Shown: positions 1 to 37,996 of the stretch, piece after piece
Numbering within the stretch: the first letter of the stretch is position 1
How the letters are laid out: the number at the start of each line of letters is the position of its first letter
Source of the DNA: a virus
Taxonomy: Duplodnaviria; Caudoviricetes
Virus record (IMG/VR): IMGVR_UViG_3300033067_001864
Location: 1-37,996 of that record
Length of the DNA: 37,996 nt
Strand: one strand, 5' to 3'
Translations under genes and position numbers: made by a program
Notes under the pieces: model-generated
What the model saw: the letters and a program-made list of their open reading frames with translations, nothing else
The model's database searches: none
What the model was told of the DNA's origin: nothing

Positions 1-2561
1 GATGCGAACTTTACCGTGAAGATCTGCGACGTCGGATCGTAGTCGAGGAGGCCGGTCGTAGATGCCTGTCGGAAGATGGATCCATCGCCGAAGAAGATCC
101 CGCCGTAGCGGTTCGTCGTCGTGCCGGTTCCCCCGTTCGCGACCGTGAGCGTGCCGAGCGAGAAGGAAGACGGGTTCGTTCCGGAACACGTGAGGAAGCC
201 ACCCGGACAGGAGTTCGAGATAACGCCCGTGTTCGTGATCGTCGAGACGGATCCGGCCGCGGAGATCGAGATACCCGTGCTTGCCGCGACGGAGGAAGTT
301 GCGGTCCACGTAGGGACGCCGCCGAGCCAGCCGAGTACCTGTCCGTTCGTACCGCCCGTGATCGTGATCGCGGATGCCGCGCCGCCGATCACGGAGATCG
401 GGTTCGAGAGGGAGACGACGCCGGATGCCGTGAGGGAAGTCGTCGCTACGCTTGAAAGCGCGTTCGTTCCGTTTCCATAGAGAAGCTGTGAGCTCGTGAA
501 CGTACCGACGCCGGTTCCGCCGCCCGCGACGCCGAGCGTTCCTGAAAGGGAAGGCGTGAACGTCTGCGTATTGCTGTTGCCGACGATCGTGATACCGAGC
601 GTGAGGCCATTGAAGGATCCCGTCGAGGTCGCGAGCGTCTGCGTTGCGCCGGTCTGTGTTTGTCCGGCCGGACCAAGCGCGGTGATGCCGCTACCGCCGG
701 TTGAAAGACACGTGCCGTTTATCGCGTAGCATCCGGTCGTGATGTTGAAGCCGACGTTCGAGGTCGAGGTCGCCGATCCGGAGATCGTGAGGCCGGATAG
801 CGTCGTCGTACCGAAGCCGGTTCCGGAGACAGTAAGACGCGATGCGCCTACGCCATCCTTCACGTCGAGGAGCGTGCCGGCCGTCGTCGAGGAAACGGTG
901 AGAAGCGTATCTGCGCTTTGCGTCGTCGTAGCCGGTCCGCCGATAAGCCACCCGCCATTCGGGAAGAACCCGCCGACGTTCTGCGAATCCTTCGATCCTG
1001 CTTCGAGCTTCCATCCGAACATGAACGAGTTGCCGAGGCCGGCCGTGCCGGTCTGGAAGATGCGGATACCGCTCTGATCGCTATCGGCATAGTGCTCTGT
1101 ATAGAAGTCGATGAAGCGCTCGTTCACTCCGGCATTGTTATTGTCATAGTCGATAACGAGAGAGAGCGTCGATTCCTGCGATGCGCCGGTCGGCGCTTTG
1201 ATACGCATCAAGGTATAGCCGTTGCCGGAGGTCTGCGCGTCGCGCTGAAGATCGAAGAAGCCGAGGTTATGCGTCGAGAGAAGGTTCGTCTTGATACGGA
1301 CCGTAGAGGAAGCGTTGATCGCGCCCTGAAACTGCATAGGCGACGTCGTGGACTGATTCACGGAACCGTACACATTCACAGCGGTCCACGGCCATGCGAA
1401 AGAAGATCCGGTCTGATCCGTACCACAGGAGAATTGCCCGGTCGTTATATCCCAGAGGAGCTTCGAGGTCGCCGCGGTATCGCAGTCCGTCGTGAGGCCG
1501 CCGCCGCGCCATACGGTCGAGGAAGCGTATCCGAAAGAGGCGAGCGTAGAGGAAGCATTCGCGAACGTCTGAAGGCCGGACCATGAATGAGCCGTCGCCA
1601 TGTTGAGCGCGAGCGTGGAAGCGGAACCGCCGACGAAGGTTCCGATCGTGCCGGTCGTCGAGAAGTCGCTATTCGGCGTGAACGTCGAGGTCGCCGTGCC
1701 GTATGCGGATCCGGCGCCCGTCGCGCTATACGTGAGGACGTTGCCCGCCGCGATCGGCGAAGACGTCGAGAGGCCGGTTCCCGTTCCGGAACCGCACGCG
1801 ATACCCGTAGACGTAAGGAGGCCGGAGGACCACGAGGCGCATCCATCCGAACGGCCGGTATTCGTCAGTCCGGAGCCGGAAGGAATCGTGATGTTGCCGG
1901 TGCTATCGATCGTCGTCGTCGCGGTCCCTCCCACGGAGAGGCGCGAGAAAATAGAAGCCGCCGTCGTCGAGGCGCCGCTCGTGCGGATCGTCATGATATC
2001 GATGCCGCCGGCCGCGAGGTTCAGCGTGTCGGCCGCCGAGGACCATACGCCGGTATCGGCATCATTATTGAACGCATATGTCGGCGTGCCTACTGCGCCC
2101 GCATCGGCGCGGAGAAGGAACGTCTTCGAGTTCAGGCCGATGATCGGCGCATATGAGATGTTCGTATTGCTATTGAAACGGAACGCATGATTTCCGGACG
2201 TCTCGACATAGATCGTCTTCGGGCTCGTTGCGGGATCGATATAGAAGCCGGAATCGGTTGCGCCGGAGAATGTGTAGGACGGATTTCCCGCGGATCCGGG
2301 GTATGCGGCGAAGAGCGACGACGACGCCGTTCCGATTACGGAAAGCGTCGATCCATTCCACGTGAGGTTCGAGGATCCGGAGAAGCGAAGGGGATCCGAA
2401 CCCTGAAAGATGAGAGCGTTCGTGGTGAAGGACGTCTGCCCGGTACAGCCGGCCGAGACGAGACACGGCGCGGCTTTCGCGGGAGCGGCGAACAGAAGGA
2501 ACGAGGCCGCCGCCAAGAGTGCGAAGAGTGCCGCCGATCCGAAAGAAAGTTTCATAGCCAT
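1..2561 (-). CDS. N-terminal part of a ~1024-aa secreted-type Ser/Thr/Gly-rich fibre or surface protein (continues at 37996..37483)
   Basis: ATG at 2561 (MAMKLSFGSAALFALLAAASFLLFAAPAKA-AP, a Sec-like signal peptide). The frame is open to base 1 and is absent from the ORF track because it has no stop in the window. Contains ASST/ATST/ATTT motifs and fibre-like GTLGVAGGGTG and GTLTVANGGTG motifs. Confidence 0.85.
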   Translation of the reverse strand, partial: MAMKLSFGSAALFALLAAASFLLFAAPAKAAPCLVSAGCTGQTSFTTNALIFQGSDPLRFSGSSNLTWNGSTLSVIGTASSSLFAAYPGSAGNPSYTFSGATDSGFYIDPATSPKTIYVETSGNHAFRFNSNTNISYAPIIGLNSKTFLLRADAGAVGTPTYAFNNDADTGVWSSAADTLNLAAGGIDIMTIRTSGASTTAASIFSRLSVGGTATTTIDSTGNITIPSGSGLTNTGRSDGCASWSSGLLTSTGIACGSGTGTGLSTSSPIAAGNVLTYSATGAGSAYGTATSTFTPNSDFSTTGTIGTFVGGSASTLALNMATAHSWSGLQTFANASSTLASFGYASSTVWRGGGLTTDCDTAATSKLLWDITTGQFSCGTDQTGSSFAWPWTAVNVYGSVNQSTTSPMQFQGAINASSTVRIKTNLLSTHNLGFFDLQRDAQTSGNGYTLMRIKAPTGASQESTLSLVIDYDNNNAGVNERFIDFYTEHYADSDQSGIRIFQTGTAGLGNSFMFGWKLEAGSKDSQNVGGFFPNGGWLIGGPATTTQSADTLLTVSSTTAGTLLDVKDGVGASRLTVSGTGFGTTTLSGLTISGSATSTSNVGFNITTGCYAINGTCLSTGGSGITALGPAGQTQTGATQTLATSTGSFNGLTLGITIVGNSNTQTFTPSLSGTLGVAGGGTGVGTFTSSQLLYGNGTNALSSVATTSLTASGVVSLSNPISVIGGAASAITITGGTNGQVLGWLGGVPTWTATSSVAASTGISISAAGSVSTITNTGVISNSCPGGFLTCSGTNPSSFSLGTLTVANGGTGTTTNRYGGIFFGDGSIFRQASTTGLLDYDPTSQIFTVKFA

Positions 2562-2563
2562 AT

Positions 2564-3439
2564 CTACGATTGAATTAGTGCATAAATCTCACCGCCCGTT
2601 CCTACCGCACCGGGATCCGCGGCGAGCGTCGCTTCCGACGTGCCGGCATTCCACGTCCACCCGCCATTCTCCCGATACGTGCGGTTGTTCACGATGATCA
2701 GAAGCGGCTTCGATGCGAACCCGAAGATGAGATTCGAATCATTGATCGCCCCCGACGTCTTATCCGCGATCGAGATCGAGGTTCCGGAACTTCCGCCGGA
2801 ATACTGCGGAATGTTCAGTATGCCGTTCCGGAGCGTTGCCGGTCCGGACGTTCCGGACGTCGTAAGTGCGAAGAGCGCTTCGCCGGCCGGTCCGCCGCTG
2901 AAGAAGGATCCGCCAGCTTGTCCCTGAAGATCTACCCATTCGCCCCATGAGAGATCCGGATTCTGGAAACGGATGCTCGTGCCTTCCCATTCGTGTGCCG
3001 GAGCGCGGCCGCGCGGACCGCGCGGACCGGGCGTGCGCTTCAGGACTTTCAGGGCGCCGCGGAGTTTTGCGATCGCCGCGGTATTCTCGTCGCCCACTTC
3101 GAGCGCCGTCGCGAGGTCTTCCGATTCCGAGCTTTCTTCCTTCGAACGTTTCCATTCGAGCAAACCCTCTACGAGTTTCCGGATCGCACGGTCTTCCTTA
3201 TCCACGTCGAAGCGAAGCGCATTGATGAGGCGTCGGCATTTATCGAACATGCCTTGAATGCCGCGCTGTGTTTCGCCGCTTTCTTCCGCCTGTAGATCGA
3301 GAATCTCCTTCCGCGTATTCGCGAGGAGTTGAAGAATGATATGAAGCGCCTCCGCGACTTCTTCGGGAGTAGCCTTATCTTTATCGATAAGGGTCTGAAG
3401 CTCGATGAGCTGTTTCACTTGGGGATCTTCTTCGGGCAT
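2564..3439 (-). CDS. Putative tail/fibre-associated protein (coiled coil, short collagen-like GPRGPRG, beta-rich C-terminus)
   Basis: Start moved to ATG 3439 (MPEEDPQ), 6 nt after a TATACT -10 box. GPRGPRG is followed by HEWEGTSIRFQNPDLSWGEWVDLQG, a motif typical beside phage collagen-like segments. Confidence 0.6.
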   Translation of the reverse strand: MPEEDPQVKQLIELQTLIDKDKATPEEVAEALHIILQLLANTRKEILDLQAEESGETQRGIQGMFDKCRRLINALRFDVDKEDRAIRKLVEGLLEWKRSKEESSESEDLATALEVGDENTAAIAKLRGALKVLKRTPGPRGPRGRAPAHEWEGTSIRFQNPDLSWGEWVDLQGQAGGSFFSGGPAGEALFALTTSGTSGPATLRNGILNIPQYSGGSSGTSISIADKTSGAINDSNLIFGFASKPLLIIVNNRTYRENGGWTWNAGTSEATLAADPGAVGTGGEIYALIQS

Positions 3440-3477
3440 GGGTTCAGTATATCGCCCGCGTCCGAGTTGAAGATTCG

Positions 3478-3909
3478 TTATACGACGAGGCCGGCCCAGT
3501 CGAGCCATCCACTACGCGAGCGCGGGGTGATATCGAGCGTCTGCTCGACGCCGAGATACGAGATGGTGATGCGCGCGCTGTCTTCTTCCGGAAGCGGATA
3601 CGAGGTGTTGTTCGTACAGGTGAGGAGATCGATGCCGGCTATCTTTCCCTTGCATACGAGCGCCGGAGAATCTTCAGGAGCCGGGATAGCATCGATCACG
3701 GCGCCGAGCGTGCCGTCCTGATTTATTTTCTTCACGACGACCGAGATAGATTCGCCCTCGAAAAAGTCGGCGAGGGAGACGCACAGTATGAAGGGATCTT
3801 CCTTCTCTTCCGGATCCTCCACGTAGATATGCGCCTTCGTGCGACCGATGCCGCGCTTGTCGGCCTCTTCTTTCTTTTCAGGATCTACCGGAGGTGTTTC
3901 TTCAGGCAT
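3478..3909 (-). CDS. Hypothetical protein (143 aa)
   Basis: Start moved to ATG 3909 (MPEETPP), 6 nt after TATAGT. Fills the gap between flanking genes. Confidence 0.65.
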   Translation of the reverse strand: MPEETPPVDPEKKEEADKRGIGRTKAHIYVEDPEEKEDPFILCVSLADFFEGESISVVVKKINQDGTLGAVIDAIPAPEDSPALVCKGKIAGIDLLTCTNNTSYPLPEEDSARITISYLGVEQTLDITPRSRSGWLDWAGLVV

Positions 3910-3916
3910 AGCGATA

Positions 3917-6900
3917 CTATAGCGCACCGTAGAGAACGGCGATCTGTTTTGCAACGAGGTTGCTGACGAGCTTCTTCTGCGCGAGATCTGCGAGATACGC
4001 CGCACGTTCCTTTCCGGTCTTCAGCTTTTTCATTTGCTGAACGATGTATTTCGCGCGCTCGCCGTTATTCACATTCAGCATTCCGATCAGTCGATCGTTC
4101 GCGTTCAGTCCCTTCTTCTCTTCAGCCGCGATCTTCGCGATGGCCTTCGCCTGTTCAGGATCCTTCGCCGCGATGCTTGCGAGGAGATCTCCGGCCGCCT
4201 TATTGTTTCCGGCCGCGATGAGCTTTTTCATCTTGCCCCAGTCGTCTTCCGCTTTCGCCGAGCTGATGAAGTTCATCGCATCCTGACGATCGATGCGGTT
4301 GAAGAGATCTGTACGCTCGTCGAAGAACTTGCGGGATTCGCTCGTAGCGTTCGCGCCGAAGAAGAGAGCTCGCGATACGTTCTGCGGGGTAGCCGGAACG
4401 TCGAATGTCGGGTTCCCCTTGGAATCCTCTGCATGGCCTTCTATGAGCGCCTTGATGCCGGCATACGTCTTTTTGAGCTGAAGCCCGCCTACGGGCGGCA
4501 GGAGGCGAAATACGGCATCCTGTAGCCCCGATAGGATGAGCGGCGTACCGAAGCGGCCGGAGATGTTCGAGGTTCCGAAGACTTCCTGCTTCGTGATAGG
4601 AGCGCCGGTCGCAAACTTGGTAGCCGCCTGAATGCCTTCGTCCGGAAGAACCGCGGCGAGCTGTTGGCCGCCCGGAACGTTCGCGAGCACTTCGCCAGCT
4701 TGGCGGCCGAGGAACTTCACGCCGCCGCGCGCGAGGTTGCCTTCCTTCCGTTCGGCGTCGAGTTGCATGAATCCTTCCACGAGGGAATTGACCGGATCGA
4801 TCGTGATGCGCGAACCGCGCGTCTTCTCCGATGCTTCGTTCAGCATGTAGTTCGCGAGGAAGAACGTCGTGAGCGCTACGAAGTCCTTCTTCTTTACCCA
4901 GTCCTTCATGATCCACCATGCGTTCCCCACTTCGAGCGTGAACGGAATGACGAACTGCGCGGCGACTGACTTCTGATCGAGCGGCACTTCGCCGATACCG
5001 CGGCCAGCGACGAGCTTGCGGGTACGATCGTCGGCGTACTTGATAGGATCCTCCACCTTCTTTCCGAGCGCCTTCTCGTATTCGGAGTTCCATATGAACT
5101 TCGTGCCGATCATGTCGGCCTTTTCGAGAATCCATTTCGTCTGCTTCTTGATCGTCTGCTCGCTCGCGCGAAGCGGCTTATCCTTGAACTGGAACGGGAA
5201 TAGCTCGTCAGCCGACTTTGCATAGCGCTCCTTCAGGAAGATCGACTTCTCCATCGGCTCGTTCCGGATGAGCGTAGACGCGAGGGAGCGCGCCAGTCCC
5301 TTACCGGCGTAGAGTTTCGTATCAGCGATACCGGCCGGAACGTTCGCGATCTGCGCGAGGGCGGATCCGAAGTTCGCGCCGACCGTGTTCGCCTTCATGC
5401 GGTTATTGATGAAGCGTGCGGTACGGATCGTCTTGCGGCCGCCGGGGATGCGCTTCTGAATGTAGCGATCGAGCGGCGACGTGTTGCCGGTTAGATCGCG
5501 CGCGAAGTCGTCGAGGAACGTGATGAAGTTTTCCGCGCCCTTGCTCTTGAACGTCTTACCGTTCGGGAGCTTCATCTGTTCGCCTACGGCCGGAGCCGCT
5601 TCAGCGACCTTGCGACGGAGATAGCGGAACGTAGAGATCTGCGGATCGATCTCCTTTGCGTATGAAAACATCGGTATGTAATTGACGAAGCCCCCGATCG
5701 CATCGAGGTCCGTATCCTGCGTCTTGCGCGCTTCAGCGAACGGGAGGAACTTCGTCTTCGCCTTCGTGTATTCGGAGAGGCCGGCAAGCGACGGATCGAT
5801 GCCGGACGGCGTATCGAAGAACTCGCGAAGCGCATCGCCCCACGTGTCATTCATATCGCGGAAGTGGCGATAGTAGTTCTTCTTCTTTGAGATCAGCTTC
5901 GAAGGGGAATTAGGGTAGATCTTCTTACGCACGACGTTGAGCTCGTCGATGAGGCGGTCGTACTGTTCGCGGAACCATGCGTCGGCCGCGACAATCTTCT
6001 CCGCCTTCTCCTTGCCGAACTCTTTCACGAGATCATCCTTCGACATGCGAAGCCCTGCATCGAGATCGCTATCGCCGTAGCGCTGGATGGCGGCCGATTC
6101 CTTCGAGCCGCGGCGGAAGCCGAACTTCTTCACGACGTCCTGATCGAGCGAAGACGCGAGCTCCTTATTCGTATCGACGAAACGGCCCTTCGCTTCATCG
6201 AACGGATCGAGCACGGCCTTCTTGATCTCCTCGTATTTCTTTCCGTAGAAGTGTTCGAAGTTGCGGTACACGTCGCGCCATCCGCCGGCGAATCCGGAGA
6301 TATCCTTATACTCGTCGCGCACGAGCTGTTGCGTAGAGAGATCATCGATAGCCTTCACGCCCTTGCGCGGAACGATCGCGATCTCATCGAGCGCTCCCTG
6401 AAGAATGCGTGCTTCTTTCACGCGCGGCTTTAGCTCCTTCAGTTGCTTACCGAGATCCTCTACTTCCTTACGCATCCGGGCATAGCGCTCGATCTTCGCT
6501 TGCGCGATCGTGTAGTCTCCGGAGTTCTCGATGCCGGCATCGACGAGGTACGAATCGAGATTCACGGCATACTCTTCCGTTTTTGTGAGCGGCGGAACCT
6601 TGCCCGGCCACTTCTTATCTCCGGACGCGCCGGTGCGCTTGTAGTTTTCGTACGCCCTCTTGTGCCGGCTCGCGCGTCCCTGAATCTCCTGAAGCTCCAT
6701 GATCGTGTCGTCGGCCGCGTTGCCCTTATTCCGCCCAGTAAATAGGCGCTTATATACGCTCGCGATTCCTTCGTCGTCCGCGGCGAGCGCGTCTTCGAGG
6801 AAGGACTTGTGCATCGAAAGCGTCTCGTATTCATCGACCACCTTCTGATTCAGGTCGTCCCAGATGCGATCGTATTCATGCTCCGCGGCGACCGCGAGCT

Positions 6901-8686
6901 TCGGGTCTTCAAACTTATCCTTGATCGTGCGGATGAGGTTCATCTTCTGATCCTGCTTCATGAGCTTGCGGACCGTAGGATTCACGGACGTATCGAGGAT
7001 CTGCTTCGCGCTCTTCGGCATGTTCTTCTCCGCTTTGGCGGCCGCCTGTTCCTCCTTCGTGAGCTGTCGGCCGAACGTCTCTTCGACGGCGCTCTTCGCC
7101 TTCTTCTCGCCGGTCTTCACGACGGATCCCTTGAACTGATCATCGAGATTCCGGGCGGACCGGATAAGGTTCTCGATATTAGCCGCGCGCTTCGTTCGCG
7201 TGAAGCGATCGACGATACGGTTCACGACCGCATCCGGAAGATTCGGGAACTCGTGCCGCATGATGTTCAGAACTTCGTACGGATCCTTTGCGGCTCCGAG
7301 GGTCTTCAGGAGATTCGTATCGACGGGCGCCGTGCGGTAGTTCGTCGGGACGACTTCAGCCTCCTTCGGGACTGCGGCGTTCGCCTTTGCATGGAAATCT
7401 GATACGGCCGTCTTCTGCGCGCCGATCTGTGCGTCATAGAACTTCTCCGACTTCGAGAGGAGCGTCTGCTTTGCCTTGATCTGATCGCGGACCTTGATGC
7501 GCTCGCCGGTCAGCTCGCGCGGTACGCTTTCGAGTTTCTTCCGGAGATCTGATATTTCAGTACGAAGCTCCTCTACGCGCTTCGGGATAGATGCGACGTC
7601 GCCGAACTCCGGATGCGTATCAGCGATAGAGAGATCCTTACGAGCCGCGGAAAGCGCCTTCGTCTCTTCAGGGGTGAGCGCCGCGGCGAACTCGTCGGCC
7701 GTCTTGAACGACTTCGCGCGTTCAGCGAATGGCTGAAGCTCCGCGGGTACGGATTCGGTAGCACGCTCGACGACGGCTTTCTTCTCTGCGGCCGATGCCG
7801 CGGTCTTGGCCGCGCCGTTCACCATGCGCTGTGCGGCGGCCGCTTCTTCTGCGGTCTGCGCGTTCCGGAAGATAGGCGTCATGAAATCGAGCGCCTTCTC
7901 CGAGATGCCCGGATTCTCCGCCTTGATGATTCCCTTCACGATGTCGTCTGCATCCGCCTTTGCGATCGCTTCGAGCGATTCCTTTCCGAGCTTCACGGCT
8001 ACCTTGCCGCCGGCGCCGACGCCCGGTTCATCCATGAAAATAGATCCGAGCACGGCGAATCCGCCGAACGTGGTAGCGCCGGCCGGTGTCGCGCCCTTCG
8101 CGCTCGCGTAGCTCGTCGCGCCGTGGAAGATGTCCTGATAGGTACTCGCCGTATCCTTGCCCGTGATCGATTCGAGAAGCGGGGATGGACCGGAACGCAT
8201 CCGCTGTTCCTTGTAGCCGGGGAGCGAGACGTCCGCGATCGAGGTTCCGATGCGGATCAATCCCTCATTGAATCCCTGCGCGATACCGCCCGCGAGCTTC
8301 GCGGTTCCGATGTTCGCTTTCACAAGTCCGGAGATGATCTCTTCCGGAGTGAGGCGGCCGGTCAGGAACTTCTCGCCGGTATCGATAGCCGCGGGTGTCT
8401 TGGCCGCGAGGAACTTCGCCACGGCGCCTCCGGCCTTCGATGCGGCGCTCTTCGCATCATCGAAGATCCGGCCAGCCGCGGAGAGGTTCTGTCCCGTAGG
8501 TTCTAGAAAACGGCGTCGTAGCTCGTCCGCAAGGGGCGTCGAGCTTGTACCCTGCTGTGCGGGGGGTGTGTATAACTTTGGGGATAACGTCGTGGAGGGC
8601 GTCGGCGGCGTGAGCTTGAACTGCGTCGCGAGACGGCTCGCGATCGGAGCGACTGCGTTCTTGATGTCGTCGAAGAGGGTAGCCAT
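3917..8686 (-). CDS. Large internal virion / DNA ejection protein (1589 aa)
   Basis: Very long, Ala/Lys-rich helical ORF downstream of the nozzle and a smaller ejection protein, the position typical of podoviral ejectosome proteins. Confidence 0.7.
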   Translation of the reverse strand: MATLFDDIKNAVAPIASRLATQFKLTPPTPSTTLSPKLYTPPAQQGTSSTPLADELRRRFLEPTGQNLSAAGRIFDDAKSAASKAGGAVAKFLAAKTPAAIDTGEKFLTGRLTPEEIISGLVKANIGTAKLAGGIAQGFNEGLIRIGTSIADVSLPGYKEQRMRSGPSPLLESITGKDTASTYQDIFHGATSYASAKGATPAGATTFGGFAVLGSIFMDEPGVGAGGKVAVKLGKESLEAIAKADADDIVKGIIKAENPGISEKALDFMTPIFRNAQTAEEAAAAQRMVNGAAKTAASAAEKKAVVERATESVPAELQPFAERAKSFKTADEFAAALTPEETKALSAARKDLSIADTHPEFGDVASIPKRVEELRTEISDLRKKLESVPRELTGERIKVRDQIKAKQTLLSKSEKFYDAQIGAQKTAVSDFHAKANAAVPKEAEVVPTNYRTAPVDTNLLKTLGAAKDPYEVLNIMRHEFPNLPDAVVNRIVDRFTRTKRAANIENLIRSARNLDDQFKGSVVKTGEKKAKSAVEETFGRQLTKEEQAAAKAEKNMPKSAKQILDTSVNPTVRKLMKQDQKMNLIRTIKDKFEDPKLAVAAEHEYDRIWDDLNQKVVDEYETLSMHKSFLEDALAADDEGIASVYKRLFTGRNKGNAADDTIMELQEIQGRASRHKRAYENYKRTGASGDKKWPGKVPPLTKTEEYAVNLDSYLVDAGIENSGDYTIAQAKIERYARMRKEVEDLGKQLKELKPRVKEARILQGALDEIAIVPRKGVKAIDDLSTQQLVRDEYKDISGFAGGWRDVYRNFEHFYGKKYEEIKKAVLDPFDEAKGRFVDTNKELASSLDQDVVKKFGFRRGSKESAAIQRYGDSDLDAGLRMSKDDLVKEFGKEKAEKIVAADAWFREQYDRLIDELNVVRKKIYPNSPSKLISKKKNYYRHFRDMNDTWGDALREFFDTPSGIDPSLAGLSEYTKAKTKFLPFAEARKTQDTDLDAIGGFVNYIPMFSYAKEIDPQISTFRYLRRKVAEAAPAVGEQMKLPNGKTFKSKGAENFITFLDDFARDLTGNTSPLDRYIQKRIPGGRKTIRTARFINNRMKANTVGANFGSALAQIANVPAGIADTKLYAGKGLARSLASTLIRNEPMEKSIFLKERYAKSADELFPFQFKDKPLRASEQTIKKQTKWILEKADMIGTKFIWNSEYEKALGKKVEDPIKYADDRTRKLVAGRGIGEVPLDQKSVAAQFVIPFTLEVGNAWWIMKDWVKKKDFVALTTFFLANYMLNEASEKTRGSRITIDPVNSLVEGFMQLDAERKEGNLARGGVKFLGRQAGEVLANVPGGQQLAAVLPDEGIQAATKFATGAPITKQEVFGTSNISGRFGTPLILSGLQDAVFRLLPPVGGLQLKKTYAGIKALIEGHAEDSKGNPTFDVPATPQNVSRALFFGANATSESRKFFDERTDLFNRIDRQDAMNFISSAKAEDDWGKMKKLIAAGNNKAAGDLLASIAAKDPEQAKAIAKIAAEEKKGLNANDRLIGMLNVNNGERAKYIVQQMKKLKTGKERAAYLADLAQKKLVSNLVAKQIAVLYGAL

Positions 8687-8693
8687 AGGGGTA

Positions 8694-9899
8694 TTATCCC
8701 CCGGCCTGAAGGGTCTTTACGAGCGCATCGACGTCGCTCGTATCGTTTTTGAGCGTCTTCTGATACGCCTCCCATTCGGCAAGGGAATTGATGATGTTCT
8801 GCGGTGTCGGTATACCTTCGCGCGCGCCGCCGTTGCGGATGAATGTCTGTCGGAACTCCGGAGGCGTATTGAGGAAGACAGCCTTCGTCTGATCGGAGGC
8901 GCCGGAGAGATTCGCCTGAACGATCGAGCGCTTGTCTTCGTCGGTATAGAGATCGAATCCGGATCCGGTAGCGCTCTTCAGGTAGCCGCCTGATGCCGCG
9001 GTCGCATCTTCGAGGGACGTAGCCGCGCCGATCGCGCGCACGACGGAAACAGGCGCGCCATTCTTGGCGGCCGTGAGCTGAAGTTCGCCGATCTTCGTGC
9101 GCTCTTCCTTCTTGTCCTGATACTCCTTGTCGGCCGCATCGATCTTTTCTGCGAGGAGCGTACGCTTTGCGTCGTCGAGCTTGCCGGCATTCTCCGAGTA
9201 GAAGAACTGAAGGCCGGTGAGCTTCGTCTTCAGGTCTTCGGTTTCCGCGTCTACCTTCTGATCAATGATGCTCTTCGCCGTATCGAAATTGCGGGTCTTC
9301 GCGTTGAGCACGATCGCAAGGTCCGCGAGCTCTGATGCTTTCTGTACGCCGACGCGATTCACTTCGTTCTGGATTCCGGACGCGAGCTTCCCTTCCGGGT
9401 TGTTCTGCTGAATGTCCTGAATCTGCTTGTCGTATGCGCGGCCGCGGGATTCGATCTGCGACACGAGCTCGTCGATCGCCTTCTTATCCGTATTGAGGCC
9501 GGACGATTCATAGGCGTCAGCCTTCTTCGTCGCTTGCCCGGTGAGCTTCGCAAACGTATCCATGATCGTCTTCTTGCCGGTCGTCTGTTCCTTCGTGAGC
9601 GCGTCGGCTTCGGACGCTGTGCGCGCGATGTAGGAATCCTTCGAAGCGATCGCAGTCTCCGAGAGGTTCGAAGATGCGGAAGTCGGCGGGAAGTACGAAG
9701 CGTACGTGCCGGGATTACTGCCGAGCTGATCGGCCGGAATGGAATTGACCGGCGGGAGTGCGGTCGGCGCGGTCGTCTGGAATCCGGAATGCGGATCGAT
9801 GCCCGGTGCTACCTTCTGATCGTTCGTATATCCCGTAGATCCATCGGTCTTGATGTATGAGTATTTTCCTGCGGGAGTTGGAGCCGGTGCTTTAGCCAT
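8694..9899 (-). CDS. Internal virion / ejection protein (401 aa)
   Basis: Ala/Gln/Lys-rich coiled-coil ORF between the nozzle and the large ejection protein. Confidence 0.6.
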   Translation of the reverse strand: MAKAPAPTPAGKYSYIKTDGSTGYTNDQKVAPGIDPHSGFQTTAPTALPPVNSIPADQLGSNPGTYASYFPPTSASSNLSETAIASKDSYIARTASEADALTKEQTTGKKTIMDTFAKLTGQATKKADAYESSGLNTDKKAIDELVSQIESRGRAYDKQIQDIQQNNPEGKLASGIQNEVNRVGVQKASELADLAIVLNAKTRNFDTAKSIIDQKVDAETEDLKTKLTGLQFFYSENAGKLDDAKRTLLAEKIDAADKEYQDKKEERTKIGELQLTAAKNGAPVSVVRAIGAATSLEDATAASGGYLKSATGSGFDLYTDEDKRSIVQANLSGASDQTKAVFLNTPPEFRQTFIRNGGAREGIPTPQNIINSLAEWEAYQKTLKNDTSDVDALVKTLQAGG

Positions 9900-9906
9900 A
9901 GTTGGA

Positions 9907-11985
9907 TTATACCGGAGGCTTATCGCTTGTATTTACGATTTCCATCTCTTCGACGCCGACACGGAATCCGCGAAGCTCGATCTTGAACTGGATCCACTTC
10001 GAGCCTTTTCCGATCGGGAACTCCGAGTAGTTCGGGTCCGCGGCCGAATCGACGTATGCGAGATTCCCCTTCGTCGAGAGCTTCAGGAAGTTATCGACGA
10101 CGAACCAGAACGTATCATTCACGGCCACGTTTCGAACGGGCTCGTCGATCGTGATCGTGTACGTGCCGGCATTGAGCGTGATAGCGGTGATGTGCGCGAG
10201 GTATCCGGAACCGGCGCCGCCGATGATCTCGATCTCGTATGCGCCTTCGGTTGAACTCGCATCGAAGGCCGTCTTCAGGTTCGACATATCGGCCGTCGTC
10301 GTGAACTGCATCGACGTCGTGCCTACTACGGACCACGTGCCGAAGTCAGTCGTGCTATTGCGGAGGATCTGCGGGAAGTTCGGAGCGAGGCTCGTGCGGT
10401 ACTTCACGATCACCTTATCGTTTTCGGTGAGCATGTTTCGCAATTTGAGATAGAACTTCTCGAACTTGTCTTGAACGTTCGGGCTGAACATCTTTTGCGT
10501 GAGCATCCATCCGCGATTCTCCGAGCGGTCCATGACGAAGCCGAATGAGTCGGTTCCATCGCCGATCGCGTTATGCGGAACGTCCACGTGTCCGTATAGG
10601 AACTTCTGGAACAGCGTGAAGAAGGACGACGAACTATTGCCGGCGGCCGGGCCGGTGTTTCCGAGGAGGCCGGCGTATCCATCGAAGCCGGTCTGTCCGT
10701 AGTCGCTTTCAGGGAAGAACGCGAACTTATAGGAGAATCCGGATGCGGCCGACGTGAGATCGATCGGGGTTCCTGCGAGCGCGAGCGCGCGCGTCGATGC
10801 GACTTTGAACGTCGTCGAGGAGAGGTTGATCACGTAGTAAATCGTGTTCGGCGTGAGGCCGCCGATATTCGTACCATCGAGCGAGACGTATACGAACGGC
10901 GTGCCGGTTGCCGGGATAGAGACGCCGGTGATCACGTCGGTCCCGGTATTCACGTTTGCCGTCGCGATGTTCTGCGAATTGAGCTTCGCGCCTGAAGGAG
11001 CGTGTCGATGATAGAGGCCGACTTTCGGATCCCAGCACCAGATACCGGCCGGCTGAAGCGGATTGTATGCGTTCGTCTCCGAGTTCTTCGAAGACGCGAC
11101 GCCCTTGATCTGGAAGAGGAGCCGCTCGCCATCGACGAGGATCGCGGTGTCATGCGCGATATCGATGCGGTCGTCGATATCCGACATGATCGCGCTCGTG
11201 AAGAAAGCAGGGAGGCCGCCGATGTGATGCGTACCGTCCGTGTCTACCGTGAGGATCTCGCCGAGGCCGGTGATCGTCGTGAAGGAACTGCCGTAGCTTG
11301 CTACGAACCATGCGCGGTTCGAGCCGAGAGGGAAGGCGTAGTTCGCGCCGGCCGTCGCGCCGTCCCACAGGTATACCCATGCTTCGCGGTTGTTCGAATC
11401 CCACGTGATGATACAGGCGTACGATCGGTTGTACGCGATACCGACGACTTCGATGCCGGTCGGAAGCGAGAGGTTCGTCGTCTCCGAATAGGAGGTATTG
11501 AACTGCTTCACTTGCGCGCCGTTTCCGACAAGCAACGTGTTATTTCCCTTATGTACGCAAAGTGGATGCCGCACGCCGGACGTGAGGGAAGGAGAAGGAT
11601 CGGTCCACGCAGAGCCGTTGTAGTAGCGGAAGCCGGCCGTCGTCGATACGGTCCATCGGTTCACGAAGTACGCTTGCGAGGAGTTCGAGGATCCTGAAGG
11701 TTGCGTCGCAAGTCCATCGATCGAGATCGATACCGGAAGGCTACCGATATCTACCGAGAAAGGCGCGTTCGATGTGCCGAACAATTTCGTTACGGCCGGG
11801 CTCGTATATGCGCCGATCGGATCGCGGAACGATGAGCTATCCCCTTCATCGAAGACGTCGATCGTGCGGTTCGCGAGCGTTGCGTATCCTTCCTGATCGA
11901 ACTGAATATTCTTGGTAGCGAGAAGCGCCAGCCCACGATCCGTGTTCTGTCGTACCGCCCATTGTCCATCTACAGGAAGTTTCAT
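9907..11985 (-). CDS. Tail nozzle / tubular protein B-like (692 aa)
   Basis: Beta-rich propeller-like sequence with C-terminal KWIQFKIELRG. Follows the adaptor gene, as P22 gp10 / T7 gp12 do. Confidence 0.65.
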   Translation of the reverse strand: MKLPVDGQWAVRQNTDRGLALLATKNIQFDQEGYATLANRTIDVFDEGDSSSFRDPIGAYTSPAVTKLFGTSNAPFSVDIGSLPVSISIDGLATQPSGSSNSSQAYFVNRWTVSTTAGFRYYNGSAWTDPSPSLTSGVRHPLCVHKGNNTLLVGNGAQVKQFNTSYSETTNLSLPTGIEVVGIAYNRSYACIITWDSNNREAWVYLWDGATAGANYAFPLGSNRAWFVASYGSSFTTITGLGEILTVDTDGTHHIGGLPAFFTSAIMSDIDDRIDIAHDTAILVDGERLLFQIKGVASSKNSETNAYNPLQPAGIWCWDPKVGLYHRHAPSGAKLNSQNIATANVNTGTDVITGVSIPATGTPFVYVSLDGTNIGGLTPNTIYYVINLSSTTFKVASTRALALAGTPIDLTSAASGFSYKFAFFPESDYGQTGFDGYAGLLGNTGPAAGNSSSSFFTLFQKFLYGHVDVPHNAIGDGTDSFGFVMDRSENRGWMLTQKMFSPNVQDKFEKFYLKLRNMLTENDKVIVKYRTSLAPNFPQILRNSTTDFGTWSVVGTTSMQFTTTADMSNLKTAFDASSTEGAYEIEIIGGAGSGYLAHITAITLNAGTYTITIDEPVRNVAVNDTFWFVVDNFLKLSTKGNLAYVDSAADPNYSEFPIGKGSKWIQFKIELRGFRVGVEEMEIVNTSDKPPV

Positions 11986-11987
11986 AT

Positions 11988-12206
11988 TTAGACTTTATCG
12001 ACGAGCACGTTATAGCGCTGTCCGGCGATCAGGAACGGAATCGTGCCGTCTGCGGTAGGAGAGCTCGCGACGTACGCGCCGGCGAGTTCGAGCTCGTTAT
12101 TGCGCTTCGCTATTTCGAGATCGCCCTTCAGCTTGTTTACCGTGCGCGTGAGCTCGCCGACTGTCTTCGTGAGGTCATTGAATGCCTTTTGTGTTGCTTC
12201 ATCCAT
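11988..12206 (-). CDS. Small virion-associated hypothetical protein (72 aa)
   Basis: ORF tightly packed between the adaptor and nozzle genes, with an N-terminal coiled coil. Confidence 0.7.
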   Translation of the reverse strand: MDEATQKAFNDLTKTVGELTRTVNKLKGDLEIAKRNNELELAGAYVASSPTADGTIPFLIAGQRYNVLVDKV

Positions 12207-12207
12207 A

Positions 12208-12930
12208 TCATGAGACGTAATCGTTCGCGATCGCCGGGCGCTTCACGACGACGGGCGGGAAGTTCTCGCGGAACTTCGCGGAGTAGTGATCGACCACTTC
12301 CTGAAGGAACGCATCCCATTCCTCCTGAAGCGTGCCGGCTACGGCGAGAGAGTTCGCCTTCGCGTAATCGAGCGCCATACCGATAGCAAGTCCTTCGTGC
12401 AAGATCGAATCCCAGCCGGGCGTCGTGCTCGTGGATGTGGATGCGAACGCGACGATATCGCGCTTGATGAGCGCCTTCAGCGCGTTCGAGCGTGCGGCCG
12501 AGGAATCGGGATAGATGCGTACGCCGTTCTGAACGGGGCGGTAGTAGATCGGATCGCCGGCGGTCGTCATGAAATCGGATTCAGCGATACCCATCGACTG
12601 AATCTTTTCGAGCGTGATCTTCTTCAGCTTGCGCCAACGAGAGGATGAATCCATCCACTCCATCCCCATGATCATCTGCGCCGTCGCGAATGCGTAGAGG
12701 TTGCGCGCGGTCGTTACGAGCGAAGTCGTCGTCTCCGGAGCGCCGGAGTTATTCTGATCATCCTGAATCCACCCGCCGTACGCTTTCCATATCGCCTTCC
12801 ACACTTTGCGCGAGCGCATGTTCGCGTAGAGCGCCTTATCCTTCAGCGGGAAGGAGACGTCATTCGAGCCGGCCTTCCGGTCCGCGAGCGTACATAGATC
12901 CTGATCGTCGGAATCTCCGTTGAATACCAT
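12208..12930 (-). CDS. Head-tail adaptor / tail tubular protein A-like (240 aa)
   Basis: Helical N- and C-termini around a beta core (GDPIYY…VRIYP; HEGLAIGMALDY), typical of podoviral adaptors. ATG is 6 nt after TAATAT. Confidence 0.65.
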   Translation of the reverse strand: MVFNGDSDDQDLCTLADRKAGSNDVSFPLKDKALYANMRSRKVWKAIWKAYGGWIQDDQNNSGAPETTTSLVTTARNLYAFATAQMIMGMEWMDSSSRWRKLKKITLEKIQSMGIAESDFMTTAGDPIYYRPVQNGVRIYPDSSAARSNALKALIKRDIVAFASTSTSTTPGWDSILHEGLAIGMALDYAKANSLAVAGTLQEEWDAFLQEVVDHYSAKFRENFPPVVVKRPAIANDYVS

Positions 12931-12949
12931 GCCCCCATATTAGCGCACG

Positions 12950-13642
12950 CTACGGGTTTGAAAGTTTGCTGTGCAGATCCTTCATGATCTCCGAGATCGG
13001 ATCATCGAGGAGTTCGAGATTCGGCAAGACACAATGGCCGCCGATCGGGCCGGGGAAATCCTTCAGCACGTACTTCGAATATTGAGGTAATCCGAGCAGA
13101 GAGTACCCCTGATTGTATGTCGCATTCGAGAGCGTATAGACGAGGCTGAAATCTAGCCCGTGCGTATCGCAATAGGCGCGAATCGCCTTCTCTATGAGAA
13201 TGTTCCATCCGTAGATCGTCGTATCCCAGAGCTTCAGCGCCTCCGTATCTTTCGCGTTCGGCGTCGTCATGCACTTGATTCCCTTCTCGCTGAAGATCGC
13301 CGCGGCATCGTGAGCTCGCGCGCCTCCGAAGAACTTCACGAACGTCCGTATGCCCTCTTCGAGATTCGGATGCACGCCGCGGATCGGGGAGTGAACGGCA
13401 TCGATGCGCTCACACGTGCCGAGCGGAACGGTCGAATGAACGATAACGAGCGTCGCCCCGTGATGTTGCCGGTATGTCGCTACGTCCTCTTCGAACGTCG
13501 CCGAGTATGGGAAGCAAACGTGGATCACGTCGTATAGATCCTGTTCGGCATGGATGCTTCGGTATGTATCATGGCCGTCCGCTCCGAGAATCGAACGGAT
13601 CGCGGTCCCTACTTCGCCGAGGCCGATAACGAGATGCTTCAT
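12950..13642 (-). CDS. UDP-glucose/GDP-mannose dehydrogenase-family protein (short form)
   Basis: Motifs IGLGEVG (Rossmann), HSTVP, HSPIR, EALKL and GGHCV (catalytic Cys). Start ATG 13642 overlaps the upstream stop (ATGA). Confidence 0.8.
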   Translation of the reverse strand: MKHLVIGLGEVGTAIRSILGADGHDTYRSIHAEQDLYDVIHVCFPYSATFEEDVATYRQHHGATLVIVHSTVPLGTCERIDAVHSPIRGVHPNLEEGIRTFVKFFGGARAHDAAAIFSEKGIKCMTTPNAKDTEALKLWDTTIYGWNILIEKAIRAYCDTHGLDFSLVYTLSNATYNQGYSLLGLPQYSKYVLKDFPGPIGGHCVLPNLELLDDPISEIMKDLHSKLSNP

Positions 13643-14046
13643 TTTGAATCTTTTACGTTCTGGTAAAGGTAGCGGCCGAGAATCTCCGTAAGTGATTCCC
13701 ATGCGATGCGCGTTTCTTCTTCGGACTTGAAAGGACGTTCGATAAGGTTCCGCATCGGCTGTGTTGCGAGGTGCGCCATCTCATGCGCGATCTCTTCGCG
13801 GAACTCCTCGTCGCCCTTGCGCTTCCAGTCGTCGAGCGCGTTCGGGTAGACAGTGATCGAAGCGCGTAGGTAGTCCGTATCGACGCGGATCTCCATCGCG
13901 CATCGCGGCTTGCACGGATCGTTCCCGTCCATGTAGTGCGTATCGATCGCATATGCGCCGACGCCGAGGTTCTCGCGGTACTTCGGAATCATCTCGCGGA
14001 ATAGCTTCTTGAAACGTTCCGGGTACGGCGATTTCTTTTTAGCCAT
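13639..14046 (-). CDS. HExxH zinc-metallopeptidase-like protein
   Basis: EEIAHEMAH motif with a downstream Glu (AWESLTE). Start ATG 14046 (MAKKKSP). Confidence 0.6.
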   Translation of the reverse strand: MAKKKSPYPERFKKLFREMIPKYRENLGVGAYAIDTHYMDGNDPCKPRCAMEIRVDTDYLRASITVYPNALDDWKRKGDEEFREEIAHEMAHLATQPMRNLIERPFKSEEETRIAWESLTEILGRYLYQNVKDSK

Positions 14047-14956
14047 AGAGGTATTCAAACATGCGCGTGAAGCGATTCGCGTACGTGTGGTTCTTCGCGT
14101 GTTCATAACCGGCCGCACGGATCTCTTCGCGTTCCTTCTCGTGTTCGAGATAGTAGTTCAGCTTCTCGATGGACTCTTCAAACGTATCGAAATAGACGCG
14201 CGTTCCTTCCGGATAGTCGAGCTCGCATCCGGGGAAGCGCTTCGTGAGCGCGAAGCCTCCGGACGCCGTGATGATCCAATGCCGGTTAGAGGTATAGCGT
14301 GCAACGTCCGTGAAATGAGACTGATCGAGCACGACCTTCGAGGAGCGATAGATCGCGGGAGCGTTCTCGAATACCTTCGCGCGTAGATCCGGCCGGGAGA
14401 CGGGACCATCGAGCACCTTCAGTCCGGCCTCCTTCTGATAGCGGTAGATCTCGATCGCTCGATCGAGGAACGAGGCGCCCGTGATTTTGCCCCCTATGAA
14501 GACGAAAGGGAAGGAAAGGCGCGGTTGTACCGTAGGGCTGTAGATCTTCGAGCCTAGAGGCAAATAGAGGCACTTCCGGGCCTTCCACCCCCGCTCGTAG
14601 AAGCCGCTTTGCGCGTCATTCGATACGAACATGGCGTCGAGCTCCGAAATGTCCGCATCGATCTGCCCGGTTATGCGGCTCCGGTAGTCTCCGTACCACA
14701 ACACTATCTTTGCATTCGGCAAGCGTGCGCGGATCTCATGGCGCCAGTCGAAACGGCGGACGATATCGATCAGTCCATAGACGACGAGATCCGGCTGATA
14801 CTCCACGATCGCATCTATGTCGATGCGCGGCCGGCACGTGAAGAATTGAAACGGAACCTTCAGCGCGGCGAGGCCGTCTTGCATCCCTTCCCAGTTCGGA
14901 CAGAACTTCTCGTACTCCGGCCAGTCCGTACCGATGATCGCTACCTTGTCAGGCAT
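14039..14956 (-). CDS. Glycosyltransferase (GT-B, CgeB/Glyco_trans_1_2-like)
   Basis: Motifs YQPDLV, LWYGD, FVFIG, YRSSKVVL, SNRHW and HTYANR. Start ATG 14956 (MPDKVAIIG). Confidence 0.8.
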   Translation of the reverse strand: MPDKVAIIGTDWPEYEKFCPNWEGMQDGLAALKVPFQFFTCRPRIDIDAIVEYQPDLVVYGLIDIVRRFDWRHEIRARLPNAKIVLWYGDYRSRITGQIDADISELDAMFVSNDAQSGFYERGWKARKCLYLPLGSKIYSPTVQPRLSFPFVFIGGKITGASFLDRAIEIYRYQKEAGLKVLDGPVSRPDLRAKVFENAPAIYRSSKVVLDQSHFTDVARYTSNRHWIITASGGFALTKRFPGCELDYPEGTRVYFDTFEESIEKLNYYLEHEKEREEIRAAGYEHAKNHTYANRFTRMFEYLYG

Positions 14957-15384
14957 ATCGTGAATATGTGCCGCTCGTTCTCGCGGAATGTCGCACTCGA
15001 CCACGGGAGGAATCCGTACACGGACCCGTAGTTATCGTGCTCGTGCGTTCCCTTCAGGAAGTATTCGAACGTCTCGCGCGTGAATCGGCGCACGTCCATC
15101 GGATCGCGCATAGAGATCGCATACCGGGCGTTCGGCACGATGATCGTCGCGACGCCTCCGGGCGCCATGACGCGGTGCATCTCGTTCATGCAGAAGATCA
15201 AATCCTCTGTAGCGAGTATTTGTTCGAGCACTCCGGAGATGTAAATGTCAGTAGCTACGCCATCCTTGAACGGGAGAGGATCCTTTGAAATATCGAGATA
15301 ATGCTCCGCGCGGACTTCGCGGGAGATATCGATATTCACGTAGCCCGGCTTATAGTCCCGGCCGCATCCGAGATTCAGCTTCAT
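14941..15384 (-). CDS. Class I SAM-dependent methyltransferase (type 11)
   Basis: Motifs KLNLGCG…GYVNID, LPF and EMHRVMAPGG…VP. Confidence 0.85.
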   Translation of the reverse strand: MKLNLGCGRDYKPGYVNIDISREVRAEHYLDISKDPLPFKDGVATDIYISGVLEQILATEDLIFCMNEMHRVMAPGGVATIIVPNARYAISMRDPMDVRRFTRETFEYFLKGTHEHDNYGSVYGFLPWSSATFRENERHIFTICLTR

Positions 15385-15896
15385 GCCGGCTTGCGTGCGA
15401 GAACGTTCCCCATGACGCCGATCGAGGGATTCTGATCAGCGTATTCGAGAAGGATCGCGATGCCTTTCTTCTGAAGGAACTCGACGATCTCCGGAACGTC
15501 CTTCGGGTAGTAGCCTTGCTCGCCGTGCGGATCGAACTCCGGACCGTGCGCGGAACTCTTCCGGGTAGCCCAGCGGAAAAGGATCAGTCCTCCCGGCTTC
15601 AGGGATTCGAGTACCTTCGTCAGCGTCTCTTCCCATTCCGGATCGTGTTCGAGGTGATTCGCGGAAAGCAGAACGTCGAAGGATTCCTTCGGGAGCTTCG
15701 TGTCAGCACCCTTCATCACGACGTCTACGTTCTTCCCTTCGATCCAGTCCACGCCGAGGAACTCGCAGTCTTCGAACGGACCGCGCACGTTGCCGTTCAC
15801 GTCGAGCGCTCCGACTTCGAGCACCTTCTTCCCTTTGAAGAAAGCGGGGTAGGAGCTCTTCGCACGTTCTATGAAATTGAGGTCGAGTTGATTCAT
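15381..15896 (-). CDS. Class I SAM-dependent methyltransferase
   Basis: Motifs VLEVGALDVNG, SFDVLLSANHLEHDP and LKPGGL. Confidence 0.85.
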   Translation of the reverse strand: MNQLDLNFIERAKSSYPAFFKGKKVLEVGALDVNGNVRGPFEDCEFLGVDWIEGKNVDVVMKGADTKLPKESFDVLLSANHLEHDPEWEETLTKVLESLKPGGLILFRWATRKSSAHGPEFDPHGEQGYYPKDVPEIVEFLQKKGIAILLEYADQNPSIGVMGNVLARKPA

Positions 15897-15898
15897 GG

Positions 15899-16597
15899 CT
15901 ATTTCGTAAGATGCCGATAAAGTTCGCGCGCATACGTCTTGTCCTTCTCACGTAGAGGATCGAGCTTGAAGGACGCGCCGCCGATGTGCTCCACGAGCAC
16001 GTCTTTACGCATGATAGCGCCTCCGATCGTGCGGCCGGCACGAATAGCCCACTCGCTATCCTGCCCGTAGATATAGAAACGCTCATCGAACTTACCTACT
16101 TTCTCGTATGCGCTCTTCTTGAAAAGGAAGAAGAAGCCGCTCCATGCATCCTTGTTCCGGAAGCCATCGAACGGTTCGGCCGATCGCACGTACTGGTGCG
16201 CGCCGCCTTGCGCCGTCGATACGGGAATCACGAGGCCTGTCTCGTCGATACTTTCCATCATGCGCGTCAGCCAGCACGGCGAGAGCTTCTTCTCCGGAAT
16301 GTACGCATCGCTATCGCAGATCAGAACGTAGTCGCACGTCGCTTGCTCGACGAGTAAGTTCCATATGCGCGAGGTGTTGCGGTTATTCTCTTCGCCTTCG
16401 AGCGGCCGGTTATCGAATACGTTCAGCTTGAACGGCCAGTCGGTATTGTGGATGATGCGCGTGATCGCCTTATCGATGATCTCCGGATTCTCCTTGAACT
16501 TCAGCATCACGATCTCGACGCGCTTCGTCTCGCGGAGCGCTGATAGCGGTTCCGCGGCGAGCGCTTTCATCTCCTTGAAATCGTCTCGTACGCTCAT
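15899..16597 (-). CDS. Glycosyltransferase family 2-like
   Basis: DxD motif in YVLICDSD, plus GFFFLF and VGKFDERFYIYGQDSEW. Confidence 0.8.
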   Translation of the reverse strand: MSVRDDFKEMKALAAEPLSALRETKRVEIVMLKFKENPEIIDKAITRIIHNTDWPFKLNVFDNRPLEGEENNRNTSRIWNLLVEQATCDYVLICDSDAYIPEKKLSPCWLTRMMESIDETGLVIPVSTAQGGAHQYVRSAEPFDGFRNKDAWSGFFFLFKKSAYEKVGKFDERFYIYGQDSEWAIRAGRTIGGAIMRKDVLVEHIGGASFKLDPLREKDKTYARELYRHLTK

Positions 16598-17703
16598 AGC
16601 GGGTATCCGGACTTGATCGCGATCTTCGCGAGGCGCACGACCATCTCGACGTTCTTGCGCGTTAGCCGGTGATGGAAGGGAATCAGCGTGTAGCTTTCTT
16701 CGAGGCGGTTCATGTTCGGAAGGACGTCGAGATCTCTTCGGTTCGGCGTACGGCTGAAGATCGAATACTTATCGTTCCGGTAATGGTACGGACCCGATCC
16801 GATGTTGTAGCGCTTCAGGAGCTTATCGATCGCACGAGCTCGCGGATGCACGATGATCATCAGCCACGGGAGCGTTCGAAGGAGATAGAGATCGAGGCCG
16901 TGCGCTTCCCATTCTTCGAGATACCACGCGCGAACCTGTGCGCGCTTCTTCAGGACGTATCGAATACGGCGAAGGTTGCCGAGGCCGATCGCCGCGTTCA
17001 CGTCGTTCATGTGGTACTTGTAGCCGGCTTCCGTGAGATCCGTATCGCCTAGCCTTTGCTTCGCTTCCCGGTCGTAGCCGAACCAGCGTAAGCGACGCGC
17101 CTTTTCCGCGTCGTCGGAGTTTCCGCAAATGAGGAACCCGCCGTCTCCTGCTGTAAGAGTTTTGATAGCCTGAAGAGAGACGCAAGTGTAATCGGCTTTG
17201 CACCAATTCTCCGGACTTGCGCCGACACTTTGGGCCGCGTCTTCAATGACTCGAATACCACGTCGCCGAGCAAGTACCATAAGTTGTCCAAGGCCACTTG
17301 CTGATCCTCCGAAATTGACGAAGACGATCGCTTTCGTACGGTCCGTGATTTTCCTTTCGATGTCTTCGATGGAGGCGTTGAGGTTTTCATCTATGTCAGC
17401 AAAAACGATTTTAGCACCGCGTCGTACGAGCGGGAGATTCGTAGCGGTACAGGTGAGGACCGGAGTGATCACTTCGTCGCCCGGTCCGATGCCGGCTAGC
17501 TCGTATGCGAGTTCGAGCGCAGTCGTGCCGCTGTTCACGGAGACGACGCGGCGCCAGTTCACGATCCCTATGAACCGAGCGAACTCCTTTTCGAATTGCT
17601 TCACGACCGGACCTTCGGCGATCTGCTTTCCGGAGAGCACGATCAGCGCATAGAGGCGCGCGAGCCATGAGACGTACGGGTAAAAAAGCGGGATCTGTTT
17701 CAT
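16594..17703 (-). CDS. DegT/DnrJ/EryC1/StrS family PLP-dependent sugar aminotransferase
   Basis: Motifs VNSGTTALELA, GDEVITP, IEDAAQSVG, SLQAIKTLTAGDGG (PLP Lys) and GYKYHMNDVNAAIG. Confidence 0.92.
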   Translation of the reverse strand: MKQIPLFYPYVSWLARLYALIVLSGKQIAEGPVVKQFEKEFARFIGIVNWRRVVSVNSGTTALELAYELAGIGPGDEVITPVLTCTATNLPLVRRGAKIVFADIDENLNASIEDIERKITDRTKAIVFVNFGGSASGLGQLMVLARRRGIRVIEDAAQSVGASPENWCKADYTCVSLQAIKTLTAGDGGFLICGNSDDAEKARRLRWFGYDREAKQRLGDTDLTEAGYKYHMNDVNAAIGLGNLRRIRYVLKKRAQVRAWYLEEWEAHGLDLYLLRTLPWLMIIVHPRARAIDKLLKRYNIGSGPYHYRNDKYSIFSRTPNRRDLDVLPNMNRLEESYTLIPFHHRLTRKNVEMVVRLAKIAIKSGYPL

Positions 17704-18101
17704 ATAAATCGTGAGGCTTCTTCGTAAGTAATGATACCGCCATAGTTCGAGGCGATAGATCGATGGATGTAGTCGATCGCGTCGGCACGCTTCCTTCGAT
17801 TCGGTACATGCGCTCGCACGTATGACGCTTCGTGCTTATGCCCTTCGAGCTCCTCCTGAAGACGGAAGGCGTCGTTCCGGATGTATTCGCGCCACCATGC
17901 CGCGGGACCGCCGGGGAAGGCGAGCTGTTGCCGGACATGGATCTCTTCGTGCGCGATGATCTGCGGCGAGATGTGCGGGTTCTTGCAATGGATCGTATCG
18001 CCGTACGTGATCACGACGCCGCGCTCCCATAGATCCTTGCCGAACTTCTCTTCGATATGCGGATAGTTCACCGGCTTCTCTTGCGAGCGCTTGATCGTCA
18101 T
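17700..18101 (-). CDS. HExxH metallopeptidase-like protein
   Basis: IIAHEEIHVRQQ motif with a downstream ELEG. Translationally coupled on both sides. Confidence 0.6.
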   Translation of the reverse strand: MTIKRSQEKPVNYPHIEEKFGKDLWERGVVITYGDTIHCKNPHISPQIIAHEEIHVRQQLAFPGGPAAWWREYIRNDAFRLQEELEGHKHEASYVRAHVPNRRKRADAIDYIHRSIASNYGGIITYEEASRFI

Positions 18102-19024
18102 AGCGTCTTGCCGTCGAGATACGCGGCGATGGTATCAGCGACCGCGAGCTTCGGCGCCCATCCGAACTCGTCGGCGAATCGCTTCGAAGTCATTTCGTAG
18201 CGCATATCCATACCGACGCGCTTCCCCGGAACGGTAGGGATCTTGCGGCCGAGGTACTTCTCCGCCTCCATGATCAGGTCGAGGACCGTGCATCCGTAGC
18301 CGGCCGTGATGTTGTAGGTTCGATGCCCCTTTTCGAGAAGGATCTCCACGATCGGCGGGATCTCTTTCACGTAGATCCATTGCCGGTAGCCCATGCCGCC
18401 GTTGTGCAGGGTTATGGGAGCTCCTCCGTTCGCGGCACGAAGGAGGGCCGGGAATATCTTTCGATCATCCTGCCGAGGTCCGAAGACATTGCAGAAGCGC
18501 GATTCGACGGTTCGATCTCGCAGTTCGGGATACGTGTTGTCGTAAGCGAGACGCAGAGAGGATCCGAATGCTTTGGATAGAGCGTACGGGTTTCGAGGGA
18601 ATATGATCTCGTCTTCGGATTTGGGGTGATCACATTCTCCATACACTTCATCGGTTGAGACGTATAAAAGTTTCTTCAGTCGCTTGCACTTGCGGGCGGC
18701 TTCGAACGCATTGATCGTAGCGTTATTGTTCGCCTGAATCGTCTTCAGCGGGAACTTGATCGAGTAGTCCACGTCCGAGATCGCGGCCGCGTGGATGATG
18801 TAGTCGGGATCGATCGCGACGATCTTATCGATAGCCGCGGCGAATGAGACGTCGAGCTCGTGGAAGCGCCAATTCGGATACTGTTCCTTCCACTCCGGAA
18901 GGAGTTCCGCATGAGATCCGGCCGAGAGGTTATCGAATCCGTGGACTTCCCAGCCTTTCTTCAGGAAATACTCGACGACGTGCGAGAAGATGAATCCCTG
19001 CGATCCGAGGACGACGAGCTTCAT
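18098..19024 (-). CDS. NAD-dependent epimerase/dehydratase, dTDP-glucose 4,6-dehydratase (RmlB)-like
   Basis: Motifs GSQGFIFSH, HAAAISDVDYS, STDEVYG, PYALSKA (YxxxK) and RFCNVFGPRQ. Confidence 0.88.
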   Translation of the reverse strand: MKLVVLGSQGFIFSHVVEYFLKKGWEVHGFDNLSAGSHAELLPEWKEQYPNWRFHELDVSFAAAIDKIVAIDPDYIIHAAAISDVDYSIKFPLKTIQANNNATINAFEAARKCKRLKKLLYVSTDEVYGECDHPKSEDEIIFPRNPYALSKAFGSSLRLAYDNTYPELRDRTVESRFCNVFGPRQDDRKIFPALLRAANGGAPITLHNGGMGYRQWIYVKEIPPIVEILLEKGHRTYNITAGYGCTVLDLIMEAEKYLGRKIPTVPGKRVGMDMRYEMTSKRFADEFGWAPKLAVADTIAAYLDGKTL

Positions 19025-19026
19025 GC

Positions 19027-20079
19027 CTACTTCTTGGCTTTCTTCTCCTGACGCTTCACGGGTCGCGTAGCCTTCTCTACGCCCACACGGGACTTCTCTA
19101 CGGTCCGAGGCTCGCTTTCTACCGCCGGCGCCTCTTCGGCCGCTACAGGGGCTTCTACGCCCTCCTCGACGATCGGAGCTTCCGCTTCGTCTTCCGCGAA
19201 GAGATCCTCGATCTCCTTCGCCGCGTCGTCGGCCCAGCCGATGAACACCATGCCGGGCTGTTTCTTCGTGATCTCGACGTGCCGTTCAGGTACGTCCACG
19301 GTCATGCCGGCAGGGTTCCGGAAGTATGCGAATCGTTCGGTCTGTTTTTTCATGTAGAGAGATGGCCCGCGTGGGCGTGATTGTTTATAAGTGGCTACTT
19401 CTTTTGCGATCGTATCATGCACCTTCGCTTCATCGAACGCTTCGGCTGTGTCTGACTTCAGCATCGCGTAGTACGCATGGCCGAGATGGATCTGATTCGG
19501 ATCGTACTTCTCGTACCGCGCGATCTTGCGCTTCCGGTCCTCCTTCGCCATGAGCCCTTTGTGCAGGAGGAGGAACGGCGCATAGCGGTTGTATGCGCGC
19601 GCCCATTCCGGAGCGAGGCCGCAATGCACGGGCTTCTTCGTGAAGTCGATGATCCCGTTCCATCTGAAGATGCGGACATTCCAGAAGCACGAATCCGGCT
19701 TGTAGTGTTTCGGATCATTCCAGAGATCCACAATGAAGACGTGGTACGCATCGAGCTCCGCCTCCATGAGCCATTGCTTCGTGAGGCGCGGCATCGTCTC
19801 GTCCATATCGAGGCATACGACCATATCGCCGGGTTCGGCGTACTTCGTGATCTCGCGCTGAAGAAAGTCCTGCTTGATCTTCCATTGCGATACGCCCCAC
19901 TCGCGATCGTCTTGCACCATCTTGAATCCGTATTCGGCGATCAGGGTGCGCTCGTCGGCGCCGGCATTGTTCACGAGGATCACGACCACATCGCATAGAC
20001 GCGCGAAATCATCGAGCGTCTCGCGCATGTAGCGCTTCGCTTCTCCCGGTCCGCAAATGCCGTAGCCGACTACCTTCAT
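19027..20079 (-). CDS. GT2-like glycosyltransferase with a C-terminal extra domain and acidic/basic tail
   Basis: CLDMDE DxD motif, RIFRW, HCG and LLHKG. The last ~108 aa form a separate domain plus a low-complexity tail. Confidence 0.7.
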   Translation of the reverse strand: MKVVGYGICGPGEAKRYMRETLDDFARLCDVVVILVNNAGADERTLIAEYGFKMVQDDREWGVSQWKIKQDFLQREITKYAEPGDMVVCLDMDETMPRLTKQWLMEAELDAYHVFIVDLWNDPKHYKPDSCFWNVRIFRWNGIIDFTKKPVHCGLAPEWARAYNRYAPFLLLHKGLMAKEDRKRKIARYEKYDPNQIHLGHAYYAMLKSDTAEAFDEAKVHDTIAKEVATYKQSRPRGPSLYMKKQTERFAYFRNPAGMTVDVPERHVEITKKQPGMVFIGWADDAAKEIEDLFAEDEAEAPIVEEGVEAPVAAEEAPAVESEPRTVEKSRVGVEKATRPVKRQEKKAKK

Positions 20080-20384
20080 ATCTTGAAGACGGAATCGACC
20101 TGTTCCTTACGCACGCGCTTCTCGTCGCCGGGCTGGTAGCCGACCATTTCAAGGAAGGCGTAGTTCAGCTCGCGACCATCAAGCAACTGCTGACGCTTCA
20201 GGTTCAGCTTCTCCCGCTTCTGCTTGTCCGGTTCCTTGTTCGCTAGGCGCTTGTGATTCGCCGCCTGAAGTTCCGCGTTCGCTATCTGCGAGAGCGTGTT
20301 CTCGATCGTCGCCCGGAGCGTCTCCTCCTGAATCTTCCGCGGCACTAAATACTTCTTTGAGGTGTCGTTGTTGTTTGCGGGCAT
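20076..20384 (-). CDS. Hypothetical protein (102 aa, helical)
   Basis: AT-rich upstream region (CTTAAAAATAAAGGAAAGAAATATG). Stop overlaps the next ATG (ATGA). Confidence 0.6.
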   Translation of the reverse strand: MPANNNDTSKKYLVPRKIQEETLRATIENTLSQIANAELQAANHKRLANKEPDKQKREKLNLKRQQLLDGRELNYAFLEMVGYQPGDEKRVRKEQVDSVFKI

Positions 20385-20736
20385 ATTTCTTTCCTTTATT
20401 TTTAAGATAATCCCATTGCGGCGCTTCTTTAGGAAGGCGGCCAGCCTTCACAGCAAGAGCGATCTCCGCTTCGAGATAGGCGTCGATAGCCTTTTCGGTA
20501 TCGAAGTTCACCACTTCGACTTCCCGATCGAGCACGCCTGAATCGAGCATGAGCTGAAAGCGCTCCCGCTGTTCCGGCGTGATCGTCGGATCTTCGAGAG
20601 CCTTCCCGAAGAGCATCTTCGCCGTAGGCGCGATCGTCGTCTTCGTCATGAGATTCGCAATGAGCTCGCGGGGGATCCCGTCCATGATGCGCTTCAGCTC
20701 GCGCATAACTTGTTTTTCGAGTTTGCGGGAAGCCAT
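20179..20736 (-). CDS. Hypothetical protein (185 aa)
   Basis: Start moved to ATG 20736 (MASRKLEK), 2 nt after the upstream stop. The acidic C-terminal tail overlaps the next gene by 206 nt. Confidence 0.65.
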   Translation of the reverse strand: MASRKLEKQVMRELKRIMDGIPRELIANLMTKTTIAPTAKMLFGKALEDPTITPEQRERFQLMLDSGVLDREVEVVNFDTEKAIDAYLEAEIALAVKAGRLPKEAPQWDYLKNKGKKYARKQQRHLKEVFSAAEDSGGDAPGDDREHALADSERGTSGGESQAPSEQGTGQAEAGEAEPEASAVA

Positions 20737-20738
20737 AT

Positions 20739-21380
20739 CTAGCCTTGCATCTTCGCGATGATCTTCTGTCGTTCGCGCGGGGTTGCGTTCGGCGTGAGGA
20801 TATTGATATCGTCGGCCGGCCACACCTTCTTCACCTTCCAATTCTCGATAGCGACCTTCAGCTCCGCATCCGTCGCGTTCTTCACGACGTCGGCCGTAGC
20901 CTTGCGATGCGCGGCTTCGAGCTTTTCGAGCTTATCCTCCTCGCGCGCGACGATGCCGCGGAGACGGATGATCTTCTGCTTGCCGGCTTCGTTCACGGTA
21001 TCGGATGGATCGCCTTCCATATCGATAACTTCATCCATGAGAATGCGGTCCTCCTGATTCCGGTAGCGTGCGATCGTCTTCTTCAGCTCTTCGATCTCCG
21101 GAGCGAGCTTATTAGCCGCGGCAAGCGATTCCTTCACGACGCGCTGGTACGTCGTACCGTCGGACTGGCCGATGAACTGGAAATCCTTGAACTTCCACGA
21201 GCTCGTATTGTTCAGCATGTCCCACGCTTCCTTCTCTTCGACTGCGATCACTTCTCCTGCGCGCTTGCCGGATCCACGGCGTACGAACCACGTAGGCTTC
21301 GGGGCCGTTTCTTGTGCGACCATCGACGGATTCAGATCCCGTCCCTTCAATTCGTCTACGCTTGGGGGTGCTTCGTTCAT
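20739..21380 (-). CDS. Hypothetical capsid-adjacent protein (213 aa)
   Basis: Start ATG 21380 (MNEAPP), 8 nt after extended -10 TGCTATCCT. Coiled-coil core. Confidence 0.7.
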   Translation of the reverse strand: MNEAPPSVDELKGRDLNPSMVAQETAPKPTWFVRRGSGKRAGEVIAVEEKEAWDMLNNTSSWKFKDFQFIGQSDGTTYQRVVKESLAAANKLAPEIEELKKTIARYRNQEDRILMDEVIDMEGDPSDTVNEAGKQKIIRLRGIVAREEDKLEKLEAAHRKATADVVKNATDAELKVAIENWKVKKVWPADDINILTPNATPRERQKIIAKMQG

Positions 21381-21399
21381 TGCGGAAAAGGATAGCACA

Positions 21400-21435
21400 G
21401 CAAAAGGGCCAGCGCGCTAGCGCTAGCCCTTTTGC
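21400..21435. terminator. Intrinsic terminator after the major capsid gene (bidirectional-type hairpin)
   Basis: GCAAAAGGGCCAGCGC-GCTA-GCGCTAGCCCTTTTGC. It also contains the CGCTAGCGCTAGC operator-like motif. Confidence 0.7.
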
Positions 21436-21461
21436 GTGTCGATAACCTACTACGCAATAGG

Positions 21462-22409
21462 TTAGGACATCTTCGCGGTCGAGTTCGCGTTCACGACCAC
21501 AGCGGCCGATTCACGGAGAACTGCGACGCCGATCAACTCATCAGCGACGGTAAGCATACCGAGGTTCTGAAGGAGGTAGTCGGACTGGACGCGAATACCG
21601 GACGGGGTTGAACCCGTGCCGCCGCCGATTCCCGGCGTCTGACGTACGTAGCCGAATGCGCTCTTATGAGCGAACAGGTTGCGGTACGTCTGAAGACCGG
21701 ACACGATGCGGGTCGTGATGTAGCACGGCTGATCGTAGAGGATTCCACGAAGGCCACGCGACATATCCATCTTCCCGAAAACTCCATCACGGATGAAGTT
21801 CAGGTTCGAAGCATACTGGGAGTAATACTTCGAGATTCCGCCGAGTTGCGTCCAGAAGACGAACGGGTGGAAGAAGAAGGCAGTCTCGGAAAGTTCGAGG
21901 TTCAGCGAATCGAGCGCATTGATCGCGTCGCGAATCTCGGCATCCGAGAGCACAGTCGCCGTGTCGCCGACGACGTTCGTCGTAACGGAGCTCCAGAGTG
22001 CCGCGAGGGCATCTTCGAGCGCCACCATGAGAACGTTCATCGCCTCTTCGGCGTACATCTTGTTCAGCTTATCGCTGAAGGCAAGCTGCTTGATCGTCGC
22101 ATCTCCGAAGATCCACGCTACGTAGTAGTGCAGGTTCACGGAGAGCGTTACGTCCACCTGTGCAGGGGACTGATCTACCACGCCGTCTCCCTCGTTCGTC
22201 TGCGTAGACGCCGTGAAGATGTTCGTGTAGATGTTCGGCACGTGAAGCGTATCTCCACCGTCCGCCATAAGGTATGACAGGTCGGTAAAGAAGTTCGCGA
22301 GCACGGCCTTCGGGAACTTGGGTTCGAGCATGAAGTCGCCCCAAATCTCCGGCGTGGTTGCGGCCACGTCTGCGGCGGTAAACGCCGCGGTAGGGTTCGG
22401 GAAAGCCAT
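21462..22409 (-). CDS. Major capsid protein (P22 coat-like, HK97 fold)
   Basis: Motifs PEIW near the N-terminus, GDTLHVP, GILYD, FAHKSAFG and ADELIGVAVLR. Lies directly after the scaffold gene. Confidence 0.85.
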   Translation of the reverse strand: MAFPNPTAAFTAADVAATTPEIWGDFMLEPKFPKAVLANFFTDLSYLMADGGDTLHVPNIYTNIFTASTQTNEGDGVVDQSPAQVDVTLSVNLHYYVAWIFGDATIKQLAFSDKLNKMYAEEAMNVLMVALEDALAALWSSVTTNVVGDTATVLSDAEIRDAINALDSLNLELSETAFFFHPFVFWTQLGGISKYYSQYASNLNFIRDGVFGKMDMSRGLRGILYDQPCYITTRIVSGLQTYRNLFAHKSAFGYVRQTPGIGGGTGSTPSGIRVQSDYLLQNLGMLTVADELIGVAVLRESAAVVVNANSTAKMS

Positions 22410-22444
22410 AGGGCAGTATCGCTAGGAAGCGCCCTACGAGAATC

Positions 22445-23107
22445 TTATCCGCGGCCTTTCTGACGGTCGAGAATCTCCTGACGACGGTTCGCGAGATTGC
22501 TCCTGCGGTCCGCGTCGGAAAGGTTCTTATCGGCCTTTCCTCCGGATCTCCCTGACGGACGATGATTCCCCGAAGGGACATTCGTCTTTGCCTTCTTGGC
22601 CGCACGATGGCCTTCGAGCGCTCCCTTCACGATCGGATCGCGGAGGGTCTTCGCCGTGGGCTTTTTCGACAGTCGGAATACGACGTCTACTTCATCGGGC
22701 GATAGCTGATTCTCGTACCCGAACTGCCTCTTCGCTTCGAGCTGATCCGCCTTGCGTTGGTTAGCTTCGATGCGATCGAGGCGTTCCGATTCCTTCGCTT
22801 GCGCGGAGGATGGACGCTTCTTATCAGGTAAGTCCCTTTTTTTAGAAGAGTTCCGCTGGGAAGCGGCCCGACGATTCGCCTCTTTCGAGAGAATCTTCTT
22901 CAGGTCTTTGCGAGTAAGAGGCTTATCGTCATCGTCGGAATCTTCCTCATCGGAATCATCGTCCTCGGAGTCGTCCTCATCGTCGTCGTCTTCGGAATCC
23001 TCATCGGATTCGTCGGCGTCGTCTTCTTCCTCATCATCGTCCTGATCTTCATCGAGGTCTTCTTCTTCAACGTTGTCCTCGTCCACGTTCTCATCTGGTT
23101 TAGGCAT
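22445..23107 (-). CDS. Capsid scaffolding protein
   Basis: Very acidic N-terminal ~60 aa and charged helical remainder. Lies immediately upstream of the capsid gene. Confidence 0.7.
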   Translation of the reverse strand: MPKPDENVDEDNVEEEDLDEDQDDDEEEDDADESDEDSEDDDDEDDSEDDDSDEEDSDDDDKPLTRKDLKKILSKEANRRAASQRNSSKKRDLPDKKRPSSAQAKESERLDRIEANQRKADQLEAKRQFGYENQLSPDEVDVVFRLSKKPTAKTLRDPIVKGALEGHRAAKKAKTNVPSGNHRPSGRSGGKADKNLSDADRRSNLANRRQEILDRQKGRG

Positions 23108-23205
23108 AGATGGTGTTGGCCGCTTTCGGGATTCGGCCGCCCGTTATTAGTAATACTAGGCCATCATCGCACAGATGCCGAGGCCGCTAGCGCAAGTCGT
23201 GTGCA

Positions 23206-23475
23206 TTACTCGTACTCGTCGCGATCGAGGGGCTTCGATATCCGGACTTCGTGCGTGAGATGTTCGATCAGCTCGTCCGCGAAATCCTTGAACAAAAGGC
23301 GCCCTTCTACCTGATCATTGAAATCCTTATCCCGGTCCACGCTATCGAGCGAGCATAGCTGATTCTTCACCTTCCGGATGATCTCGACGAGTTCCTTTCC
23401 GTACGGGTTGCGACCGACGGTTCCTAACACGCGCTTATCGTGTTCGGAAAGCGTGAGGATGATCTCTTTAGCCAT
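23206..23475 (-). CDS. Hypothetical protein between portal and scaffold (89 aa)
   Basis: ATG overlaps the portal stop (TAATG). Confidence 0.75.
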   Translation of the reverse strand: MAKEIILTLSEHDKRVLGTVGRNPYGKELVEIIRKVKNQLCSLDSVDRDKDFNDQVEGRLLFKDFADELIEHLTHEVRISKPLDRDEYE

Positions 23476-25271
23476 TACGCTACTTTAGCAGGTGCGGGCG
23501 CCGGAATCGGGCCGGGACTGTCTGAAGCGGGTGCATCGACCGGAGGCATACCCGGAGCCGCGGCCTTCGGAGCAGGGCCGAGGACGCTATCGAGGTTCTT
23601 GCCGCGCTTTGCGAAGATCATCTTCAGGACATTATCCGCGCGCGGATCTCCCTTCTGGACCATCGCCTGATAGAGCGAGGTAAGGTCCGCAAGTTCAGGG
23701 CCGATATCATCGACGAGGTTCAGCTTCATGTAGTATTCCGCGTCCTTGTAGTATTTCGACGGCACGCTGATGAATGCGTACTGGTTGCGCGCGAACTCTT
23801 CCGCTACCTGTTCGCGGACCATCGCAGGATCCGGACGCTTATCGCCCATGATGCCGTCCCATATGCGGAGGTTCGTGTGGTACGTGATGATCTCTTCCTT
23901 CAGGTTCTCGACGCCGGATTCGCCCATAGAGACGATCGCTTCGTGCTCGATCTTATAGTCCTTCTGGAACAGCGGCACGAGCTGATCGAAGAAGCATCGG
24001 ATCAGGAAGTTCGAGAAAGTCTCACGTACGAGCGTGAAGTGTTGCGCCACGGACTGCTGAAGGATCACGCCGAGACGGAACGGAGTATTCGAAGGAAGCG
24101 CTTCGCCGGTTGCGACTTCGAAGGCGAAGGCGTTCTGACGGGAGTTCTCATCCCATGACTTCTCATCGTTCGCGATGTCGCCGGTGTGCTGATTATTCGT
24201 ATTGAGCTGACCGGCCGTGCGGCCCTTGCCGAGCTTCAGCACTTCGCCGTCCTTCACTTCCATCACGAGGTTCTGCTGAATGTTGTCGTCGTCGGAATAG
24301 AAGATCTTCTTCGTAGCCCACAGGATGCCGCGGCGGCGGAGGTTTGCGTTCAGGTTGCGGGAGATCTGCGCTTCGAGTTGCTTCTCCACTTCGCCCACGC
24401 CGAGCCAGCGACCATCGCGCTTCTCGACATGACACTCTTCGAGCGGGAAGGTATCCTCGTCGATCTCCTGAAGGTAGACGAGCTTCGAGCCGAACGACTT
24501 CGTTCCGGCGCCTTCGAGGATCAGCATCGCCATAGCACAGACCATCTCCTCATCCTTCTTCGGCTTGTATTGTGAAATCTGAAGGTCCGTCATTCCCTCC
24601 CATCCATCGATCAGTCCCTTCGGCACGAGCGCATAGCGTTCGAACACTTGGAACGTTCCGTCCTTATCGAGATCTTCGAGATCCCAGTCCGGATATTCAT
24701 CCATCTCGTTATAGTGGAACTCGTTCTCGATCAGGACGTAGCCGCCGTATGCGGCCGCTTTGTATAGAGACTTTGCCGTTTGCGTATTGCGGAGAGAGCG
24801 AAGCGGCACGCGCTCCGTACACTTATCGAGCTTCTTCACGACGACGGAACCGTACGTCGCAAGGTCATGAGCCATCTCGTCGATCTGATCATCGTATCCG
24901 TGGATGGAGGCCCACAGTTTGAACATGCGGTCGAAGAGCCATACGACCCACGTATACGCGAGTGAGCGCGGCTCGAAGATATAGTTCGCGACGTTGATAT
25001 TGATCTTCATCTTCATCACGTCGCGATAGAAGTTCACGATGTTGAGGAAGGTCTTGCGCTGACCTTCGTCGTCCCAGATACCCTTCTTGTATTTGGAAGC
25101 ACACGCGAGATCGATCGAGTCGAGAAGATCCTTCTGCGAGAAGTAGTAGCCGCCACGCTCGCCCTTCTGGATGTTGTGCTCGTTCTCTGACTTCGGTTTG
25201 CCGACGATATAGATACCGCGGCTATCGAAATCCTTGATCTCCTCCCCGGTCTTTTCGAAGATGTTGAACAT
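23475..25271 (-). CDS. Portal protein
   Basis: ~600-aa ORF after terL with LATYGSVVVK, GRWLGVGEVE and TGEALPSNTP. Start likely ATG 25271, 7 nt after TGCTATGCT (the track start of 25283 lies inside that -10 box). Confidence 0.8.
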   Translation of the reverse strand: MFNIFEKTGEEIKDFDSRGIYIVGKPKSENEHNIQKGERGGYYFSQKDLLDSIDLACASKYKKGIWDDEGQRKTFLNIVNFYRDVMKMKININVANYIFEPRSLAYTWVVWLFDRMFKLWASIHGYDDQIDEMAHDLATYGSVVVKKLDKCTERVPLRSLRNTQTAKSLYKAAAYGGYVLIENEFHYNEMDEYPDWDLEDLDKDGTFQVFERYALVPKGLIDGWEGMTDLQISQYKPKKDEEMVCAMAMLILEGAGTKSFGSKLVYLQEIDEDTFPLEECHVEKRDGRWLGVGEVEKQLEAQISRNLNANLRRRGILWATKKIFYSDDDNIQQNLVMEVKDGEVLKLGKGRTAGQLNTNNQHTGDIANDEKSWDENSRQNAFAFEVATGEALPSNTPFRLGVILQQSVAQHFTLVRETFSNFLIRCFFDQLVPLFQKDYKIEHEAIVSMGESGVENLKEEIITYHTNLRIWDGIMGDKRPDPAMVREQVAEEFARNQYAFISVPSKYYKDAEYYMKLNLVDDIGPELADLTSLYQAMVQKGDPRADNVLKMIFAKRGKNLDSVLGPAPKAAAPGMPPVDAPASDSPGPIPAPAPAKVA

Positions 25272-25310
25272 TACGTGAAGCATAGCATCGCCTCCGGATT
25301 CAAATATGCG

Positions 25311-26894
25311 TTATTCAAACGAGGAGCCGTATGCCTTGCGGCCGTGCATGGGGCGGTCGAGGAGCTTCGTGATCGCGTTCGGGACCGTCGGGACAAGCGG
25401 CTTCACCTTGCGCTTCGGGGCGCCGTTGAGGTCCACATACGCTTCTTCGGCGAGCATCCACGAATCGGCATAGTCGTCATGGTACGGGCAATTATCGTAG
25501 TCATGATCTCCGGACCGGCAGTTCCCCTTCGGGTGATGGACCACGAGCATATTGCCTATCGTCTCCTTTTCGAGATTCTGCATCTGCTCGAAGAAGTGCT
25601 TATGCTCGTCGGATACCCACTCCTTCCCGTCCTTCCACATGGGGATCTTCGTCGTCTTGTCGGCGATCACGATCTGAAGGTTCGCGTACATGAGCGACTT
25701 CGAGGGGCGACTGAACTTCGTACGGATCACGTAGTAGCGGGTGTTCGTCTCGAACCAGTCGGCGAGCCAGTCGCCGCGGGTCGTATCGATAGCGATCGCC
25801 TTCACGCCTCCGGATAAGGATCGGTTCGTTCCCTTCAGAACGGTTTGCACCGTCGCATCGATATCCTTAGCCTCGTCGATTCCCACGTAGAGATCGAAGC
25901 CGGTATGCACGCGAGCAAGGCGTTCGAGCTGTCCATTCAGGATCTCCGCCGCGGCGACGCTGTTCTCCCCCTGCATCTCGATCCATTGCGGAAGCAGTTC
26001 TTTATCCGGCGCCTTCGCATTCACAAGCGCGAGGAGCTCTTCCTCTGACGTGAAGTTCTTCAGGGATCCTTTGAAGAGATCGTCCTCACTCATCGGATAG
26101 TCGCGCCTGAAGCCGTCCATATCGACGTACTCCGACTTGATCACGGCCATTTCTTCTTCGCTATAGAACTCCCCCGCCCCATAGAAGCGGTTCGTGAAGC
26201 GTGATCGGCCGAGCTTCGAATCCTTCCACATGGAATGCTGATACGTTCCGATGCCGTTCTCCGTTGATTCGGCGAAGATCCATCCGCCGGATACGTCCAC
26301 CTGACGCATCGTAGCTTCGATCATCTCGCTCGCGAGCATCTTCTGCGTATCCGGATAGAAGGCGATCTCCGAGAAGAGGATCTTATGTCGCACACCGCCG
26401 CGGCCGCCCACTCGTGCGCTCGCGGTATTACATTGAAAGTGCGCCTTGTTCCAGCGGATCTCGATATCATCTGCATCTACGGAGAGGACTGCGGCCGCCA
26501 CTTCTTCGAGGATGTTCACGTTCTGCTGAATCTGTTCGGTCGTGATGCCGTTCTCTTTCGCGAAATAGGAGAGGACGTACGTGCGGTAGCGCTTCCGGAA
26601 GACGGCGGTCGCATCATCCTTGTACGAGAGGACGTCCGTTTCCGTCGGGTTCTCCTGCATGATGTCGTCGGCCGCAAAGAGCGCGAGGATCAGGGACGAG
26701 AAACCCTCGCGACGGGCCTTCAGGATGTTCTCGCGGATCGGAACGGCGATCCCTTTATTCTCGATGTCGTACTGCGCTACGAGATCGTCATAGTATTTGT
26801 TCTGCACCACGTTGAACACGAACGGCACGAGCTCGCCGGAGTTCGCCTTATCGATCAGGAAGTTCTCCTCGATGAGTTGTCGGTAGCGGATCAT
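25311..26894 (-). CDS. terL: Terminase large subunit
   Basis: Walker A-like ILKARREGFSS, Walker B ILFSEIAFYP and AESTENG. Nuclease motifs VGIDEA, IAIDTT and HDDYADS. Confidence 0.9.
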   Translation of the reverse strand: MIRYRQLIEENFLIDKANSGELVPFVFNVVQNKYYDDLVAQYDIENKGIAVPIRENILKARREGFSSLILALFAADDIMQENPTETDVLSYKDDATAVFRKRYRTYVLSYFAKENGITTEQIQQNVNILEEVAAAVLSVDADDIEIRWNKAHFQCNTASARVGGRGGVRHKILFSEIAFYPDTQKMLASEMIEATMRQVDVSGGWIFAESTENGIGTYQHSMWKDSKLGRSRFTNRFYGAGEFYSEEEMAVIKSEYVDMDGFRRDYPMSEDDLFKGSLKNFTSEEELLALVNAKAPDKELLPQWIEMQGENSVAAAEILNGQLERLARVHTGFDLYVGIDEAKDIDATVQTVLKGTNRSLSGGVKAIAIDTTRGDWLADWFETNTRYYVIRTKFSRPSKSLMYANLQIVIADKTTKIPMWKDGKEWVSDEHKHFFEQMQNLEKETIGNMLVVHHPKGNCRSGDHDYDNCPYHDDYADSWMLAEEAYVDLNGAPKRKVKPLVPTVPNAITKLLDRPMHGRKAYGSSFE

Positions 26895-27418
26895 GCGGCA
26901 TATCGTTCCTTTCCGGAAGACGGACTGATATTGAAATTGAAGCCTACCTTCACGCCCGGCTGTTTGCCGTAGAGATCCTTCTTCAGCGCCGGCAACACGA
27001 TCTCCGCTACCTTCGACTTCTCTTTCATGATCGAAGTGCTATGGACCATGATCGGCTTCCCTCTTTTGAAGATCTCCGTTCCATCCTTGCGCTTCTTCCC
27101 TGTCGGAATCTTCTCGAACAACGGGCCGAACGCGCCCATCGCTTGCACGAGAATAGGAACTTCGAGCACCTCGTCGAGATGCTTTTCAGCCATCATCACG
27201 CGCCGGTCGTTTCGGATAATTTCAGATACGGCTTCCGGCATGGAAAGTGTGATCTTCTTCGCGTAGCTATCGCTGTATTTCGCGGCGATCGCGGATGCGT
27301 ATGCGTTGCCGTATGTAGGAGACTGCGGATCGGTATACGCCGCGGCGAAAGCGATCTGCCGCGGATCGATGATCTCCGGCTTCTCTTTCTTTACTTTCAC
27401 GAGTGCCTTCTTCGCCAT
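26891..27418 (-). CDS. terS: Terminase small subunit
   Basis: PRQIAFAAAY…GNAYASAIAAKYSDSYA HTH motif typical of small terminases. Start ATG 27418, 6 nt after TATCAT. Coupled to terL. Confidence 0.75.
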   Translation of the reverse strand: MAKKALVKVKKEKPEIIDPRQIAFAAAYTDPQSPTYGNAYASAIAAKYSDSYAKKITLSMPEAVSEIIRNDRRVMMAEKHLDEVLEVPILVQAMGAFGPLFEKIPTGKKRKDGTEIFKRGKPIMVHSTSIMKEKSKVAEIVLPALKKDLYGKQPGVKVGFNFNISPSSGKERYAA

Positions 27419-27450
27419 ATCGACATGATACCGCAAGCGCTAGCAAATGT

Positions 27451-27529
27451 TCATGCTCTGTGCCGATCGTAGGCGGGATGGAGAGCGGGCAAAAATCCCA
27501 CGATCGGCACAAGGCATGACGCCTTGTGC
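27451..27529 (-). repeat. Three-segment inverted-repeat element (alternative hairpins), copy 2
   Basis: 20-bp imperfect inverted repeat 27451-27470 / 27500-27519. It competes with hairpin GCACAAGGC-ATGAC-GCCTTGTGC (27507-27529). Confidence 0.75.
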
Positions 27530-27534
27530 GGGAA

Positions 27535-27915
27535 CTACTTCTTTCCCTTCTTCGCCGGCTTATCCGACTTCTCCTCTTCAGGAGCATCTTCGGATTCGTC
27601 GTCGGCATCCGCTTCGGATGCTTCGCCTTCAGCGAGTGCATCGCGGCGACGCTGTTCGGACTTCGAGACAGTCTCTTCCACCGGAGCGGCCGGAGCTGTC
27701 TTTTCAGCCTTGAACGTAGCCGGATTCGCACGGAGGCGCCTGATCGTAGCCGCATCCTGCGGATCTTCCGGATCGAGCATCGCGGCAAGTATGACCTTGC
27801 CCGTGTCGAGAAGCGGCTTCGCGTCCTTGTCGTCGAGCGCGAGCTGGTTGCCCAGCGCGTACGAAACGCCGTCGGATTCGAAGACCTTCACGACTTTGTA
27901 TCTTCCTATGGCCAT
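27535..27915 (-). CDS. Hypothetical protein (126 aa; small N-terminal domain plus acidic/basic disordered tail)
   Basis: AT-rich context before ATG. The domain GRYKVVKVF…DGVSY…LALDDKDAKPLLDTG resembles small phage head-region proteins. Confidence 0.75.
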   Translation of the reverse strand: MAIGRYKVVKVFESDGVSYALGNQLALDDKDAKPLLDTGKVILAAMLDPEDPQDAATIRRLRANPATFKAEKTAPAAPVEETVSKSEQRRRDALAEGEASEADADDESEDAPEEEKSDKPAKKGKK

Positions 27916-27934
27916 AAGAATGAAATTATTGATA

Positions 27935-28013
27935 ACGGGATTACGTCCCGTGCGATGCGCTCGACCTCGTAGATCAGAAGACCTACCCGCATCGCACGAG
28001 ACGTATCTCGTGC
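27935..28013 (-). repeat. Three-segment inverted-repeat element (alternative hairpins), copy 1
   Basis: 18-bp inverted repeat 27942-27959 / 27988-28005. It competes with hairpins at 27994-28013 and 27935-27951. Confidence 0.75.
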
Positions 28014-28019
28014 AGGGGC

Positions 28020-28106
28020 TTACGCCGCCTCTTCCGTCTCCTCGTCCGAGGATTCGTCGGTCGCCTCTTCAGCGCCTTCAGCTCCCTCCTTCTTTTCTTC
28101 GTCCAT
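28020..28106 (-). CDS. Acidic micro-protein (28 aa)
   Basis: MDEEKKEGAEGAEEATDESSDEETEEAA*, with 14 of 28 residues D/E and an alternative in-frame ATG at 28112. Lies downstream of extended -10 TGGTATTCT. Below the ORF-track cut-off. Confidence 0.55.
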   Translation of the reverse strand: MDEEKKEGAEGAEEATDESSDEETEEAA

Positions 28107-28174
28107 GATCATGATCGATTACTGGTATCCCCGAAGAATACCATCCGGACGTTCGACGAACGCTAGCGCAAGCG

Positions 28175-28419
28175 TGTGGACGTGGATTCCTCTTCTTATT
28201 TTTTATATATAAAGAAGATGATTATTATGATGGCTGTGAATATGTGGAAATCTTTTTTCAGCCTTATTTCAAAAGGGTCGTACGAGATTCGCTTTTGCGC
28301 TTCGTGTGGATAGCGCATGGGGATACCGGGGAGAACTTTTCATCGACGCTTCACGTCCACAGTTTTTCCACACCAATGCGAACAGGATATTCACATAGTT
28401 ATCCCCCACTTTTTCCCCA
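28175..28419. other. Putative replication origin (AT-rich tract plus DnaA-box-like 9-mers)
   Basis: AT-rich tract 28191-28230. Boxes: TGTGGACGT 28175, TGTGAATAT 28235, TGTGGAAAT 28243, TGTGGATAG 28305, ACGTCCACA 28353, TTTTCCACA 28364 (matches TTWTNCACA), ATATTCACA 28387, TTTTCCCCA 28411. Confidence 0.5.
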
Positions 28420-28780
28420 GTCCGGATCCATGCGCGAGTTCCGACGCGGCACGCGCCATGACGAGCCGGACCTTCTCGACCGGCGCTTCTATTCCCTCTT
28501 TCGTTAGGAGTATGGAGATCTCTGTAGACGTGAGCTCCTGTTCGCGGAGATCCTTTATACGTTCACGAAGCTCCGGCGTGAAGACGGAACTTTCGTCCTT
28601 CAATCTTTCGCCGATGCTCTTGTCTCCGCGGGAGTTGATGATGCCGGCACGTTGCGCGGCTCCCTTTATCGCGTATACGTTTCCGATCGTCAGGCCGTGC
28701 TTTTCTGCAACGTCGGCCGGTTTCATCTTCGCCGCAAGGTCCGCGATCACGGCGTCCTTGTCGTACTTGATGCGTCGCAC
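28391..28780 (-). CDS. Helix-turn-helix DNA-binding protein
   Basis: PADVAEKHGLTIGNVYAIK HTH, and a second HTH-like segment LTSTEISILLTKEG. Confidence 0.65.
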   Translation of the reverse strand: MRRIKYDKDAVIADLAAKMKPADVAEKHGLTIGNVYAIKGAAQRAGIINSRGDKSIGERLKDESSVFTPELRERIKDLREQELTSTEISILLTKEGIEAPVEKVRLVMARAASELAHGSGLGKKWGITM

Positions 28781-28836
28781 TTCCCTTTTTATCGCACGCT
28801 CGCGAGCTTCGGTATAGGAGGCGATGTGTATGGAGG

Positions 28837-29064
28837 CTATGAATGATTCACGCGGCGCGTGCCGAGGGAATGGAACTCCTCTACGATCGGCTCGATCTGC
28901 GCGAGCGATGCGCGCATCTCCTTCACGATCTTCACGAGCTCTTCCGCCTTCGTCGGCGGAAGCATGACGTCGCTATTCTCGTACGCATCCTGCATCTCGA
29001 TAGCCGCGGCTCCGAGCGCTGTATTCGCCATACGCATCTTCCCCATTACTTCGGTTCCGTTCAT
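28837..29064 (-). CDS. Hypothetical protein (75 aa)
   Basis: Helical ORF coupled to the upstream gene (ATGA). Confidence 0.65.
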   Translation of the reverse strand: MNGTEVMGKMRMANTALGAAAIEMQDAYENSDVMLPPTKAEELVKIVKEMRASLAQIEPIVEEFHSLGTRRVNHS

Positions 29065-29249
29065 CGTGAATTGAGCTTATCGAGAAGCGCGCGCTTCTTC
29101 TCGTCGGTAATAAAGAACGGGCATCGAGTGTTGTAGTACGTATCGAGAAGACCACACTCCCATCCGTTCGCGGTGCGCGTGAGCTTATTGCCGTCAGTCG
29201 GGCATTTGTTCGCGCGTAGGTTTTTCCAATTCTTCGCCATAAAAGACAT
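29061..29249 (-). CDS. Small zinc-ribbon-like protein
   Basis: CPTDG…WEC…RCPFFI. The start could be 29240. Confidence 0.6.
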   Translation of the reverse strand: MSFMAKNWKNLRANKCPTDGNKLTRTANGWECGLLDTYYNTRCPFFITDEKKRALLDKLNSR

Positions 29250-29252
29250 TCT

Positions 29253-29636
29253 CTAGGACACTTGTCCTTTATCTTGTCCCATATCGATACCGAGCGCGGC
29301 GAGCGCGCTATCGACTGCGGACTTCTTCTTCGCATCATCCGTTGAACGTTCGATCGTGCCGATCAGGCGCATTGCCGCCGAGTGATTCGTGATCAGCATA
29401 TTCAGAAGACCGGCGAACGCTTCCATCTGCTGTACGCGCTGACGCTTCGCAACTTCCGCAATGCGCGGATCGACGTTCGCGCTCTTGAAGGCCGGGTGCT
29501 CCGCATCCGCGGCGATCTCCGAAATGCGTCCGAGATACGGCGCGAGTTTCGCGACGTCTTTCAGAATGAGCACGACCATCCGGACGAGCATCTCGTCCGT
29601 GATCGGATCAAGCGGATTACCCTTTGATTCCGGCAT
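29253..29636 (-). CDS. Hypothetical protein (127 aa)
   Basis: Start moved to ATG 29636 (MPESKGNP), overlapping the end of the RHH gene. Confidence 0.65.
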   Translation of the reverse strand: MPESKGNPLDPITDEMLVRMVVLILKDVAKLAPYLGRISEIAADAEHPAFKSANVDPRIAEVAKRQRVQQMEAFAGLLNMLITNHSAAMRLIGTIERSTDDAKKKSAVDSALAALGIDMGQDKGQVS

Positions 29637-29793
29637 ACGCCTCTTCGATAACGACGCGAATCGCCGCGGCATTCTTCACGCCGCGCTTCTTCGCTATCGC
29701 CTTCAGCATCTTGCGATGCTTCGGGTACACGCGATCGCCTAGCGGCGTCGCCTTGTCTTCGACCTTCGGTTTAGCCTGACCTTTCTTATCCAT
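29617..29793 (-). CDS. Ribbon-helix-helix (Arc/CopG-like) transcriptional regulator
   Basis: TPLGDRVYPKHRKMLKAIAKKRGVKNAAAIRVVIEEAY fits the RHH pattern (strand, helix, G turn, helix). ATG 29793 is 7 nt after TGGTAGAGT. Confidence 0.7.
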   Translation of the reverse strand: MDKKGQAKPKVEDKATPLGDRVYPKHRKMLKAIAKKRGVKNAAAIRVVIEEAYAGIKG

Positions 29794-29800
29794 AAGGACC

Positions 29801-29876
29801 ACTCTACCACATGACCGCTAGCGCGCTAGCGGTATCCACACCGGACTTCCCTACCGCTTGCGCTTGCGGTATACTC
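29801..29876. promoter_or_regulatory. Divergent promoter pair with palindromic operators
   Basis: Leftward -10 TAGAGT (29801-29806). Perfect 20-bp palindrome ACCGCTAGCGCGCTAGCGGT (29814-29833). TACCGCTTGCGCTTGCGGTA (29852-29871) abuts the rightward -10 TATACT (29870-29875). Confidence 0.7.
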
Positions 29877-29931
29877 GCAATATCCCAAGCGGGCAAAGCT
29901 AGGGGGCGTTAGAAATAAAGATTCTTATTCT

Positions 29932-30117
29932 ATGGATATACCTGTCCCGGTTCTTATTGCTTTAGGCATCATCGCAGTCGCCATCGTGGCGTGGTTCAGT
30001 ACTGCCGGCAAGGACTATGAAGCGTGCGAGGAGTGCGGCGAGAAGCTGTACTTTTGGGATACGAAGCGTTCGGAGTGTCGGAACGTTCGATGCTCGATGT
30101 ATAAGAAGCGCGTATAA
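29932..30117 (+). CDS. Membrane-anchored small Zn-finger protein
   Basis: N-terminal hydrophobic helix followed by CEEC…CRNVRC. Confidence 0.65.
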   Translation: MDIPVPVLIALGIIAVAIVAWFSTAGKDYEACEECGEKLYFWDTKRSECRNVRCSMYKKRV

Positions 30118-30129
30118 CGAAATATACCT

Positions 30130-30450
30130 ATGGCTCAATTTGAAGAAGCGCACGGACCGAAGCCGCTAGAAGGCGAGCTCGTGCAAAAGAAGTGGCGGCT
30201 CGATGAGTGGAGGAAGTTCGTAGCGACGAACTCTATCGATACTTATTCGATGATCGTGTGCTACGTGATTCTCGAACTTTACGAACACGCGCCGCCGAAA
30301 GAAAAGGAAGCGTGTCATGCCGCGCTTCACTCGTTCTGTCCGCCGGGGCTTACAGGCGCACAGGCAGATATGGCGATCGGTTTCTATCTGTCGCATGAGG
30401 TCGAGGGGCTTCCAGATCCGGAAATGGCCGCGATCTCACAGAAGGCATGA
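30130..30450 (+). CDS. Hypothetical early protein (106 aa)
   Basis: AT-rich CTATG start within a coupled operon. Confidence 0.7.
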   Translation: MAQFEEAHGPKPLEGELVQKKWRLDEWRKFVATNSIDTYSMIVCYVILELYEHAPPKEKEACHAALHSFCPPGLTGAQADMAIGFYLSHEVEGLPDPEMAAISQKA

Positions 30451-30770
30451 AGTCCCTCCGACAGATAACGAGCGAGCGTCTCGACGATGTGATGTGTCTG
30501 GTACGTAAGACGCCGATCGACATGAACTTAGTCGCGAACGATATCAAAGCAGAAGCCGAGCATCTTATCGATCGCATCATCAAGGCATTCGGGAATTGCG
30601 AGAAGTGCTACGGCAAGGGGTACGGAACCGCAACCGAGTACATGCAGTCCTTCCCTGACTTCGGCGACGAGGAGACGTTCGATGTGAAGATGCCGGTCGT
30701 GCGGTTCTGTACGTGTCCGCGCGGCGAGCAACTTCGGAAGCTCGTATCAGCCGGTAAAGTAGCTCCCTAG
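30447..30770 (+). CDS. Hypothetical Zn-binding protein (107 aa)
   Basis: CEKCYGKG…FCTC motif. ATGA overlap with the upstream gene. Confidence 0.7.
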   Translation: MKSLRQITSERLDDVMCLVRKTPIDMNLVANDIKAEAEHLIDRIIKAFGNCEKCYGKGYGTATEYMQSFPDFGDEETFDVKMPVVRFCTCPRGEQLRKLVSAGKVAP

Positions 30771-30773
30771 AGT

Positions 30774-31001
30774 ATGGGAGAGAACTTCGAAATCAAAGCG
30801 GTCGAATCAGTAAACGAAGGGACGCTGATTCAGATCGACTTCAAGGGCGAGACGACGGGAGGGAGAATGTTCCTTCCGATACGAGACGTCTTCAAGGCGT
30901 TGAACAATTATCTTCAGACGGCGCACGAACACGCGCTCGTTCACACGTACGGATTCACGAAGGAAGATCCGGATGCGCCGGTAGCTAACTTGATCGACTG
31001 A
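30774..31001 (+). CDS. Hypothetical early protein (75 aa)
   Basis: Packed in the operon, 3 nt after the previous stop. Confidence 0.7.
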   Translation: MGENFEIKAVESVNEGTLIQIDFKGETTGGRMFLPIRDVFKALNNYLQTAHEHALVHTYGFTKEDPDAPVANLID

Positions 31002-31002
31002 T

Positions 31003-31218
31003 ATGGAAAAGACACTCTGGTATATATGGAGCATCGAACATACGGCGTGGTGGTGTCCTAAAAGCAAAGGCTACACGGGAAACATCGAAGGCGCCGGGCT
31101 CTACTCTTACAAGGAAGCGTGCGAGATCGTTCATGGAGCAAACTACACGCTTCGGTCGCAGGGAGGTCGAACACTTCCACACGAAGCGATGATCTTTGCA
31201 AAGCACGCTGACGCATGA
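31003..31218 (+). CDS. Small phage protein (Trp-rich, GYT…AGLY motif)
   Basis: WYIWSIEHTAWWCPKSKGYTGNIEGAGLYSYKEA. Packed in the operon. Confidence 0.7.
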   Translation: MEKTLWYIWSIEHTAWWCPKSKGYTGNIEGAGLYSYKEACEIVHGANYTLRSQGGRTLPHEAMIFAKHADA

Positions 31219-31424
31219 GCTGTGTCCCTTGCGAAGAAGTCGAGAAGAAAGGAGACGTCGCATACGTGCGCGTAGACAAGGCGAACGTCGGACTGATCGG
31301 ATGCGATGAACACGTCGGCAAGGTACTCGATATGCTCGATGCGTGCCGCGACATGGTAAAGAACTTCGGACTGCATCTTCCGGAAGATCCGCGGCGCGTC
31401 GTTCGTATAAAAGGATCGCTATGA
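31215..31424 (+). CDS. Small Cys/His Zn-binding protein
   Basis: CVPC…GCDEH motif. ATGA overlap. Confidence 0.65.
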   Translation: MSCVPCEEVEKKGDVAYVRVDKANVGLIGCDEHVGKVLDMLDACRDMVKNFGLHLPEDPRRVVRIKGSL

Positions 31425-31561
31425 GTAAATCCATCGGACCCTTCTCCTTCTGCCCGAAGCACAACGTCTTCTATAAGAGTTGCGGGTGCTCGTGGGAAAA
31501 GAAGAAGAAAAAGGAGAGCGACGTGATCGAGGTCGAAGACGATAAGAAGGAAGACGCATGA
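31421..31561 (+). CDS. Small Zn-binding protein (46 aa)
   Basis: Start ATG 31421 (ATGA overlap). CPKH…CGC motif. Confidence 0.55.
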   Translation: MSKSIGPFSFCPKHNVFYKSCGCSWEKKKKKESDVIEVEDDKKEDA

Positions 31562-31878
31562 GCGAGATAGCACCCTACCGGCCGCACGTGCTACTCGTGG
31601 ACGACGACGGAACCGTGATCGGCGAACGTCGCGCACAGCTCGTTCCGGGCGAGCCGGTACACCTGTCCGTGATCGAGGAGATGCGCGGCAAGAAAAAGCG
31701 CGAGCAGAAGAATAAGAGCTATCAGACGCAGATCGAGAAGCTGAAACGGGACGGGCTATACGGCTCGTCGTCGGATCCTATGTGGAATCCGCGGACCCGG
31801 ATGCATGACTGTTGCGGGGCGCCGCGCGCGTACTACCACAGGAAGGGATGCAAGGTAGCCGGGAACCGTCTCGTCTAA
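31558..31878 (+). CDS. Hypothetical protein with C-terminal Cys/His cluster
   Basis: HDCCG…YHRKGC. ATGA overlap. Confidence 0.6.
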   Translation: MSEIAPYRPHVLLVDDDGTVIGERRAQLVPGEPVHLSVIEEMRGKKKREQKNKSYQTQIEKLKRDGLYGSSSDPMWNPRTRMHDCCGAPRAYYHRKGCKVAGNRLV

Positions 31879-31923
31879 AATATGGCGTAGTTGACACCTT
31901 TTACGACTATCCCCGCCTCCCCC

Positions 31924-31951
31924 TTGCATAACCCAAGCGCTTCGGTATTAT
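31924..31951 (+). promoter_or_regulatory. Sigma70-like promoter
   Basis: TTGCAT-16 nt-TATTAT upstream of 31988. Confidence 0.5.
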
Positions 31952-31987
31952 AGCGAGACGGGAGATCCTAACCCCTTCCGTCCCACT

Positions 31988-32266
31988 ATGAAGATCATCA
32001 TCGCAGGGATCACGTGTTCGATGGGCTGTATGTATGCGGAGACGGCGGCGTGCGCGTGTTCGTGCCGCGGCGCTACGCACGGTTCGATGGTAGAGAAGCC
32101 GGTACTCGTTCCGGTAAAGTGCTCGCCGGCCGCTGAAGCGCGCTGTAAGGAAGGCAACGAGAGCGGCGCGTGCAAGTGCGCGTGCGGCGGAATCAATCAC
32201 GGCGTTTATCAGACCATACCGGACTTTGCATCCGTAAAGATTTCTCACTATGCCGAAGGATCCTAA
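31988..32266 (+). CDS. Cys-rich protein with a duplicated CxCxCxGxxHG motif
   Basis: CACSCRGATHG and CKCACGGINHG, each preceded by CS…C. Confidence 0.7.
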   Translation: MKIIIAGITCSMGCMYAETAACACSCRGATHGSMVEKPVLVPVKCSPAAEARCKEGNESGACKCACGGINHGVYQTIPDFASVKISHYAEGS

Positions 32267-32381
32267 TGCAGTAGCGCTCGGTTCGAAGGGCGGGAAGAAG
32301 ACATCCGAAGCGAAGGCGCGGACCGCTCGTGAGAACGGGAAGAAGGGAGGTCGTCCGAAGAAGAAGCCGGTCCATGAATAA
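32250..32381 (+). CDS. Small basic KGG-motif protein (43 aa)
   Basis: MPKDPNAVALGSKGGKKTSEAKARTARENGKKGGRPKKKPVHE*. CTATG start, coupled to both neighbours. Below the ORF-track cut-off. Confidence 0.65.
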   Translation: MPKDPNAVALGSKGGKKTSEAKARTARENGKKGGRPKKKPVHE

Positions 32382-32736
32382 CATCCCCACGAAGCTGAAG
32401 AAGGATCTTCTCGCGGATCCGGAATACGCGCGCTGTTCGCTTCTCGGATACCACACGTGCGGCGGCCGCATCACGCTAGAGCACGCGCTGATCTACGCCG
32501 GCCGACAGGTGCAGGAGAAGTACGCGATCATTCCGGTATGCGCGGCCGGTCAGGAGGTCGATCAATTTCAAGACGCCGGGACGATGGATAAGAACCGGAA
32601 TAAGTGGGTCGCGCTGAACCGTGCGACGGACGAAGAGATCCGATCGATCTCGAAGGCGTTCAACTACATGCGCGAGCGCGATCGTCTGAACGGAATCTAT
32701 GGCCTATATATTGCGCCCCCGGTTCCCCGTTCATAG
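32374..32736 (+). CDS. HNH/His-Me-finger-like nuclease (divergent)
   Basis: Start ATG 32374 (MNNIPTK). RC…TCGGRITLEH…IIPVC resembles the beta-beta-alpha-metal fold. Confidence 0.5.
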   Translation: MNNIPTKLKKDLLADPEYARCSLLGYHTCGGRITLEHALIYAGRQVQEKYAIIPVCAAGQEVDQFQDAGTMDKNRNKWVALNRATDEEIRSISKAFNYMRERDRLNGIYGLYIAPPVPRS

Positions 32737-32766
32737 ACATTTCATCGCTTTATGCTATTATCTCGC

Positions 32767-32870
32767 GCAAGTCCGGTTTGCGCGCGCTACGGCGCCCGTA
32801 GGCGTAAAGATCACCGTCGCCGGCACTTCGATCGAATACAGAACGAGCCGCCTTCACGGGCGGCTCGTTT
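32767..32870 (+). ncRNA. Candidate ~100-nt small RNA
   Basis: Promoter TAGACA-16-TATTAT (32734-32761, extended -10), no ATG-led ORF, internal hairpins. Ends in terminator AACGAGCCGCC…GGCGGCTCGTTT (32842-32870). Confidence 0.45.
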
Positions 32871-32885
32871 GCTATCATGCACGCA

Positions 32886-33416
32886 ATGGATCTTCTCTTC
32901 GCGGATACAGAAACGACCGGCTTCGGCGACTGCCGCATGATCGAGATCGCGCACAAGACGCCCGGAGGCAAACTCTTTACGTGCCGCGTGAAGCCGCCGA
33001 TCCCTATCGAAGCCGGCGCCACGGCCGTACACGGGATCACGGACGAAATGCTTACGCTCCTCCCGGCGTTCATCGAGCATCCGGAATACGGCACGATCAA
33101 ACGGATCATCGAGACTTCCCTCGTCGTCTTTCATAACGCGCCCTTCGATATCGCGGTCCTAGCGCGGGAGGGAATTGCGGTCCCGACGTATCTCGATACG
33201 CAGAAGATCGCGAAGCATCTCTACCCGCACGCGCCGAACCACAAGCTACAGGGCTTACGCGACTATCTGCATCTCGAAGGAGGCGACGCACATTCGGCCG
33301 GAGGCGACGTTCTCACGCTCGAATCACTCTTCGTTCAGATGCACGCAGATATGGAATTGAAAGGGACCGCGCCCGACGACGTGATCAGACAGATGATGAT
33401 CGCAACCCTACACTAA
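32886..33416 (+). CDS. DEDDh 3'-5' exonuclease (DnaQ / exonuclease X-like)
   Basis: ExoI DTETTG, VHGIT, ExoII FHNAPFD, LDT, ExoIII AHSAGGD. ATG 32886 is 7 nt after TGCTATCAT. Confidence 0.9.
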   Translation: MDLLFADTETTGFGDCRMIEIAHKTPGGKLFTCRVKPPIPIEAGATAVHGITDEMLTLLPAFIEHPEYGTIKRIIETSLVVFHNAPFDIAVLAREGIAVPTYLDTQKIAKHLYPHAPNHKLQGLRDYLHLEGGDAHSAGGDVLTLESLFVQMHADMELKGTAPDDVIRQMMIATLH

Positions 33417-33515
33417 TGCACGGTACGGTATCGAGCCGTTGCCTCCTTCAGATCTTCCCGGGTTTTTGAGGCCCGGAATCGTACCGAAGGCGCTCTACCT
33501 TTGAGCTACCCGTGC
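33417..33515 (-). tRNA. tRNA-like RNA with ~29-nt extension of the anticodon arm (atypical or possibly pseudo tRNA)
   Basis: GCACGGG-TA-GCTC-AAAGGTA-GAGC-G-CCTTC-[36 nt]-GAAGG-AGGC-AACGG-CTCGATA-CCGT-ACCGTGC-A. No encoded CCA. Extended -10 TGCTATGAT lies 6 nt upstream. Confidence 0.65.
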
Positions 33516-33671
33516 GCTTTTATCATAGCAGAACCGAACGTAGCACAATCTACATTTGACGCACATGGCCTTATTTGCCCGTAGAAGCCGCGTTCCGAGC
33601 GCGGCAATGGAATATCTCATCTGAAGGGGAAAAGATGCCTACAAAGGCAAACAAGGGCATATGCTGATGGA

Positions 33672-33835
33672 TAGGAGGCGCCCTATCAATCGAGGTCCGA
33701 CGGCTTGTTCCATCCGGACACACACCCCAAGAAAAGGCGCCTCCACCAGTTCTTTTCCCTCGAAAGGAGGTGATCCGTATCTACTGCCCGTATGGGTTTA
33801 GGACGGAAGGCCCGCGATTCTTCGCGGGCCTTTTC
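33672..33835 (+). ncRNA. Candidate structured sRNA containing a 15-nt complement of the 16S rRNA 3' end
   Basis: -10 TATGCT at 33660-33665. 5' stem GGAGGCGCC (33674) / GGCGCCTCC (33736). GAAAGGAGGTGATCC at 33762-33776. Terminator at 33807-33834. Confidence 0.55.
33807..33834. terminator. Intrinsic terminator between the candidate sRNA and the lysis genes
   Basis: AAGGCCCGCGA-TTCT-TCGCGGGCCTTTT, with the U-tract on the + strand. Confidence 0.8.
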
Positions 33836-34201
33836 CTATGAGAGAAGCGGCTTCACTTTATTCCAGTACGGCGTGGTAGCGGCGTAGAGCTTGCTCGATG
33901 GATTCCAGGCGGAGGGTCCGCCGTTCCAGATGCGCGCTCGATCTTCGTTCGTCGGAGCGCGGCCGATCGCGGCCGTCGTAGCGTAGATCGACATATAGAG
34001 CCAAAAGACAGCGAGCGACTTCGCCGTGTAGCCGAGGAGATCCGCGGCGACGAACTTCGTGCCGTACTTCTTATTCACGTCGTCGCATACCGGCTGACGG
34101 ATCTGCATCGGACCGTAGGCGTGTTCGGAAAGATGCTTATCCCCGTGTGCATTCGGATCGCCGCCGCTTTCTATCTGCATGATCGCAAAGTCTATGTTCA
34201 T
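33836..34201 (-). CDS. Lysozyme-like / lytic transglycosylase
   Basis: Motifs IMQIESGG (catalytic Glu), GPMQI, ARIWNGGP and YWNKV. Confidence 0.8.
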   Translation of the reverse strand: MNIDFAIMQIESGGDPNAHGDKHLSEHAYGPMQIRQPVCDDVNKKYGTKFVAADLLGYTAKSLAVFWLYMSIYATTAAIGRAPTNEDRARIWNGGPSAWNPSSKLYAATTPYWNKVKPLLS

Positions 34202-35232
34202 GGATACAGTTCGTGGAGTTTCTTCTTCGTGAGAGGACCGACGGTTCCGACGGCTTCGAGGCCGTACTTCATTTGAAAGCCCTTCACGGCCGCGGTCGTG
34301 ATCGGACCATACGTTCCGGTCGCATCGACGTTAGAAGGGAAGATGCCTTCGTATTTCAAACACTCCTGAAGGGATATAACGGATTCGTTATAGTGCGGCT
34401 TCGCGGAGATCCCGTCGAACTTGAACGCGATCGGGTAGGAGGCGAACCAGTTGCGCTTCTCGTAGAACTCGCGCGTGATGAAGCGGCGAGAGAGGCCGCC
34501 GAAGTGCGCGCTGTCGTCGATCCATATGCCCTGCTTCCCCTGATAGATCGCCGGCTCGATGCCGACGACGGAATGGCGTAGGCCGTTCTGAACCGTAAGG
34601 CCCGGCGATTTGATCGTCGGTACTTCCTGCGACCACTCCGAGGAGGTGAAGTAGAACCACATCATGACCGCCTTGCGCGTCTTCTGAATCGTGCCGGCCG
34701 GTGTATCGAGATCGCCCGGCGTGAAGATCACGTCGGTATCGCTGATGCGGAAGATCTCCGCGACGTCTTCGTTATACGCATCCGGCTTGATCTTGTTCGC
34801 CGCGGCTTCGGTAGATACCACGTCTGAAGGGACGAGCGCTTCGAGCGTCATGCCTTCATTCGTATCGAGCGCGATCGCGTCGGCCGCCATCATACCTTCG
34901 GCCGGATAATTCGAACGCTTGCGGTAGAACGCAAGCGCGGAGAAGTCTATGTCGAGCCCCTTATTCACCTTGAAAAGTACGCGCTTTATCTTGCGACGGG
35001 ATTCCGCTACGCAATCACTCTTGCCGCCCTGATCCTGTACGCCGAATGTACGGACCTGATCCTTCGGGATCTCTTTCCACACTACCGGCGCGGCCGCGGC
35101 GATCGTCTCGCTCGCGTGAACGTCCTGCGCTTCTCGCTCTTCAGGCGTACGAGTATCGAAGTTCGCGCCGAGTGTAGGAACCGCCGGTGCGGGAGGAGCG
35201 AAGAGAGATTTGAAGAAGGCGCCTAGATCCAT
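34198..35232 (-). CDS. Endolysin: papain-like (C1) cysteine peptidase plus peptidoglycan-binding domain
   Basis: QDQGGKSDCVA (Gln/Cys), RHSVVG (His) and IDDS. C-terminal PG_binding_1-like LQECLK…TGTYGPITTAAVKGFQ…GTVGPLT. Confidence 0.8.
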   Translation of the reverse strand: MDLGAFFKSLFAPPAPAVPTLGANFDTRTPEEREAQDVHASETIAAAAPVVWKEIPKDQVRTFGVQDQGGKSDCVAESRRKIKRVLFKVNKGLDIDFSALAFYRKRSNYPAEGMMAADAIALDTNEGMTLEALVPSDVVSTEAAANKIKPDAYNEDVAEIFRISDTDVIFTPGDLDTPAGTIQKTRKAVMMWFYFTSSEWSQEVPTIKSPGLTVQNGLRHSVVGIEPAIYQGKQGIWIDDSAHFGGLSRRFITREFYEKRNWFASYPIAFKFDGISAKPHYNESVISLQECLKYEGIFPSNVDATGTYGPITTAAVKGFQMKYGLEAVGTVGPLTKKKLHELYP

Positions 35233-35236
35233 GCGC

Positions 35237-35503
35237 TTATTTCTTCTTGCCGAGGAAGTGGATGCCGGTCGAGCCGAGGAAGTTCAGGAGCGCGAGCACG
35301 AAGACGTTCACGGAGCTTTCGTCGAGGTTGCCGGTGAGCATGAACGTACCAATGGCGCCGGCGAGAGAAAGGCCGAGCGCGATGATGCGAACGACGACGA
35401 CGTACGGTCCGTACGAAAGATTCTCGACCGTCGGGATACGCTTGATCAGCGAGACGAGGCCGGAGACGAGGAAGGGAGAAACGAGAAGAAGAAGGTTTTC
35501 CAT
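35237..35503 (-). CDS. Holin-like membrane protein
   Basis: 88 aa with 2-3 hydrophobic helices and a basic C-terminus, directly upstream of the endolysin. Confidence 0.7.
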   Translation of the reverse strand: MENLLLLVSPFLVSGLVSLIKRIPTVENLSYGPYVVVVRIIALGLSLAGAIGTFMLTGNLDESSVNVFVLALLNFLGSTGIHFLGKKK

Positions 35504-35544
35504 ATGCCCCCAGTATAAGCACGTATCGAAAATGAGTGTAAGGG

Positions 35545-35895
35545 TTATCCCCCGAACAATTTCACGAGGATCGCGGCGCCCCCGGCAGATGCCGCGGAGA
35601 TGCCGGCGGCGAATCCGATCATGCGGCCCTGAAGATTATCCTTCCACGTATTGAGCTCCTTCAGATTCTTCCCGTGCGCTTCTACGGCTTCAGTAATCGG
35701 CTTGAACGCCTCTTCCGAGACGAAGTGATCGCCGAGCGCGGAGAGTGAGTTCTTGATCTCTTGAAGGTCGGCGGCCGACTGCTTCTTCATATCGAGGAGA
35801 TCACGGCGAATATATCCGAGGTGGATATTCACTCCTTCGGGCGTAGTTGCGGGCGGCATTTCAGCGGCGTCAGGCATAGAGATGAGGACGTCCAT
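35545..35895 (-). CDS. Coiled-coil protein with C-terminal TM helix (lysis-associated)
   Basis: Coiled coil followed by a hydrophobic C-terminus. The start may be 35877 (CTATG). Confidence 0.65.
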   Translation of the reverse strand: MDVLISMPDAAEMPPATTPEGVNIHLGYIRRDLLDMKKQSAADLQEIKNSLSALGDHFVSEEAFKPITEAVEAHGKNLKELNTWKDNLQGRMIGFAAGISAASAGGAAILVKLFGG

Positions 35896-35980
35896 TTACC
35901 AACGCAACCATATTTCGCATGAAGGATTGATGGGCTGTCATGCGCGTATTTTACCGTGCATATGCCTATTCAAAAATACG

Positions 35981-37219
35981 TTATTCGAATCTAAAGAGTT
36001 GTGTAGAACCGCCGCCGGCCGGAGGTGTTCCGGGTGTGTAGTCTACGGCGGTCCAGAGCGCCGTCGCATTGATGTTGTTCGTGTTATCCGTAGTGATCTT
36101 GATGCCGGTCTGCATCGAATCGAGCGTCGTCGAGGTCCAGTTCACGGCATCCGGATCCTGATAGAGCGTGAGCGTCGGGTTCTCCGGAATGGATCCGGCG
36201 TTCGTGAACCACGTCGTCGCCGCGGGCGTGATACCCGTACCCTGCGCGATCGTGCCGCCGCTCGTCTTCTCCACTTCCACTTTGAACGTAGGATTCGAAG
36301 CCGCGTTATCCGCACGGTAGCGGACGTTCTGCTGTACGAGATTGATCGTGTCGTACGAGGCAAGCCCGGAGTTTCCCATATTGTAGAGATCCTCCTGATT
36401 CAGCGTCGTCGAAAGCACGTAGTCCGTGATGTCGTTTGGAGGCGTCTCTTCCATCTGCGACCAGTTCGCGCCGCTATCCGATCCACCTCGGGTCCATCCG
36501 TTCGCATCGCCGGCCGCATTCGGGCGGAGATAGATCACTTTCGTATTACCGGGGAAGGAGGTCTGCGCCGATCCGGTCGAATCGTTTATCTTCACGTCAT
36601 CGAAATACATATCGTTCGTCGTCTGCGCGCCTGTAACGTTGCCCCATAGTGCGCGCGCCCATTGGCCCTGATTCGAGTTCGCGCCCGTTGCGAACGTCGT
36701 CCAGTTGCCGGCGCCGTCGTCGATGCGGCCGGTCAGCGTGCCGGGGCTCGTCGATGCGTCATTCGAAAGCTCGACGCATGTCCACGTGTTGAGCGGGATC
36801 GCGCTCGATGCGGATCCGATCTGCGTACCGTCCGATTTGAGGAGGACCAGCGTGCGGCTCGTCGTCATGGTGATGTTGCCGACGGCCGTATTTGAGATGT
36901 TGCTCCATCGAAGGAATTGCGTGCTCGCGTTCGGGGCGGCCACGATATAGACGCACACGGAAATGAAGCCGGTCGTCGTCTGATTCGTCGCGGCGACGTG
37001 CTGGCGCCAAAAGCCCGCGGCGGCATTCACGCGGCCGGCGTAGGTTCCCGTGCGTACGTTCGTCGTCGAGACGGAGACGGAGGAGTTCAGCGTGAACTCC
37101 ATCTGATCGGTCGTCGAGTTGAGCTCGTAGCCTTTCGTATCGAGACGTGCGGCCGACGCCGATGCCGGCGCCATGAGGACGAACGCTATGAAGAGGAATG
37201 AGGCGAGGAGCTTTTTCAT
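35981..37219 (-). CDS. Secreted-type beta-sandwich protein (412 aa; lectin/ConA-like by inference)
   Basis: Signal peptide MKKLLASFLFIAFVLMAPASASA-AR. Thr/Asn-rich beta strands, NTWTCVEL and MYFDDVKI. Confidence 0.75.
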   Translation of the reverse strand: MKKLLASFLFIAFVLMAPASASAARLDTKGYELNSTTDQMEFTLNSSVSVSTTNVRTGTYAGRVNAAAGFWRQHVAATNQTTTGFISVCVYIVAAPNASTQFLRWSNISNTAVGNITMTTSRTLVLLKSDGTQIGSASSAIPLNTWTCVELSNDASTSPGTLTGRIDDGAGNWTTFATGANSNQGQWARALWGNVTGAQTTNDMYFDDVKINDSTGSAQTSFPGNTKVIYLRPNAAGDANGWTRGGSDSGANWSQMEETPPNDITDYVLSTTLNQEDLYNMGNSGLASYDTINLVQQNVRYRADNAASNPTFKVEVEKTSGGTIAQGTGITPAATTWFTNAGSIPENPTLTLYQDPDAVNWTSTTLDSMQTGIKITTDNTNNINATALWTAVDYTPGTPPAGGGSTQLFRFE

Positions 37220-37479
37220 TTTGTTTTGCCGGTGAGCGTTTCCTTATCGTATATCCAGAACGTGTCAGGATAGTCCGCCTTGTTCGAATATCCGGGGACC
37301 GTACGCGGGACGTACTTATCGGCATCGAGTTCGAGGACCGTACCGGCCGGGATGCCGCGGAAGTCTTGCGTGAGGATCTTATCCGTCGGCTCGATCTTCG
37401 CGGGAAGTGGATGCGCGACGAAGCTCGCGCCACCCGCAAGCGCGGCGCCGGCAAGGAAGGATGCGATTTCTTTCTTCAT
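37216..37479 (-). CDS. Small exported/membrane-anchored protein (87 aa)
   Basis: N-terminal hydrophobic segment MKKEIASFLAGAALAGGASFVA. Coupled to both neighbours. Confidence 0.7.
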   Translation of the reverse strand: MKKEIASFLAGAALAGGASFVAHPLPAKIEPTDKILTQDFRGIPAGTVLELDADKYVPRTVPGYSNKADYPDTFWIYDKETLTGKTK

Positions 37480-37482
37480 AGA

Positions 37483-37996
37483 TTAGTCAGCGGTTATGGA
37501 CTTGGATACGGTACACGAGACGTAGGTCGGAGAGGAAGCCGGTGTGCCGATATCGACGTAGCGCTTCTCGCCGGCCGTGAAGGTGTTATTCGTCGAGAGC
37601 GTGTTCGTGCCGACGGTCGTCGATGCGTTCACGAGGTTCATGCGGTTCGTACCGTCATAGAAGGAGACGTTCAGCGTTCCGGTATCCGTGAAGCACTTCA
37701 GGCCGTTCCATGTCTCGCCGGTGTATGCCGGGCCGAGCGCCATCGTCGTCGTGCCGGTCCATGCGGTCGTCGTCGAGACGGTGAACGCCGGATAGAAGTT
37801 TCCATCGCCGAGCACGCGCGTCGCGCTGTTCGATTGGTACTTGAATTGATTACTCGTCGTATCGATTCCGATATCGCCATCCGTTGCGACGGTCGGCGCG
37901 GATCCGTTCGGGATGCGGAGGATGCTGGTGAAGATGCCGGTAGCCGCCTGAACGATTCCGGACCACGTGCTGTTAGTTCCGGAGATGGCCGTCGTC
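37483..37996 (-). CDS. C-terminal part of the 1024-aa Ser/Thr-rich protein starting at 2561
   Basis: Frame is open from 37995 (TTAISGTNSTWSGIVQ…) to the stop at 37483. Joined length 2561+514 = 3075 nt = 1025 codons. Confidence 0.85.
   Translation of the reverse strand, partial: TTAISGTNSTWSGIVQAATGIFTSILRIPNGSAPTVATDGDIGIDTTSNQFKYQSNSATRVLGDGNFYPAFTVSTTTAWTGTTTMALGPAYTGETWNGLKCFTDTGTLNVSFYDGTNRMNLVNASTTVGTNTLSTNNTFTAGEKRYVDIGTPASSPTYVSCTVSKSITAD

Follow-up and report, generated by a model that had tools for sequence, protein, structure and literature searches.

In the cry3A mRNA of Bacillus thuringiensis, a perfect Shine-Dalgarno (SD) sequence that lacks a start codon, known as STAB-SD, reportedly acts in cis as a 5΄ stabilizer of the downstream gene and is said to hold a 30S subunit. 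The rre genes are chromosomal and, according to the available part of PMC5711450, carry a GTG or ATG start and a conserved open reading frame (ORF) of 14–26 codons; the same part of that source describes tight 30S binding in vivo by the 17-nt SD of rreB. RMF, HPF and RaiA, host proteins that act on 70S and 100S ribosomes, cover the anti-SD and helix 24 (h24) of 16S rRNA, as stated in the accessible portion of PMC7913689.

The locus analyzed here resembles each of these systems and belongs to neither the rreB/CC2171 group nor STAB-SD. Like rreB, rreR and CC2171, it is predicted to give a stand-alone RNA of ~165 nt with a 15–17-nt complement of the 16S tail and a partly hidden SD (PMC5711450, available part), and it shares with rreB and rreR a TC(T) word at a nearly equal distance from the SD. 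In contrast to the rre genes, it has no start codon and no shared ORF, possesses an extra covarying 5΄ domain and is phage-borne. A strong SD without a start codon is common to this unit and STAB-SD; however, the unit ends in a terminator-like hairpin and is followed by a convergent gene, and it combines a longer match with a second conserved rRNA-complementary word. Whereas RMF, HPF and RaiA are proteins, the unit is a predicted RNA that would reach the same 16S sites by base pairing.

The window, that is, the whole stretch of 37,996 nucleotides that was analyzed (IMG/VR record IMGVR_UViG_3300033067_001864), is a whole 38-kb linear virus record with an estimated completeness of 93%, in which head, lysis, exonuclease and sugar-enzyme genes were assigned from weak matches. 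Among the sequencing runs that match this DNA, no RNA data set was listed; run X1 carries it unchanged and may be its origin, and run X2 covers parts of it and is uninformative on variation. The element (Table 1) follows a DnaQ-like gene on the + strand that ends at 33416 and precedes a convergent lysis-type pair beginning at 33836, so placed that the terminator-like hairpin abuts the stop codon of the gene at 33836–34201. Searches with the terminase and capsid proteins for host assignment matched no named relatives, and one window protein gave distant Streptomyces-phage matches; a Patescibacteria host is our guess from the low SD use and a copy in a TM7 phage. Elsewhere in the window, glycosyltransferase, methyltransferase, DegT aminotransferase and epimerase genes follow the capsid gene within the virion operon (14039–19024, – strand), as they do in relatives, and possibly form a capsid glycosylation module.

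Table 1. Features of the predicted RNA unit in the window and the basis of each assignment
Feature	Positions	Strand	Basis
–10-like hexamer TATGCT; predicted start ~33672–33674	33660..33665	+	Homologues; not called by promoter scan
P1, 5΄ strand; closes 70–79-nt 5΄ domain	33674..33682	+	Fold, covariation
P2, inner hairpin	33695..33719	+	Four consensus pairs, one with two-sided change; MFE folds
Conserved single-stranded ACACAC	33720..33725	+	CACAC invariant in 7/7 aligned members; missing in distant L270
P1, 3΄ strand	33736..33744	+	Fold, covariation
ACCAG right after P1; complement of 16S 797–801; resembles tRNA NCCA end	33745..33749	+	8/8 members
Pyrimidine-rich linker, 7–15 nt across family; can pair with SD in window	33750..33761	+	Fold
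Extended SD, 15-nt complement of 16S 3΄ tail, without start codon behind	33762..33776	+	Sequence match, duplex energy
GTATCTA, exact complement of 16S 789–795 (790 loop); core ATCT conserved	33777..33783	+	16S comparison, enrichment
CCC..GGG hairpin	33786..33806	+	Comparison with pseudoknot-like fold of two close relatives
Terminator-like hairpin with 4-U tract	33807..33834	+	Fold

As the original prediction had stated, the 15-mer GAAAGGAGGTGATCC at 33762–33776 (+) is an exact reverse complement of a 16S tail, here that of a fetched alphaproteobacterial sequence; it has no second exact copy in the window. Its match to E. coli 16S extends over 13 bases (positions 1529–1541), and the predicted duplex with the alpha-type tail has an energy of about –27 kcal/mol. 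The complement measures 15 nt against this alpha-type tail, which may not be that of the host, compared with the 16–17 nt of the rre criterion. The chance expectation of 7e-5 that had been quoted is correct as arithmetic (2 × 38 kb/4^15), but it was calculated post hoc, and IMG/VR contains an estimated ~550 such stretches. The nearest ATG, at 33792, indeed lies 21 nt past GGAGG and opens a 31-codon ORF that runs across the terminator; a near-cognate ATC at 33779, at start-codon distance from the SD, had been overlooked. In the fold predicted for the window element, part of the SD is engaged in internal pairs. The window genes are SD-poor, as previously claimed, with SD-like motifs ahead of 5 of 42 genes compared with 13.5% of random sites. 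Judged by its complementarity, the RNA would probably bind the anti-SD.

A promoter and an intrinsic terminator had also been proposed. TATGCT is present at 33660–33665, but a consensus scan made no call and there is no clear –35; likewise, the terminator-like hairpin is present, but with a tract of only four U residues and again no call. We retained both assignments because the homologues carry these signals: a TANNNT hexamer ends 6–8 nt ahead of the first stem base in seven of eight family members, and a run of four or more T residues lies behind the core in seven of eight. The 9-bp stem, P1, was found as described; it has 7–9 pairs in seven members and 15 in the distant member L270. Two-sided changes occur at six of its eight pairs, and none of 500 shuffles reached the observed score while slid registers scored far lower, in a test that comprises only seven sequences and a shuffle control that ignores kinship. 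The element region has a folding z of –4.45, to which the terminator contributes. The ACACAC tract may possibly be an S1 or loading tract. ACCAG was demanded by the search for four of the eight members and appeared unforced in L255, L272 and L331. The CCC..GGG hairpin seems to be a decayed version of the pseudoknot-like fold that complementarity alone predicts in the two close relatives. No Rfam family at the gathering score and no ARAGORN tRNA was called in the window; the best weak match, Rfam RF01867 (CC2171), scored 28.7 bits against a 75-bit cut-off and covered the SD and terminator only, and CC2171 gave sub-threshold matches in 14 of 20 core loci. Ms_IGR-5 (RF02471) was absent among the window Rfam matches down to an E-value of 10, and no conserved small hydrophobic ORF of the kind seen in type I toxin-antitoxin systems lies behind the SD. 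A minus-strand anti-SD mimic was rejected because it is the + strand that accounts for the –10 boxes, the U tracts and the G-U pairs.

The unit recurs in six homologues (L255, L267, L272, L279, L287 and L331) and in the distant L270. Pattern scans recovered L255 and L272 without a 5΄ constraint, L267 and L270 in a scan with four family loci out of 22, L279 and L287 in a 28-locus scan and L331 in a 26-locus scan. The shared order is a –10 box, an 8-bp stem, an ACACAC loop, ACCAG, a long SD, ATCT, a hairpin and a terminator; in all eight members P1 begins with G and ends just before ACCAG, which is followed by the pyrimidine linker, the long SD and ATCT. A covariance model built without L270 recovers L270 at the correct position with a weak score (17.3 bits, E = 0.2). 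The six records tested share 0–3 ORFs with one another and stem from otherwise unrelated phages, and by eye five of the eight copies adjoin apparent lysis genes, in either orientation. No ATG, GTG or TTG was found within 22 nt after AGGAGG in any of 12 elements, nor did these share a peptide in two near-cognate frames. Two of the findings that the original prediction had named as damaging, a conserved small ORF in relatives and absence of the motif from related phages, did not materialize: the homologues share no ORF, and the motif is present.

Model R1 searched against 150 more loci yielded no further member, an exact 23-mer scan of viral contigs gave no match, and an exonuclease-based locus search returned only distant genes (26–47%), none with the 5΄ domain. 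The family pattern matched 15 loci in 185,579 prokaryote genomes, mostly rre genes and none with the 5΄ domain. A capsid-protein search returned four records, one with the core (77% identity) and three without it (62%; 10–66% complete). In the two closest relatives, at 77% capsid identity, the core is kept behind a stop codon without the promoter and P1 domain; one of them, G010, was found by motif and its relatedness was established afterwards. A tmRNA gene lies ~330 nt before the L272 element (L506:2268–2694 in the small phage G012; RF00023, 61.9 bits) and was missed by ARAGORN.

Many of the exact 15-mers in IMG/VR are coding or ordinary SDs, as would suit a chance match or a decayed ribosome-binding site without function. 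We regard this explanation as hardly credible in view of the covarying family, the conserved promoter spacing, the terminators and the ATCT enrichment described below; the covariation largely refutes it, and the unit is very probably a real functional non-coding RNA. The 5΄ domain could alternatively be a tRNA-acceptor mimic (a G1-C72-like stem followed by ACCA) that is cut off and acts as a decoy by itself. In 8/8 members, the stem runs from the predicted +1 to directly before ACCA over 70–79 nt, giving an acceptor-like stem with NCCA that was search-forced in four of them. However, neither a T arm nor a cloverleaf was found, ARAGORN and Rfam called no tRNA or tmRNA, the three homologues with an unforced ACCAG also retain the G that follows ACCA, and close relatives lack the domain, so that such mimicry seems very improbable.

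The family phages share the low SD use of the window phage: all six records tested show 0–12% SD use against a background of 7–12%. In the window, –10 boxes lie 5–8 nt before 8 of 45 gene starts, compared with an expected 2.3%, and such boxes occur directly before start codons in four of six family records (not significant in the other two), which is a leaderless-type signature. In the window, –10-like hexamers 5–8 nt before ATG were noted for 8686, 9899, 12930, 22409, 23475 and 35503 (–) and for 32886 (+). These positions suggest that the genes concerned, the major capsid gene among them, could give leaderless mRNAs, and the exonuclease probably starts at 32886 and not at 32877.

To characterize the core, that is, the long SD followed by ATCT, we used an unbiased 15-mer scan of IMG/VR, in which 119 loci of an estimated 550 gave 67 non-redundant contexts: 41 start-less, 22 with a start codon, three of one coding family and one rRNA. 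Within 9 nt behind the 15-mer, ATCT was present in 18 of the 41 start-less contexts, compared with 2 of 203 control windows and none of the 22 contexts with start codons. SD plus ATCT is present in ~2000 IMG/VR stretches, as estimated from 120 loci in 4/64 parts. The distance between SD and ATCT peaks at 3 nt (25 of 70 non-redundant stretches; chi-square P = 9e-5), and a strict pattern for the pseudoknot-like CCC..GGG fold matched 10 of the 70. Protein-level explanations (KGGDPYL and RKEVIRIY frames) were rejected because the spacing varies from 0 to 5 nt and L331 shifts the frame; 12 of 68 copies of the wide class lie inside open frames, possibly by chance.

Carriers include cultured phages of E. 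coli, Salmonella, Dickeya, Ralstonia (FLC1-1B) and Ruegeria (V13) and the TM7 phage genome DolZOral124_53_65; a separate core query matched 45 records, of which nine were examined individually. The cultured-phage comparison covers 12 of 13 rows, leaving out Alteromonas R8W. In the enterobacterial phages 9NA, Bas82 and JA13, the match reads TAAGG.. and makes 14 of 14 pairs with the E. coli tail, even though the query had GAAAGG, indicating that its 5΄ end follows the 16S tail of the host type. The core is also found in phages that infect SD-using bacteria (E. coli, Salmonella and Streptococcus). In gut-type phages (L380, L388, L397, L425, L431 and L492), an intergenic SD plus ATCT is accompanied by an H-type pseudoknot-like fold, often after a stop codon. 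A recurrent subfamily (L394, L426, L429, L462, L035, L046 and L268) combines SD and ATCT with a GC hairpin and GC(T)GC(G/C)AA(T/C)GAC, apparently in open frames.

The heptamer directly behind the SD in the window (33777–33783), which the original prediction had not noticed, raises the question of whether the RNA pairs with a second 16S site. According to the consulted parts of PMC4613259 and PMC3130014, the 790 loop is exposed on the 30S subunit, takes part in subunit association and initiation, and is the binding site of IF3C. Several results favor pairing with this loop. In 95 contexts, ATCT occurred 29 times, ATCC, ATCA and ATCG three times each and ACCT, the perfect anti-SD word, once. At least five Watson-Crick pairs with the 790 loop could form in 46 of 69 cases compared with 30.1 ± 3.9 in 300 flank randomizations, of the AGAT sites only that at 790 is identical across the four 16S sequences compared, and T is enriched at position –1 of the core (30/68, P = 5e-4). 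However, at least six pairs were not enriched (15 versus 11.2 ± 3.0), and the flanks give little sign of a longer duplex (G at –2, P = 0.2; A at +1, P = 0.05). AGAT is present near 702–707 as well, in all four 16S sequences, and a whole-16S scan of 4-nt matches ranked 786–789 no higher than the windows at 699 and 25. The predicted 790 duplex alone is weak, at –2 to –8 kcal/mol. In the 30S structure, 16S G1529 and C795 are presumably neighbors, near the kasugamycin site.

ATCT, together with a following CC, can also fold back on GGAGGU, forming at least six pairs in 36 of 69 cases compared with an expected 26.1 ± 4.0, and in five of seven scored family members the hairpin potential equals or exceeds the 790 match. 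An RNA that grips only the anti-SD would account for this, with AUCU(CC) as an internal, deliberately weak anti-SD that gates access; the bound 30S subunit would then be a STAB-SD-like roadblock or simple decoy, by which the RNA is stabilized or a few subunits are titrated. Such binding at one site agrees with the enrichment of C at +1 and +2, with the hairpin predicted in most cultured-phage copies, and with rreB, where a hairpin likewise conceals most of the SD according to the available part of PMC5711450. In addition, 25 of 68 wide-class copies come after a stop codon, inside operons, and some lie between genes; together with the absence of promoter and P1 from the two closest relatives, this suits a role in cis and argues against the stand-alone clamp proposed below. 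On the other hand, ACCT, which would fold back perfectly, hardly occurs (1 versus 29 for ATCT), and other weak variants are rare. In the window, L255 and L270, the hairpin has only 4–5 pairs compared with 5–7 pairs to the 790 loop. Javan443 and LeeroyJenkins alter the SD base facing ATCT and keep ATCT, an observation biased by the ATCT-bearing queries. Nor do the stand-alone units have a gene behind them that could be stabilized. We consider one-site binding, the main rival, unlikely. The two roles of ATCT can coexist in a switch, forming the hairpin in the free RNA and pairing with rRNA when bound. Pairing with the 790 loop, as read from the complementarity, is in our estimate possible but somewhat less likely than not.

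ATCT can be explained in another way if the unit is an rre-like micro-mRNA, in which a weak start at the near-cognate AUC, or at NUA before UCU, leads to a stall, and abortive initiation, not a peptide, is the function. ATC is spaced from the SD as a start codon would be (family offset 2), the RTG-TCN of the rre genes is located at nearly the same place, and the part of PMC13009471 available describes extended SDs that support AUU and AUA starts in S. aureus. We found an rre-like gene in 11 of 81 sampled alphaproteobacterial genomes (L515–L526), with unrelated peptides and a serine (TCN) second codon in 11/11; that this codon varies (TCT 7, TCC 2, TCG 1 and TCA 1; n = 11) counts against two-site binding. 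However, the ORFs that would begin at ATC range from 8 to more than 80 codons without shared sequence, the rre start is in another frame, and a start codon has no need of the T that follows ATC (ATCT 29 versus 3, 3 and 3), which makes the micro-mRNA improbable.

As the best explanation at present, we tentatively propose a clamp, derived from sequence comparison, in which a stand-alone RNA of ~165 nt would grip the free 30S subunit at two sites. The unit would be transcribed as a non-coding RNA, which the 5΄ stem and the terminator may stabilize and whose CA-rich loop may help loading. The RNA would load on a free 30S subunit through the exposed seed of the SD, and the 15-base SD would then pair with the 16S 3΄ tail along its entire length. 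From there, (GU)AUCU(A), which adjoins the SD, would continue into the 790 loop, the IF3C site and part of bridge B2b, which would have to open for pairing, and ACCAG may lengthen the grip to 16S 797–801. The 30S subunit so bound would be parked and kept from canonical initiation. The purpose might be a shift from 30S-dependent initiation to the SD-free and leaderless mRNAs of the phage. Leaderless mRNAs can start on 70S ribosomes, and such a start would be expected to favor the phage.

What stood of the original interpretation is a conserved, structured and start-less unit around a full anti-SD complement that is present in other SD-poor phages. Selective shut-off of SD-led host genes, in contrast, would be its weakest step, because the core also occurs in phages of SD-using hosts and because a 20-fold overexpression of rreB did not slow growth, as described in the available part of PMC5711450. 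We consider a net inhibition of host initiation by the RNA doubtful.

An alternative purpose that deserves serious consideration is storage or protection, because E. coli without RMF, HPF and RaiA loses the 16S 3΄ end and h24 (765–798), as described in the accessible portion of PMC7913689. The RNA would then be a hibernation factor whose two-site grip shields the anti-SD and h24 from nucleases and stores subunits without inhibition of the host, which fits the presence of the core in phages whose hosts use SDs, where a shut-off would be to the phage's own detriment. However, the protein factors act on 70S and 100S ribosomes, whereas 790-loop pairing should need a free 30S subunit, and we regard hibernation as quite improbable. 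In its broadest form, the clamp implies that phages of many hosts share a start-less RNA inhibitor that addresses the whole 16S tail and the universally conserved 790 loop, perhaps also 797–801, keeps free 30S subunits away from IF3 and the 50S subunit and, in phages with leaderless mRNAs, re-routes translation through RNA alone; taken as a whole, this we would call rather unlikely.

A conserved phage RNA family built on a widespread core is real and apparently undescribed: we found no paper describing the motif or the mechanism in the accessible, mostly non-subscription literature, although supplements of RNA-motif catalogues may list it. The unit is a variant of extended-SD 30S-binding RNAs and would be categorically new if the second pairing is true. 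It would then be a naturally occurring RNA directed at another functional site of 16S rRNA in addition to the anti-SD, and our literature searches met no published case of such mRNA-rRNA pairing. The rre mini-mRNAs, whose role is unexplained, would gain a possible function, and translation takeover by SD-poor, leaderless-rich phages would become easier to approach. Because the core is present in ~2000 phage contigs and in cultured E. coli phages (Bas82 and Goslar), these proposals are readily testable.

The 15-mer was also observed in other settings. A large coding family (L134, L139, L140, L142, L143, L150 and others) carries it in frame (R-K-E-V-I), in most cases with TCT as the next codon. 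In L007, L149, L165, L220 and L224, Lys/Gly-rich micro-ORFs of ~13–19 codons lie behind a full 15-nt SD, a phage parallel of the rre genes. In L071 (501 onward), a hydrophobic ORF of 28 codons, which presumably resembles a type I toxin, lies behind the 15-mer.
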